A DNA stretch of 64,000 nucleotides, taken from positions 192,308-256,307 of the forward strand of contig JACPJC010000005.1 in assembly GCA_016187745.1 (NCBI GenBank). Reading direction: 5' to 3'. Source of the DNA: Candidatus Iainarchaeum sp. GTDB taxonomy: Archaea; Iainarchaeota; Iainarchaeia; Iainarchaeales; JAXPJC01. This document shows, in pieces, positions 1-64,000 of this stretch (positions are counted from its first letter, which is position 1; every line of letters starts with the position of its first letter). A program made the position numbers and the translations under genes. The notes under the pieces are model-generated. The model saw only the letters and a list, made by a program, of their open reading frames with translations, was not told the origin of the DNA and searched no databases.

Positions 1-422
1 GCCCCGCAGCAGTACTCGCAGGAAATTTGGGTTGTTACCGCAATATATCTCTGCAGCTTCTCCCCTGAAAGCGTTATGCCTGTGTCATAAACAGACATCT
101 TTGCTATTGTCGCATTTGATTTTGCTACATCATTTGTGGAAATATCATCATATCTAACTTGCAGCTCAGCGCCATAAACTGCAGGAACTCCGCTTGGAAT
201 CGCATTTTCATAGCTGCCGGAAACAGCAATTCCTGAATAGCCTGTTCCGCTCCCTGAAACCCCGCCTGAAATATTGAAAAGCATATATTGATTGAAGAGC
301 ATCAGTGCCGCGACAATCCCAATCAGCGCATAGCTGAACTTCATAAGCAGCTTGCTGTCCTTCTTTTCCGCGCCCTTCGCGCCTTTATTTTCTGCCTGCG
401 AATTATTTTGTTCTTCACCCAT
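1..422 (-). CDS. Membrane-anchored protein with CEYCC motif (partial, runs off window start)
   Basis: Hand translation from ATG at 422: MGEEQNNSQAE...YALIGIVAALMLFNQ (TM)...TQISCEYCCG; not in the supplied ORF track. Confidence 0.7.
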   Translation of the reverse strand, partial: MGEEQNNSQAENKGAKGAEKKDSKLLMKFSYALIGIVAALMLFNQYMLFNISGGVSGSGTGYSGIAVSGSYENAIPSGVPAVYGAELQVRYDDISTNDVAKSNATIAKMSVYDTGITLSGEKLQRYIAVTTQISCEYCCG

Positions 423-519
423 AAAACACCTACTCCTTACACTTCTTGAAAAGCTTTACATTATTTGTAAAGCATTCTATTTTTAAACCTTTCACCTGAA
501 CAATTATTTGTGAATTCAG

Positions 520-903
520 ATGGAAATTGACAAAATAAATCTTGACAAGAGCGGGCTTAATTCCCTCTTCTCAGAATTGGAATCAGATATCCTTAATAAC
601 CTTTGGCTGAAGAAGAGCGCAACCGCAAGGGAAGTTTTCACGAAAATAAAAGGCGCGCATAAAATCGCCTATCCGACAGTTGTTGTAACCCTTGACAGGC
701 TTTACGAAAAAGGCCTTGTTGACAGGACAGTTCAGACATGCAGGGGCGGCCTGCGCTATGCCTATGTCCCGAAAATCTCCAGGCAGGAGCTCGCGGAAAA
801 GCTCACGGACAAGATGTTTGTTTTCCTCAGAAGGAGCTTCGGGGAATCCTCAACAGCTTATTTGAGAAAAAAACTCGGCAAGGGGGAGAAGAGTGACTTC
901 TGA
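520..903 (+). CDS. BlaI/MecI/CopY-family transcriptional regulator
   Basis: LESDILNNLW..ATAREV..IAYPTVVVTLDRLYEKGLVDR..YAY winged-helix pattern; coupled to a downstream peptidase. Confidence 0.9.
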   Translation: MEIDKINLDKSGLNSLFSELESDILNNLWLKKSATAREVFTKIKGAHKIAYPTVVVTLDRLYEKGLVDRTVQTCRGGLRYAYVPKISRQELAEKLTDKMFVFLRRSFGESSTAYLRKKLGKGEKSDF

Positions 904-1603
904 ACTCAGCTGCATTGCAACCTGCATTGCAAGCCAGAACCCAGTTATTGCGTTCCTTAATTACATACTTATCGGGATAATAGGCATAAGCGCTTTTGCG
1001 CTGATAGTGTTTGGAAGGCATTTCTCACTCAAAACGAATTTCCTGCTTAAATCAGCATTCCTCACATCACTTTTCCTTTTCCTTATTGTATTGCTTTTTG
1101 CCACTCCCGCATCCGCAAATTCATTGTTTGTTTATACGCACACTTCCCTTCTTTTGCTGATAGTGGGGTATTTCGCCTTTTCCTATCTCTTTGCGCCATT
1201 CATAATGCGCATAGGGCTGAAAAGGACAGCAAATGCTGAAGTTGAAGGAATCATAACAGAAGAGAGCAAAAATCTCAACATCAAAAAGCCCAGCATATTT
1301 GTCTTTGCCGATTCCCAGGCAAGCGCCTTCACAGTTTCAGGCATTAAAAAAGCAGTTTTCATTTCAACGGCGCTTGTTGAAAGGCTGAACAAGGATGAGC
1401 TGAAGGCGGTTTTGACGCATGAATTGCTGCACCTGAAGGGGAATTTCTTCAATCTTAAGAGGTTTTTCTCCTCAGTGCGCGCGGGCTTTTTTGGCCTAAT
1501 CCCAATACAGGTGGAAGAGCTTGACATTCTTGCAGAAGACAAGATTGATGAAAGCATGCCCGGGGAAAAACAGGCCCTTGACCGCGCGAGGGAAAAACTA
1601 TGA
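893..1603 (+). CDS. M48/M56 (BlaR1-like) membrane zinc metallopeptidase
   Basis: Several N-terminal TM helices; AFT motif and LKAVLTHELLH (HExxH). Confidence 0.85.
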   Translation: MTSELSCIATCIASQNPVIAFLNYILIGIIGISAFALIVFGRHFSLKTNFLLKSAFLTSLFLFLIVLLFATPASANSLFVYTHTSLLLLIVGYFAFSYLFAPFIMRIGLKRTANAEVEGIITEESKNLNIKKPSIFVFADSQASAFTVSGIKKAVFISTALVERLNKDELKAVLTHELLHLKGNFFNLKRFFSSVRAGFFGLIPIQVEELDILAEDKIDESMPGEKQALDRAREKL

Positions 1604-2145
1604 ATCCGAGAATTCTAATTTTCGGAATAATTTTGCTATTTGGCATTGGCTTTGTCTCTGCACACGGTGAGGATTTCGAAAATGCAAAGGCCATTGTTGA
1701 CTCAAATGCAAGCTGCAGCAGTCTTACCGAGGCGCAGCTTGAAATGATTGGCGATTACTATATGGAGCAGATGCACCCCGGGGAAGCCCATGAACTCATG
1801 CACAAGATGATGGGCGGAGAGGATTCCGAAACAATAAAATCAATGCACATCCAGATGGCAAAATCCATCTACTGCGGGGAAACAACAGGCATGATGAGCA
1901 TGATGTCAGAGAACGGGATGATGAGTATGATGGGAAGCGGAATGATGGGGATGATGGGCGGCTCAGGAACCCAGGGCATGATGGGCGGCTCGGGCATGAT
2001 GAATTACGGAACGGCCGCTTATTCAGGCATTCCCCTATACATATGGAACTTTTTGTATCTCCTGCTTGTAATAGGCGCGATAGCGCTGATTTTCGTCCTG
2101 ATAGCGAGATTTTCGCTTGATTTGAAAAAGCAGAAAAAGAAATAG
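1600..2145 (+). CDS. Met/Gly-rich exported membrane protein (putative Cu/metal-binding)
   Basis: Signal peptide, MHPGEAHELMH, long MMG repeats, C-terminal TM helix. Confidence 0.75.
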   Translation: MNPRILIFGIILLFGIGFVSAHGEDFENAKAIVDSNASCSSLTEAQLEMIGDYYMEQMHPGEAHELMHKMMGGEDSETIKSMHIQMAKSIYCGETTGMMSMMSENGMMSMMGSGMMGMMGGSGTQGMMGGSGMMNYGTAAYSGIPLYIWNFLYLLLVIGAIALIFVLIARFSLDLKKQKKK

Positions 2146-2146
2146 A

Positions 2147-2878
2147 GTGCTGCACATGAATGAGAAACTCGCCCTTACTGCGCTTTTAGGATTTATAATT
2201 ATTGGCGCTGCGCTTATTGTGTTTTTTTCCTTTCCTTTCGGCAATACTTCAAATTCCGCAACAGGGCAGGGCGCGCTTGCTTCCGCGCATGATTCGGAAA
2301 TGCCATTTACCGCATTTGACAGGGCGCTTGCAGCGGAATTGATGGACAAAGATGGGGATGGAAAATGCGATGCCTGCGGCATGGCAATAAAGGACTGCAT
2401 TGCGTCAAACATGCTGCAGTGCAATATGGACCCCAAAGCAACAATTGGGCTCCTTGGAAGCGCGCATGCGCACGCAGAATTCAGGGTTTATGTTAATGGG
2501 GCGCAAATTGACTTTTCCAAATATGCTGAGCTGCATGAAGAGGCAATGCAGAATAAAAGCGCGGAAACAAGCAGCTTCATCCATGTGCATGAGGAGGAAG
2601 CCCCGCACAAAGCAGGGGAAATTCTGCACATGCACGCGAGCGGCGTTCCCCTGTGGGTTTTCTTTGAAAGCATCGGGATGGAATTCAGCAAAAATTGCCT
2701 GAAAATACAGGCAGGGGAAGAATTCTGCAATGCTCCTGAAAAAACCCTCAAATTTTATGTGAATGGCAGGCAGAACAGTTCATTCGAAAACTATGCGCCA
2801 AAGGATGATGATAAAATACTCATAAGCTATGGCAGTGAATCAGAAGATGAAATAAAAGGGCAGCTTGATTCAGTATGA
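2147..2878 (+). CDS. His/Cys-rich membrane-anchored hypothetical protein
   Basis: N-terminal TM, KCDACG, HAHAEF, HVHEE, HMHA motifs; operon position. Confidence 0.75.
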   Translation: MLHMNEKLALTALLGFIIIGAALIVFFSFPFGNTSNSATGQGALASAHDSEMPFTAFDRALAAELMDKDGDGKCDACGMAIKDCIASNMLQCNMDPKATIGLLGSAHAHAEFRVYVNGAQIDFSKYAELHEEAMQNKSAETSSFIHVHEEEAPHKAGEILHMHASGVPLWVFFESIGMEFSKNCLKIQAGEEFCNAPEKTLKFYVNGRQNSSFENYAPKDDDKILISYGSESEDEIKGQLDSV

Positions 2879-3267
2879 AAGAAAAAATCCTTAATTCATT
2901 CAGCTCCGCAAGCGCCGCGCTCGCAACCTTCGGAAGCTCCTTCCAGCTCTGCCACAACATATGCCTTGCATTTATAGGGATCCTTGCATTTCTTGGAATA
3001 GCAATAGCCGGAATGCCGCTTCTCTTCCTTTTCCAGTACAATATCTATTTCTGGGCATTTGCGATTGCGCTTCTCATTCCCACAGTAATAATGTACATCT
3101 ACAAGAAATGCCTCTCAAGGAATCTTCTGCTTTTCAATATAGGAATAGTAATTGCAGGCACTCCAGAAAATTTTACATTCGGCATTCAGCCAATATTCTG
3201 GATTGTGGGCGGGATTTTAGTAATGATTGCAATTGCATCTATCATATATAAAAAAGCAGTATGCTGA
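2875..3267 (+). CDS. Small polytopic membrane protein (MerC/MerT-like metal transporter candidate)
   Basis: About 4 TM helices with a CHNIC motif in the first helix; ATGA coupling to the upstream gene. Confidence 0.65.
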   Translation: MKEKILNSFSSASAALATFGSSFQLCHNICLAFIGILAFLGIAIAGMPLLFLFQYNIYFWAFAIALLIPTVIMYIYKKCLSRNLLLFNIGIVIAGTPENFTFGIQPIFWIVGGILVMIAIASIIYKKAVC

Positions 3268-3297
3268 AATTTTTGCAAGGTTATTTGTAATTTCCCT

Positions 3298-3537
3298 CTA
3301 AACTGCAATTCCATACACTTGGAATAAAATATGCAAAAAGATGTGAATTATTACCAGGGCTATGAGAGTTATCCTTGTGTATCTGTGATACTTTACCATT
3401 TTATCCCTATATTTCTTAAGAGGGCCCCAATTCAGGCTATTATACCACCAGCAGGTTGATAAGTCTATAAAAAATACAACTGTCAGGGCAACCGCAGCCC
3501 AAAACACCAAATCAAATCCAAAAATTAATGTTACCAT
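3298..3537 (-). CDS. Small membrane protein with His residues in TM helices
   Basis: Two TM segments, YHRY..IIHIFLH; abuts the ferredoxin gene. Confidence 0.65.
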   Translation of the reverse strand: MVTLIFGFDLVFWAAVALTVVFFIDLSTCWWYNSLNWGPLKKYRDKMVKYHRYTRITLIALVIIHIFLHILFQVYGIAV

Positions 3538-3873
3538 CTATTCGCCTTTTAATTCTTCAATTGATTTCGGTTTGCAAACCATTGCTCCGCCTGGAACCGG
3601 GCAAACCTTATGGCAATGGCAATCGCCAAAGCAGTTTTCAGGCCTAATTGCTATGGCAATCTTTTTCTTATTTCCATTTATTATAATTTCCTGCATTTCA
3701 TAGCAATTGCCGAGGCAAACCCTTACGCACATTCCGCAGCCGGTGCACTTGTTTTTATCCACATCCAACAAAAAGGCAGGTATCCATTCTTCACTATCCG
3801 CCTTTCGTGACCTGAACCATTTTCTTTCCGCGCCTACTGGATTTCCCAATATGTCGCAGCATTCTTCTGTCAT
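3538..3873 (-). CDS. 4Fe-4S dicluster ferredoxin-like protein
   Basis: CTGCGMCVRVC and CFGDCHCHKVCP; start moved to ATG 3873, which overlaps the upstream TGA. Confidence 0.85.
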   Translation of the reverse strand: MTEECCDILGNPVGAERKWFRSRKADSEEWIPAFLLDVDKNKCTGCGMCVRVCLGNCYEMQEIIINGNKKKIAIAIRPENCFGDCHCHKVCPVPGGAMVCKPKSIEELKGE

Positions 3874-4379
3874 GCCAGCCCCTGTTTTGATTGCCCTGCT
3901 GTCACTTTGCATTTCTTCATGTCAGCAGAGAGGAAATAAATTGAGGCAGCCAGGAGCACTATGCTCACGGCCTTCAGCTCAAGCCCTCCAAAAGGCATGA
4001 AGAAAAGCGCAAGGGGTTCTCCAACCAGTGCAAAAAGCAGGCTTCCGCACATCGGGCAGCCTGATGCAAATGCCCCAGAAATTATGCCGGCAAAATTGCC
4101 CGAGCCTGCGCAAACGCCCAGCTTTTTTGACTGCCCGAATACAAACAGCATTAATGCAAGGTTGATTCCGAAAAGCACTGCAATAAAGGCATTTGACAGT
4201 AGCGAAAGCAGGCTGAACCAGAAGCCGCTCATCTGGAAATAAACTACAATGCTGTAATCTGCCACATTTGAAAGCATTAGAAAATGCAAAGCAAAGAAGC
4301 TGATGCCCGCGGTTGCAACAGCAGTCAATAGGTATTTCCCATTTCCCAGCACATTCAGCATATTTTGCGTTCTGCCCAT
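3870..4379 (-). CDS. Membrane protein with GCPMC motif
   Basis: About 4 TM helices, FASGCPMCG. Confidence 0.75.
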   Translation of the reverse strand: MGRTQNMLNVLGNGKYLLTAVATAGISFFALHFLMLSNVADYSIVVYFQMSGFWFSLLSLLSNAFIAVLFGINLALMLFVFGQSKKLGVCAGSGNFAGIISGAFASGCPMCGSLLFALVGEPLALFFMPFGGLELKAVSIVLLAASIYFLSADMKKCKVTAGQSKQGLA

Positions 4380-4402
4380 AATTCAATCACATTAATTTGC
4401 TT

Positions 4403-4672
4403 TTATTTTAAAAATTTTCCCTTGCAACCATGCTCAAGGCTGCATTTTGCCAGTTCAGCGTATTCTGGAATGCCCTCAAACATCTTTCTTCCATTTCCAA
4501 CTATTGTTGGAAGCGCCCTGATGCCATATTTTTCTGCCTTTCGCCTGTTTTTCCCTTCTGCAAGGTTGTATGTTCTCAATCTGCATTTTGGGCCCATAAC
4601 TCTCCTTATCATTTTTTCCGTATTGCTGCAGAGATAGCAGTTGCCTGCAAACAATTCCATGTTCATAGCCAT
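4403..4672 (-). CDS. Thioredoxin/glutaredoxin-like protein
   Basis: CYLC motif and KYGIRALPTIV..FEGIP (cis-Pro loop). Confidence 0.8.
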   Translation of the reverse strand: MAMNMELFAGNCYLCSNTEKMIRRVMGPKCRLRTYNLAEGKNRRKAEKYGIRALPTIVGNGRKMFEGIPEYAELAKCSLEHGCKGKFLK

Positions 4673-4683
4673 TTTATTGCCCC

Positions 4684-4887
4684 CTATTTTTTAACTTCTT
4701 TGCGGCGGCCTTCCTTATCATACTCGTAAAGCCTGCCTTCCTCCTCGCCGCTGCAGAGCTTGTGCGAGCCATCGCAGAATGGCTGGTTTTTTGACAGGCC
4801 GCACATGCATATCCATGCAGATTCCTTCTGCGGCTTAATTTCATGAGGCTCCTTTGCCTCTTTTATTACTGCTCTCGCCATTTTCAT
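4684..4887 (-). CDS. CDGSH iron-sulfur domain protein
   Basis: WICMCGLSKNQPFCDGSH. Confidence 0.95.
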   Translation of the reverse strand: MKMARAVIKEAKEPHEIKPQKESAWICMCGLSKNQPFCDGSHKLCSGEEEGRLYEYDKEGRRKEVKK

Positions 4888-5233
4888 CCTCCATCTGAAA
4901 TTTATTTATTACCCCGCAGGGTTTGTTTTTCAGAACCCCGCAGCTTCTGAGCCTTTTGCTGTATCTCTCAATGTGCTTGTCTATGTTTTCCAGAATCGGA
5001 ATTATGTGACTGTTATCCAATGAGTAAACCTTGTTTTTCCCCTTCCAAATGGAAGATACAAACCCGCACGCTTCCAGGCATTTCAGATTGTGCGAAACCC
5101 TGCTCTGCTCAAACCCGAGTAATTTGCATAATTCATTTACGCTTCTCGGTTTCTTTCTAAGCAGTTTAATGATTTCAAACCTTGTTTTATTGGAAAATGC
5201 CTTGAAAAACAGCCTGTATGACAATTCTCTCAT
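4841..5233 (-). CDS. ArsR/SmtB-family transcriptional regulator
   Basis: FKAFSNKTRFEII..SVNELC..QSRVSHNLKCL..G.V..KGKNKVYSL. Confidence 0.9.
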   Translation of the reverse strand: MRELSYRLFFKAFSNKTRFEIIKLLRKKPRSVNELCKLLGFEQSRVSHNLKCLEACGFVSSIWKGKNKVYSLDNSHIIPILENIDKHIERYSKRLRSCGVLKNKPCGVINKFQMEDENGESSNKRGKGAS

Positions 5234-5288
5234 ATGATAATACTGTCATAACAAATTTAAAAGGCTTTCCATTTCCCAAAACTGACAA

Positions 5289-5624
5289 TTACGCAGCCCT
5301 TATTATTCTGCAGTTCCCATCCACTTCCACGAAATGGGAAGCGGTTTTCCCGAATTCAGGGCACTGGTTTGCAGGGCTGTTGTCAATTTCCGCCCTTGGT
5401 GAATGCGCAACATCGCAAACCCAGCCTTCCGCAGCGGAATTGCTTAAGCAAGGCCCTGCGCTCAAATCAGTTCCTTTTCCTTTTTCAATTTCACACAGCG
5501 CAGTGCATTTATCTGAAGCGAGCTCGGCAGGAGTTTTCCCTGCTCCGCCCTGCTGGACGCAGCCGCTAAGCAGAATTAGAATAAATGCCAGCGCAGCAAA
5601 CCCGAAAACAAGCGGCTTTCGCAT
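5289..5624 (-). CDS. Cys-rich lipoprotein
   Basis: Lipobox-like LLSGC; AGPCLS..WVCDVAH.PR..NQC..FVEVD..C. Confidence 0.75.
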   Translation of the reverse strand: MRKPLVFGFAALAFILILLSGCVQQGGAGKTPAELASDKCTALCEIEKGKGTDLSAGPCLSNSAAEGWVCDVAHSPRAEIDNSPANQCPEFGKTASHFVEVDGNCRIIRAA

Positions 5625-5626
5625 GG

Positions 5627-5833
5627 TTATTTGCCTGGGATTATTCTTGCAAGCATGTATGAGATTGGCAGCAGGAAGATTACCACATATGCCCAGTCAA
5701 TGAAAGTATGCACTATCGGATTTTCAGGCTCTGTGATTATCTTTGCCATGTGCAGATAGCCCACAACGAAAGAAGCAATCCAAGCCCCAATCAGGATTCC
5801 AATAATCCAATTTCTCGTGCTGAAACCCTTCAT
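5627..5833 (-). CDS. Small membrane protein
   Basis: Two hydrophobic helices; tight spacing with its neighbour. Confidence 0.55.
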   Translation of the reverse strand: MKGFSTRNWIIGILIGAWIASFVVGYLHMAKIITEPENPIVHTFIDWAYVVIFLLPISYMLARIIPGK

Positions 5834-5880
5834 ATTCGCACCCTCCCCTTATTCATTTATTCAACCATATATAAAAACAT

Positions 5881-6519
5881 TCATTTTCCAGCAATCTCGG
5901 CTATCCTGGCGTTTGACATGCTTTCCTGCGCCATTTTTTCAATGTCAAGCTTTTTCTCTTCCTCCTCAATCTGCCCGCGCCCAGCCTTTGTTGCTGGCCT
6001 TTCCGGGGTTATTTCGCAGCAGCCCGCTGGCTTTGTTGATGCCGTGAAAGTTCCAAAACCCTTCGCAAGCCTTTCAATTTCCAATTTGTCCATCCCGAGC
6101 AACGGGCGCAGAATCGGAAGTTCAGAGGCGGAAAATTCAGCGGCAATATTGCTGAGCGTCTGGGAAGCAACCTGCCCGAGGGATTCCCCCGTAAGAAGCG
6201 CATCCGCCTTTTCCTTTTCCGCAATCCTGCTGGAAATCCTCAGCATCATGCGCCTGCACAGCACGCAAGTGAATTTCCTCTCGCACTTTCTTGAGATTTC
6301 CGTAAGATTCGCCCCGTGCGGAACCACATACAATTTTATTTTCCTTTTGTATTTTCCGGCAAGATGCTTCAAAATCTCAAAAACCTTCTCCTCGGTTTTT
6401 TCGGAGCTATAGGGGGCATTGCTGAAATGCGCGCAAACAACTTCCGCCCCTCCTTCCAATGCAAGCGCTGTTGCTACAGGGGAATCAATCCCCCCGGAGA
6501 TTAATGCAATTGCCTTCAT
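5881..6519 (-). CDS. thiI: ThiI-like tRNA 4-thiouridine synthase catalytic (PP-loop) domain, no THUMP domain
   Basis: LISGGIDSPVA, CVLCRRMM, TGESLGQVASQTLSN, RPLLGMDKLEI, GCC; only 212 aa. Confidence 0.88.
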   Translation of the reverse strand: MKAIALISGGIDSPVATALALEGGAEVVCAHFSNAPYSSEKTEEKVFEILKHLAGKYKRKIKLYVVPHGANLTEISRKCERKFTCVLCRRMMLRISSRIAEKEKADALLTGESLGQVASQTLSNIAAEFSASELPILRPLLGMDKLEIERLAKGFGTFTASTKPAGCCEITPERPATKAGRGQIEEEEKKLDIEKMAQESMSNARIAEIAGK

Positions 6520-6803
6520 GCTCCGCGCCCCGCAATAATTCTTATCAGCTGCATTGCAATCTTCTCTGCGCCTTCCTTGCTCTCAATGTCCTTCACAATC
6601 AGCTTCCCGCTTGCAAAAACCGAAACGCCAGTCCCATTCACTTTCACAATCAATAAGTGCGGGGTATTTGCCTCAACAGCAATATTGCACGCTTCAAGCC
6701 TGCCTGCAAGCGCCCCAAGATCCAGCGCATTCCTCCTTTTCGGGATGAACTCATAGCCAGTACGGCCCCTGCACAATCTCTCCATATACCCCGGAATTTC
6801 CAT
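6516..6803 (-). CDS. Hypothetical protein resembling the C-terminal domain of ThiF/MoeB-type proteins
   Basis: NTPHLLIV..VSVFASGKLIVK pattern; coupled between ttuA and thiI. Confidence 0.6.
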   Translation of the reverse strand: MEIPGYMERLCRGRTGYEFIPKRRNALDLGALAGRLEACNIAVEANTPHLLIVKVNGTGVSVFASGKLIVKDIESKEGAEKIAMQLIRIIAGRGA

Positions 6804-6807
6804 AATT

Positions 6808-7755
6808 TCACTTTTTTACTTTTGCCAGCTGCAGGCAAACGTTGCAGTATTTGTTCTTCTCGGAGGTGATGCTCCTGCATTTTGCGCATTTGTGCAGGCT
6901 TTCTTTCCTTATGTTTTTTTCAAGCAGCGGCTTCATATTCTTGAAGAACGAAAGTATCTTGTATTTTGTGCCCGGGGATTTCTCCTCGAATTTGTCCAGT
7001 TCGCTCCTGAACAGATTGCGCTTCGCCTGCCACTTAAAAGGGCAGCATTCCTCGCTGTAAGATTTGATGCCGTTGAATGAGGCATATGCGATTATGTCCT
7101 TTTCAGGAGTCTCATAAAGCGGCTTTATGCGCGGAACGAACTCAACAATTTCTTCAGTTCCAGCAATTGCCCCAAGCCTCGCAAGGCGCTTTGGGTCATT
7201 GTCAAATATGTTCATTAAAATGCTCTGCGCCTCGTCATCTAAATTGTGCCCGGTCGCGATTTTTGCGCATTTCAATTCCCTTGCAATTTTGTTCAGCAGA
7301 TGGCGCCTCAGCACCCCGCAGAAAGAGCACGTGCTCCCCAAATTCTCATCCTTCGCAATTTTCCTCATTATCTGCATCATTGTAATTCCGAATTCATTTT
7401 TGAAAGTCCTCTTAACATATTTGATTTTCCACTTTTTGCAGTTCTCCTCCGCAATTTTCAGCGCCCTGTCGCGATATTTAGGGATTCCCTCATCAAGCAT
7501 TATTGCAATTATTTCGTTTGATTTCGGGAAAAATTTATTCAGCAGAAAAAGAGTTGCGCTTGAATCCTTCCCCCCTGATAGGCCTACAGCAACCTTCTCC
7601 CCGCGCCTTATTAGCCCGTGCCTGCTTATTGTGCGCCTAACCCTGCGCTCAAAGAACTCAATGAAATGCGCCCTGCAGAAATTGTGCGGCCCATAGGGAA
7701 GGAGAATCTCCGCCTTTTTGCCGCACCTGCCGCATTTCGCCATGCCAAAACCCAA
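6808..7755 (-). CDS. ttuA: tRNA 2-thiolation protein (TtuA/Ncs6/CTU1 family, TIGR00269-like)
   Basis: N- and C-terminal Zn fingers, SGGKDS, CSFCGVLRR, ATGHNLDDEAQ, CPF. Confidence 0.92.
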   Translation of the reverse strand: MGFGMAKCGRCGKKAEILLPYGPHNFCRAHFIEFFERRVRRTISRHGLIRRGEKVAVGLSGGKDSSATLFLLNKFFPKSNEIIAIMLDEGIPKYRDRALKIAEENCKKWKIKYVKRTFKNEFGITMMQIMRKIAKDENLGSTCSFCGVLRRHLLNKIARELKCAKIATGHNLDDEAQSILMNIFDNDPKRLARLGAIAGTEEIVEFVPRIKPLYETPEKDIIAYASFNGIKSYSEECCPFKWQAKRNLFRSELDKFEEKSPGTKYKILSFFKNMKPLLEKNIRKESLHKCAKCRSITSEKNKYCNVCLQLAKVKK

Positions 7756-7841
7756 CCTTTTAAAATCCTTCTTTATCTAATTATTATTGAATAGTTTTTT
7801 ATTATAAGGGCAAATCTGCTTTTATGGATTCTCTGGAATAA

Positions 7842-8414
7842 GTGGTTGAAATGTCTTTCACGCAGCAATTAACAAGGACCTTTGAGAAGGAATACGCAAA
7901 GGAGAAGGGCTTTGCAGACCTCTACCGGCAGCGCCTTATTGAGTTCAGGAAGGAGAAGGAAAGCGCCGTGCGCGTTGAAAAGCCCACAAATCTCGCAAGG
8001 GCGCGCACCCTGGGCTATAAGGCAAAGCAGGGCTTTGTTGTTGTAAGGGTTAGGGTAAGGAAGGGCGGCGGGGTATTCCACAGGCCGGCCAAGGGAAGAA
8101 GGCCAAAAAGAATGGGTGTTACAAAGCTTACGCGCAATATTTCAATCCAGACTATTGCTGAGCAGCGCGCCTCGGAGAAATATCCTAACCTGGAAGTGCT
8201 TAATTCTTACTGGGTGGGGGAAGACGGAAAGAAGAAATATTATGAAATAATAATGGTTGACACAAGCAACCCCTCAATCCTCGCTGACAGGGGCATAAAC
8301 TGGATCTGCAGGAGCACCCAGCGCGGCAGGGTTGAAAGGGGGCTTACAAGCTCGGCAAAGAAGGCGAGGGGCCTGCGCAACAAGGGAAGGGGCGCGGAGA
8401 AAGCTAGCCGATAG
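7842..8414 (+). CDS. rpl15e: 50S ribosomal protein L15e
   Basis: [54 protein letters not shown]. Confidence 0.97.
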
Positions 8415-8417
8415 CAG

Positions 8418-8762
8418 CTACTCAACAACTAATTTTATCGCGTTTTTCTCCTTCATCAATAAGGCGGTTTTTCCCGGCGCAATTTTAAATGCCTTTGCGA
8501 GCGCCTTCGGAATCCTCAGCGCAACAGAATTCCCCCATTTTGAGAATTTCGCCTTTTCAGCCCTTCTGAGAGCGCGCTCCTTCTCCGCAACCTCGTGCAG
8601 CTGCCCCATATCAAGGAACTCATCCCTGCACCGGGGGCAGTGCCAGTATTTATATTCAAGTAAATCTTTGCCGCTGACATCAGTCCTTTCAAGCAGCTCA
8701 ATATTGCATTTATGGCATTTCATGTTCATCTTTTCCATTCGATTGTTACAATCCTGATGCAA
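8418..8762 (-). CDS. Zn-ribbon plus AbrB/MazE-domain protein (putative antitoxin)
   Basis: KCHKC..CPRC and KWGNSVALRIPK. Confidence 0.85.
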   Translation of the reverse strand: MHQDCNNRMEKMNMKCHKCNIELLERTDVSGKDLLEYKYWHCPRCRDEFLDMGQLHEVAEKERALRRAEKAKFSKWGNSVALRIPKALAKAFKIAPGKTALLMKEKNAIKLVVE

Positions 8763-8983
8763 TCACCTTCAATTTCATCCACACAAACAACCTTCCCCCG
8801 CCTGTATTCTTTTACGAATTTCATCCTGTTCTTTCCAAATCTCTTTACCCTTCCTCCATTTATTGTCGCTTCAACCATGCCCCTTGATATTCCCCTGTTG
8901 GTTGCGCGCGCATAGGCGTGCCTTGTTATTTCAATCCTTTTCCCGAACCTCAAAAGATATCCTAAGATATACATGTATATCAA
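8726..8983 (-). CDS. DUF4258-like putative toxin
   Basis: IEITRHAYARATNRGIS..IVTI; overlaps the antitoxin gene. Confidence 0.75.
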   Translation of the reverse strand: MIYMYILGYLLRFGKRIEITRHAYARATNRGISRGMVEATINGGRVKRFGKNRMKFVKEYRRGKVVCVDEIEGDCIRIVTIEWKR

Positions 8984-9141
8984 ACTCCTTTTAATTCTTG
9001 CACAAAAAACCTGATGGGAACAGATTATAAATATATCGTCAATTGCCGTATAGTAATAGAACCGGCATCCTGCAAATTTTGTTTTCCGGCGGCCAAATAA
9101 AACGCAATTGTTTTTTATACTGTTTAATTTACTAATTTTCT

Positions 9142-9654
9142 ATGCCTGTACAAGTAGCGCGCGTAGCCAATGCAAAGACTCTTGCAAGCCTTAGGCGCGG
9201 ATTTATTAGGAACAAAAAGAAGCTTACTATGGATAGGATAGCAGAGATAACAAACGCCCTGCGTAGTTCAAATTATAATATTGCAAGGAAAGTTGTAAGA
9301 AATTTCATTCAAAAGCACCTTTCAAATTTTTTTATAAAGAAGTTCTCAGAATCCCAGAAAAAGTTATTGCAGTATTTATTTGACTATCGTGCAAATATCC
9401 CCCCTAGGGCGGAATTTATAAATGCCTTTGGCAATAAAGAAAAAACAATAATTGCACTGAAGGAAATTGTAAGAGAAATAGACCGCCTGGCAAAAGTGAC
9501 TGGAAAAGCGAGATACAAAGGCGAAAAAATAATTGCAAACCCATATGGGACTGGAAAAACGGACTTAATAAAAGATTTATTCAACAATGCGCTGACCAGC
9601 CCGAGGGGCAGGGCAGAATTAGCAATAAGTAAGCTAGAAAGGGATAGGAAATGA
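9142..9654 (+). CDS. Basic hypothetical protein
   Basis: 170-aa ORF, ATGA-coupled to rnp3; no recognisable motif. Confidence 0.6.
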   Translation: MPVQVARVANAKTLASLRRGFIRNKKKLTMDRIAEITNALRSSNYNIARKVVRNFIQKHLSNFFIKKFSESQKKLLQYLFDYRANIPPRAEFINAFGNKEKTIIALKEIVREIDRLAKVTGKARYKGEKIIANPYGTGKTDLIKDLFNNALTSPRGRAELAISKLERDRK

Positions 9655-10280
9655 TCATAGATTTGGTTTTCTATTCGGATTTGCAGTCGCTTAAGCGCCA
9701 TGCGAAGCTTCTGGGGATTGACGCGATAATAATTGCGCAGAGCTTCAAATCCCAGAGGGACATTGATTCGCTGCGCGCGGAGATAAAAAAATCCAAGTTC
9801 CCCTTCTACATCTGCCATCTGCTCGGGGAGCCGAACCAGAATGACGCGAAACTGTTCAGGGGGAAGGCTGATTTCATTGCAGTTATTGGCGGCAGCGCAA
9901 ATGCGAACAAATTCGCGGTTTCAAGCAATTTTGTTGATTTTCTGATTGCGCCCGCGGGCTATGGGAAGAATGAGTTCGACACTGCAATCGCGCAGATTGC
10001 CTCCGACAACCAGAAGCCCATTGCAATCCCGTTTTCGCAGTTCCTCAACTCCGGCGGCTTCCAGCGGAGCATGCTCTTCAAGAATTATCTTTTTGCTGTG
10101 AAAATAATGAAAAAATTCAGGCTCAATGCGCTTTTCTTTTCCGGAGCGAAAAAGGAAGGCGAACTGCGCGCCCCGCAGGATTTTTCAGCCTTCGCAAATC
10201 TGCTTGGCTTTTCAAAAGAGCAGGGCGGGCGCTTCATCGGGAGATATGCGGAAACAATTTTGCAGAAAGTGGGAAAATGA
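9651..10280 (+). CDS. rnp3: RNase P protein subunit Rpp30
   Basis: FAVSSNFVDFL, FDTAIAQIA..IAIPF, LFFSGAK..ELRAP; position in the exosome superoperon. Confidence 0.8.
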   Translation: MIIDLVFYSDLQSLKRHAKLLGIDAIIIAQSFKSQRDIDSLRAEIKKSKFPFYICHLLGEPNQNDAKLFRGKADFIAVIGGSANANKFAVSSNFVDFLIAPAGYGKNEFDTAIAQIASDNQKPIAIPFSQFLNSGGFQRSMLFKNYLFAVKIMKKFRLNALFFSGAKKEGELRAPQDFSAFANLLGFSKEQGGRFIGRYAETILQKVGK

Positions 10281-10828
10281 ATTCCGAGAAGGCGCTTATT
10301 GAATTTTTCCAAGATGCGGGAAAGCTGAAAAACATAAAGCGCACCGGCTGGAAGTTAATGGGAATAAAAAACCCAGAAAGCGTGGCAGAGCACTCCTTCA
10401 GGCTTGCGGTTATGGCATTTGCGCTTGCCCCGCATTTCCGGCTTGATGCGGAAAAATGCGCGGTTCTTGCGCTCATCCATGACCTGCCTGAAGTTTATAC
10501 TGGTGATATTTCGCATGCTGGCGTTCCGGGCAAAAAGCAGATTGCAAATGAGAGCAAGGCAATGGGAAAATTGCTCTCAAAGCTTGATGCAAAAACAAAA
10601 AACAGGATTTCGGGATTGTGGGCTGAATTTGCAGGTGAAAAAAGCAGGGAAGCGAGATTTGTCCGGCAAATAGACAAGCTTGAAATGGCGCTGCAGGCAT
10701 TTTACTATGAGAAAAAGAAAATCACGCGCAGAAGCCTGCAGGAATTCTTTGATGACGCGAATCTGCAGATAACCGACAAAAGGCTGCTTAAAATGCTGCA
10801 TGCGCTGAATTACATGCGGGGCAGATGA
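10277..10828 (+). CDS. HD-domain hydrolase (YfbR/HDDC2-like)
   Basis: LKNIKRTGW..ESVAEHSFR..IHDLPEVYTGD..DKLEM. Confidence 0.92.
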   Translation: MNSEKALIEFFQDAGKLKNIKRTGWKLMGIKNPESVAEHSFRLAVMAFALAPHFRLDAEKCAVLALIHDLPEVYTGDISHAGVPGKKQIANESKAMGKLLSKLDAKTKNRISGLWAEFAGEKSREARFVRQIDKLEMALQAFYYEKKKITRRSLQEFFDDANLQITDKRLLKMLHALNYMRGR

Positions 10829-10829
10829 T

Positions 10830-11852
10830 ATGGCATCAAAGGTCTATCTTGTGAAGGAGCCGTTCCTCACAAACCTTGAAAAGGCAATGGGCAAATTTGA
10901 TTTGAAGAGGCGCTTTTCAGGAAAATCAACTGCAGTAAAAGCCCACATGGGCGAATATGAAAACCTCAATTATGTGAGGCCTGTGCTTCTGGGGAAGGCT
11001 GTGGAAATTCTGCAAAATGCATATGCAAAGCCATTTGTTTTTGATTCCCCAACTTCATATCACAGGAAGCGCCATACTGTAAGAGATTATATTGATACTG
11101 CACGAAGGAACGGCTTCACAAAGGAAACAATCGGCTGCGAAATTAAAATAAGCGATGAGGCGCTCAAGGAAAAAGGCACAATCCTCAAGCGCGTTAATGT
11201 GTGCAGGGATATTGCGGATGCCGAGGCAATGATTGTATTGAGCCACGGGAAGGGGCATGTCTGCGGCGCGTATGGCGGTGCAATTAAAAATCTGGGGATG
11301 GGCGCGGTTGATATTGCAACAAAGGACGCAATACATGATAATGCTGCTCCGCTGATTGACAGGGAAAAATGCACTGGCTGCGCGGCCTGCATTGAGGTCT
11401 GCCATCCAAAGGCGAATTCCCTGAAAAATAGAAAGATTTCAATTGATTATGATAAGTGCTGGGGCTGCGGCCGCTGCATAAAGGCATGCAAGTATGGCGC
11501 CCTGAAGCCAAAACTTGCATTTTTCAATTATCTGCTTGCTGATTCCGCAGGCGCAGTGCTGAGGAAATTCCAAAGGGAAAATGTGCTTTATGTCACAATG
11601 CTGATGAGCATTGCGCCGAGATGCGACTGCAATCCGCGCAGCGGAATGTCCGCAATGCCTGATATCGGAATACTTGTGAGCGATGACATTGCCGCAATTG
11701 ATGCTGCAGCAATCGATTTGATAAACAAAACCTTCGGGAAGGACTGGTTTGAGAGCCTGAAATACCGCAACCCGAAAGAGCAGATTGAAATGATTGAAAA
11801 ATTGGGCCTGGGAAGCGGCAAATGCAAATTGGAGGAAATCGGAGGGAACTGA
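10830..11852 (+). CDS. DUF362-domain protein with 2x[4Fe-4S] ferredoxin insert
   Basis: KAHMGE, SHGKGH..GGAIKNLGMG, CTGCAACIEVC, CWGCGRCIKAC, CDC, DIAAIDAA. Confidence 0.9.
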   Translation: MASKVYLVKEPFLTNLEKAMGKFDLKRRFSGKSTAVKAHMGEYENLNYVRPVLLGKAVEILQNAYAKPFVFDSPTSYHRKRHTVRDYIDTARRNGFTKETIGCEIKISDEALKEKGTILKRVNVCRDIADAEAMIVLSHGKGHVCGAYGGAIKNLGMGAVDIATKDAIHDNAAPLIDREKCTGCAACIEVCHPKANSLKNRKISIDYDKCWGCGRCIKACKYGALKPKLAFFNYLLADSAGAVLRKFQRENVLYVTMLMSIAPRCDCNPRSGMSAMPDIGILVSDDIAAIDAAAIDLINKTFGKDWFESLKYRNPKEQIEMIEKLGLGSGKCKLEEIGGN

Positions 11853-12164
11853 ATGCAAAAGAAAAATTCAGAAAAATATCCTGATGAGGTAATTACACAA
11901 GATAGGAAAGGAAATCCAGAAATAAGGATTCTACTAGATAAAGGGCAGTTTGTGCGCTATCATTATGCGGACCCAAAAACAGGAAAGCTTCTTGAAAAAG
12001 AAAAATTCACGATACTGCTTAATGATGAAAACGGCAAATTAACGCATTTTTACGCAATTCCAATGCAAAAAGGAAAGCGCTATCTGCTGATTGAAGTGCA
12101 GGAAAAGGGGATTGAAAGAAAGGTTTGGGATGCGCAGAAGAGGAAAGCGGTTAATTTATGGTAA
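11853..12164 (+). CDS. Hypothetical protein
   Basis: 103-aa ORF abutting the DUF362 gene. Confidence 0.65.
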   Translation: MQKKNSEKYPDEVITQDRKGNPEIRILLDKGQFVRYHYADPKTGKLLEKEKFTILLNDENGKLTHFYAIPMQKGKRYLLIEVQEKGIERKVWDAQKRKAVNLW

Positions 12165-12204
12165 AGGCTAAAAAAAGAATTAGGTTGTCGACCGAGAAAC
12201 CACA

Positions 12205-12237
12205 CCGGTTGCCTGGGTTCGAATCCCAACCCTCGCG
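12205..12237 (+). pseudogene. 3' fragment of a Leu/Ser-class tRNA (T-arm plus acceptor 3' strand)
   Basis: CTGGG-TTCGAAT-CCCAA-CCCTCGC-G; no matching GCGAGGG 5' strand or D/anticodon arms upstream. Confidence 0.5.
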
Positions 12238-12287
12238 GTGTGGCCAATTCAAAAGTATATTATAACTTTTTGTGCATACTCTACATT

Positions 12288-12830
12288 ATGAATCTTCCCG
12301 CGCGCAGGGAATGCATTTCACTGCTGAAAGAGCATGAAACCCCCGAGCACATAATAGCGCACAGCATAGTTACAGAAAAGGTCTGCATGCATCTGGGAAG
12401 AAAACTGAAAGCGCATGGCATAAAAATAAATTTGCAGCTTCTGAGCAGGGCAGGCCTGCTCCACGATATTGCGAAATTCAAGACACTGCACAAGGATTTA
12501 CTGCACGGAACCGAAGGGGAAAAAATTCTTAATGAACTGGGCTTTAATGAAATTGCGCGCATCACAAAAAACCACCTGCTCAGCAGGATTCTTGTTAAGG
12601 GCGCTCTGCAGAACTGGGAGGACAAGATTGTTTATTATGCCGACAAGAGAGTTGTGCATGACAGGATAGTTTCACTGGATGAGAGGTTTGATTATCTTAG
12701 AAAGCGCTATGGGACCATAAGCAAAGAGGCAATGCGCAGCATAAATGCAGCATATCTCCCTGTAAAGGAATTGGAAAAACAAATCTTTAACAAGGCAAAA
12801 TGCGATATTTCGCTCAAAGGGCTGATGTGA
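12288..12830 (+). CDS. HD-domain protein
   Basis: AHS..LLHDIAK..HG..H..YYADK; start moved to ATG 12288. Confidence 0.9.
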   Translation: MNLPARRECISLLKEHETPEHIIAHSIVTEKVCMHLGRKLKAHGIKINLQLLSRAGLLHDIAKFKTLHKDLLHGTEGEKILNELGFNEIARITKNHLLSRILVKGALQNWEDKIVYYADKRVVHDRIVSLDERFDYLRKRYGTISKEAMRSINAAYLPVKELEKQIFNKAKCDISLKGLM

Positions 12831-12833
12831 TTT

Positions 12834-13748
12834 ATGCAAGGATTCATGTTTCTTGCGCTGGTTGCGGCATTATTTTTCACATTCTCCTCGTTCCTTGACA
12901 AATTCATTCTCACACACAAGCTGAAAAATGCAGATGCGTATTTCATCCTGCAGGGAATTGCCTCATTCCTGCTGTATCCGATTCTTTTGTTTTTTTCCAC
13001 TGGCATTTCAATTCCGAATGCCGGCGCATGGCCTTTTATTGCAGTTTCAGGCATAACCGCGGCAATAGGGCTAATAATCTACTACAGGCTTATGGGCAGC
13101 GCGGACTATTCCGCAGTTTCCCCGCTGATGCAGGCAAGAATTCTCTTCACAATACCGCTGAGCTATTTTATACTGCAGGAATTCTACGGACTGAATGTTT
13201 TGGCATTCATGCTTCTGATTTTTGCAGGCTCAGTGCTTCTCACAGTGGATGAAAAAAGCAGCCTGCGCACAATAATCTCGAAAAACCGCGTGCTTGCAAC
13301 AGGGCTGCTGATTTGTCTCATCTGGGCATTCTCAAACCTGCTGAGCAAGCCGGTCCTGCAGGCGCTCAGCGTGGAAAATTTCATTTTCTGGAGGAATGTT
13401 TTTTCATTTGCAGTTGTTATTGCCATGCTGCCCGTTCTGCTCAGGGGCAGGGCAAGGGAAGTATTGGCGCAGGACTCCAGGAAGGCGCTTCCATACGTAA
13501 TCCTGCTTTTGTTAGTTGCATTTGCGGGGATGCAGTTCATGTTCTATGCGATGAAATACTCGGTTTCAATAACCGAATCGCTTTTGGGTGTAATAGGCCT
13601 TATGGCAATTGCGCTTGCCTTCCTTCTCTCAAGGACAAACCCGGAAATAATTGCGGAAAAGCACTCAGCAAAAATCTATGCGCTCCGCGCTCTCGGCGCG
13701 CTTCTCGTACTGATAGGGATTTTTAACATCTTGGGCGCAAGAATCTGA
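12834..13748 (+). CDS. EamA/DMT-family transporter
   Basis: About 10 TM helices in two repeats; SAVSPL..ILFT motif. Confidence 0.85.
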   Translation: MQGFMFLALVAALFFTFSSFLDKFILTHKLKNADAYFILQGIASFLLYPILLFFSTGISIPNAGAWPFIAVSGITAAIGLIIYYRLMGSADYSAVSPLMQARILFTIPLSYFILQEFYGLNVLAFMLLIFAGSVLLTVDEKSSLRTIISKNRVLATGLLICLIWAFSNLLSKPVLQALSVENFIFWRNVFSFAVVIAMLPVLLRGRAREVLAQDSRKALPYVILLLLVAFAGMQFMFYAMKYSVSITESLLGVIGLMAIALAFLLSRTNPEIIAEKHSAKIYALRALGALLVLIGIFNILGARI

Positions 13749-13850
13749 GTATGCAATACACAGACAAGTTTACGGCGCTCAGAAGAATTTAAAAGGCGTG
13801 TTGAGAAAGGATATTATGTAAAGATGACCAAGGTCTAAGGCGGAATTAAA

Positions 13851-14006
13851 ATGAGGTTTTTTCAAAGCATAAAAAGAGCACTAGGGAAAGACAATCCGCT
13901 AAAAAAAATCACCAGAACATACCTGCGGTCACATAAGGAAAAACTTGCACTTAAGAGGCTTGATGCCTGGTATAGAAACCACGGTGGTTATGATAACAAG
14001 AAATAA
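13851..14006 (+). CDS. Small basic hypothetical protein (51 aa)
   Basis: Hand translation MRFFQSIKRALGKDNPLKK...GGYDNKK; its stop abuts the rnp2 start. Confidence 0.35.
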   Translation: MRFFQSIKRALGKDNPLKKITRTYLRSHKEKLALKRLDAWYRNHGGYDNKK

Positions 14007-14378
14007 ATGATAAAAATGCCGAAAACAAAGCACTATAAGCAGTCCCTTAAGCCGATTCCCCCCACATTGCGCGGAAAGAAGCGCTATGTCCTTTTTGAAT
14101 TGATTCCCGCGCAGAATGCGAAACTGAGCGAAAAAAACGTGGATGATGCGCTCTGGCGCACTTTTCTTGAATTATACGGAAGCGTGGGAACTGCAAGGCA
14201 GAGGATATGGCCGATTAAATTTGATTCAAGCAGAAATCTGGGAATTGTGCGCTGCGCTCTTGAAGCGCTTGAGGAAGTTAAGGCAGGGCTGCTGTTTGTG
14301 AAGAATGTTAATGGCGCTGAAGTCATTCCGAAAATAATTTCAGTTTCAGGGAGCATAAAGCAGCTGAAGGCAAAATAG
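14007..14378 (+). CDS. rnp2: RNase P protein subunit Pop5/Rpp14
   Basis: PPTLRGKKRYVLF..LYGSVG..GIVRC..VSGSIK. Confidence 0.92.
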   Translation: MIKMPKTKHYKQSLKPIPPTLRGKKRYVLFELIPAQNAKLSEKNVDDALWRTFLELYGSVGTARQRIWPIKFDSSRNLGIVRCALEALEEVKAGLLFVKNVNGAEVIPKIISVSGSIKQLKAK

Positions 14379-14451
14379 GGCTGTTTTATAAATATCGGCT
14401 TTTGACGGAAAAATAGGAATATTTAAAAACCTGTTTGTGCATATATTTCTC

Positions 14452-14868
14452 ATGCCCAACAGGACATTTCACATTTCCAATTCTGTGCATGATGTGAGCT
14501 GCAGAAACTACATTATGGCATTGCTATTGCAGGCAGGCTTTGATAGAGGTACAGCAATAAACACGGAGGATGAGAACGGGAGAAAACTAGTTGAGTTTAG
14601 GGTTTCTGGCGATGATAAAAAAATTGATGATTTCCTGCCTAAGCTTGAGAAGGAACTCGGCGAGGAATTCAAAGGCGATATAAAAATTGTTGAAATTAAA
14701 ATTGGTAACGGGAATTGCGATGTTCCGGACATAATGCGCAGCTCCCAAGCGCATTTGCTGCTGCAATTCAAAAAAGCCACAGATGTGCTTATTGACATGA
14801 ATAAAAGCCTGAATGAGAAGCTTGATAACCTGCCGTCAGCAATTGCAAGGGCGATAAAAGGGGCTTAA
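14452..14868 (+). CDS. Acylphosphatase-like domain protein with C-terminal coiled coil
   Basis: VHDVSCRNYI..G.A.N..VEFRVSG resembles the acylphosphatase fold; the QGVGFR loop is degenerate. Confidence 0.55.
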   Translation: MPNRTFHISNSVHDVSCRNYIMALLLQAGFDRGTAINTEDENGRKLVEFRVSGDDKKIDDFLPKLEKELGEEFKGDIKIVEIKIGNGNCDVPDIMRSSQAHLLLQFKKATDVLIDMNKSLNEKLDNLPSAIARAIKGA

Positions 14869-14931
14869 TTCCAATTGCAGAATTAGTAAAGACCGCGGCG
14901 CTGCGATGCTTTGGTGCATAAGCAATTTATT

Positions 14932-15516
14932 TTACGGGGCTGACATCCCCAGGGCGATTGATGTGAGATAGTAGCATTTTGGCTGCCCCTTCATCATTTC
15001 AATCCCTGCGGCGGCCTGCTGCCTCGTTTCCTCATCCGGAAATCCGCCTTTTGTAATGTTTGTGCTGTTGTCTTTCAAATCAGCTTCAATTATGAGGAAT
15101 TCTTCCGGCTCTATTCCTGTAATTCCCGGGGATTCGCAATCTTCGGAAATTTTAAAGGAATAGCTGATTGTATATTCCCTCTCCGCGGTTTTTTTCGCTT
15201 CCTTTGCAACTGCAACTTCAGGGAAGCATTTTTTTGCGATTTCAAAATTCCCTTCAAGCGCTGCCATGATTTCAGGGCCCACATTGGCGTCATTTGCAAC
15301 TATTATGCCAACGGCATCCTCTATGGTGCAGGTTTTCTCGCCTGCAAAAAACTCCCCGAATGCGATTGCAATTTTCGCCTCTGCGGTATTGTCCGCAAGC
15401 CTGACTGCGGCATCCTGGTCGGCCTTGCCTGAATCTATGCAGCCTGCCAGAAACAAGAGCGCAACCAGCCCGATTAAAACCAAAATCGCCTTATTCACGC
15501 TATTATTGCAGCACAA
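14932..15516 (-). CDS. Lipoprotein of unknown function
   Basis: Hydrophobic signal ending FLAGC; acidic body. Confidence 0.7.
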   Translation of the reverse strand: MCCNNSVNKAILVLIGLVALLFLAGCIDSGKADQDAAVRLADNTAEAKIAIAFGEFFAGEKTCTIEDAVGIIVANDANVGPEIMAALEGNFEIAKKCFPEVAVAKEAKKTAEREYTISYSFKISEDCESPGITGIEPEEFLIIEADLKDNSTNITKGGFPDEETRQQAAAGIEMMKGQPKCYYLTSIALGMSAP

Positions 15517-15529
15517 AGAGTTTTTAAGG

Positions 15530-16276
15530 TTATATTTCTATTTTTTCGAACAGATAGCTTCCCGCTGCAAATACAGCAAGCGTCAATGCGCCCAGCACAA
15601 TAAAATCAATCCAGATTCCAAAGGTTGAAATTCCGCCCAGCATCGCATGCAGCGCATCAACCCCATATGAAAGCGGATTGAAGAGCGCGATTACCATTAT
15701 CGCATCAGGCAGTCCCACAAGGGGAAAGAGCGCGCCGGAAAGGAAAAACAGGGGCATTATGATGAAATTCATTATGAGGGGGAATGCCTGCATGTCCTCA
15801 AGCATTGATGCGATTGCGGTTCCAAGGGCAGTGAAGAGCAATGCAATCAGGAACATGAAAAAGAGCGCAAGCGGCAGCAGAATCAAATCAGAGATTCTGA
15901 AGCCCACAAGCATTGAAATTGCGAGCACAATAATTCCCTGTATTACGGCAACTGTTGCGCCCCCCAGGGTCCTTCCAAGCATTATCTGCAGGCGCGATAC
16001 TGGCGCTACCAAAGTTTCCTTGAGGAATCCGAACTGCCGATCCCATATTACCTCAATTCCGGAGAACATTGCTGCAAATAAGATTGTCATTGCAGTAACC
16101 CCCGGAGCGAGGAACTGTATGTAATCCCCGCCGCCCGCCTTCTGGTAAATCGGCCCGAAGCCAAACCCAAGCGCAACAAGGAACAGCAACGGCAGGCCAA
16201 GCATTCCAACCATCCTCGGCTTTGAGCGCCAGTAGCGCTTTAATTGCCTGAGCCACATAACATATAAAATTCCCAT
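15530..16276 (-). CDS. ABC-2 type permease (DrrB-like)
   Basis: YIQFLAPG, WDRQFGFLKETLVAPVSR, FLSGALFP, NPLSYGVD. Confidence 0.95.
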   Translation of the reverse strand: MGILYVMWLRQLKRYWRSKPRMVGMLGLPLLFLVALGFGFGPIYQKAGGGDYIQFLAPGVTAMTILFAAMFSGIEVIWDRQFGFLKETLVAPVSRLQIMLGRTLGGATVAVIQGIIVLAISMLVGFRISDLILLPLALFFMFLIALLFTALGTAIASMLEDMQAFPLIMNFIIMPLFFLSGALFPLVGLPDAIMVIALFNPLSYGVDALHAMLGGISTFGIWIDFIVLGALTLAVFAAGSYLFEKIEI

Positions 16277-16279
16277 GAG

Positions 16280-17101
16280 CTAGCGCCTCCATAATCTTCT
16301 GTCAAGCCTCATCCTGTCCTTCGGGGAGGAATTCTCCTCGCGGATGTGATGGCCTGTAAGTTTAAGGAAGGATTCTTCAAGGGACTTTGATTTCGTTGTT
16401 TTTTTGAGCTCGCCTGCAGTTCCCTGCGCAACTATCTTCCCGTTGTCAATAATTGCAATCCTGTCAGCAACTTTTTCCGCCTCGTCCATGTAATGCGTTG
16501 TGAAGAAAATTGTCATGCCCTCTTTTTTGTTCAAGCTTTTTACATATTCCCATATTTTGTTCCTTGTCTGCGGGTCAAGGCCAAGCGTAGGCTCATCAAG
16601 GAAGAGGATTTTCGGGTGGTGCAGCAAGCCCCGCGCAATCTCAAGCCTGCGCTTCATGCCCCCGGAAAATGTCCTTACAAGGCTGTTTTTCCTTTCTGAA
16701 AGCTCAACAAGATCCAGGAGATATGAAATCCTCTCCCTTCTCAGCACATTGGGGATGCCATAGAGGACCCCGTGAAATTCCATGTTCTCTTGCGCAGTCA
16801 GCTCATCGTCCAGGCTCGGGTCCTGGAACACAATGCCGAACGAATGCCTTGCTGCGTCCTTTTCATGCACGGGGTCAAAGCCATTAACCATCATTTTCCC
16901 TCTTGTGGGATGCAGGAGGGTTGTTAGCATCTTTATTGTTGTGGTTTTTCCCGCGCCGTTAGGGCCCAAAAACGCGAAAATTTCCCCTGAGGAAACTTCA
17001 AATGAAATCCCATCAACCGCGGTGAAATTCCCGAATTTCCTGAAGAGGCTTTCAACGCTTATTGCCGCCTTCTGCCCCGCCCTTTTCATTATCTCCCCCA
17101 T
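16280..17101 (-). CDS. ABC transporter ATP-binding protein (DrrA-like)
   Basis: GPNGAGKTT, FSGGMKRR, LFLDEPT, TTHY. Confidence 0.97.
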   Translation of the reverse strand: MGEIMKRAGQKAAISVESLFRKFGNFTAVDGISFEVSSGEIFAFLGPNGAGKTTTIKMLTTLLHPTRGKMMVNGFDPVHEKDAARHSFGIVFQDPSLDDELTAQENMEFHGVLYGIPNVLRRERISYLLDLVELSERKNSLVRTFSGGMKRRLEIARGLLHHPKILFLDEPTLGLDPQTRNKIWEYVKSLNKKEGMTIFFTTHYMDEAEKVADRIAIIDNGKIVAQGTAGELKKTTKSKSLEESFLKLTGHHIREENSSPKDRMRLDRRLWRR

Positions 17102-17183
17102 AATTCACAAATAGCATCATTTATATAGATTATGTTTATAGAATATTATTAATAGAGAGAATAGAAAGGAAAAGGGGAGAATT

Positions 17184-17915
17184 ATGTATCCTGTTTCTCA
17201 AAGGTCGGCTGCATATGACAGGGCAGCAACAATGTTCAGCCCTGATGGAAGGCTCTATCAGGTTGAATATGCGAGCAAGATTGTGGCCCAGGGAACTTTG
17301 GGAGTGGGAATGATTTACGATTCCGGAGTTTTGTTCGGCGCTGACAAGAAAGTGCCCAGCAGGCTTGCGCTTCCGGACTCGATAGAAAAGATGTTCAAGA
17401 TTGACGAGCATATCGCCGCAATTTCCGCAGGGCTTGTGGGGGATGCAAGAAGGCTTATACAGATTGCAAGGCAGAAAGCACAGGAAAACACAATGTACTA
17501 TGAGGAGCCCATACAGGTTGAGCTGCTGGTCAAGGAAATAAGCAACATAAAGCAGATTTTCACCCAATACGGGGGCATGCGCCCCTTCGGGATTTCATTC
17601 ATTATCGGAGGCATAGACGAAACAGGTAAAAGGCTTTTTGAGACCGAGCCTTCCGGAGCGCTTGCGGAATACAAGGCAATCGCAATAGGAAAAGGAAGGA
17701 ACGAGGCAATGGCATTCCTCGAGAAGGAATACTCGGACAATATAAATTTTGACAGTGCGATTGCGCTTTCAATGAAGGCGCTGCAGAAGGGGCTGGACGA
17801 AAAGGAGAAAATCTCCGCGGAAAGGCTTGATTTCGGTTACATAGATGAGAAGAAAAAAAGATTCAACAAAATACCCAAGGAAAAGCTCAAATCTTTTTTG
17901 GGAAACCTTAAATAA
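17184..17915 (+). CDS. psmA: Proteasome subunit alpha
   Basis: YDRAATMFSPDGRLYQVEYA, RPFG, ETEPSG. Confidence 0.97.
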   Translation: MYPVSQRSAAYDRAATMFSPDGRLYQVEYASKIVAQGTLGVGMIYDSGVLFGADKKVPSRLALPDSIEKMFKIDEHIAAISAGLVGDARRLIQIARQKAQENTMYYEEPIQVELLVKEISNIKQIFTQYGGMRPFGISFIIGGIDETGKRLFETEPSGALAEYKAIAIGKGRNEAMAFLEKEYSDNINFDSAIALSMKALQKGLDEKEKISAERLDFGYIDEKKKRFNKIPKEKLKSFLGNLK

Positions 17916-17977
17916 ATTTAGCAAATTTTAAAATTCGGGACCAATAAGGGCATCATGCCCTTATAGAAAGACCTCCT

Positions 17978-18676
17978 ATGGTAAAGCTTGAAGATGCGGT
18001 AATAGCAAGGATGGACAAGGGCGGGATGAAGTTTGAGATACTGGTTGACCCGGAACTCGCAATGGAGCTGAAGAAAGGGATGAACATAAACATGGATGAG
18101 CTGCTTGCATTTGAAACGATATTCAAGGACGCAAACAAGGGGGAGGAAGCCTCCGAGCAGAACATTGCAAAGGCCTTTGGGGCAACAGATGTTAAGGAAA
18201 TTGCAAAAAAGATAATCCTGCAGGGGGAGGTTCAATTAACAACCGCCCAGCGAAAGGAAATGCTTGAGGCGCGCAGAAGGGAAATAATTGCAACGATTGC
18301 AAGGGACGCAATCAATCCGCAGACAAATGCGCCCCATCCGCCATTGAGGATAGAAAACGCAATGAACGAGTCAAGGATCACGATTGACCCCTTCAAGTCA
18401 GCAAATGAGCAGATTCCCGCAATACTCAAGGAAATAAGGAAATTAATCCCCATATCCTTCGAGAAAATGCGCATTGCGGTAAGGATTTCCGCGGAATTCG
18501 CGGGAAAGGCGAATGTCATCCTGCACAAATACGAGCTGAAGCAGGAGGAATGGCAGAACGACGGGAGCTTAGTGGCGGTTGTTGAAGTGCCCGCAGGGGT
18601 AAAGGCGCAGCTCTTCGATGAGCTGAACCATCTTACACACGGAACAGTCGAGTCAAAATTATTGGAAAATAAATAA
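17978..18676 (+). CDS. Ribosome maturation factor SBDS/Sdo1
   Basis: FEILVDP, IFKDANKG, QLTTAQR, NPQTNAPHPP. Confidence 0.96.
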   Translation: MVKLEDAVIARMDKGGMKFEILVDPELAMELKKGMNINMDELLAFETIFKDANKGEEASEQNIAKAFGATDVKEIAKKIILQGEVQLTTAQRKEMLEARRREIIATIARDAINPQTNAPHPPLRIENAMNESRITIDPFKSANEQIPAILKEIRKLIPISFEKMRIAVRISAEFAGKANVILHKYELKQEEWQNDGSLVAVVEVPAGVKAQLFDELNHLTHGTVESKLLENK

Positions 18677-18760
18677 AATTAAAAAAATAAAATTGAAAAA
18701 GCGGAAGGTATCGGAAACGAAGGGTTTCTGATAAACAAACGGAACGGAGGAAAGAGAAAA

Positions 18761-19477
18761 ATGCCAAGAACAATAGTAACTCCCGGGGAGCTTATAACCT
18801 CGGAAAGGAAGAAGCTTGGAAGCAACGTGCACATGCACGAAGGCAGGATATATTCAACATGCATAGGCCTTGTTGAGGAAGGGACGGATTTCATAAATGT
18901 GATTCCCCTTGAGGGGAGATACAGGCCCATGATTGATGATTTGGTTGTGGGAATAGTCACTTCAGAAAGGTTCGGGGGCTATGGGACCGACATAAATTCA
19001 TATTACCCGGCATACATCTCAAGGAAGGAAGTGGATGAGAGCCTGAGGCCGGGAAGCATAATCTCCGCGAAAATCGCAAAGGTAAACGAGATAAATGAAG
19101 TGGAGCTGATGAACGTAAGGGTATTTTACGGCGGGGAAATAATTTCAGTAAGCCCCGTGAAAGTTCCGAGGATAATGGGCAGGAACAACAGCATGCTGGA
19201 ACTTCTGAAGCAGGGGACAAATGCTAACATCCTTATCGGAAAAAACGGAAGGATATGGGCAAAGGGCGGCAACACAAAGCTGCTTGAAAAGGCGATTGCG
19301 AAAATAGAGAGGGAAGCGCACATGGAAAACCTGACAAACAAGATTGCGGATTTCCTGAGGGCCGAGAACAAGGGCGCAGGCGCCCCGATTTCAGCTGCAA
19401 ATGGGAAAATTCCTCTTGAGCAGACAAAGCATGCCGACAGCAGATCAATGGAAATGAGCGAGGGAAGAGACATATGA
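18761..19477 (+). CDS. rrp4: Exosome RNA-binding subunit Rrp4
   Basis: [19 protein letters not shown] (S1), [15 protein letters not shown] (KH). Confidence 0.93.
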
Positions 19478-28582: not shown

Positions 28583-30106
28583 TTATACCTTCCTTTTATT
28601 TCTATAATCCTCAATAGCCCTCTTCAGCCCGTCCATTGCAAGGACAGAGCAGTGCATCTTGTTCGGGGGCAGCCCATCAAGCTCCTTTGCGATTTTCTCC
28701 TTGTTGATTTTAAGCGCATCCTCCAGCATCATGCCCTTTGCCATCTCTGTAAGCTTGCTGCTTGTCGCCAAAGCTGCGACGCATCCAAAAGTTTTAACCT
28801 TTATATCTTTAATTGTTTCTTGCCCCTTTTTATTTTTTCCCACCTTGATATAAACCCACATTAAATCTCCGCAATTATGCACACATAAGGATTCTGTTGT
28901 ATAAGACATTGAATTGGCAACTTCTAGATTTACAACAGCGCCATTGTAATCAAACTTTTCAATATCTGTTATTAAAGTATACAAATAATTTTCATCAAAC
29001 CAAGAATGCACTAATTCTGGTTTTTCTGCCTTAAAATCTATCCCCAAGATTTTTGCAAGATTCTCCAGGCCTTTTCTTTCACCTATATGAATCCTCCAAG
29101 CCTTTTGATGTTTTACTCCATCTTTACTGATTTTTGGTTTATCAATATATATAGAGGGAGCAATTTTTTGTCTCAGCAAGAGCGTAACTATCTGCTGAGT
29201 CAGTTGATATGAAATTGTAGCATAACATGCTCTCGGCCTTTTTTCATTAAAATAGCCATCGCCCTTCCACAATCCATAAATAAGGCTCTTTTGTTTTTCT
29301 GCTGGGAGCAGCATCATCCAGTGCGGAAGCTTCTTTTCTGCGGCGCCTTTCCCGAATAGAGATTTGAATAATCTAACAAACCATACGCTATTCACATTCA
29401 CAATAAGGGTATTTCTCTTTGGAACATATAATTTTTTTGCTTCAATTCCAAAATTATTTTTTACAATATATACTACATCATTTGCCAAATCCTCTTCATT
29501 TAAATTAAAGCTGAAACTAACTAGCGTTTTTGTTACAAGGTCCCTAAGCCCCCCCTCTGCCAGATAGTAGCCTGCAAGCCTGAGAAAATCATCATTTATT
29601 CCTATTTTTTCAGGAATTTTTTTACTTCGGAAGTCCCATTTCTTCCCAACTTGCTTAAATTCAATGGATTCTACATTCTTTTCTTCTTTCATTATTGGAT
29701 AAACTGACAAATCCCCCCCACTTAGTTCATCAGCATGATGCCATTCAATTGGAAGTGTTTTTTTATTTCTTGAGAAAGTATACTTCCATCTTTTTGGGAC
29801 CTTAACAGCTAAAACTTCATGCTCCGGAGTAACAATAGTTTTTCCCAATTTATTCTTAATGCTTAAAAGTTTTCCTGAATAACTTCTTTTAGGAATTCTT
29901 ACAACTTCATTATATAATCCATCATGCCCCAAAACCTTTATTCCTGCAGTAATTTCATCTATTTTAGTAAATTCATCATTTGCATGGATTTTTGTTTCAG
30001 GCACTAAACACACAGGATTGCCAATCTTTCCCAGCCCGTCTGGATTCTTTATTTCGCCTATATTATGCGGGCGCCTGAATTCTTTCATTACCTTTTCTGA
30101 GTACAT
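28583..30106 (-). CDS. iscU: IscU/NifU-N Fe-S scaffold protein interrupted by an intein (128 aa after splicing)
   Basis: The exteins rejoin as ..GNPV|CGD..KTFGC..LPPNKMHCS, giving all three conserved Cys. Confidence 0.95.
   Translation of the reverse strand: MYSEKVMKEFRRPHNIGEIKNPDGLGKIGNPVCLVPETKIHANDEFTKIDEITAGIKVLGHDGLYNEVVRIPKRSYSGKLLSIKNKLGKTIVTPEHEVLAVKVPKRWKYTFSRNKKTLPIEWHHADELSGGDLSVYPIMKEEKNVESIEFKQVGKKWDFRSKKIPEKIGINDDFLRLAGYYLAEGGLRDLVTKTLVSFSFNLNEEDLANDVVYIVKNNFGIEAKKLYVPKRNTLIVNVNSVWFVRLFKSLFGKGAAEKKLPHWMMLLPAEKQKSLIYGLWKGDGYFNEKRPRACYATISYQLTQQIVTLLLRQKIAPSIYIDKPKISKDGVKHQKAWRIHIGERKGLENLAKILGIDFKAEKPELVHSWFDENYLYTLITDIEKFDYNGAVVNLEVANSMSYTTESLCVHNCGDLMWVYIKVGKNKKGQETIKDIKVKTFGCVAALATSSKLTEMAKGMMLEDALKINKEKIAKELDGLPPNKMHCSVLAMDGLKRAIEDYRNKRKV
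28874..30010 (-). mobile_element. Intein (379 aa) with LAGLIDADG homing endonuclease
   Basis: Cys1 CLVPET, block B TPEH, LAGYYLAEG and IYGLWKGDG, block F VVNLEV, terminal HN followed by Cys+1; AT-rich. Confidence 0.95.
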
Positions 30107-30175
30107 CTTTTTGCTCCTTAATAATTCAAAACCTTGTAATTTTTAAACATTCCTAGAGTAAACCGCCACTGAACA

Positions 30176-31390
30176 CTAATGCGCATGCCCCTCATGCGTG
30201 TGCTCAATCTTCCCTTCAAACTCGCTTATGTCAATGCCCTTCCTCAGCGGGCTCATTTCCCTCAACCTTGCGATTATTGCGGGAAGCACATTCAGCAAAT
30301 AATCAATGTCCTTTGTTGTTGTGTCTCGCCCAAGAGTCAATCTCAATGAGCCGTGGCATTTCACATGCGGCAGCCCTATTGCGCGCAATACATGGCTCGG
30401 CTCAAGGCTTTTTGTGCTGCATGCGCTTCCTGTTGAGGCAGCAATCCCCTTCTCATCAAGCATTATCACTATGCTCTCCCCCTCGACAAAATCAAATCCA
30501 AGATTAGCATTTCCCGCCAAGCGATTTTTCAATGAGCCATTTAGCCATGAATCCTTGATTTTCAAGCAGCCCTTAATTAATTTATTCCTTAATTTGAGCT
30601 CGCGCGCATTCTCTTTTCCCATTTCCTTTATTGAGATTTTCAGCGCCTCGGCCATCCCAATAATTCCCGCAACATTCTCAGTTCCGCTTCTCAATCCATT
30701 CTCCTGCCCGCCCCCGTGCATTAGAGGATGGATGTTTGTTCCTTTCCTAACGTACAAAAAGCCAACCCCCTTCGGGCCGTAGAACTTGTGCGCGCTCGCG
30801 GAAAGCAAATCAATGTTCATCTTCTTCACATCAATCTGAATTTTCCCAAGCGTCTGAACGGCATCGGTATGGAAATAAATCCCCCTTTCCCTGCAAATTT
30901 TCCCTATTTCCCCAATAGGCTGTATTGTTCCGATTTCATTGTTCGCATGCATCACGCTTACAAGGATTGTCTTTTCAGTTATTGCGGATTCCAGCTCCTT
31001 TGGATTAATGAAGCCCCTGCTGTCCACTTCAAGATAGGTTACTTTGAATCCATCCTTCTCAAGGAATTTGCAGGTATGCAGTACAGCATGATGCTCAAAC
31101 ACGCTTGTGATTATGTGGTTTCCATTTTTTGAATTTGCATATGCAATTCCCTTTATTGCAAGGTTGTCGCTTTCTGTGCCCCCGGAAGTGAAAATTATCT
31201 CATTCGGCTCGGCATTTATCGCCCTAGCAATTTCCGCGCGCGCATTTTCCATTGCCTTTTTCGCTTCTGTCCCGAAATAATGCAAAGAGCCCGCATTCCC
31301 GTATTTCTCGCTGAAATATGGCCTCATTTTTGCAAGCGCCCTTCCATCAATTGGGGTAGTTGCCGCGTGGTCAAGATAAATGCGCCTCAT
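30176..31390 (-). CDS. iscS: Cysteine desulfurase IscS/NifS (group I)
   Basis: YLDHAATTP, FTSGGTESDN, HTDAVQ, SAHKFYGPKG, TGSACS; His-rich tail. Confidence 0.97.
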   Translation of the reverse strand: MRRIYLDHAATTPIDGRALAKMRPYFSEKYGNAGSLHYFGTEAKKAMENARAEIARAINAEPNEIIFTSGGTESDNLAIKGIAYANSKNGNHIITSVFEHHAVLHTCKFLEKDGFKVTYLEVDSRGFINPKELESAITEKTILVSVMHANNEIGTIQPIGEIGKICRERGIYFHTDAVQTLGKIQIDVKKMNIDLLSASAHKFYGPKGVGFLYVRKGTNIHPLMHGGGQENGLRSGTENVAGIIGMAEALKISIKEMGKENARELKLRNKLIKGCLKIKDSWLNGSLKNRLAGNANLGFDFVEGESIVIMLDEKGIAASTGSACSTKSLEPSHVLRAIGLPHVKCHGSLRLTLGRDTTTKDIDYLLNVLPAIIARLREMSPLRKGIDISEFEGKIEHTHEGHAH

Positions 31391-31716
31391 GCTCCGTGCT
31401 CCTTGCTGCAGACCCTGCAGACATTCTGCTTGTAGAATGCTATCGCATCCAATATGCCGCTCCTTGCCTTCATTTTTCCGAAGTTTTCGCTTATGGAGTA
31501 TATGCGCCCCTTCCCCCTCTTATCAACATGCACAAACCTGCATTTCCTCAGCACCTGCAGCGCATGGCTTATTTTGCTCTGCTCCTCATGCAGGGAACCA
31601 GCAAGCCCGAGGACTGTTTTAGGATTTTTTTTCAGTTCGGAAATGATTTTCAGGCGCAGGGGGTTCGCAAGAACCTCGAAGCACCTGTAATTGGAAACAG
31701 ATGAATCAGCTTTCAT
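31387..31716 (-). CDS. ArsR-family regulator heading the isc operon
   Basis: LANPLRLKII..QSKISHAL..V..RGKGRIYS; ATGA-coupled to iscS. Confidence 0.88.
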   Translation of the reverse strand: MKADSSVSNYRCFEVLANPLRLKIISELKKNPKTVLGLAGSLHEEQSKISHALQVLRKCRFVHVDKRGKGRIYSISENFGKMKARSGILDAIAFYKQNVCRVCSKEHGA

Positions 31717-31755
31717 ATGAATATTGCATCATATAAGTTTATAAGGATTGTGGAA

Positions 31756-32652
31756 TTAGCGCCTTGCGGTTGTCGGGCGTTTTTCATAGATTCTTTTCAT
31801 GGAGCCCCTTCTGAACCTTGACTTCTTTGCCCTTGTTGTCTCTGAGAACTGGTCAATTACATAAGTTTGGCCCTTTTCTCCTGGCCTGTCCCTCAATTTG
31901 ATTAATATGTTTGGCGAAACAAAATCAGGGCTCGGATAAGCTAAGCCCGCACTTTCATAATGCCTGATAAGCCGGCCTTGCGCATTATAAATTGATTTTC
32001 CAAATCCCACTACCAGCCCCCAAGCCTCGTGCTTTAAATCACTAGGCAATTGCCCTAATGACAATGGATCCTTTATGTATCGCATTGCGAGAAAAGGCCC
32101 TTTGTAGGCGATTACTTCTGCCACTCTCAACTCGAAATTTTTTGACTCCGGAAGCATTTTGTTTGCTGTCAGCCAGTTATATATTTTATGCAGGCTGTGC
32201 AGGGTTTTTGCCTGGTTTTCTGGGCTGCTCCTTGCGCCCTTCTTGAATTTTTTAATTATCAAATCATACCAATGCATTCCGCTTGAAGAAACGAAAACAT
32301 TTTCCTTGCCCAAATGAAAATGCCTTACTTCACCCTCTCCCCCGCCGCCGATTCTTGGCAATTTCAGGAAGAACTCATTAGTGAAAATCCCAGGAAACTG
32401 CCGCTCCAGTTTTGCCCTGTTGTATCTCCATTTTTCAATGCGCCCCAGCCAATCTACTTTTAAATCAGGCAACGGACTCCCCAATGGCGCACCCAACCCC
32501 TGCTTTTTTTCCAAATATCCTTTCACACTTTTCGGAAGCCTTTCAGTTTCAAACAACTTCCTTCTTCTTTCCCTTTCTAATCCCTTTATCCATTTAGGTC
32601 TTGCCATTTTTAACAGCCTCTTGCCTGTCAAGTATCTGACCAAGCGCTTCAA
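31756..32652 (-). CDS. Protein-kinase-like fold protein with basic N-terminus
   Basis: IGGGGEGEV (Gly loop), IIKK, DFVSPNIL (catalytic-loop-like), VIDQ. Confidence 0.55.
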   Translation of the reverse strand: MKRLVRYLTGKRLLKMARPKWIKGLERERRRKLFETERLPKSVKGYLEKKQGLGAPLGSPLPDLKVDWLGRIEKWRYNRAKLERQFPGIFTNEFFLKLPRIGGGGEGEVRHFHLGKENVFVSSSGMHWYDLIIKKFKKGARSSPENQAKTLHSLHKIYNWLTANKMLPESKNFELRVAEVIAYKGPFLAMRYIKDPLSLGQLPSDLKHEAWGLVVGFGKSIYNAQGRLIRHYESAGLAYPSPDFVSPNILIKLRDRPGEKGQTYVIDQFSETTRAKKSRFRRGSMKRIYEKRPTTARR

Positions 32653-33175
32653 TCAGATTGAGCGCCTGCTTCTTTCTCTTAACAACAGTTTCAAAGTTTG
32701 TTTCGGTTTCAAAGCGCTTTGTTACGTGCATAACAATATTCCTAAATGCGCTTATTGCCTTCAAATCCTCCCTGAATTCCTTTTTGCTCCTGTAAATTTC
32801 CTGCTGGGAGAACAAATTCCCGTTTTCAAGCAGGCATCTGATAAAATCATTCATATTTTTTTCATTCAGTTCCTTAACCGGATTATTGCACCATTCATTA
32901 ACCCTGTATAACTTTGACTCTATTTCGCTCAGCAGAACAAAAAATGCGATTCTCAGGGGCCGTTTAAGCAAAAATGCGCGCTCAACCACCCTTCCATCAT
33001 CAAGCATCAGGCATTCATTCTTTTCAAGCAAATCAAGCGCATCAAAAACCGGGAGCTTTCCATCAACAGCTGCGGAAGTGCAGTAATTTTTCCCGCCATT
33101 TTTTCTTGCAAGCAAATCAACAGTCATCTGGCCTGAAATGCTGCTGAAAAACTTCTCAAAATCTCCTTTGCGCAT
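32594..33175 (-). CDS. Hypothetical protein
   Basis: 193-aa ORF; the C-terminal FRNIVMH resembles a HEPN RxxxxH motif. Confidence 0.65.
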   Translation of the reverse strand: MRKGDFEKFFSSISGQMTVDLLARKNGGKNYCTSAAVDGKLPVFDALDLLEKNECLMLDDGRVVERAFLLKRPLRIAFFVLLSEIESKLYRVNEWCNNPVKELNEKNMNDFIRCLLENGNLFSQQEIYRSKKEFREDLKAISAFRNIVMHVTKRFETETNFETVVKRKKQALNLIEALGQILDRQEAVKNGKT

Positions 33176-33178
33176 ATG

Positions 33179-33961
33179 TCAATTACCTTCCTTAAGTATT
33201 ATTATATTTCCCCTTCCGCGCTTTATCTTCTTTACTATTCCCGCATCTTCAAGCTCGCTCAGTATCAGGGAAATTTTCGCCTCCCCTATCCCGGTTATTT
33301 TGTCGCGCAGCTCTTTCTGCGTCAATCTGTTGCCTGATTTGCGCAATGCCTCAATAACCTCTTTCGCATACTTGTCCGGCGCATATTGCGCATTCCGCTG
33401 CTCCGCCTGCTGCGCCCCATGCGCTGCTTTTTCCGGATCCCATCTTATTGGGACTGCAGTTTCCTCAATATTCCTTATCCGCCCCCTGAAGAAAAGGAAA
33501 ACTGCTGCAATTACAGCAATGAATGCGGCAAAGGCAATGGCAAAATAAAGCGGGTTGAACCCCCCCGCGCTTAATCCATCCCTAATATCAATATCAGCAT
33601 CAGGGAATTCAGGCAAAGCCCCATCATCAATTGCAGGCAGCATTATCAAGTCAATAATGTAATTCCCGTCCTCAACAATAAGCACATTCTCATCCGCAGA
33701 ATATTTCAGCGCAGAATCCTCATAATACTCCGCATGAAGGCTGTAATTTCCCCTTGGAAGGAAAAATTCATAATCCCCGTTTTTTGAAACATACCTCTGC
33801 TCCGGAACAGAATTCACATCAATTACAACATTGTCAAGCTCATTCAGCGAGAACCACTCATACACCTTCCCATGCACATATGCCGAATCGGCGTTGCTGA
33901 GCAGAAAAACCAGAATTGCAGCAACCGCAAGCAATTTCTTCATTAAAATCATTTCCCACAA
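33179..33961 (-). CDS. One-component membrane regulator-like protein: extracellular beta domain, TM helix, C-terminal winged helix
   Basis: Signal peptide, VHGKVY..GDYEF.LPRG.Y, TM, LTQKELR..EAKISLILSELE..KKIKRGRGNII. Confidence 0.8.
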   Translation of the reverse strand: MWEMILMKKLLAVAAILVFLLSNADSAYVHGKVYEWFSLNELDNVVIDVNSVPEQRYVSKNGDYEFFLPRGNYSLHAEYYEDSALKYSADENVLIVEDGNYIIDLIMLPAIDDGALPEFPDADIDIRDGLSAGGFNPLYFAIAFAAFIAVIAAVFLFFRGRIRNIEETAVPIRWDPEKAAHGAQQAEQRNAQYAPDKYAKEVIEALRKSGNRLTQKELRDKITGIGEAKISLILSELEDAGIVKKIKRGRGNIIILKEGN

Positions 33962-34138
33962 AAAGTAATTTAAACCGAGCGTAAATCTTAAGCGGCGCGC
34001 ATAAACCTTAATTTAGCGCAAAAAGCCCGCATAAAGCTTTGTTTTTTGCTGCACAAAAAGAATGTATTTAAATAAACCCGGCAGCATTATCTGCGTGCAG
34101 GAAAGCACAAATTCAAAATAAGAAGGGAGGCAAATAAA

Positions 34139-35689
34139 ATGAACGCAAAAATAATTCCAGCCCTGGTTGCCATGCTTTTCCTATTCAGCATTCTGCCAAC
34201 GGCAATTGCTGCCGAAAAGGGCGCCGAGAGCGGCAAGGCAATGGATGCCAGCAAGCTTGAAATATTGAAAGAACTTAAAGACCTCAAGAAGGGAGAATTG
34301 GACAAATACAAGGACTTAAAAAGCGATGAAATAGATAAATTCCAGAATCTGCGCAGGGAAGCCTTCAGGCGCATAAATGCGCTGAGCAAAGATGAAATAG
34401 AGAAGCTCAAGGAACTTTCAAAAGAGGACATAAACGGCTTCGGGCAGCTCGTGAGCGGCAAACTGCGCATTTTGGTCCAGCTGCGCAAGGAAGATTTGGA
34501 AAAACTGAAAGGCCTGAAAAAAGAGCAGCTCTACAAGATTGCTGCGCTGAAAAAGGAAGAGCTCAACAAACTGAAGGAGCTGAAAAAAGTCGACATAAAC
34601 AATTTCAGCGAGCTTGATATGGAAACGCTGCAGAATATGCTCGAACTGAACAAGGAGGAACTTGAGAAGTTTGGCGGATCAAGCGGCAGGGGGCTTGACA
34701 AGCTTTCGCAGCTGGGCAAGGAAGGCATACGCAAACTGGCACTGCTTTCCCGCGATGAAATAAAATCCATAGTCTCAAAACTTCCTGAAATGTACAAGTA
34801 CAGGAAGAACTACCTTGAGGCAAAAGAAAACTACAAGGTCCTGAGGGAGGAATTCATCGAAGCCAGAAAATACTTCATGGATTCGAAATCCGACTTCCTC
34901 AAGGCAAGAAACGCCTACAGGGATGCGAATGCAGATGCAGACAGGGAAGCGCTGAAGGAAGAGCTAAGGAAAAGGGCAATTGAAGCGCTTTTGGACCAAG
35001 TGGATGCAGCAATAAAGCATCTCCAAACTTTGAAGGAAAAGGGCATTGCCACTGAGAGCGTGGATGCAGAGATTGCGGGCTTCGAGGCGCACAAGCCAGT
35101 CCTTGAAAACCCAGAGGTTACGGCAGAGCAAATAGTTCAGGAATCCAAAAAAATAAATGCGCATCTTGCAAAGGTTAAAAAGGCGTCAAAACTGCAGGCA
35201 GGCAAGTCCCTTGACAACAGGATTGCAGCAATAATAAGGCAGGCTGAAAATGCCTACACAAAAATCTCTGCCCTGCTTGACAAGCTGGAATCCCGCGGAA
35301 AAGATGCAAGCGAATTGCGCGATGCGCTTTCCGCATTCGCAGAGGACATAAACAAAACAAGGGAAGCATATGAAAATGCAAAGGAGAAATGGGAAGCGGC
35401 AGAAACAGCGGAAGATGCAGACAAAATCCTCAGGGAAGGCCACGAGTATGTGAAGAACGCGCACAGGAGATTGAAGCACGCATTCCACATCCTGAAACAG
35501 ATAATACACAACTACAACAAGCTTCAGAGCGGGGAAGAAACAGAAGCAATAGAGATAGAGCCGATAACAGATGCGCCGGTTGAGATAACTGCGGATGCAG
35601 ACCAAACAAATGCAGATACCAGCGGGGGGCTGGTTCAGCCGGCATCGGCAGATGCAAACACTGATGCAGAAGTGGGTGAAGCAGAATGA
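34139..35689 (+). CDS. Large secreted coiled-coil protein with ~11-residue Lys/Glu/Leu repeats
   Basis: Signal peptide; recurring LKxLKKEDLE-type units; acidic tail. Confidence 0.8.
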   Translation: MNAKIIPALVAMLFLFSILPTAIAAEKGAESGKAMDASKLEILKELKDLKKGELDKYKDLKSDEIDKFQNLRREAFRRINALSKDEIEKLKELSKEDINGFGQLVSGKLRILVQLRKEDLEKLKGLKKEQLYKIAALKKEELNKLKELKKVDINNFSELDMETLQNMLELNKEELEKFGGSSGRGLDKLSQLGKEGIRKLALLSRDEIKSIVSKLPEMYKYRKNYLEAKENYKVLREEFIEARKYFMDSKSDFLKARNAYRDANADADREALKEELRKRAIEALLDQVDAAIKHLQTLKEKGIATESVDAEIAGFEAHKPVLENPEVTAEQIVQESKKINAHLAKVKKASKLQAGKSLDNRIAAIIRQAENAYTKISALLDKLESRGKDASELRDALSAFAEDINKTREAYENAKEKWEAAETAEDADKILREGHEYVKNAHRRLKHAFHILKQIIHNYNKLQSGEETEAIEIEPITDAPVEITADADQTNADTSGGLVQPASADANTDAEVGEAE

Positions 35690-35949
35690 AGCTATCTTGC
35701 ATAATCCCAATAGTATTGATTGCAGTCCTGCTTCTGCTTTTCGGCTGCGTGCAGAACGGAAAAACAGGCGATGCTGAAGGAGTTCTTGCAAGCGCGCAGC
35801 TTGAGGGAACCGGAAGCTCCGCATCAGACATTACCGCGGAAAATGTTTCGGACATAGGCACAAGCATAGATGCAACAGCAGATGCCATTGAGGGCTTTGA
35901 GGATACCGAGCTTGAGGAACTCCCAATAGATGAAACAACCTTCCAGTAA
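35686..35949 (+). CDS. Small acidic lipoprotein
   Basis: Lipobox LLFGC; acidic mature part. Confidence 0.7.
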   Translation: MKLSCIIPIVLIAVLLLLFGCVQNGKTGDAEGVLASAQLEGTGSSASDITAENVSDIGTSIDATADAIEGFEDTELEELPIDETTFQ

Positions 35950-36072
35950 ATCGGATTGTTGTTTCATTTTTTTCTTTTTTTATTTTTAACCGGCTATTGT
36001 GCAATTACGGTTTCTCGGAAACGGACCACAGAAGCCCGAAATATTTCCTGTAAGTTGAACTTCTCCAGCGTT

Positions 36073-36906
36073 TTATTGCGCAGCATCAAAATTCCTTGCG
36101 ATTTTTGATAGGATTTTGTTGCTTTGCTTCATGTCCCTGCCCATGCGCTTCACGCTGCCGCCCATAGTTTTTATACTATTGTTTATGCCCTTCAGGGTCT
36201 TGGAAACAGAGCCATACTTGCCGTCTAACTTGCTGAAGTTATTGGAGGTTTCTTTCCTGAAGGAGTCAGTTTTTCCCCCAAGTGTAGACCCAAGCCTCTT
36301 GAAATTATTTGAAGTTTCTTTCCTAAATGTGTCCGTTTTGCCGCCCAAAGTATTTTCAAGCCTTTTGAAATTGCTTGAAGTTTCCTTCCTGAATGAGTCC
36401 GTCTTTCCACCCAGGGTATTTTCAAGCCGTTTTAAATTATTGGAGCTCTCTTTCCTGAATGATTTTGTTTCTGACATTAGCGAGTCGGTTTTTGAGTTCA
36501 GGGAATGCATCATCAGCGTTGCAATTTCCGCCTTTTCTATCATCTCCCTATTTTCAAGGCTAAGCTCTTTCCCATAATCTATTTCAAAGACCCCAAGCCC
36601 CCTGCCTGGCATTATAAATTCCTCATCCCCCCCAAAGAGAACCTTAATCTTCCCAACATGAAGCGATAACGGATCTGAAGGATTGCCTTTGATGTTTATT
36701 TTTTCTATGAAGGCGTATGTTTCCGGTTTCGCCGCTCGCGCATAAATTTCCACAGAACCATCATCCAGATTGCGCGCAAAGCCCCTAATTTGCATGTTCT
36801 TCGCTATCTGCTTTGCATATGCGCGGAAGCCAACGCCCTGAACATTCCCGAAAACCAGAATTCTTGCTATTGCCAAGTTTTCACATAAATACTTGCATGC
36901 AACCAA
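36073..36906 (-). CDS. Acylphosphatase-domain protein with 22-aa tandem repeats
   Basis: GNVQGVGFR..GFARNLDDGSVE; four GGKTDSFRKETSxNFKRLENTL-type repeats. Confidence 0.85.
   Translation of the reverse strand: MVACKYLCENLAIARILVFGNVQGVGFRAYAKQIAKNMQIRGFARNLDDGSVEIYARAAKPETYAFIEKINIKGNPSDPLSLHVGKIKVLFGGDEEFIMPGRGLGVFEIDYGKELSLENREMIEKAEIATLMMHSLNSKTDSLMSETKSFRKESSNNLKRLENTLGGKTDSFRKETSSNFKRLENTLGGKTDTFRKETSNNFKRLGSTLGGKTDSFRKETSNNFSKLDGKYGSVSKTLKGINNSIKTMGGSVKRMGRDMKQSNKILSKIARNFDAAQ
36232..36475 (-). repeat. In-frame tandem repeat, 66-bp period, about 4 copies
   Basis: The S/T-FRK codons end at 36462, 36396, 36330 and 36264. Confidence 0.9.
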
Positions 36907-36953
36907 TATTTAAGCATTCCTATTTTTACGCTTATTGCCGATACTTTAAATTG

Positions 36954-37964
36954 TCAGGTTTCAGCCCTGCGGAGCAGCCTTCTCTTTATTTTTCCCGCCT
37001 TTTCCCCTATTGCGCGCTTCCCGATCCTTTCTGCAATCTTCTCCTTTATTTTGCGCCTTCCCACAACGCTTTTTGTAGCGTACTTCAAACCCTGCAGAAT
37101 TTCCTTCCTGTGCAATGGCTCAACCGCGGGCTCGTAAATATTGCTTTTAAGCTCCTTCATCAGCGGCCCCGCCCATATCACATTCCTTTTGTCCTGCAGC
37201 GCGCGCAGCAGAAATTCATTTGTAATTTCCTTTGTTTCATCGACCCTCATCCTCAGCATCCCGCAGCCTATCCTTTCCGCGGAATGCGCGTCGCTCCCTG
37301 CGGTAATGAAAGCGGCCTTCTCCCCCAGTTCTATTGGGGCAACGCAGCGGTTTACCAGCTCCGAGCTTTTCGCATCAATCTTCTTCCTCATTTTTGCCCC
37401 TATTTTCCCTATTGCAATCCTTCTCGCGACCCTGTTCCTCTCAAGGAAGCCGAAGAACTTCAATGGCCTCTTTATCCAGCCCGAATCCAGCACATACCTG
37501 TACAAGCTTCCTATCATCCCGTCGTATGTTTCCACCCCGATATAATTGCGCTCGACAATCCTCTCAAGGCTTTTCCTCCCTATCAAGTAAGCCGCGCTGT
37601 CCTGGCTGAATCCCCAGGGGTGCGCAATGCTAAGGAGCAAATTATTCTCTTTTGCAATTTCAATTGCCCTTTCTATTGGCAGATCAATTTGAAGCAGCTC
37701 GGGAATTCCATAAATGCTTTCATCCTTGCAGTAAGCAATTACATGCCCTATGTTTGTTTTCAGCTCAATCCCCGGAATAAGAAGCACGCCCTCCGGCTTC
37801 TCCGCTGCAATCCTCTCATATGCCTCCTTGGGGTTGTGCTCCGCGTGTTCCGTAATTGCAACGGCATCCAGGCCTATCTCAAGTACGCGCTTCCAGTACT
37901 CAGAGGCTTTAGTGTCCTTTTCAATTGCGTGAGTGTGAAGGTCCGCGCTGATGGTTTTGTGCAT
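36954..37964 (-). CDS. PHP-domain metallophosphoesterase
   Basis: DLHTH, AITEH, GIE, GHV, AHP, GSDAH. Confidence 0.88.
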   Translation of the reverse strand: MHKTISADLHTHAIEKDTKASEYWKRVLEIGLDAVAITEHAEHNPKEAYERIAAEKPEGVLLIPGIELKTNIGHVIAYCKDESIYGIPELLQIDLPIERAIEIAKENNLLLSIAHPWGFSQDSAAYLIGRKSLERIVERNYIGVETYDGMIGSLYRYVLDSGWIKRPLKFFGFLERNRVARRIAIGKIGAKMRKKIDAKSSELVNRCVAPIELGEKAAFITAGSDAHSAERIGCGMLRMRVDETKEITNEFLLRALQDKRNVIWAGPLMKELKSNIYEPAVEPLHRKEILQGLKYATKSVVGRRKIKEKIAERIGKRAIGEKAGKIKRRLLRRAET

Positions 37965-38016
37965 TATAATTAGATATGCAGAAAGTTATTTATAGGTTTA
38001 CAAACCCAATTCTACA

Positions 38017-38403
38017 ATGAGCAGGAATTTTGATGATGTTGCAAAACTCATAGATAAAATGCTTTCCAAAAAAGGGGATGTTGCTGACAGGAGTTTATCG
38101 CTCAGCGCGGAAGCAGATAATTTAATTGAAGAGGCAAGGGAAGTCAAGCAGGAAACACTCAGGCGCAGGATTGATGCAAAGTGCTTGAAAGAAGAAATTG
38201 GTGATGTTCTCTGGGATGTCATCCTCCTGAGCAAGATTTCCGAAAAGAAAAAATTGTTTACGCTTGATGAGATGCTTAAAGCGCTGAAAATTAAAATAAA
38301 AAAACGCAACCCGCATGTTTTCGGGAAGGAAAAGGCGAATTCACTGGAAGAGGCGGTTGAAGCAAAGAGAAGGGCAAAAAAGGAGTGGAAAGCAGAACAA
38401 TAG
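38017..38403 (+). CDS. MazG-family nucleotide pyrophosphohydrolase
   Basis: EEARE..LKEEIGDVLW..K.KKRNPHVFG. Confidence 0.9.
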   Translation: MSRNFDDVAKLIDKMLSKKGDVADRSLSLSAEADNLIEEAREVKQETLRRRIDAKCLKEEIGDVLWDVILLSKISEKKKLFTLDEMLKALKIKIKKRNPHVFGKEKANSLEEAVEAKRRAKKEWKAEQ

Positions 38404-38456
38404 TGCATTTTCAAGCCCAGAATTAATCATAATCTATTTAATTACTCCGCAGTAAT

Positions 38457-39089
38457 ATGCAAATACAAGCAAAAGGGGATTGTCGTATGGGAATATACTC
38501 GCTAGTTCTGGTCCCTAATGCAGGGGATATAAGGCTTTTTGAAAAATTAATGGAAAGCGCTTCTGCCATTTCAGGCGCAAAGAAAAAGGGGATTCCCCCG
38601 CACATTTCACTAAGGGAAACATTTGAAACAAGGGATATTGATGGCCTGATGAACGAGATTTCCGGATTTGTAAATAAATTTTTTCCCATTAAAATAAGTT
38701 TTGATGGATATAAAATCCTGCACAGGGAATACGCAGTCCTGGAAGCAGTTAAAACAAGAAAACTTCAGGAGCTGCACAAAAAGACAGTAAAAGCAGTAGA
38801 CAAGTACAGGACAAATTATGTCCTGGAGAAATACAAAAAAGGCAAAGCCAGCCTTACCAAAAAACAAAAGGCCTATCTGAATCTGCACGGCTATCCTTAT
38901 TGCCTTTATTTTTATCTGCCCCACATGACATTGGTCTATGGGATTAACCCGAAGAAACTTGCAAAAGCCAAGGCGTTTCTGGGCAAGCAGAAAATCCCAA
39001 AAAGCATAAGGATTGGTGCGATTACGCTGCTCAAAAAGAGCAATGCCAGAAAGATGGAGTGGGCTAAAAAGCTCATCATATCAAAATAA
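38457..39089 (+). CDS. 2H phosphoesterase (2'-5' RNA ligase family)
   Basis: Two HxS/T motifs, PPHISL and LPHMTL; likely start is ATG 38487. Confidence 0.85.
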   Translation: MQIQAKGDCRMGIYSLVLVPNAGDIRLFEKLMESASAISGAKKKGIPPHISLRETFETRDIDGLMNEISGFVNKFFPIKISFDGYKILHREYAVLEAVKTRKLQELHKKTVKAVDKYRTNYVLEKYKKGKASLTKKQKAYLNLHGYPYCLYFYLPHMTLVYGINPKKLAKAKAFLGKQKIPKSIRIGAITLLKKSNARKMEWAKKLIISK

Positions 39090-39121
39090 CAAATAGCCTT
39101 GCTGTTGGTTTGTATATTATA

Positions 39122-40411
39122 TTATTTTCTAGGCTCATTCTCTATTAACCACTGCCATGCGGGTTTGACTATTATTTTTTTGTTAGATCTTGTTAGTTGT
39201 TGCTCCTGATATAACGTCAATATAATGCCCTGTTTTGCCTTTATCTGCCCCATAGCCTCTGTTAGGCCTTTAATTTCTCTGGATATGTTGCTTTCATTTA
39301 ATTCATAGCATGCTTGCATCGCTTGTTTATCATCAACAATTACGAAATCACATTCCGCATTAGTCTTTCCCTTGTAATAGTAAAACTCTTTTCCAAGCCT
39401 TTTCAATTGTATTGCTATAAGATTCTCCAGCAATACCCCTTTTTTTTCATTTATGTTCGGGGTGTTTTTCATCATTATTCCATTATCTATGCAATATACC
39501 TTCTTGGGATTTTTGTCAAATCGTTTAATTTTTCTTTCATATTTGTGCGTTGTAAATATGATATAGGACTCTTCTGCGCATCCGATATATTTTTGGATGG
39601 TATTAATACTTTTTATGCCGAAATTGTTTATTATCGACCTATAAGTTATTGGATTCGCAACATTTGCTATTAGGAATTTCAGCACCGCCTTAAGTTCAAC
39701 AGGTTTCCTTATATTATGCCTGCTTACTATGTCTTTCTGTATTATGTCATTTATTACCTGGGTCAGAACCGCAGTGTTTGAAAACACAACCAATTCAGGC
39801 ATGCCGCCATTTTCAAAATATTCCCTGAATTTTTTTGAGAAGAGGGCCCTTTCTTGCGTAGAATAAAGGCCTTTTTCAGGCAGCTTTATCTTGCATGCCC
39901 TGAGGAATTCTGTAAATGAAAAAGGATAAAGCTCTATGTCAACATGTCTTCCAGTAAGGTGTGTGCCAAGTTCCCTGCTCAGGAGATTTGCATTAGATCC
40001 CGTAATAAATACAGTGTAGCCTTCCCTCAATATCCTATTTATGAAAAGCTCCCAACCATTAATGTTTTGTATCTCATCAAAGAATACATTTCTCCTTTCT
40101 CCGAATAGCTCAATAAAGATTTCCATCAATGTCTGAAAATCTTCAGACTTGAAACCAGTTATTCTTTCATCATCAAAGTTAAAATAGTAAAAATTATTCT
40201 CAAATTTCGCCCTGATTATCTGCTTCAAAAGAGTGCTTTTTCCGCATCTCCTTAATCCCTTGATTACAAATGCCGAAGTTCCCTTATACGAGGATATTTC
40301 AGGAAAGACGCTTCTTGGTACAGAATCTTCCAGAGATTCAAATTCCCTCAACTGGTCCTTTATTACAGTCCCCAAGACTGACCTTGGAATCATAAAGATA
40401 ATATGCAACAA
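39122..40411 (-). CDS. AAA_14-type ATPase with DUF4143-like C-terminal domain
   Basis: GLRRCGKST, FFDEIQ, ITGSNA, LTGR, KVYCIDNG, LENL, ECDFV. Confidence 0.92.
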   Translation of the reverse strand: MLHIIFMIPRSVLGTVIKDQLREFESLEDSVPRSVFPEISSYKGTSAFVIKGLRRCGKSTLLKQIIRAKFENNFYYFNFDDERITGFKSEDFQTLMEIFIELFGERRNVFFDEIQNINGWELFINRILREGYTVFITGSNANLLSRELGTHLTGRHVDIELYPFSFTEFLRACKIKLPEKGLYSTQERALFSKKFREYFENGGMPELVVFSNTAVLTQVINDIIQKDIVSRHNIRKPVELKAVLKFLIANVANPITYRSIINNFGIKSINTIQKYIGCAEESYIIFTTHKYERKIKRFDKNPKKVYCIDNGIMMKNTPNINEKKGVLLENLIAIQLKRLGKEFYYYKGKTNAECDFVIVDDKQAMQACYELNESNISREIKGLTEAMGQIKAKQGIILTLYQEQQLTRSNKKIIVKPAWQWLIENEPRK

Positions 40412-40532
40412 AAGGTATATAAATATTGACTATTGTAATGAACAATAATGCCTAGTATTGTTCAATATAATGAACATTATTAAGAGGGCAGGAAGTTGTG
40501 GCGGATAAGGGAAATTTAAGCAGATTTGATTT

Positions 40533-40575
40533 TAAACCAAATGGTTGATTTTTGTTCAACCGCAGGTATATTAAT
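40533..40575 (+). promoter_or_regulatory. Palindromic operator-like site plus TATA-like box, copy A
   Basis: TAAACC-AAAT-GGTTGA-N7-TCAACC-GCAGG-TATATTAAT, 23 bp before ATG 40599. Confidence 0.8.
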
Positions 40576-40894
40576 CCTCAGAGCAGGGATTCTGAAAGAT
40601 GAGTGCAATGTATGAAATGACAAGAGTTCTTTCAGCAAAAACTGCAAAGCGCAGGACCCTTGCAGACCTTGCAGTTGCCATCCTGGGAAAGGAATGGCCT
40701 CTTTCCTTAAATGCCATACATCAAAGAATAACCAAAGGGCATGGAAAAGCCGCATCAATCCAGGCAACCCATAAGAGCCTTGCAAGGCTTGTAAAGCAGA
40801 ACATTCTTCTGAAGCAGAAAAAACGCTACAGATTGAGCCCGAAATGGCTTGAGCAAGTCAATAATTTCAGCATGCAGACAAAAGAGGCATATGC
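40533..40894 (+). repeat. ~360-bp direct repeat, copy 1 (operator, promoter and short wHTH gene)
   Basis: Matches 57263-57624; the offset is 16,730 bp at both ends. Confidence 0.95.
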
Positions 40895-40916
40895 AACCGG
40901 AGGCATTAAAAAATGA
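40599..40916 (+). CDS. Short 'EWPLS' winged-helix protein (DNA-binding domain only)
   Basis: ILGKEWPLS..SIQATHKSL..L..Y.L...W aligns with the N-termini of the five proteins at 52960-57225. Confidence 0.85.
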   Translation: MSAMYEMTRVLSAKTAKRRTLADLAVAILGKEWPLSLNAIHQRITKGHGKAASIQATHKSLARLVKQNILLKQKKRYRLSPKWLEQVNNFSMQTKEAYATGGIKK

Positions 40917-41093
40917 AGAGAGCCGCCCATTTGTTCTGCAATTCTCCAGCATTTATAATTACTTGCGGCAATAGTATAAATCGGGGTCGTGGGGGTTTGA
41001 GGCAGTTGATAGGGAGAAATGGGATTCTTGCGATATGTAGGTAAATCAATCAACATAATTTTACACTATAATTAATTCAAAAACAGCAAAAGA

Positions 41094-42695
41094 GTGAAAA
41101 AGAACATGCAATTTAATATGTCAAATAGTCAAATTTATGTGGCTGGTTCTCCAGCAGTAGGAAAAAACCTATTTTGCCCATTATTATCAGAAAAGACAAA
41201 CTCAAAATACATAAGATTTAATACCTTAATAAATAATAAGAATAAATTTCGTGTATCGGATTATATTGTTGAATACAAGAAAAATAACGTTTTTGCCTAT
41301 TATAATTATAAAACACTCCAAGTGGTTTACGGAAAAAAGAAGCTTAAACGAATAATGGATGAATATAAAAAACCTAAAAATTTGAAAACCTATCTTGCAA
41401 AGTCCTCAACAAAAAACACTACACTAAAAACAATTCTTAATACACTCATCCGTGAAGAATACTTAGTTAGTGGAACTGAAGGCCCGATTTTAAATAATGC
41501 GAAACTTGAAGAACGCAATCGAATCAACCCAAATTTATTACGAATTTTACTGACGTTTGATTGCAATCTAGAATGCAAATACTGTCAAATCAGAACCAAT
41601 CTTTTTAGTGAGTATAACAAACCAGTTACTAAAGAAGAAATCGACAAAGCCTTTGCATTGTTCAAGAAAAACAATAATGAATACAATATAATTTCTTTGT
41701 CTGGTGGAGAACCAATGCTCACTTTTGATTTAGTAAAGTATGTCGTAGAAAAATCCAAAAAAGAATTCAAACCTGGAAAATACCATATAGTATTGTCCTC
41801 TAATGGAACACTGATTACAGACTGCATCGCAGAGTATGTTGCCAAAAAAAACTTGTTGCCAATTATTTCCCTGGATGGTCAAGAAAAAGACAACAAAATG
41901 CGCATTTACCACAACGGCTTAGAATCCTACAAAAACATTCTTGCCGGAATTGAAACCCTAAAAAGACACAACTGCAAAAACATTGCCATTTCAATGACAA
42001 TCGGAGCTCACAACATAAAAAACATCAAAAAAACAATGCAAAACATTATCAACAAAATCAATCCAGTAAGCGTTGGCTACAATTTCGTTCACTATCCCTA
42101 CTTTAATAATCAACATTACTCTCTTCCTGATATTAATGATTACTCAAAAGCAGTCATTCACATTTTTACCGAACTTCGAAAGCACAAAATTTATGATGAG
42201 CAATTTTTCCGAAGACTCCAACCTTTTGTAGAACGAAAAATCCGAATAAAAGAATGCTCGGCACTCGGCGGCGCACTTAACCTCGTTCCTGGTGGCTTCA
42301 TTGGTCCATGCAAAACACTCTTGGCAAGCAAACACTTCTCCCAACCAATTGATAAAACAGAAAACTTAGGGGGTTCCAAGATTTTTACTGCATTTTCGAA
42401 CCGAAGCACATTAACATTGGATGAGTGTAAGAATTGTGTAGCCAGAACCATTTGTGGTGGAGGATGTACATTTGATTCCTTTGTAACGTATCACGATATT
42501 TTCCATGTAGACAAACGGAACTGCGAATATATCAGAAAAGTATTAGAATTTATGATTTGGGATCTATACAGACTAACTTCAAAGAAAAAAACTGATGTTT
42601 TGATTCCGACCAACAAGGATCGCAAAAAAATGTATGGGGGCATTAAACTTTTGAGTACCACCCTTACAGAATCCGTTGGCCATAAAATATATTGA
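41094..42695 (+). CDS. Radical SAM/SPASM-domain protein
   Basis: CNLECKYC, SGGEPML, SSNG, SLDG; SPASM-type ECSA..PC..CKNC..CGGGC..C. Confidence 0.93.
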   Translation: MKKNMQFNMSNSQIYVAGSPAVGKNLFCPLLSEKTNSKYIRFNTLINNKNKFRVSDYIVEYKKNNVFAYYNYKTLQVVYGKKKLKRIMDEYKKPKNLKTYLAKSSTKNTTLKTILNTLIREEYLVSGTEGPILNNAKLEERNRINPNLLRILLTFDCNLECKYCQIRTNLFSEYNKPVTKEEIDKAFALFKKNNNEYNIISLSGGEPMLTFDLVKYVVEKSKKEFKPGKYHIVLSSNGTLITDCIAEYVAKKNLLPIISLDGQEKDNKMRIYHNGLESYKNILAGIETLKRHNCKNIAISMTIGAHNIKNIKKTMQNIINKINPVSVGYNFVHYPYFNNQHYSLPDINDYSKAVIHIFTELRKHKIYDEQFFRRLQPFVERKIRIKECSALGGALNLVPGGFIGPCKTLLASKHFSQPIDKTENLGGSKIFTAFSNRSTLTLDECKNCVARTICGGGCTFDSFVTYHDIFHVDKRNCEYIRKVLEFMIWDLYRLTSKKKTDVLIPTNKDRKKMYGGIKLLSTTLTESVGHKIY

Positions 42696-42823
42696 AATAT
42701 ACTTCCCACATACCTTCTCCAACATATTGAGCGTCTTTCGTTCATGAATTATGATCTATTCAATAACACAACGAAAAACCTTTGTATTTATATTAATTTT
42801 CAAATAGAATAATATTGATAAAA

Positions 42824-44119
42824 ATGATTAATCCAAAACTTATTCGAAAAGAATTTGAGTTTGTCAAGAAAAACTTGGAAAGACGCAGAGACCAAAAAAC
42901 AATACAAATTCTGACAGACTGGTATGCTCAAGACAAAGAATTACTCCCACTTCAACAAGAAATAGATTTTTTGAGATCAAAAATAAATAAAATCAATCAA
43001 CAAATAATAGTAGAAAAACTAAGCGAAAAAGATATTAAACCACTTGTAGCCGAAGCAAAAATAACAGCCCAGGTTATTAAAGAAAAAGAAGTACGTCTTA
43101 GTGCCTTAAAAATAACTCATCGTGATTTACTGATGCGAATTCCAAACCTACTAGATGAATCGGTTCCAGTGGGAAATGATGGTAGCGAAAATCAAGTCAT
43201 AAAAAGAGTGGGGAGTATAATTGAACCGGATTTTGAACCGAAACATCACGGGCAATTAGCTACAGAACTTGGTGTAACCGATTTTGAAAGGGCCGTTAAC
43301 CTATCGGGTGCAGGTTTTTACATTTTGAAAGGAGACTTAGCACTCTTAAATTTAGCAATAGTAAACTACGCAGTGAACAAATTAGCAAAAAAAGGGTTTA
43401 CCTTTGTCATCACACCAGGCATGATAAAACGAAAACCCTATGAAGGAGTAATTAATCTTGCAGACTTCCAAGATATGTTATATAAGGTAGAGAAAGAAGA
43501 CTATTACCTCATTGCAACTGCCGAACATCCTTTAATCGCAATGCACATAGGCGAAACATTTGACTCTAAAGATTTACCTATAAAATACATGGGATACACA
43601 ACGAACTACAGAAAAGAAATTGGTGCCCACGGATTAGATGAAAGAGGGCTTTTTCGATTACACCAATTTGATAAAGTAGAACAAACAATTATTTGTGAAC
43701 CGGAAGAAAGCAAAAAATGGCATGAAGAATTATTAAAAAACGCTGAAGAAATAGTCAACGATTTTGAAATACCTTACCAGGTCATTTCAATTTGTGATGG
43801 AGACATTGGACTAGTCGCAGCTAAGAAGTATGATATTGAGGCATGGTCACCGCGTGAAAAAAAATACTTTGAAACTCATTCCTTATCAAATTGCACAACT
43901 TATCAATCGTTGCGATTAAATATTAAGTACAAAAACAGCAAAATAAAGGATTATGTTCACACCCTAAATGCAACTGCAGTTGCTGTACCTCGCATGCTAA
44001 GAGCAATCATCGAAAATTATCAAACAAAGGATGGAACAATAAAAATTCCAAAAGTGTTGCAACCAAATATGGGTGGAAAAAAAGAAATAATGAAGAGCCG
44101 TCCAGAAAGAATAAACTAG
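42824..44119 (+). CDS. serS: Seryl-tRNA synthetase
   Basis: IPNL, LIATAEHPL, YRKEIG..RGLFRLHQFDKVE, KKYDIEAW, SNCT.YQ..RL, HTLNATA..R. Confidence 0.96.
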   Translation: MINPKLIRKEFEFVKKNLERRRDQKTIQILTDWYAQDKELLPLQQEIDFLRSKINKINQQIIVEKLSEKDIKPLVAEAKITAQVIKEKEVRLSALKITHRDLLMRIPNLLDESVPVGNDGSENQVIKRVGSIIEPDFEPKHHGQLATELGVTDFERAVNLSGAGFYILKGDLALLNLAIVNYAVNKLAKKGFTFVITPGMIKRKPYEGVINLADFQDMLYKVEKEDYYLIATAEHPLIAMHIGETFDSKDLPIKYMGYTTNYRKEIGAHGLDERGLFRLHQFDKVEQTIICEPEESKKWHEELLKNAEEIVNDFEIPYQVISICDGDIGLVAAKKYDIEAWSPREKKYFETHSLSNCTTYQSLRLNIKYKNSKIKDYVHTLNATAVAVPRMLRAIIENYQTKDGTIKIPKVLQPNMGGKKEIMKSRPERIN

Positions 44120-45285
44120 TCGAACAACTTCTCCAAAAACTCTTCTGTAATTACATTATTTCCCCCGTTTGATTTCTTATACTTTTTAAAAGCTTGGAAA
44201 ATGTCATTGTCAGATTTCTTGATTCCAAATGACTTAAGTGTTTTAATGAAACAGCCTAAACTACTATTAATGGTAAGAGGAAAATCAGTCCGTTTCCCCC
44301 ATTGTTCGAAATTGACTACTTGAAAAGAAAATGGATCTTTTTTCATCCAGTCTTGGTGAATACCTGACGCGTGTTTTGACACCCACTCCCCAACAACCGG
44401 TGTGTGCAACGAAAGGGGGTTATATTTAATTATTTTTTTTAAAGCTTCAACAGCCAGCAAGGCATTTTCAGATTGAAAGTTTATTTTTTTATGAAAATAA
44501 TCCCTTCGGCTTAAAAGGCTGGCAATAACTGCTTCTTTTTGCGCGTTTCCCGCCCTCTCACCAATACCCGCAACAGTAACTTCTGCTTGTTTTGCACCAG
44601 CTTGAATTCCTAAAATAGTGTTTGCAACAGCTAATCCTAAATCATTGTGGGTATGAACACTTAATATTGTCCTGTCTCTCACTTTTTCTTTAACTCGTTT
44701 AACTAAAGAATAGTATTCTAACGGTAATGCAAAGCCAGGGCTGTCTGCCAAAGTAATAATTTTAGCCCCTGCTGATTCAGCAGCAAGTACAGTAAGCAAA
44801 AGGTATTTCCAATTTAATCGAACTGCATCAACCGCACAATATTGAATTTGTAAGCCGGGATAAAGTTCTTTAGCATACTTAATACTCTCTACAATTTGCT
44901 TTTTTGCCGACTTTATGTTCAGCCCTAATGTTTTATCTTTTTTTGTCGTGCTCCCTGCAATGAACAGATAAATTCTACCCCTTCCAGAAGAAATTGCCGG
45001 TTCAAGTGCCGCAACTGTTTTTTCAACATCCTCCAATTTACACCTTGAAATAGCAGAAATTACAACAGGCCACTTCTCAAGTGCGCAAGATTCGCTTATT
45101 TTTTTAACTGCTTTAAAATCTTGGCCGTGTGCGGCAGGAAATCCACATTCAATGACGTCCGCTTGTCTGTTCTTTCCAAGAAAACGCGCAAATTTTAGCT
45201 TTTGTTTCCAGTTTAAATTACCCTCTGCTGTTTGAACTCCATCACGCAAAGTTGTATCATACACAAATATCTTGTTCACACGCAT
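44116..45285 (-). CDS. DRE-TIM acyl-CoA condensing enzyme (isopropylmalate/homocitrate/citramalate synthase-like), no regulatory domain
   Basis: DTTLRDGVQ, HTHNDLGLAVAN, GIGERAGN, HASGIHQD; 389 aa. Confidence 0.9.
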   Translation of the reverse strand: MRVNKIFVYDTTLRDGVQTAEGNLNWKQKLKFARFLGKNRQADVIECGFPAAHGQDFKAVKKISESCALEKWPVVISAISRCKLEDVEKTVAALEPAISSGRGRIYLFIAGSTTKKDKTLGLNIKSAKKQIVESIKYAKELYPGLQIQYCAVDAVRLNWKYLLLTVLAAESAGAKIITLADSPGFALPLEYYSLVKRVKEKVRDRTILSVHTHNDLGLAVANTILGIQAGAKQAEVTVAGIGERAGNAQKEAVIASLLSRRDYFHKKINFQSENALLAVEALKKIIKYNPLSLHTPVVGEWVSKHASGIHQDWMKKDPFSFQVVNFEQWGKRTDFPLTINSSLGCFIKTLKSFGIKKSDNDIFQAFKKYKKSNGGNNVITEEFLEKLFD

Positions 45286-45533
45286 TTAGTTACCTTTTTT
45301 ATTCTCTTCTCTAGAAAGTTAATTATATCCCCGACTTTTTCAACTTCAATAATCTGTTTCAATGACATCTTAACTCCAAATTCCTTTTCAATAGCATCAA
45401 TGAGTTTTATGTGATTTAACGAATCCCACGATTGAAAATCATTTGGAGTCATTTTTGGAGAAATATTGATTGTTTTGTCTCCAAAAAAATCCCTAAAAAC
45501 TTTGTTCAATCGTATTGAGATATCACTTTTCAT
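45276..45533 (-). CDS. Acyl carrier protein
   Basis: WDSLNHIKLI..IEKEFGV; start moved to ATG 45533. Confidence 0.92.
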   Translation of the reverse strand: MKSDISIRLNKVFRDFFGDKTINISPKMTPNDFQSWDSLNHIKLIDAIEKEFGVKMSLKQIIEVEKVGDIINFLEKRIKKVTKCV

Positions 45534-47343
45534 TTGACTCACACACATGTACTTTCAACGGTTTAAAGTTTGAAACATTCAGCACCCAAACAGAATTGTT
45601 TTTTGTTGAACTCTTTCTTGAAAAACCTAATTTACCATACAAATCACGAACTATCTCATTTTTTTGAGTCTTGTTATACTTTCCAATAACAAACTTCTTC
45701 TTCAATCTAATGGCCTGTTTAATGACCCAATTAATTACAAACTTTTCGATGTCTCTAGAAAAAACTCTGCAACTCATTACCCAATTGAGAATAACCAATG
45801 CATCATTTTTCTGTTGTAGCACCATTGCGCTAATAGATCCTGAATCTCCAAATTTATCATTTAAATCAAAGACCGTAAACATTTTCAAATTATTGTCTTT
45901 TAATTCTGTTTCTGAAAACCTTTCCCCCGTGAGATTAAATTGATTGCATCGCTGAAACAGTTGTACGGCTCTTGGAGCATAAAAATCTTCATTATAATGA
46001 ATATTACAAACCATGGTAAGGCTATCTAAAAACTCCCCTAAATCTTTAAACTTTGATTTGTGTTCATTTCTCAAAGTATTTACTTTATAATATTCCGTTC
46101 TTCGAACGTCTTCTTCAGTAAACGAAGCCGACTCAAACAGATTTAGCTCTTGTAAAAATGTGATATACTCAACAGGGTCTTCCGGCAAGTCAGGAACACA
46201 GATCCCCCAACAGCAGCTTTCTACCAATTCTCGTTCAACAGGATCATCGTCAAAAAAAACCATTGAATCTATTTCGATGTTCAACTCTTTAGCTATTTTT
46301 TTTATGTTGGTTGCTTTATCTTGCCAATTTATTGCAAAAAATGAAATATCATTTTCTCTCAAAATCATATCTGGGTGTTCTCGGAAAACTTTTATTGCAT
46401 TCTCAAATGAATTCTTGCTACAAACAGCCAGTATTATCCCTCTCTGCTTCAAATTTTTCAAGTATTGTTGAATTCGTGTGAAAGCTTCTCCGAAAGCAGT
46501 TCCCCCTATTGCAATCTTTTCAATACCGTCCTCTGCCACTATACCGCCCCACACAAAATTATCCAAATCAAATACAACACATTTTTTTGTTTTTCCTTTT
46601 ACTGCCAAAATTATATCACAAATGTTTTTGGCAATATGGGCAGTAAAATCCAGGGAAGGATAACTTTTTGAGTAATGCCATATGCGATAGTCCGTCCAAT
46701 TTTTTCTCCCAAAATAAGAGGATAAAAAGTCTACGTCGTTTATGAAAACATTTTTGTAGGTTCTAGCGACGGATGAGATTTCTAAGTTTAATCGGATTAT
46801 TGCTTCTTTAAAGGAAAAAAGTTTGTTTTCGTAATTGCCAAACTCTCTCCAAGTATCTACTTCGAAATTGCTCTGAATAATACTGCATGTAATTCTTTCA
46901 TTAATTGAGTTCCAAAGTGAAATGATTTTTTTAGTTTCTTGTTTTACAAAAGTGTTAAACTCCCTTTTGTTAGCAAAAATAAAATTTTTTCTATTAAGCA
47001 ACAAGAGATTATTGTTAATCACAACTATCTGGGGTTTGAAAGTAATCAGCTTTGAATCACGGTTCAAAAATTCCTGTATCGTTGAGTTAAAATTACCAAA
47101 ATAGAATTTTGGCGAAAAACCATTGATCAATAAGAATGACTTTAGTGCGGGTTCAAATAGTTTAGAAGCACTATTGCCAAAAATAGCAATACGTATTATT
47201 GGCAACCCTTTCGAATCCATTTCTTCTGCAATTTTGCATATTTCATTGTATGACTGCATTCTATCACACGACCGAAAGTACTGCCTTACCACTATGGCTG
47301 GCTGGTGAACGGTTGCTTTTATCTCTTTCTTGAAATATTTCAT
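45523..47343 (-). CDS. FkbH-like HAD-IIIC phosphatase/glyceryl transferase
   Basis: VFDLDN..WGG, CSKN, INWQDK, FFDD.P.ER, LFQRCNQFNLT, DKFGDSG, MSCRV. Confidence 0.93.
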   Translation of the reverse strand: MKYFKKEIKATVHQPAIVVRQYFRSCDRMQSYNEICKIAEEMDSKGLPIIRIAIFGNSASKLFEPALKSFLLINGFSPKFYFGNFNSTIQEFLNRDSKLITFKPQIVVINNNLLLLNRKNFIFANKREFNTFVKQETKKIISLWNSINERITCSIIQSNFEVDTWREFGNYENKLFSFKEAIIRLNLEISSVARTYKNVFINDVDFLSSYFGRKNWTDYRIWHYSKSYPSLDFTAHIAKNICDIILAVKGKTKKCVVFDLDNFVWGGIVAEDGIEKIAIGGTAFGEAFTRIQQYLKNLKQRGIILAVCSKNSFENAIKVFREHPDMILRENDISFFAINWQDKATNIKKIAKELNIEIDSMVFFDDDPVERELVESCCWGICVPDLPEDPVEYITFLQELNLFESASFTEEDVRRTEYYKVNTLRNEHKSKFKDLGEFLDSLTMVCNIHYNEDFYAPRAVQLFQRCNQFNLTGERFSETELKDNNLKMFTVFDLNDKFGDSGSISAMVLQQKNDALVILNWVMSCRVFSRDIEKFVINWVIKQAIRLKKKFVIGKYNKTQKNEIVRDLYGKLGFSRKSSTKNNSVWVLNVSNFKPLKVHVCESNEK

Positions 47344-47540
47344 TGTTGTCGCGCGCAGCCGCCAAAGGTGGCCCTCTAGTGGCGGGATAGGAGACTAAGC
47401 TATGGATAAAATAAATGGCATAAGCTATAAAAAAGGGAATGATACAAGAAGCAACTGGATAATGTTCATTAAAACATTCGTTACTTGTGCCCTTAACGAT
47501 ACGGCCTTCGCTAATTGGCTCCGATTATTCTAAGCTCTTT

Positions 47541-47918
47541 TTAGGTTTCTTTATAATCTCGCTTCTTTGGGAGCATTATTGTCATAGCAATGGCAAAATC
47601 TGCTGAATGGGAAATGCTAGATAAAAAAGAAACACGGGGGAGTTTTTTTACTGAAATTAAAATTGCCCTGTCTTTTTTGGGTTCAATTCGGATGTCTTTT
47701 AATCCTAGTTTTACGGTATTCGCGCAAGCTTTTATTGTAGCTTCTTTGGCACAAAAGATTCCTGCAAAAGAAGCGGCTGTGTTTTTTCTTTTTTTAAGGC
47801 AGTACTTAATTTCATTTTCTAAAAATATTTTTTTAAAGAACATTTTATTTTCTTTGTAACTTTTGTTGAATCGGCTTATCTTTTCAATGTCAATTCCCAC
47901 CCCTTGCATTTTTTTCAC
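47541..47918 (-). CDS. acpS: Holo-ACP synthase (AcpS-type PPTase)
   Basis: GVGIDIE.ISRF, F.AKEA.IK, SISHS. Confidence 0.92.
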   Translation of the reverse strand: MKKMQGVGIDIEKISRFNKSYKENKMFFKKIFLENEIKYCLKKRKNTAASFAGIFCAKEATIKACANTVKLGLKDIRIEPKKDRAILISVKKLPRVSFLSSISHSADFAIAMTIMLPKKRDYKET

Positions 47919-48857
47919 CTAGATTATATCTTCTATCTTCCAATAAGCATATGTGTGCTGGTATTCTCGGGGGAAGTCTGCTTCTATTTCAGACAAAAAT
48001 TCTGTTAATGGAATGTTAGAGTTGACTAGAATATTCTGAGAAAATTGGTCTTTGGTCTCAAAGAGAAGTTTTGTGAAAAGGATTTTACGTTTTTTGTATA
48101 TTTCTACAGCCTTTTTTCTTCTATAATGCAATAGGTAGTGTAGTCGTAACCAGTCTTTTTCATTCTTAACATAATCGTTTAGATAAGTAGTTGCATAGCT
48201 TGGAAGGTCTCCCTTGAGGAGTTCAAAAGGAGTTAAAGGGTTGACACTTTTTTTAGAAAACGAGGGCTGTTTAAGTTTAATCAGTTTTGATATTACAAAG
48301 TGTCTCCATTTGAGGTTTGGGGGGGCACGATTTCGTTCTAGAAACCACACAATTTCCTGGTGATCTGCGCACATCATTCTGGAGAATTTACAATCAAATT
48401 GCGCTATCCATTGCAAAAATTTCTTTTCTTCTTGAATATATTCGTTTTTCAATACCAGAAATTTTTTTGAAGCTGTTTTTTTAATGTTCTTAAATCGCTT
48501 AGAAGGGTCATAAATTGGCGTAAGCTTTTGAATCCACCAAAAAATGTATGGGTTTACTATTGGGGTTTGAATATTTTCCAGAATATCAAAATAAGAGGAT
48601 TTGTCATCTTGGAAATGTAAACGAATTCCCCCTTTAACCAGAACTCTTGGGGAGAGCATCCTTGAAATTCTCTCTGCGTCTTCTGAGACTGCTGTTGTAT
48701 CTGAGCCAGAAATTATCAGGTCCAAATCAGAATATTGGTCAATTTGAATGTTCTTCGTTGAAGCCCCTAACAAAATCATATATTTGCCAGGATAATTTTT
48801 AGTCAATAGTTTGGCAAATTTTTTTGAAATTTTAATGCTATTTTTTGCAAAATCCAA
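47919..48857 (-). CDS. Pol-beta-superfamily nucleotidyltransferase-domain protein
   Basis: LLGAS...YSDLDLII (G[GS]..DxD pattern). Confidence 0.6.
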   Translation of the reverse strand: MDFAKNSIKISKKFAKLLTKNYPGKYMILLGASTKNIQIDQYSDLDLIISGSDTTAVSEDAERISRMLSPRVLVKGGIRLHFQDDKSSYFDILENIQTPIVNPYIFWWIQKLTPIYDPSKRFKNIKKTASKKFLVLKNEYIQEEKKFLQWIAQFDCKFSRMMCADHQEIVWFLERNRAPPNLKWRHFVISKLIKLKQPSFSKKSVNPLTPFELLKGDLPSYATTYLNDYVKNEKDWLRLHYLLHYRRKKAVEIYKKRKILFTKLLFETKDQFSQNILVNSNIPLTEFLSEIEADFPREYQHTYAYWKIEDII

Positions 48858-49461
48858 AAAGCAACACCACCTTTCTTAAGAACATTTGTTCATTTTTGGG
48901 GATAAGATTAATTAGAAAAACGTTCTGTTGTTTCAAAAGCTGCTTTTCAAATTTAAGGTAGTTTTTGATTCTTTTTCTAAGGATTTGCTTGTCATCATCG
49001 GCGCGTATGCCTAATTTCCCATGGCAACGGGGGCATTTCTTGTGAATCCTTTTATTATATGTTTCGAGACATCTTGGGCAAAACCTACGATTTAAGGCAT
49101 TCTTAAAAATTGTTTCTTTATCGTAGTACGTAATTACAAATATGATTCCGTCGCTGCAAAGCTTGGCTTGACTTGCGGTGCGAGGAAATCCATCTACAAT
49201 ACAAAATGCCGGGAGTTGTGAAAAGGCTTTTTTTACTTCATAGTTTGATGCTAAAGCCGCTCTTTCTTTTTTCTTCAATTGCAAGCTAAAGTTAATTAAT
49301 GGCAGTCCGGTTATTTTAGATAACAAAAAGGAGAAAAATGTTTTACCGATTGCTGGAGGTCCAGTGATATATATTCTCATAATTTTTACTCTTTTTGTAT
49401 AAAATAAATCAACATAACTTCTTTTAAAATACTGTTTTTTGGGTAATAATTTTTTGAACAT
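48838..49461 (-). CDS. Adenylate kinase-like P-loop nucleotide kinase
   Basis: GPPAIGKT, DGFPRT, Zn-lid CPRC..CPRC, RADD. Confidence 0.88.
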   Translation of the reverse strand: MFKKLLPKKQYFKRSYVDLFYTKRVKIMRIYITGPPAIGKTFFSFLLSKITGLPLINFSLQLKKKERAALASNYEVKKAFSQLPAFCIVDGFPRTASQAKLCSDGIIFVITYYDKETIFKNALNRRFCPRCLETYNKRIHKKCPRCHGKLGIRADDDKQILRKRIKNYLKFEKQLLKQQNVFLINLIPKNEQMFLRKVVLLFGFCKK

Positions 49462-49546
49462 GTTGCAATCTTGCAGTTCTCAAAGAAACTCAAATTAACC
49501 GGGATAATGCCCTGCTGCATTGGGCTTCATTGAAGTCTCTTTTTTC

Positions 49547-49678
49547 TCACCCAATCCTGAGATTGTCCGCTATCATGCATAGCAGTATCTCTTTGCGTTG
49601 TTGGGTTGCTTTGTGTAGGTAGAGAAACCCTCCATAGCGGCGTTTAAGTCTGCCGATTGCAGACTCGCTTATACTGCG
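49547..49678 (-). mobile_element. IS5-family (DDE) transposase C-terminal remnant
   Basis: Hand translation RSISESAIGRLKRRYG..QRKEILL..IADNL*; no intact N-terminus; possible terminal repeat GGCTTCATTGAAGTC at 49523-49537. Confidence 0.7.
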
Positions 49679-49831
49679 CCTTAGGCTTTTCGTTATGCAT
49701 ATTGCTAAGTTTTTTGCCTGACATATTTATCCTCTAATTTTATGAGCATACTCATATGCAACATTCTCTTTCCCTGTCATCCCCCCAGCTAATTTCTATC
49801 TGAATTTATCCCTTCTTGGTAAATCTTTTAC

Positions 49832-49932
49832 TAAAGAACCTTGGCGCTGAACGCTCCGCTTTTCAAAGCGGAGATGAAAGCTATTGTACTTATCATAATT
49901 AAACGCCTTGGCATTTATGCCAAGGTTCTTTA
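49832..49932 (-). repeat. ~100-nt structured element with 14-bp terminal inverted repeats, copy 1
   Basis: TAAAGAACCTTGGC...GCCAAGGTTCTTTA with two internal hairpins; homologous to 62625-62728. Confidence 0.85.
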
Positions 49933-50000
49933 CATTCCTGCAATTCATCGCAGAACTTGCAGTTGAACTGGTAGCTTGCATACTGCCCAAAACAGGCCAT
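49899..50000 (-). CDS. Cys-rich mini-protein, copy 1 (33 aa; C-terminus supplied by the structured element)
   Basis: MACFGQYASYQFNCKFCDELQEC..., paralogous to 63163-63312. Confidence 0.5.
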   Translation of the reverse strand: MACFGQYASYQFNCKFCDELQECKEPWHKCQGV

Positions 50001-50261
50001 TCCCTGCTTTTCCTTATGCGTGCCATGCCAAATTCATATTTGTGCCTCCTGCAGGCAAGGCGGTTAAGGCACATAATCTATCAGAACTTGCAAAATTTTT
50101 TGTAAATAAATTCGGGAAATCCTGACTTAGGCAATAAATGGCATCAGCCAGAGCCATGTTATGTATAATCATTTGCTTCCCGCCCCATCAAAAGGTTTTT
50201 ATATAATGGAATTATTATTAATTAAGCGGAATCTGGAATGATTTTCGGAAAGTGAAAAGCA

Positions 50262-51044
50262 ATGCCAAAGGACGGGATTGAAAGGGTTGAGACGGGGATA
50301 AAGGGCTTGGACAAGGCGCTTAATGGCGGCGTTCCCCGCGGCAATTTAGTTCTTATTTCAGGCGGAGCAGGCACTGGAAAGAGCACGCTCTCCCTGCAAT
50401 TCGTTTACAACGGCGCAAAGCTCTATGGCGAAAAAGGCGTTTATTTTACCACAGAGCAGAGGGAAGATGAGCTTAGAAAACAAGCCACAAGATTCGGCTG
50501 GGATCTGGCAGCATTGGAAAAGAAAGGGCTGCTAAAGCTGATTTTCCTTGATATTGTGCACAAGGTGAATTTCTATGAAACAATTGAAACAACCATCAGA
50601 ACCTTCAAGCCTGAGAGAGTAGTAGTGGATTCAATGGTAACGCTTGCAGACAGCATGAGCATAACAGACTTCAAGGACCTTACTGCAATCTCATTTGCAC
50701 AGCTCTTGGAAAACGTGGGACCGCAGGCGCAGGTGCAGCAAGCGGAGAAGCTCATAACGCGCAATATTCTTTACAATCTCTACAGCGCGCTGAAGCAGGC
50801 GAATGTAACAGCGCTTCTGGTTTCAGAGCTGCCTGAAAAGAGCGATTTCCTGAGCGCTGATGAGATAAGTGAATTTATAAGTGATGGAGTTATTTTGTTG
50901 CATTATTTAGGCATTGGCAGCGCAGAGTTCAGATCATTACAAATTAGGAAAATGCGCTACACAACACATGAGAAAGATTACATTTTGTATGACATCGCTA
51001 ATACAGGAATTGAAATTAAAAAAGAAGCAGAAATAAAAGTTTGA
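50262..51044 (+). CDS. KaiC/RAD55-like RecA-superfamily ATPase
   Basis: TGIKGLD, GGAGTGKS, RVVVDS, SDGVILL, RSLQIRKMR. Confidence 0.93.
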   Translation: MPKDGIERVETGIKGLDKALNGGVPRGNLVLISGGAGTGKSTLSLQFVYNGAKLYGEKGVYFTTEQREDELRKQATRFGWDLAALEKKGLLKLIFLDIVHKVNFYETIETTIRTFKPERVVVDSMVTLADSMSITDFKDLTAISFAQLLENVGPQAQVQQAEKLITRNILYNLYSALKQANVTALLVSELPEKSDFLSADEISEFISDGVILLHYLGIGSAEFRSLQIRKMRYTTHEKDYILYDIANTGIEIKKEAEIKV

Positions 51045-51088
51045 ATGAACGAATTAAAATTTCTCTCAATAAAAGATGGAGAAGAACA

Positions 51089-51703
51089 ATGGGTGTTTTT
51101 GGAATAGAATATGGGGAGATAGCAAAACTTTTAATTGGTGGGCAACTTACGTTTAAAGAAGGAAAAATAGAGCTACTTGGAGAAGGCGTTACTTTTGTTC
51201 CACTTACAGACCACATCGCAGAAATAAAATATTATGAAAATATGAATGCGGAGAATGGAATATATATTGGAGCCAAATATACTGGTCTTACTTGGAATGA
51301 AAAAATGTTAACTAAATATAAAACAAAAACACCTAGGGAGATTTTTGAGTGGGGAAATAAAGTTATGAATCTTGCAGGCTACGGTGAATTCAAAGTTTAT
51401 AAAGAAAATAAAGATAGGACTGAATGGATCTGGAGAATTTATAATAGCCAAATAGCTGAAGCATACCTCAAGAAGTATGGAAAAGCAAAATGGCCAGTTT
51501 GCCACAGGGTTAGGGGCTACTTCGCCGGAGCAGCAAGCTTTGTAGCTAGAGTTGACTTGGATGCTGTGGAAGTAAAATGCAAAGCAAAAGGGGACTCATA
51601 TTGTGAATTTGTCATTAAAAAAAATAAAAAATTTAATATAGCAACTACATTAGTAAAAAAACAACTTAAAGATATAGGTCAGGAGTCATATGCAAGAGAA
51701 TAA
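51089..51703 (+). CDS. V4R (4-vinyl reductase-like) ligand-binding domain protein
   Basis: AGYGEF, PVCH..RGYFAG, EVKCKAKGDSYCEF; start moved to ATG 51089. Confidence 0.9.
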   Translation: MGVFGIEYGEIAKLLIGGQLTFKEGKIELLGEGVTFVPLTDHIAEIKYYENMNAENGIYIGAKYTGLTWNEKMLTKYKTKTPREIFEWGNKVMNLAGYGEFKVYKENKDRTEWIWRIYNSQIAEAYLKKYGKAKWPVCHRVRGYFAGAASFVARVDLDAVEVKCKAKGDSYCEFVIKKNKKFNIATTLVKKQLKDIGQESYARE

Positions 51704-52682
51704 ACCAATTAAGCTAAATGCATTAAAAAATCATGAGTCAAACTGGAAAACATTAGAACATACTGTTAAACTCTATAAAGAAGTTGGAAAACGCAACATA
51801 TATCTCTTTGATTGGCTTCTTTATATGTGGGAAAATTTATATCTTTCTTGTGTTGATTTAAAATGCATTGACTCATTAAGCACCACTAAAACAAAGGTTG
51901 CTATTCTTGATACTCTTATTGATGATGTTGCAGATAGTACTAAAATAGAAGATGATTTTTTTTTAAATGAACTTTCTAAGTTTGCTTTTGAAAGAAAGTA
52001 TATTGAATGGAATAAACTAAATCAATACCAAATAAAGTATATTAAAAATACCTTGGCTGTATGGGATGACATTATTGAAACTATCAAGAAATACCCCCGA
52101 TTTGAAGAATTTAAGAGAATTCTCGAATGGGATGTTAATCAAGTAATTAATTCAATGAAGTTTGCTCATTTAGTGAATACTGTCCCTAATCTCAATAACT
52201 TGGTTGAAAATAGAGCTTATGGACACCATAGTATGACAGTAATCATGTGTGGTACAATAGATTTAATGTGTTCTCCCTCATTCGATATGCGAGATTTTTC
52301 TAAAATTAGAAAAGTTCTATATTATGCCCAACAGTTAGCTAGAATTGGAAATATGATTAATACTTATCCAAGAGAAATAAATGAGGAGGATATCTCAAGT
52401 GAGATTCTCACAATGGCCATTGAAGATAAGATTATTGACTCAGAAAAATTAAAAAATAGTCTAAGGGATAAAAATAATGTTGTCTTAATTACTCAGTTAG
52501 TGAAAAAGTTTGATGAGTATTGGGATGATCTCTATTTTAAGATAAAAGAGGTAGGTAGAGATATAAAGTCTATTGATATTAATGAGTTTTTGAGAGAAAG
52601 AAAATTCATTCAACAGAAATATGAGGAACGAGTAAAATATTGGTTGAAAGATTATGCCGATAAACGATTCGTTGAATTTTAA
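51690..52682 (+). CDS. Class I terpene synthase/isoprenoid-fold protein
   Basis: DDxxD motif IDDVAD and NSE/DTE-like motif RIGNMINTYPRE at the expected spacing. Confidence 0.7.
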   Translation: MQENKPIKLNALKNHESNWKTLEHTVKLYKEVGKRNIYLFDWLLYMWENLYLSCVDLKCIDSLSTTKTKVAILDTLIDDVADSTKIEDDFFLNELSKFAFERKYIEWNKLNQYQIKYIKNTLAVWDDIIETIKKYPRFEEFKRILEWDVNQVINSMKFAHLVNTVPNLNNLVENRAYGHHSMTVIMCGTIDLMCSPSFDMRDFSKIRKVLYYAQQLARIGNMINTYPREINEEDISSEILTMAIEDKIIDSEKLKNSLRDKNNVVLITQLVKKFDEYWDDLYFKIKEVGRDIKSIDINEFLRERKFIQQKYEERVKYWLKDYADKRFVEF

Positions 52683-52707
52683 TGTTTTTTTAAGGTGCTG
52701 AAGACTA

Positions 52708-52920
52708 ATGGAAGACTCACATAAACGTTCTTTGGTTAAATCAATTACATATAGAGCAAGTGCAACATTAGCTTTAGCGATAATTTCTTGGTTTTATACA
52801 GGAAATCTTCTTGAGACATCGTTCATTACAATAATTTTTACTATAGTAGCGACTATAATTTACTACTTCCATGAGAGGGTTTGGGATAGAATTAAGTGGG
52901 AAAGACACATAAGAAAATAG
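52708..52920 (+). CDS. DUF2061-domain membrane protein
   Basis: RSLVKSITYR..YYFHERVWDRIKW. Confidence 0.9.
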   Translation: MEDSHKRSLVKSITYRASATLALAIISWFYTGNLLETSFITIIFTIVATIIYYFHERVWDRIKWERHIRK

Positions 52921-52959
52921 TTATTGGACAATCTCTTTGTAATTTAATTGTCATACCAT

Positions 52960-53823
52960 TTACCTGAAATATTTCATCAACTGTTTCTTCAAAAACTTTG
53001 CCATATCAGGATTTCTTGTTATTGTGAGGTCAAAATGCATCGGAGTTTTTAGTGTATTTCTGAAATATACCTCCCTGAAAAGGTCTGTAAGATTTTTGTT
53101 TCTGTTATACACTTCATCCAATATTTGTTTAGTTTCTGCAGAAGATACAACTTCAATTATACAATCTCCTTGAACATACAGCGAGTCATCGAATAGTTGT
53201 TCCTTTGTGCCTATTTTTACATTGCTTACACCTGCTCTTAGAAATTGTTTTTGAAGCCATTTATCAAATGGGCTGGCCAATGAAACAATAGCGTAAGTCT
53301 TCTTACAGTTTCTGGCAACGCCTTGCAAAATCGCAAAATCTTTGAAATTGAATCTTAATGGCCAATACATGTGCCTGAACCAAGCAATTGCTGTTGGGTC
53401 ACTATCTCCTGCTAAGATTCTATTTGCAAGCAACTCTGCTATAAAAACGGATAAAACGCTAAAGTCATTAAACTCCAATTTAATAGTCCCCTTGAAATTC
53501 GGATCAATGTCATAAATCATCCCTTCTTTGTTGTATAGTTTTTCCAAATTTGTAGAGAATTTCTTTATATTTGAAATCCAATCCTTGTTCAACTCATATT
53601 TTGCTCCCGCCCTGTAAATAATTCTGTTTTCTTCAAGCTGTTTTAAACTTTTATGGATAGCCTGGTAAGAAACATTTAACGAGAGCTGCCTCTTGGTTCT
53701 GCCATAAATTTCCTTAGCGCTCAATGGCCACTCCTGGCTTAGTATGGAGATGATGGCGTCTTTGGTGGTATTTTGTTTGGTGTTCAATTGCGGAATTATG
53801 GGATTAACCGGCATCTTATTCAC
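52960..53823 (-). CDS. 'EWPLS' winged-helix regulator, paralog 5
   Basis: IPQL..TKDAIISILSQEWPLSAKEIY..VSYQAIHK plus ~190-aa C-terminal domain. Confidence 0.85.
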   Translation of the reverse strand: MNKMPVNPIIPQLNTKQNTTKDAIISILSQEWPLSAKEIYGRTKRQLSLNVSYQAIHKSLKQLEENRIIYRAGAKYELNKDWISNIKKFSTNLEKLYNKEGMIYDIDPNFKGTIKLEFNDFSVLSVFIAELLANRILAGDSDPTAIAWFRHMYWPLRFNFKDFAILQGVARNCKKTYAIVSLASPFDKWLQKQFLRAGVSNVKIGTKEQLFDDSLYVQGDCIIEVVSSAETKQILDEVYNRNKNLTDLFREVYFRNTLKTPMHFDLTITRNPDMAKFLKKQLMKYFR

Positions 53824-54676
53824 TCCTGAAATATTTCATCAATTGCCTTTTCAAAAATTTTGCCATTGAAGGGTCCCGTGTTATTGTAACCTCAAAATGC
53901 ATTGGAGCCTTTAACGCGTCCCTGAAATACACTTCCCTGAAAAGATCTGTAATATTCTTGTTTCTGTTGTATATCTCATCCAATATCTGTTTAGTTCTTT
54001 GGGAGGCATTGAATTTTATCACGCTATCCCCGTGAACTATTAAATCATAATCAAATAGCTCTTCCCCAATCCCTATTTTTACACCTTTGAAACCGGCTTT
54101 CAAATACTGCTTCTGGACCCATTTATCAAACAAGCTGGCTGAAGAGGCAATAACATAGGCATTTTTGCAGTTTTTGCCTATGCGTTGAAGAAGCTCGAAA
54201 TCCTTAAAGTTAAATCTTAGCGGCCAATAGAGGTGCCTAAGCCAGCCAATTGCCATGGGGGCGCTATCTCCCACCAACGTATTGCTTGAGAGTATTTCCG
54301 CAAAAGTAACAATCATAACTGCATAATCATTAAACTGCCACTTAATTGTCCCCCTAAAGTTCCGGTCAATTTCATAAACCATCTCGTCTTTATTGTATAA
54401 TTTCTCCAGGTTTGTAAAAGATTTCTTTGTGTTTGAGATCCAGCTTCTGTTCAGCTCATATTCCCGCCCGACCTTGGAAATAATTCCCTCTTTTTCAAAT
54501 TGCTTTATTGTTTTGTGGACGGCCTGATAGGAAACATTCAAGGAAAGCTGCCTTCGGGCCCTGTTGTGGATTTCTTTTGCGGATAGGGGCCATTCTTGGC
54601 TAAGAATTGAGACAATTGCATCTTTGGCAGTTTTTTGCTTGGGATTTAATTGCGGAATTACAATATTGGTTGTCAT
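53816..54676 (-). CDS. 'EWPLS' winged-helix regulator, paralog 4
   Basis: Same architecture; closest to paralog 5 (RHLYWPLRFNFKDF). Confidence 0.85.
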   Translation of the reverse strand: MTTNIVIPQLNPKQKTAKDAIVSILSQEWPLSAKEIHNRARRQLSLNVSYQAVHKTIKQFEKEGIISKVGREYELNRSWISNTKKSFTNLEKLYNKDEMVYEIDRNFRGTIKWQFNDYAVMIVTFAEILSSNTLVGDSAPMAIGWLRHLYWPLRFNFKDFELLQRIGKNCKNAYVIASSASLFDKWVQKQYLKAGFKGVKIGIGEELFDYDLIVHGDSVIKFNASQRTKQILDEIYNRNKNITDLFREVYFRDALKAPMHFEVTITRDPSMAKFLKRQLMKYFRSE

Positions 54677-55533
54677 TTTTTATCGCCTTCAAAATACTTC
54701 AAATATTCCTCTCTTATCTGGTCAGCAAGAACCTGGTTCCTTGTTATGACCATGTTGATTATCGGCTTTGCATCCCTCATTCTGTCCAGATGGGATGCCA
54801 GATTGAATTCAGTAATGGTTTTCGGCGATTTGTTCTGCAAATACCATGCGTGCCTGAAATCAGGCGAATACCATATCTGCCCTACATAATCCCCTATAAC
54901 TATCGTATCGCACAAGGGAGTAGCGCACTCAACCCCAAACATGATGTGCTTTGCCCCGAAACCTTTCAAGCCATCTGCAAACATCCTGTCCAATAAATTA
55001 TCTTCCTGCGAGAAGATATAGTATGGAGTTTTTGCAAAAACCTCTTTTAATTCCGCATAATCCTCGTCTTTCAGGCCGACTATTGAGTAAATATTCCTCC
55101 ATAAGCAGATATTCGGCTTGTTTTTTGGGTTTGGATACTGCATATATATTCCAATCAGGAATCTTGCAAGCTCCAGAATTCCGATGAATGTGAGATTGGC
55201 AACATCCTTTTTGTGCAGGTCTTTAAGCTCATTAATCCCGATCTTGCCGGAATAATGCAGGTCCAGCGTGGCTGCGGAATGTTTGACTCTTTTGATCCAG
55301 TCCTTGTTCAGGGAATATTCATTCTCTTGCTTTTCCAATACTTTGTCATCCAGCAGCTGCAGAAGCAATTTGTGCACCGCCTGATAGCTGACATTCAGGC
55401 CATGCTCCCTAATAACTTTATTGTAAATCTTCTTTGCACTAAGCGGCCATTCCTGGCTTAAAATTGAGATAATTACGTCCTTGGTAGATTTATTCTTAGA
55501 AGCCAGCTGCGGAATTTGAATATCATCAATCAT
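54673..55533 (-). CDS. 'EWPLS' winged-helix regulator, paralog 3
   Basis: TKDVIISILSQEWPLSAKKIY..VSYQAVHK. Confidence 0.85.
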   Translation of the reverse strand: MIDDIQIPQLASKNKSTKDVIISILSQEWPLSAKKIYNKVIREHGLNVSYQAVHKLLLQLLDDKVLEKQENEYSLNKDWIKRVKHSAATLDLHYSGKIGINELKDLHKKDVANLTFIGILELARFLIGIYMQYPNPKNKPNICLWRNIYSIVGLKDEDYAELKEVFAKTPYYIFSQEDNLLDRMFADGLKGFGAKHIMFGVECATPLCDTIVIGDYVGQIWYSPDFRHAWYLQNKSPKTITEFNLASHLDRMRDAKPIINMVITRNQVLADQIREEYLKYFEGDKK

Positions 55534-56381
55534 TTTCTCTCTCCCTTGAAATATTCCATTGTCTGTTCCCTGATTCTGTCTGCAACTTCCCGATTCTTTG
55601 AAACTATAACATTGAACTTATCACTATGCTCATATATGAGCATCAGCAGTTTGCTAAGTCTCAGTTTGTCTAAAATTCTAGCAATTTTGCAGTATCTAAG
55701 CCAGTCCTTTCTGAATTTTGGTGAGAAATAAATTAGCCCAACGTAATCTCCCTGGACCATCGTGTCAGGATTAAAGGGAATATCAGCCCCCAATAGAACT
55801 TTTGCCCCAAGACCTGTGAAGTTTTCAGCAAATATCTTGTCCATTGTTGTCTGGTTGTGCCCCAACATATAGTATTGTGTTTGTGAAAGCCTTTGCCTTA
55901 ATCTCCGGTATTCCGAATCGGAAAGGCTGATTGGGGGGTAGATGCTCCACCAATGACAAATTCCTGGCTTCTTGTCAGGATTTGGATATGCAAAAAATAC
56001 ATCCAAGATGAATCTCGCCAGATCCATAGGGTCATTAAATGTGAAATTGAATACTTCCTGATTTTCAGAATGTTTCATTGATGCAGGAATTTTAGTTATG
56101 TATGCCCTTTCTATGAATTCCCCGAAATTCTTAATGCTTCTAATCCAATCCAGGTTTAACATAAATCCTTTTTCAATCTTCTTTATTTGCCCTGCACTTT
56201 CCATCTCATTCAAAGTTTTATGAACTGCCTGATATGAAATCGCAATCGTACGCTTTCTAAGCAAGCGATTGCAAATCTCTTTGGCACTCAAAGGCCACTC
56301 TTCAGCCAAGATTGCAATAATTTGGTCTTTCGTTGATTTTGATTTAGAATTCAGCTGTGGGATTGAAATGTCCATAGCCAT
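55530..56381 (-). CDS. 'EWPLS' winged-helix regulator, paralog 2
   Basis: TKDQIIAILAEEWPLSAKEI..ISYQAVHK. Confidence 0.85.
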   Translation of the reverse strand: MAMDISIPQLNSKSKSTKDQIIAILAEEWPLSAKEICNRLLRKRTIAISYQAVHKTLNEMESAGQIKKIEKGFMLNLDWIRSIKNFGEFIERAYITKIPASMKHSENQEVFNFTFNDPMDLARFILDVFFAYPNPDKKPGICHWWSIYPPISLSDSEYRRLRQRLSQTQYYMLGHNQTTMDKIFAENFTGLGAKVLLGADIPFNPDTMVQGDYVGLIYFSPKFRKDWLRYCKIARILDKLRLSKLLMLIYEHSDKFNVIVSKNREVADRIREQTMEYFKGERK

Positions 56382-56382
56382 T

Positions 56383-57225
56383 TTACTCCCCCTTCCTGAA
56401 ATATGACAAGGTCTGCTTTTTCAGGAATTGCGCAAGCCCTTTGTTGCGGTTGATTACCACAGGGATCCTGACCTTTTTCTCAAACACGTTCCTGAAAAAC
56501 CCGTCAGCATCAATGTCATTTGCGCCTGATGCGCGCTCATAAACCTTGTCAATTTCGTATTTTATTGCCTGGGGGTAAAAGACCTCTGCTACAATGTCCT
56601 TGTATATTACCATGTCAATAGTGGATGCTGAGTCAACACCGCACTTTGCATGAATTCCTTTCTTACGCCAAAAATTGCAGAACTGCCTGTCAATTGCGGT
56701 ATTGCCCCTTGTTATGGAATATGTATTGCATGCAGCCAGGATTTCATTCATCTGCCTGTATTCCTCCATAAACATAAAAAGCGGTATCCAGAAATGGGTC
56801 CAGTGCAGGCAAAGAACCTCTTTTTTGCCTGAGATTTCCTTCTTCCCAAATCCTATAAGGAATTTGTCCACATCATAAACCGAATTAAACATGAGATTCA
56901 ATGGATTGGCGTTTGGATTCTGCGGCTCATTTAACGCATATGCTGTTTCCAGATGCTCGCTGAATTCCTTAATATTCTTTATCCATTCGTTGTCCAGCAG
57001 ATATGCCATGCCCTGGCTTGCTATTATCCTGTGCGATTGAAGCGTATTGAGCGTCTTATGAACCGCCTGATAGGAAATGCCGATTGCCTGCTGCCTGCGG
57101 AGCTTGTTGTAAATCTGCTTGGCTGTAAGGGGCCACTCTTCGCTGAGTATTGAAATAATCGCGTCCTTCGTGGAGCCTGCTTTTGAACCGAATTGCGGCA
57201 GGATTGGGCTTGAGCCTGTAGGCAT
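56383..57225 (-). CDS. 'EWPLS/T' winged-helix regulator, paralog 1 (first gene of the array)
   Basis: TKDAIISILSEEWPLTAKQIY..ISYQAVHK; start moved to ATG 57225. Confidence 0.85.
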   Translation of the reverse strand: MPTGSSPILPQFGSKAGSTKDAIISILSEEWPLTAKQIYNKLRRQQAIGISYQAVHKTLNTLQSHRIIASQGMAYLLDNEWIKNIKEFSEHLETAYALNEPQNPNANPLNLMFNSVYDVDKFLIGFGKKEISGKKEVLCLHWTHFWIPLFMFMEEYRQMNEILAACNTYSITRGNTAIDRQFCNFWRKKGIHAKCGVDSASTIDMVIYKDIVAEVFYPQAIKYEIDKVYERASGANDIDADGFFRNVFEKKVRIPVVINRNKGLAQFLKKQTLSYFRKGE

Positions 57226-57262
57226 AATAAGTAAATATAGTGGAGGGGAAGCTTTTTTAAAT

Positions 57263-57305
57263 TCAACCATTTAGTTGATTTCTGTTCAACCGCAGGTATA
57301 TTAAT
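57263..57305 (+). promoter_or_regulatory. Palindromic operator-like site plus TATA-like box, copy B (divergent promoter region)
   Basis: TCAACC-ATTT-AGTTGA-N7-TCAACC-GCAGG-TATATTAAT, 23 bp before ATG 57329. Confidence 0.8.
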
Positions 57306-57624
57306 CCTCAGAGCGGGAATTCTGAAAGATGAGTGCAATGTACGAAATGACAAGGCTTCTTTCAGCAAAAACTGCAAAGCGCAAAACTCTTGCAGACCTT
57401 GCAGTTGCTATCCTGGGCAGGGAATGGCCCCTTTCCTTAAATGCCATACACCAGAAAATAACCAAAGGACATGGAAAAGCCGCATCAATCCAGGCAACCC
57501 ATAAAAGCCTTGCAAGGCTTGTAAGGCAAAATGTTCTTCTGAAAAGTAAAAAACGCTACAGACTGAGCCCGAAATGGCTTGAGCAGGTAAATAATTTCAG
57601 CATGCAGACGAAAGAGGCTTATGC
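57263..57624 (+). repeat. ~360-bp direct repeat, copy 2
   Basis: Matches 40533-40894. Confidence 0.95.
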
Positions 57625-57643
57625 GTTGTCATGTAACAGCTAA
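57329..57643 (+). CDS. Short 'EWPLS' winged-helix protein, copy 2
   Basis: 7 substitutions versus 40599-40916 over the first 99 aa, then a different tail. Confidence 0.85.
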   Translation: MSAMYEMTRLLSAKTAKRKTLADLAVAILGREWPLSLNAIHQKITKGHGKAASIQATHKSLARLVRQNVLLKSKKRYRLSPKWLEQVNNFSMQTKEAYALSCNS

Positions 57644-57658
57644 ACACACATTGAGACT

Positions 57659-60280
57659 GTGATGAAAATGAATGAATTTTACCATGCTAGAAGACTTAAG
57701 ATTCTTGAACTCATGAAACAAGAAAAGACACAACACCCCAACAAAAATTATCTTTCTATTCACAAACAGGTATGTAGTTATCCTGTTTTGTCAATCGTTG
57801 CTCCAGTCGTAGACAGCTATCAGGATAAAATAGAGTTTCCTGGCGACCCAATGTGCTTGTACACTGCCCTCGCTTACCCAATCAAGCAAGTAGTGGACCA
57901 CGTTGATAAAGTTTCAAAAGAGTTTGATCAATTTCCAGAGAGAAAAATTGGCTTCTACAACGACCTTTTCCCACAATGGTTTCAACTTCCATCTAACGGC
58001 TACAGAAACTTTGCTTCCGAAGAACAAATATCAAAGTATGACTACAAAGACGGTGACTTTTTTAACACAGACCAACTAGTTTTTGATCCGCGAGCATGGA
58101 CACCTGATACCAAAGATTGTCTAAATAGGCTGTTGAACTTTATAGATCCAAAAGTCGTATTGATTAGTGGGGTTTCTTCGGCGCAAAAATTTGTAGTTGA
58201 AATTGCAAAGATCGTGAAAGACTATAATGATAAAATAATAATCATAGTGGGGGGACGGCACGCAGATGAAACAATAAAAGAAAAAAATGGTGAAATTGTT
58301 TTTGAACAGGCTAGCATAGTAAGTGCTATTGCAGAAAAAAGAATACTGCCCGTAATTGACATTGTGTTATCTGGCGAGGGCTATTATGCGTTAGATTTTC
58401 TCATGAAAACAATATCCCAAAGTATGGATATTGAAAAAAAGATTGTTTTGGATTCAAAGATTTTGCTTGAATCGCTTACAAAAAAAGAGCATTTGTTAGC
58501 AAAGGTTCTAGGAAAGGCAATCATCACCTGTCTTATCGGAGGAAAAATACGATTTTTTGTGACAAGTGGGAAAAAAACAAGATTGGAATACCCCTTTGTA
58601 ATTAGAGCACGTTTTTCTGTATTCTCTGAAAAAGAGAATAAACCGCCAATAACCGCCCACATAAATACTTCACACACTTGCCTTTACAGTTGCTTATATT
58701 GTTCAGAAGGCAAAAATGTCGTCAATCGAAATGTGTATGCTAGCGAAAAAAGATACTTTAAAAAAACAATCAAAGACTATTTGGATTATGGGGCATTGGC
58801 ATTCTTTTTTGATGATTCAGTCCTTTGCGGTGGGAACATTGCAAGAATTGGAATTTTGCTAGAAGCGCTTTCAGAATTAAGGGAAGAAGCGAAAAAGAAA
58901 ATGAAAACATTCTCCTATTTGGATCCCTGTCTTGAGAAAGTGTACAGGACAGCAAATTTTGAATGGGGGGCTCAGCTAACATTTGATTCAATTACAACAG
59001 TCTTGCCAAAGGAAGAAGCGAGAAACATTCTGAAAAAAATGAATGAAACTGGTTGCAGATACTTGTATTTTGGCATTGAGAGCCTTGCTGAAAAAGTAAT
59101 AAGAAATGTCCACAAGAACTTGCCCAACAAGGATGCTGATTGGCTGGAAAAAACAATAAAAGCGCTGGAACTAGTTAAAGAGGCAAATATCCGTGCAGGT
59201 GCTTCCGTTTTATTTGGGTTGCCTGGAGAAACAATGCAAACAATAGACTTCACCATCAATGAGGTCGCAAAACTGGTGCGAAAAAACCTTCTTTTAATAG
59301 TCAGCCCAAACATCCTTTCATATCATCCAGGAACACTAATAACTGAAATGGATTCTGCGAAGGAGAAAATAGATTATTTTAACCAAATAGAGGATATCAG
59401 TCCACCCTATTCTTATTTTGAAGAAGCATTCAGATGCCTTGTTTCAATAAGGCTAACCGAGGAAATGATTTGGCACATTCATAATCAAACAAAATTAAAA
59501 TGGAAAAAACACCGCAACATGAATTTAATGAAGATCCCCAGACTTCCGATGGATATCACAAAAGAAAGACTGGTGAGTTTTTATTCCACTATTGGAAATA
59601 GGCTTGTAGAACAAAAAAATTATCCCCCCGAAATCAATGAATTTCTTGAACTAGAAAAAAAGTTGTTTAAAGACTTGGTTAAAAAAGAAAACTGCAAAAT
59701 TATTGTTGAAGTTGGTTGCATGGATACTGGGTTCATTCTTCAAGAAACCATAGAAGCTGGACTTTCCTATATTGGAATAGATGTGGTTAAGGAATTGGTT
59801 GAAAAACTAAATACAACAATATCCAATTCTGCTTTTGATAAAGGCATAAACACAGCAATAGCCTATAATCAGGGGGTGGAAGAACTGTCGAAAATTATCA
59901 AAAAAAGTAAATTGACTGCTGGAGAAACATTAGCTGTCTTTCCATTCAACAGTTTTGGCAATATCACAGACCCAGAAAAAGCAGTTAATGAAATATGCAA
60001 ACTTGGAATGAACATGGCAGTATTTACCTACAAAACAGATCCTCAAACAACAAAAATCAGAAAAAAATATTATTTCAACTGCGACTACAAGAATACAAAA
60101 GAGTTAAAAGAAGATAAAGGGATATTATTTCAGTCGGAAGATGGTTTAATGTCTTACGCCTATAAGGAGTCATACATAAAAAAATTGTTGTCCAAAAGAG
60201 ACTATGAATACAAATTAATCAAGTTTGGTGCAATTGGAGCCTTATATTTTTGCAAAAAAAGGAGGATGCCAAATGGATAA
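57659..60280 (+). CDS. B12-binding-type radical SAM protein fused to a C-terminal methyltransferase-like domain
   Basis: IIVGGRHA, GEG, CLYSCLYC, FFDD, GIESL, LFGLPGET; C-terminal IVEVGC..YIGIDV..FNSFGN. Confidence 0.85.
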   Translation: MMKMNEFYHARRLKILELMKQEKTQHPNKNYLSIHKQVCSYPVLSIVAPVVDSYQDKIEFPGDPMCLYTALAYPIKQVVDHVDKVSKEFDQFPERKIGFYNDLFPQWFQLPSNGYRNFASEEQISKYDYKDGDFFNTDQLVFDPRAWTPDTKDCLNRLLNFIDPKVVLISGVSSAQKFVVEIAKIVKDYNDKIIIIVGGRHADETIKEKNGEIVFEQASIVSAIAEKRILPVIDIVLSGEGYYALDFLMKTISQSMDIEKKIVLDSKILLESLTKKEHLLAKVLGKAIITCLIGGKIRFFVTSGKKTRLEYPFVIRARFSVFSEKENKPPITAHINTSHTCLYSCLYCSEGKNVVNRNVYASEKRYFKKTIKDYLDYGALAFFFDDSVLCGGNIARIGILLEALSELREEAKKKMKTFSYLDPCLEKVYRTANFEWGAQLTFDSITTVLPKEEARNILKKMNETGCRYLYFGIESLAEKVIRNVHKNLPNKDADWLEKTIKALELVKEANIRAGASVLFGLPGETMQTIDFTINEVAKLVRKNLLLIVSPNILSYHPGTLITEMDSAKEKIDYFNQIEDISPPYSYFEEAFRCLVSIRLTEEMIWHIHNQTKLKWKKHRNMNLMKIPRLPMDITKERLVSFYSTIGNRLVEQKNYPPEINEFLELEKKLFKDLVKKENCKIIVEVGCMDTGFILQETIEAGLSYIGIDVVKELVEKLNTTISNSAFDKGINTAIAYNQGVEELSKIIKKSKLTAGETLAVFPFNSFGNITDPEKAVNEICKLGMNMAVFTYKTDPQTTKIRKKYYFNCDYKNTKELKEDKGILFQSEDGLMSYAYKESYIKKLLSKRDYEYKLIKFGAIGALYFCKKRRMPNG

Positions 60281-61079
60281 CAGAATAAAAATAAATGTAA
60301 AAGAGAATTTTGAAGAAAGACTCTCCGGGCTGGAAATAGGTTACATATACTTCTATGGAGTGAATAATACTGCCAACAATCCAATCGTTGACGATGCAAT
60401 AAGGACTGCTTGCAAAGAAGTAATCGAAAGATACAAAGACACAAACACTATTGCAGAAAACCCCGCAATAAAAGGAATACGCTCACTGTTCTCAAAAATA
60501 GGGATTGACCCAACGAAAGAAAGACCGTCCGGAGAAGCACTCATCAGAAGAGTCACAAGTGGCAAAGGAATATACCGAATAAACCCGGTCGTAGACATAA
60601 ACAATGTTGTATCTATTCTATCAGGCTATCCCTGCGGGGTCTATGATGCTGAAAAAATTGCCGGAAATGAGATTAAAGTTTCTATTGGCGGAAAAGGTTT
60701 AATCTTTGAGGGCATCGGAGGAAGACCGATAAATGGCGAAGGCAGAATTCTCACAGAGGACAGCCATTCTGTTTTCGGTGGGCCAGTAGCAGACTCAAAA
60801 AGAACCTCCATCACACCACGAACAACAAAAGTACTAATGCTAATATACCACCCAAGCAACGCACCAAAAGAACTACTCAAAAAAGCAATTGAACTAGCAC
60901 AAACTAAAATGGCTTCCGCCGTTAAGGCCAATATAGCTTATGCAGATGTCTGCCGCATAGGCCAAAACCCCCATTCCCAAACACCACTACCTAACATAAA
61001 GCGGTTTATGGAGAAAGAAAGAACCCTTAAAAAAAATTATTTCAACATAAGCAGAAAAAGACCAAAACCACTTATTTAG
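60273..61079 (+). CDS. B3/B4 (PheRS editing-like) domain protein
   Basis: R.LF.KIGIDPTKERPSGEAL.RR, INPVVD.NN, G.YD, GGP..DS.RT; start moved to ATG 60273. Confidence 0.9.
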   Translation: MDNRIKINVKENFEERLSGLEIGYIYFYGVNNTANNPIVDDAIRTACKEVIERYKDTNTIAENPAIKGIRSLFSKIGIDPTKERPSGEALIRRVTSGKGIYRINPVVDINNVVSILSGYPCGVYDAEKIAGNEIKVSIGGKGLIFEGIGGRPINGEGRILTEDSHSVFGGPVADSKRTSITPRTTKVLMLIYHPSNAPKELLKKAIELAQTKMASAVKANIAYADVCRIGQNPHSQTPLPNIKRFMEKERTLKKNYFNISRKRPKPLI

Positions 61080-61088
61080 AGGGATTAA

Positions 61089-61385
61089 ATGAAACTAGTA
61101 AGGGATAAAATTCCAGAAATAATGGACGCAAAAGGAAAGAAGCCAATAATTCATACCGCCAGTGCTGATGAGTTTAAGAGGAATCTGATTGAAAAGCTTA
61201 ATGAAGAAGTATTAGAAATAAAAAAAGAGTTAAATGCTGAGGAATTGGCAGATCTGCTTGAAGTTATATATTCTTTGGGCAAATTAATTTGGCTGACACC
61301 GCAAGACCTTGAAAAGATAAGAATAAAAAAAGCTGAAGAGAACGGCGACTTTTCAAAAAAGATAATATTGGAAAACCCGAAATAA
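61089..61385 (+). CDS. MazG-like/PRA-PH-like nucleoside triphosphate pyrophosphohydrolase
   Basis: KLVRDKIPEI..KL.EE..E..EELADLLEV..R..K..G.F. Confidence 0.9.
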   Translation: MKLVRDKIPEIMDAKGKKPIIHTASADEFKRNLIEKLNEEVLEIKKELNAEELADLLEVIYSLGKLIWLTPQDLEKIRIKKAEENGDFSKKIILENPK

Positions 61386-61420
61386 GCTAAAAACAATTCC
61401 AAAATAATGCTTCTTAGCAT

Positions 61421-61463
61421 TAAACCATTTAGTTGATTTCTGTTCAACCGCAGGTATATTAAT
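61421..61463 (+). promoter_or_regulatory. Palindromic operator-like site plus TATA-like box, copy C
   Basis: TAAACC-ATTT-AGTTGA-N7-TCAACC-GCAGG-TATATTAAT, 32 bp before ATG 61496. Confidence 0.8.
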
Positions 61464-61495
61464 GCCAAAATTCTATGTATAAAAAGTGAGGTAGA

Positions 61496-62236
61496 ATGAT
61501 GCTGAAGAGAAATGTTTTGTTGTGCCTTTCAATGCTGCTGTTAAGCCCATTTGTTTCTGCAATAGGCTCTGAATTGAATGGCAGTGAAAACTACAATTAT
61601 AATCTTGCAGAGTTGAACAAACTACTGCCGTATATGGCTCTGAATAAGGATTATTCTGTAAAATTTGATTCTGTCGTGGCAAAAGCAGAGCTGCCGGAGA
61701 AGTATGTAAAATTGGGAAAGCTTTATGAAGAATATCATAACAACTTTATTCAGGCTGCAAAGGCCAATGGAGTTTACTCGAACAAAATAAAAGAATTGCC
61801 GGACAATCAATTCTTCAGCAATTTCTTCGAGTCTAAAAGCACAATGACAGCTCAAGCCACAATCTCTGCAAGCAGCCTGGTTTGCGGGGGAAGCCAGCAG
61901 CAGCCGCATCAATGCCCTGCAAGGGTAAATTCAGGGATATCCAAGAAAAGCCAGACAGAAATATCAAATTATTTAAAGGGCATGGGATTCCACAATACTT
62001 ATTGGCCAGGCTGCGGGCCGCAGGGATATACCTGCTCAACAGACTTTACAAAGTGGATAAGTGCATATAATTGCACTTGGGGCTCTTTCAGAACCCAGGC
62101 AAATATCTTTCAAAGCGGAACAAAATGGACTTACAGAACACAATCCCCTGAGCCGAATCCGGAGATTTTCAGCTATTCATGGCCAGTATACTGGTGGGGA
62201 ACTTATGTTTCATGGTGGCACTTATCTTGCAACTGA
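61496..62236 (+). CDS. Secreted Cys/Trp-rich hypothetical protein
   Basis: Signal peptide ending VSA; C-terminal PEPNPE..Y.WP.YWW..YV.WWH. Confidence 0.8.
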   Translation: MMLKRNVLLCLSMLLLSPFVSAIGSELNGSENYNYNLAELNKLLPYMALNKDYSVKFDSVVAKAELPEKYVKLGKLYEEYHNNFIQAAKANGVYSNKIKELPDNQFFSNFFESKSTMTAQATISASSLVCGGSQQQPHQCPARVNSGISKKSQTEISNYLKGMGFHNTYWPGCGPQGYTCSTDFTKWISAYNCTWGSFRTQANIFQSGTKWTYRTQSPEPNPEIFSYSWPVYWWGTYVSWWHLSCN

Positions 62237-62262
62237 ATTATTGTAAATCAGGAGAACTAAAT

Positions 62263-62592
62263 ATGAAAGAAAAATTACAGAAATTCCTCTTTCCAACCAA
62301 GATAAAGATTGCAGTCTTTTTAATTTTTATGCTTTTGGTTGCACTTGCAACAATACAAGCATGGGGATTTGCAGATCAGCAGGGTCCAAAGCCATTTTTA
62401 TATGATGCAATCAGACAGATTCCTTTCTGGGCGGCGTTGGCATATCTCCTCGCCCCGATAATGATAATAACCGTTCCACTATCGCAAGTGGGTTTGGGGC
62501 TGCTGATTTTTCCTATTGCAATAGTCTATCTATATTTGTTCTCCTGCTTAATTGGCCTAATTCTCGAAAGATATCTTCTACAGAAACGCTAG
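62263..62592 (+). CDS. Small membrane protein
   Basis: GGAG RBS, ATG 62263, about 3 TM helices. Confidence 0.7.
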   Translation: MKEKLQKFLFPTKIKIAVFLIFMLLVALATIQAWGFADQQGPKPFLYDAIRQIPFWAALAYLLAPIMIITVPLSQVGLGLLIFPIAIVYLYLFSCLIGLILERYLLQKR

Positions 62593-62624
62593 TATCGATA
62601 AGGATAACTATCTTCTGTATTTAC

Positions 62625-62728
62625 TAAAGAACCCTGGCGCTGAACGCTTCGTTCTTCAGAACTGAGATGAAAACTATTCTGATTGTTGTCATTCCTAAAC
62701 GCCCTGGCATTTATGCCAAGGTTCTTTA
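62625..62728 (-). repeat. ~100-nt structured element with terminal inverted repeats, copy 2
   Basis: Homologous to 49832-49932, with G-U and compensatory changes. Confidence 0.85.
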
Positions 62729-62741
62729 CGAATCAGGGGAC

Positions 62742-62784
62742 TAAACTATTTGGTTGATTTCTGTTCAACCTCACATATATTAAT
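62742..62784 (+). promoter_or_regulatory. Palindromic operator-like site plus TATA-like box, copy D
   Basis: TAAACT-ATTT-GGTTGA-N7-TCAACC-TCACA-TATATTAAT, 32 bp before ATG 62817. Confidence 0.75.
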
Positions 62785-62816
62785 CCTCAGGGCGCGGGTT
62801 ATAATGGGGGTGTGCT

Positions 62817-63170
62817 ATGGGAAAAATTGTTTTGAATATTCTGGAGCTTGCCTGCTTCAGGATTGCAAAGGAGCAGGGAATCAGGTGGTTTGAATTGCCC
62901 CATGCAAAAGTCTTATCAGGCTTGTGCAATGGTAGGAAGCAGGGCCCTGAGGAAATTGCAGAAAATGCAGGAATTTCAAGGGACGAGGCATTTGGGGCGC
63001 TTGATGCGCTGGTTGCGAACAAGGCGCTCAGCTACGATGGCAACAGGTATTTTGCTGAAGATGCCCTGCAGGCAGTAAATATGCTGATTGACCTCGCGGA
63101 AGCAAAGCAAATAAAGCAGCCAATAGTGCAAATGCAGAAGGAGACTGAACTGCTGGAAGAATATGCCTGA
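62817..63170 (+). CDS. TrmB-like helix-turn-helix protein
   Basis: AKVLSGL..EEIAENAGISRDEAFGALDAL..RYFA. Confidence 0.75.
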   Translation: MGKIVLNILELACFRIAKEQGIRWFELPHAKVLSGLCNGRKQGPEEIAENAGISRDEAFGALDALVANKALSYDGNRYFAEDALQAVNMLIDLAEAKQIKQPIVQMQKETELLEEYA

Positions 63171-63312
63171 TGAAAAATCAAAAGTGCCGGAAATGGTCTG
63201 CTTCGGGCAGTACGCGAGCTATTACTTCAACTGCAAGTTCTGCGATTCCCTGCAGGAATGCAGGGAATTTACAACCGCAAGGCGCGGGCGGGCAAAAACA
63301 AAACATTTATAG
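63163..63312 (+). CDS. Cys-rich mini-protein, copy 2 (49 aa)
   Basis: Hand translation MPDEKSKVPEMVCFGQYASYYFNCKFCDSLQECREF...; overlaps the upstream stop. Confidence 0.65.
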   Translation: MPDEKSKVPEMVCFGQYASYYFNCKFCDSLQECREFTTARRGRAKTKHL

Positions 63313-63352
63313 TCTTTATGACTATAATATACTTTATGACTTGGCGGATGCA

Positions 63353-63556
63353 ATGTTCAGGGAAGTCAGGAAGAGCGCCCATTTCGAGGAATGCCATAAA
63401 GGAGCTTTGGCATGGAGCGACATCCTGCGCCTGATTTACAAAATCAAGAGCAAGAGGAAAAAAGGGAACAGGATAGAAATTGAGGACAGGAGATTTTATA
63501 TCCTGTGCGAGCTTAAAAAAGGCATCCTCTATGTCATAAATGTGAAAAGGAAATAG
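63353..63556 (+). CDS. Small DUF4258/RelE-like putative toxin
   Basis: C-terminal part of the listed ORF (MFREVRKSAHF..LYVINVK); upstream of a Zn-ribbon/AbrB gene. Confidence 0.55.
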   Translation: MFREVRKSAHFEECHKGALAWSDILRLIYKIKSKRKKGNRIEIEDRRFYILCELKKGILYVINVKRK

Positions 63557-63566
63557 ATGGTCAGAA

Positions 63567-63887
63567 ATGAAGTGCCCGAAATGCAATTCAGGAATGAAAG
63601 AGGCCAGGGTAAGGATTCAGGACGCGAAAAGCCCTGTAATCAGCCATCAGTGCGCCAAATGCGGCTATTTTGATTTTGAGGAAAAGTCAATAAATAATGC
63701 CATCAGGGAAATCAAAATAATGGAAGCCCCGCTGAGCATAAAGCAAAAAATAATAAAATTGTCCCACGGGCGATTGGGGATGTATTTAAGCAAGGATATC
63801 GCAAGGAGCCTGAATCTGAGGGGCGGGGAGGAAGTTTATGTTTGCGTCCCCGATAAAAAGCATCTGCTGGTCAGCATAAGCTGTTAG
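63567..63887 (+). CDS. Zn-ribbon plus AbrB-like protein (putative antitoxin)
   Basis: MKCPKC..CAKC; LGMYLSKDIARSLNLRGGEEV. Confidence 0.8.
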   Translation: MKCPKCNSGMKEARVRIQDAKSPVISHQCAKCGYFDFEEKSINNAIREIKIMEAPLSIKQKIIKLSHGRLGMYLSKDIARSLNLRGGEEVYVCVPDKKHLLVSISC

Positions 63888-63893
63888 TTGTTA

Positions 63894-64000
63894 TTATTGC
63901 TTCACAACCCTCGCATCAACTGCAAGCACTTCATTCCCAAAAGCGAACAAGGGGTTGATGTCAAGCTCAGCGATTTTTTCCTTTTGCATCAATTTTGAAA
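63894..64000 (-). CDS. ATP-grasp C-terminus of an acetate-CoA ligase (ADP-forming)-like protein (partial)
   Basis: Hand translation ..IAELDINPLF....LAVDARV*. Confidence 0.8.
   Translation of the reverse strand, partial: SKLMQKEKIAELDINPLFAFGNEVLAVDARVVKQ

What the first reader, a model, noticed from the sequence alone, without database searches (positions are those of the whole stretch)
57659..61385. Second cassette: B12-type rSAM-methyltransferase fusion, B3/B4 editing domain and NTP pyrophosphohydrolase
Seen: an 873-aa fusion overlapping a B3/B4 gene, followed by a MazG-like gene, all AT-rich. Established: free-standing B3/B4 proteins can deacylate mischarged tRNAs (for example CtdA for canavanyl-tRNA), and MazG-like enzymes remove abnormal nucleotides. 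Inference: synthesis of a non-proteinogenic amino acid or modified nucleotide, with self-protection genes. Both header-led cassettes pair a radical SAM enzyme with a tRNA-aminoacylation gene (SerRS, B3/B4), which suggests a common theme of translation-targeting metabolites.
Basis: partly seen in the sequence, partly recalled or inferred. Interest (0 to 1): 0.65.

Follow-up and report, generated by a model that had tools for sequence, protein, structure and literature searches.

The report
Proline-mimic synthase with tRNA-proofreading partner
A tiny symbiotic-type (DPANN) archaeon carries a horizontally acquired operon whose fused enzyme most likely turns S-adenosylmethionine into methyl-azetidine-carboxylate, a toxic look-alike of proline. 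The neighbouring B3/4 gene most likely strips that look-alike off tRNA so that the producer does not poison its own protein synthesis.

Summary
The genes are real.

- **Fusion protein.** The C-terminal "methyltransferase" domain of the 873-aa protein is a VioH/AzeJ-type azetidine-2-carboxylate (AZE) synthase (PDB 8RYG, E 2e-27). All catalytic residues are conserved. It is fused to a cobalamin-type radical SAM domain, as in the VioG/VioH pair that makes 4-methyl-AZE, an isomer of proline.
- **B3/4 protein.** It has the fold of the canavanyl-tRNA deacylase CtdA (TM 0.83) and keeps the catalytic Asn.
- **Co-conservation.** Radical SAM, B3/4 and VioH-like genes occur together in 30 of 34 loci from Patescibacteria (CPR), DPANN archaea and other phyla. 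Gene order varies and the three proteins diverge in step (r about 0.78). Of the four loci without B3/4, three link the synthase to NRPS, NRPS-PKS or ATP-grasp genes; the fourth is a truncated contig.
- **Proline link.** Eight loci also carry ProRS, proABC, P5C reductase or proline dehydrogenase.
- **Not supported.** The MazG-like gene is genuine but is not co-conserved. The SerRS of the other cassette is the ordinary housekeeping copy, so the "common theme" fails.

No biochemistry was done. The fusion, the B3/4 link and the proline link were not found in the papers searched.

The parts
57263..57305 (+). Shared operator/promoter motif: palindrome GTTGAnnnnnnnTCAAC followed by TATATTAAT, about 25 nt upstream of the header gene
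   Evidence: Four copies in the whole 0.96-Mb genome, all in this window and all on the + strand (40533, 57263, 61421, 62742). Each lies 65-75 nt before an ATG; none is expected by chance. The motif is conserved in L047. A function as an archaeal TATA box plus operator is inferred.
57329..57643 (+). Header gene: 104-aa winged-helix-type DNA-binding protein, probable regulator of the operon
   Evidence: 93% identical to the product of 40599-40916. 30-38% identical to the N-terminal parts of the five tandem ~286-aa paralogues at 52960-57270. A 107-aa orthologue heads the same operon in L047.
57659..60280 (+). 873-aa fused synthase: cobalamin-type radical SAM domain plus VioH-like AZE-synthase domain
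   Evidence: Fused homologues are in L005, L006, L007, L030 and L047. Only about 4 fused clusters turned up among 1.84 billion representative proteins.
58112..58294 (+). Residues 152-212: Rossmann-like cobalamin-binding region (weak match)
   Evidence: Pfam PF02310, E 5.6e-5, 23.4 bits, below the 32.1-bit cut-off. TIGR04434 'B12-binding domain/radical SAM' is the best NCBIfam hit at E 1e-27, but far below its cut-off.
58661..59260 (+). Residues 335-534: radical SAM core, with the [4Fe-4S] motif C341-x3-C345-x2-C348 at 58679-58702
   Evidence: Pfam PF04055, E 3.8e-10. Motif located.
59564..60247 (+). Residues 636-863: VioH/AzeJ-type SAM-cyclising lyase (AZE synthase) domain
   Evidence: PDB 8RYG VioH E 1.9e-27, 8RYD AzeJ E 3.1e-16. 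AzeJ Y18, D85, F134, N139, R172, Y175, Y176 and S203 map to Y642, D708, F763, N768, R801, Y804, Y805 and S832. At the two positions where VioH differs from AzeJ, the domain is VioH-like (S765, I822).
60273..61079 (+). 268-aa free-standing B3/4 protein (CtdA-like), predicted (Me)AZE-tRNAPro deacylase, with a basic C-terminal tail found only in this copy (residues ~229-268)
   Evidence: Pfam B3_4, E 7.7e-19. Profile against PDB: CtdA 9F7E E 6.4e-13. AlphaFold2 model pLDDT 90.9; best Foldseek hit CtdA, E 2.5e-16, TM 0.83. The catalytic Asn is invariant as N111. The gene is adjacent to the synthase in 30 of 34 loci.
61089..61385 (+). 98-aa MazG-like all-alpha NTP pyrophosphohydrolase; last gene of the operon and probably a passenger
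   Evidence: Family names and size. Invariant E39, E40, E43, E51, E52, D55. 13 of 26 homologues hit PF12643. No homologue in any other VioH-like locus.
61421..61463 (+). Next copy of the operator/promoter motif; marks the end of this transcription unit and the start of the next gene (246-aa secreted protein)

Best explanation
The unit 57263-61385 is a horizontally acquired operon for making a proline antimetabolite and surviving it.

1. Shown by sequence: one promoter/operator drives a small winged-helix regulator, the 873-aa fusion, the B3/4 gene and a MazG-like gene.
2. Inferred from the Orf29 and VioG precedents: the N-terminal cobalamin-type radical SAM domain (cluster Cys 341/345/348) uses a 5'-deoxyadenosyl radical and methylcobalamin to C-methylate the C4'' carbon of a substrate SAM.
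3. Strongly inferred from homology and conserved catalytic residues: the C-terminal VioH-like domain makes the alpha-amine attack C4'', expelling methylthioadenosine. This closes the four-membered ring and gives 4-methyl-azetidine-2-carboxylate (MeAZE), a structural isomer of proline. Fusion would pass the rare 4''-methyl-SAM directly to the cyclase.
4. Inferred: prolyl-tRNA synthetase mischarges tRNAPro with MeAZE or AZE. The CtdA-like B3/4 protein hydrolyses that ester but spares Pro-tRNAPro, so the producer's proteome stays clean while the free amino acid accumulates or is released against a host or competitors.
5. In other lineages the same module recruits extra ProRS copies and proline-synthesis genes as further protection. 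The MazG-like gene is a local passenger.
For: Domain identity:
- The C-terminal domain matches VioH (8RYG, E 1.9e-27) and AzeJ (8RYD, E 3.1e-16), with every AzeJ active-site residue conserved.
- Published biochemistry: AzeJ cyclises SAM to AZE (PMC11794875). VioH cyclises (4''S)-4''-methyl-SAM to trans-MeAZE and needs the methyl group. VioG plus VioH give MeAZE in vivo (PMC12930334).

rSAM partner:
- An rSAM of one family is adjacent or fused to the VioH-like gene wherever the contig extends far enough.
- The clade-B members tested (L029, L032) pass TIGR04434. The window's domain has TIGR04434 as its best hit.

B3/4:
- CtdA-like fold and conserved catalytic Asn and Gly, with a different pocket residue (CtdA E118 is replaced by an invariant Tyr).
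- Present in 30 of 34 loci across at least three gene orders.
- Pairwise divergence of rSAM, B3/4 and VioH-like proteins is correlated, r 0.77-0.79, p <= 0.0005.
- Three of the four loci without B3/4 have NRPS, NRPS-PKS or ATP-grasp genes beside the synthase, so the product there goes into peptides; the fourth (L044) is a truncated contig.
- VioG plus VioH alone suffice for MeAZE, so B3/4 is not needed for synthesis.
- In the same phylum, related B3/4 domains are fused to LysRS and MetRS, which places this domain type in aminoacyl-tRNA biology.

Proline link:
- ProRS, proA/B, P5C reductase, proline dehydrogenase or an ornithine-aminotransferase-like gene flank the module in 8 loci from unrelated lineages.

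Accessory status:
- Low GC, absent from 60 same-order relatives, and the only strong VioH-like gene among 215 genomes of the phylum.
Against: - No enzyme of this module has been assayed. VioG itself has never been characterised in vitro.
- The window's rSAM domain is only about 25% identical to the TIGR04434-type rSAMs. Its nearest relatives (42-44% identity) are solitary ~655-aa Anaerolineales proteins with no VioH-like or B3/4 neighbour. One such genome has no VioH-like gene at all. This rSAM clade can therefore do something that does not need a cyclase.
- The cobalamin-binding match is weak, and a 0.96-Mb genome would have to import cobalamin.
- The B3/4 pocket residues that would define specificity could not be modelled with a ligand. 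tRNAPro as the substrate rests only on gene neighbourhood and on the known mischarging of AZE by ProRS.
- B3/4 often sits between the rSAM and cyclase genes with overlapping reading frames. That would also fit a structural subunit.
- This organism has a single ProRS and no proA, proC or proline dehydrogenase next to the cassette.
Confidence: 0.62

Rival explanations
1. The synthase makes (Me)AZE as proposed, but the B3/4 protein is not an editing enzyme. It is a structural or substrate-handling subunit of the synthase, for example binding the adenosine-amino acid part of SAM or 4''-methyl-SAM, which resembles an aminoacyl-A76 end.
For: B3/4 often lies between the rSAM and VioH-like genes with overlapping or abutting frames. 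It diverges in step with them. No deacylase assay exists for this subfamily.
Against: VioG plus VioH alone give MeAZE in Myxococcus. Three of the four loci that lack B3/4 are the NRPS, PKS or ATP-grasp-linked ones, which still need the amino acid. The catalytic Asn of CtdA and PheRS editing sites is invariant. Related B3/4 domains in this phylum are appended to aminoacyl-tRNA synthetases.
Confidence: 0.12
2. The radical SAM domain does not methylate SAM. It performs another radical reaction, either on AZE after ring closure or on a different substrate. The product is then plain AZE or another azetidine derivative.
For: Its closest relatives work without any cyclase partner. It scores far below the TIGR04434 cut-off. 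The cobalamin-domain match is weak. Klaubert et al. also left other rSAM chemistry open.
Against: The cyclase domain carries the VioH-type residues at the positions that distinguish VioH from AzeJ, and VioH needs the C4'' methyl group. The basal members of the window's rSAM clade (L011, L013, L020) are all in triads. Known SAM C4''-methylases are themselves only about 23% identical to each other.
Confidence: 0.13
3. (Me)AZE is not an end product. It is a building block that is charged onto tRNA and passed to a tRNA-dependent peptide or other pathway. B3/4 and the linked ProRS genes would then serve that delivery rather than protection.
For: Klaubert et al. read the aminoacyl-tRNA synthetase neighbours as peptide-synthesis genes. 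Some loci carry a second ProRS, a Trbp111-like tRNA-binding protein or an anticodon-domain-only protein.
Against: No cyclodipeptide synthase, Fem-type transferase, NRPS or ATP-grasp gene lies in this operon or in most triad loci. The only activity shown for B3/4 domains is hydrolysis. Proline synthesis and catabolism genes fit competition and protection better than delivery.
Confidence: 0.08
4. One reading: the cassette makes a modified nucleotide, and the MazG-like enzyme clears the abnormal nucleotide.
For: A MazG-like gene with intact metal-binding motifs is the last gene of the operon.
Against: None of the other 33 loci has a MazG-like homologue. The synthase domains point to SAM-derived amino-acid chemistry whose by-products are MTA, SAH and 5'-deoxyadenosine, not NTPs.
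Confidence: 0.02

Closest known systems
VioG/VioH of the vioprolide cluster (Cystobacter violaceus): trans-4-methyl-AZE synthesis (PMC12930334, PMC11794875)
   Same: A cobalamin-type radical SAM enzyme is paired with a class-I-methyltransferase-fold SAM cyclase. The window's cyclase domain is closest to VioH among solved structures (E 1.9e-27, 29% identity) and shares its active site, including the PFNSFGN stretch.
   Different: Here the two enzymes are one polypeptide. The rSAM domain belongs to a divergent clade (about 25% identity to the TIGR04434 type). There is no NRPS. A B3/4 gene is attached. The host is a 0.96-Mb DPANN archaeon. VioG's sequence was not at hand, so direct orthology was not tested.
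AzeJ (Pseudomonas aeruginosa PA3335), AZE synthase, PDB 8RYD-8RYF
   Same: Same fold and catalytic residues: Tyr18, Asp85, Phe134, Asn139, Arg172, Tyr175, Tyr176 and Ser203 are all conserved.
   Different: Identity is lower (24%). At AzeJ Leu136 and Thr193 the window has Ser and Ile, the VioH type (VioH has Val at the second position). AzeJ works alone on unmethylated SAM and feeds an NRPS.
CtdA, canavanyl-tRNAArg deacylase (PDB 9F7E, 9MKL; PMC10018355, PMC12449066)
   Same: A free-standing B3/4 protein of about 230 aa with the same fold (TM 0.83). The catalytic Asn (N105 maps to N111) and the pocket Gly (G116 maps to G122) are conserved. The logic is the same: removing a toxic non-proteinogenic amino acid from tRNA.
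   Different: Only 16-19% identity. CtdA E118 is replaced by an invariant Tyr. The C166/Q173 region that sets canavanine specificity does not align. The gene sits inside the producer's own biosynthetic operon, not in a consumer's detoxification locus. The predicted substrate is tRNAPro, not tRNAArg.
Klaubert et al. 2025 'cluster III' AZE-synthase neighbourhoods (B12-rSAM plus aminoacyl-tRNA synthetase, including a CPR clade and two archaeal genomes)
   Same: The same family of loci. Their list includes L011 (Pacearchaeota JAGNLO01) and L031 (Patescibacteria JAHIRA01).
   Different: That paper does not mention B3/4 proteins, the fused archaeal enzymes or the proline-gene link. It reads the tRNA-related neighbours as peptide-synthesis genes.
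Orf29/Orf30 (methyl-ACC) and BnvC/Orf5 (cis-MeAZE) pathways
   Same: A cobalamin-dependent rSAM C4''-methylates SAM first, and a second enzyme then cyclises 4''-methyl-SAM.
   Different: Their cyclases are a PLP enzyme and a DUF364 protein, not the methyltransferase fold. They are NRPS-linked and have no editing gene.
INS-superfamily trans-editing factors for tRNAPro (ProXp-ala, YbaK)
   Same: The same predicted job: clearing mischarged tRNAPro in trans.
   Different: Unrelated fold. They act on Ala or Cys, and none is known to act on AZE.

Membership tests
AZE synthase (AzeJ/VioH-type SAM-cyclising lyase) | Significant sequence similarity to the solved enzymes over the whole domain | tested here: met
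   8RYG E 1.9e-27 over residues 641-863; 8RYD E 3.1e-16; 29ST E 1.7e-13
AZE synthase (AzeJ/VioH-type SAM-cyclising lyase) | Active-site residues: gating Tyr18, ribose-binding Asp85, cation-pi Phe134, carboxylate ligands Asn139/Tyr176/Ser203, Tyr175, Arg172 | tested here: met
   They map to Y642, D708, F763, N768, Y805, S832, Y804 and R801. D, F, N, R and Y175 are invariant in 22 aligned sequences.
AZE synthase (AzeJ/VioH-type SAM-cyclising lyase) | GxxxG adenine-binding motif in place of the methyltransferase GxGxG | tested here: inconclusive
   The window has G686-CMDT-G691, one residue longer than GxxxG. The other homologues have GxxxG or GxxxA.
AZE synthase (AzeJ/VioH-type SAM-cyclising lyase) | Cyclisation of SAM or 4''-methyl-SAM to (Me)AZE plus MTA | not testable with these tools
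   Needs an enzyme assay
Class B (cobalamin-dependent) radical SAM methylase of the VioG / TIGR04434 type | CxxxCxxC cluster motif within a radical SAM core | tested here: met
   C341/C345/C348; PF04055 E 3.8e-10
Class B (cobalamin-dependent) radical SAM methylase of the VioG / TIGR04434 type | N-terminal cobalamin-binding domain | tested here: inconclusive
   PF02310 E 5.6e-5, 23.4 bits, below the 32.1-bit cut-off. Several homologues carry PF02310 in precomputed annotation.
Class B (cobalamin-dependent) radical SAM methylase of the VioG / TIGR04434 type | Score above the TIGR04434 cut-off (550 bits) | tested here: not met
   96.9 bits. It is the best NCBIfam hit, but far below the cut-off. 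Triad rSAMs of clade B pass with 612-651 bits. The window's domain is therefore a divergent relative, not a member.
Class B (cobalamin-dependent) radical SAM methylase of the VioG / TIGR04434 type | Genomic pairing with a VioH-like cyclase | tested here: met
   Fused here and in four other archaeal loci with a complete gene, and adjacent wherever the contig reaches far enough. The solitary Anaerolineales sister clade is the exception.
Class B (cobalamin-dependent) radical SAM methylase of the VioG / TIGR04434 type | Direct similarity to VioG, Orf29 or BnvC; C4'' methylation of SAM | not tested
The activity needs an assay.
CtdA-like free-standing B3/4 aminoacyl-tRNA deacylase | B3/4 fold over the full length | tested here: met
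   AlphaFold2 model pLDDT 90.9. Foldseek: 9F7E E 2.5e-16, TM 0.83; 9MKL; then PheRS-beta chains. Pfam B3_4 E 7.7e-19.
CtdA-like free-standing B3/4 aminoacyl-tRNA deacylase | Catalytic Asn (CtdA N105 / PheRS N254) and pocket Gly (G116) | tested here: met
   N111 and G122 are invariant in 25 module-linked B3/4 proteins.
CtdA-like free-standing B3/4 aminoacyl-tRNA deacylase | Canavanine-specific residues (E118, C166, Q173) | tested here: not met
   E118 corresponds to an invariant Tyr124. The C166/Q173 region is not alignable by HMMER. The family has its own invariant residues D163, G169, D174 and S175. It is a sister subfamily with a different predicted specificity, not CtdA proper.
CtdA-like free-standing B3/4 aminoacyl-tRNA deacylase | Hydrolysis of a mischarged tRNA | not testable with these tools
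   Needs a deacylation assay
MazG-like all-alpha NTP pyrophosphohydrolase | EExxE...ExxD metal-binding motifs on a four-helix protein of about 100 aa | tested here: met
   E39, E40, E43, E51, E52 and D55 are invariant. The model shows four helices but has low confidence, pLDDT 60.6.
MazG-like all-alpha NTP pyrophosphohydrolase | Match to the Pfam or NCBIfam model | tested here: inconclusive
   The protein itself gives no hit. 13 of 26 homologues hit PF12643 and 7 hit PF01503. Profile against PDB: 5IE9 E 0.14 only.
MazG-like all-alpha NTP pyrophosphohydrolase | Belongs to the conserved (Me)AZE module | tested here: not met
   No homologue in 33 other loci

The most novel reading that the evidence does not exclude
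Ultra-small symbionts of both domains (DPANN archaea and CPR/Patescibacteria) share a mobile three-gene weapon-and-shield kit. A SAM-derived proline isomer (MeAZE) is released to corrupt the translation of hosts or competitors, and a dedicated B3/4 enzyme edits MeAZE-tRNAPro in the producer. That would be the first trans-editing factor encoded as the immunity gene of a biosynthetic operon, and the second substrate specificity known for free-standing B3/4 proteins.
Probability: 0.35. Interest if true: 0.85.

Novelty: new variant of a known kind. Interest (0 to 1): 0.72.

Why it matters
- **A testable new editing specificity.** CtdA is the only free-standing B3/4 editing enzyme with a known substrate. 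A second specificity, for an azetidine amino acid on tRNAPro, written into the producer's own operon, would show that tRNA proofreading can serve as antibiotic-type self-immunity.
- **A possible route to the enzymology.** The natural rSAM-cyclase fusion may help with a step that is currently blocked: recombinant VioG could not be obtained (PMC12930334).
- **A concrete chemical trait for poorly understood organisms.** A translation-targeting antimetabolite in CPR and DPANN organisms, together with extra ProRS and proline-synthesis genes in genomes that otherwise lack most biosynthesis, bears on how these episymbionts deal with hosts.
- **An annotation fix.** The 'methyltransferase' and 'phenylalanine-tRNA ligase beta-related' labels hide this module.

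Tried and rejected
- **Whole-protein family scans.** Pfam and NCBIfam on the full fusion gave only generic labels. The lead came from the PDB sequence search.
- **Neighbourhoods of the closest rSAM homologues.** Three ~650-aa Anaerolineales proteins had no B3/4 or cyclase nearby. A whole-genome check of one found only a weak generic methyltransferase match, E 3.6e-4. The idea that every member of this rSAM clade works with a cyclase was dropped.
- **MazG as part of the pathway.** Rejected, because no homologue is present in the other loci. The single-sequence structure model of the 98-aa protein was too poor to search with (pLDDT 60.6). The profile against PDB was not significant.
- **SerRS 'common theme'.** Rejected after comparison with relatives.
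- **Promoter and terminator scan.** The sigma-70 and intrinsic-terminator scan is uninformative for an archaeon.
- **Literature.** Searches for AZE together with B3/4, CtdA, deacylase, CPR or DPANN found nothing beyond Klaubert et al.. Subscription journals are not covered.
- **Oddly called tRNA beside ProRS on contig C8.** It proved to be an ordinary intron-bearing tRNAPro(UGG).

Full report
**Setting.** The window is C1:192308-256307 of a 0.96-Mb, 10-contig, 91%-complete genome of about 45.5% GC. The gene content is archaeal: KaiC, V4R and intron-bearing tRNAs. The nearest protein relatives come from Micrarchaeota-type DPANN archaea.

**Anatomy.** Four co-directional genes lie at 57329-61385.
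- A 104-aa winged-helix 'header' protein.
- An 873-aa radical SAM fusion.
- A B3/4 protein, whose ATG at 60273 overlaps the fusion's stop by 8 nt.
- A 98-aa ORF, 9 nt further on.

GC is 0.33-0.40, against 0.455 for the genome. A 39-45-nt motif carrying the palindrome GTTGA-n7-TCAAC followed by TATATTAAT precedes the header gene. It recurs exactly just after the 98-aa gene. The genome has only four copies, all in this window, each 65-75 nt before a + strand ATG. The four genes therefore form one transcription unit bounded by two copies of a shared operator/promoter. An independent contig from another sample (L047, 90% nucleotide identity) has the same operator, header, fusion and B3/4 order.

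**What the fusion is.** Pfam sees a radical SAM core (335-534), a weak B12-binding match (152-212) and a weak methyltransferase match. The cluster motif is C341-x3-C345-x2-C348.

The informative result came from the PDB sequence search. Residues 641-863 match 8RYG (E 1.9e-27), 8RYD (E 3.1e-16) and 29ST. Entries 8RYG and 8RYD are VioH and AzeJ, the azetidine-2-carboxylate (AZE) synthases. They have a class I methyltransferase fold but do not transfer methyl groups. They make the SAM alpha-amine attack C-gamma, releasing methylthioadenosine and forming the four-membered proline mimic AZE (PMC11794875).

In an alignment of 22 sequences, every active-site residue described for AzeJ is present in the window protein:
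- Y18 maps to Y642
- D85 to D708
- F134 to F763
- N139 to N768
- R172 to R801
- Y175 to Y804
- Y176 to Y805
- S203 to S832

At the two positions where VioH differs from AzeJ (L136 and T193), the window has the VioH-type residues, S765 and I822.

VioH works with the cobalamin-dependent rSAM VioG. VioH cyclises (4''S)-4''-methyl-SAM efficiently and SAM hardly at all, so C-methylation of SAM comes first and the product is 4-methyl-AZE (PMC12930334). MeAZE has the same elemental formula as proline; this last point is my own chemical knowledge. The 873-aa protein is therefore best read as a natural fusion of a VioG-like domain and a VioH-like domain.

**The radical SAM domain needs a caveat.**
- Its best NCBIfam hit is TIGR04434, at 97 bits against a cut-off of 550.
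- The rSAMs beside VioH-like genes in bacteria (a Saccharibacteria triad and a Micromonospora NRPS cluster) are true TIGR04434 members at 612-651 bits.
- A tree of 33 rSAMs shows two deep clades. Clade B holds the bacterial triads. Clade A has L011 (Pacearchaeota) and L013 at its base. Above them, the archaeal fusions plus L020 form a sister group to a large set of solitary ~655-aa Anaerolineales proteins.
- Those solitary proteins are 42-44% identical to the window's domain. They have no cyclase or B3/4 neighbour, and one such genome has no VioH-like gene.

The module-linked state is thus basal in the clade, but the clade can also work without a cyclase. Known SAM C4''-methylases are only about 23% identical to each other, so low identity alone is not an argument against the proposed chemistry.

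**The B3/4 protein.**
- Pfam B3_4, E 7.7e-19.
- A profile of 25 module-linked B3/4 proteins finds the canavanyl-tRNAArg deacylase CtdA (9F7E E 6.4e-13; 9MKL E 1.7e-11) well ahead of PheRS-beta (about 1e-4).
- An AlphaFold2 model (pLDDT 90.9) superposes on CtdA with TM 0.83 over the whole CtdA chain.
- The Asn that positions the hydrolytic water in PheRS and is essential in CtdA (N105) is invariant here as N111. So is the pocket Gly (G116 maps to G122). CtdA E118 is replaced by an invariant Tyr.
- The region around the canavanine-specific C166 and Q173 does not align. The subfamily has its own invariant residues, D163, G169, D174 and S175.

It is therefore a sister subfamily of CtdA with a different pocket.

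I collected 34 distinct loci with a VioH-like gene from metagenome contigs and from a scan of GTDB representative genomes.
- Thirty have a B3/4 gene of this subfamily next to it, and an rSAM of the same family is adjacent or fused wherever the contig reaches far enough.
- Hosts include Saccharibacteria and other Patescibacteria, Clostridia, Ruminococcus, Rikenellaceae, Ignavibacteria, Gammaproteobacteria, Rhodospirillaceae, Eiseniibacteriota, Pacearchaeota and Micrarchaeota.
- Gene order varies: B3/4-rSAM-cyclase, rSAM-B3/4-cyclase, rSAM-cyclase-B3/4, divergent, or fused rSAM-cyclase followed by B3/4.
- Pairwise identities of the three proteins across 20 complete loci are correlated, r 0.77-0.79, Mantel p <= 0.0005. 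The three genes travel and diverge as a unit.
- The four loci without B3/4 are one truncated contig and three loci where the cyclase abuts an NRPS (Micromonospora), an NRPS-PKS (Angelobacter) or an ATP-grasp ligase (Acidobacteria). No B3/4-bearing locus has an NRPS.

VioG plus VioH alone produce MeAZE in Myxococcus. Together this says that B3/4 is not needed to make the amino acid. It accompanies the module when the amino acid is not channelled into an assembly line, which is what a protective factor would do.

**The proline link.** In eight loci from unrelated lineages the module is flanked by proline genes:
- ProRS in L005, L007, L013 (two copies) and L016.
- proA and proB in L005, L007, L030 and the Saccharibacteria locus L032.
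- P5C reductase in six loci.
- Proline dehydrogenase in L005, L007 and L037.
- An ornithine-aminotransferase-like gene in L013.

AZE is known to be charged by ProRS and built into proteins (PMC11794875, PMC5741666). Extra target-enzyme copies and extra supply of the natural competitor are classic self-resistance devices; that generalisation is my own knowledge.

This organism has one ProRS, on contig C8 beside a ProB-like gene and an intron-bearing tRNAPro(UGG). It has no proA, proC or proline dehydrogenase. B3/4 would therefore be its only dedicated shield.

**Independent support that this type of B3/4 domain works on aminoacyl-tRNA.** Among 215 genomes of the same phylum, 48 have related B3/4 domains. 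In the genomes examined, the domain sits at the C-terminus of a class I LysRS (815 aa, L048) and of a MetRS (718 aa, L052).

**Accessory nature.** The fusion gene is absent from 60 same-order relatives. The genome is the only one of 215 in its phylum with a strong VioH-like gene. An exhaustive search of 1.84 billion representative proteins finds only about four clusters with the fused architecture, against more than a hundred stand-alone VioH-like clusters.

**The 98-aa gene.** It has no family hit of its own. It belongs to a family of more than 3,300 proteins that sources name MazG-superfamily NTP pyrophosphohydrolases. The family has an invariant EExxE...EExxD motif, and half of the sampled homologues hit Pfam MazG-like. 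However, no other locus has such a gene, and its chemistry has no obvious place in a SAM-to-amino-acid pathway. I treat it as a passenger.

**The 'common theme' with the first cassette.** The two cassettes share a duplicated regulator gene and its operator. The header protein is related to the N-terminal domains of the five tandem paralogues upstream. The SerRS at 42815-44119 is 45-53% identical to the single SerRS in most of the 24 relatives that have one. The odd copy is the second SerRS-like gene on contig C7, at 40% identity. The first cassette therefore does not pair a radical SAM enzyme with a dedicated aminoacylation gene.

**What is already known and what is not.** Klaubert et al. (2025) described 'cluster III' neighbourhoods with a B12-rSAM and an aminoacyl-tRNA synthetase, a CPR clade and two archaeal genomes (a Pacearchaeota, which is my L011, and a Diapherotrites). 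They suggested methyl-AZE as the product. Their text and supplements do not mention B3/4 proteins, the fused archaeal enzymes or the proline genes. Searches of the held library found no paper linking AZE to B3/4, CtdA or a deacylase. The library lacks most subscription journals, so earlier work cannot be excluded.

**Verdict.** The domain assignments and the co-conservation are solid. The chemistry of the rSAM step, the tRNA substrate of B3/4 and the ecological role are inferences awaiting assay.

Noticed in passing
L048 2885-5332 (G143:C27) and L052 2293-4449 (G141:C22): In same-phylum relatives, CtdA-like B3/4 domains are fused to the C-terminus of a class I LysRS (815 aa: tRNA-synt_1f + Anticodon_2 + B3_4) and of a MetRS (718 aa). 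48 of 215 genomes have such B3/4 domains, many inside 700-820-aa open frames. These may be appended editing domains on synthetases not known to carry them.
   Followed up: partly
G000 contig C7:20498-21772 (outside the window): A second SerRS-like gene, 40% identical to the window's SerRS, lies inside an 854-aa open frame. The 24 same-order relatives with a match have one SerRS each, and it resembles the window's copy.
   Followed up: partly
window 61421-62236 and 62742-63170: The same operator/promoter motif also precedes two other genes. One encodes a 246-aa signal-peptide protein rich in Cys and Trp with no family hit. The other encodes a 117-aa protein with no family hit. Both are probably co-regulated with the synthase operon.
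   Followed up: no
L008, L009, L010 (Anaerolineales contigs): A large clade of solitary ~650-aa radical SAM proteins is 42-44% identical to the window's rSAM domain and is sister to the archaeal fusions. They have no cyclase or B3/4 nearby; a LOG-type (Lysine_decarbox family) gene follows in two of the three loci. Their function is unknown.
   Followed up: partly
L013 3299-11268; L016 3346-7035: The richest versions of the module. L013 adds an ornithine-aminotransferase-like gene, P5C reductase, a Trbp111-like tRNA-binding protein, a D-amino-acid-oxidase-family gene, a methyltransferase and two ProRS genes. L016 adds ProRS, a 356-aa protein with only an HGTP anticodon-binding domain, and a TIR-domain gene.
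   Followed up: partly
window 60957-61079 (B3/4 residues ~229-268): The window's B3/4 protein has a 40-residue lysine/arginine-rich C-terminal tail, predicted as a helix at low confidence. It is absent from all 24 other module-linked B3/4 proteins. It may be an added tRNA-binding element.
   Followed up: no
G000 contig C8:4132-6516 (L054 1133-3520): An intron-bearing tRNAPro(UGG) (Rfam tRNA, 48 bits, 16-nt insert in the anticodon loop), a ProB-like amino-acid kinase and the genome's only ProRS lie in a row. The tRNA overlaps the called start of the kinase ORF.
   Followed up: partly
window 49827-49933 and 62620-62729: A repeat of about 100 nt in two copies (80-89% identity) flanks the region that holds the regulator array and this operon. 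It is already the subject of other notes.
   Followed up: no
G157:C3:77523-78113 and G063:C108:8105-8704: Two other genomes of the phylum have weaker AzeJ/VioH-like matches (E about 1e-19, 223-aa frames) and no strong B3/4 match. These may be a different type of AZE-synthase-like system.
   Followed up: no
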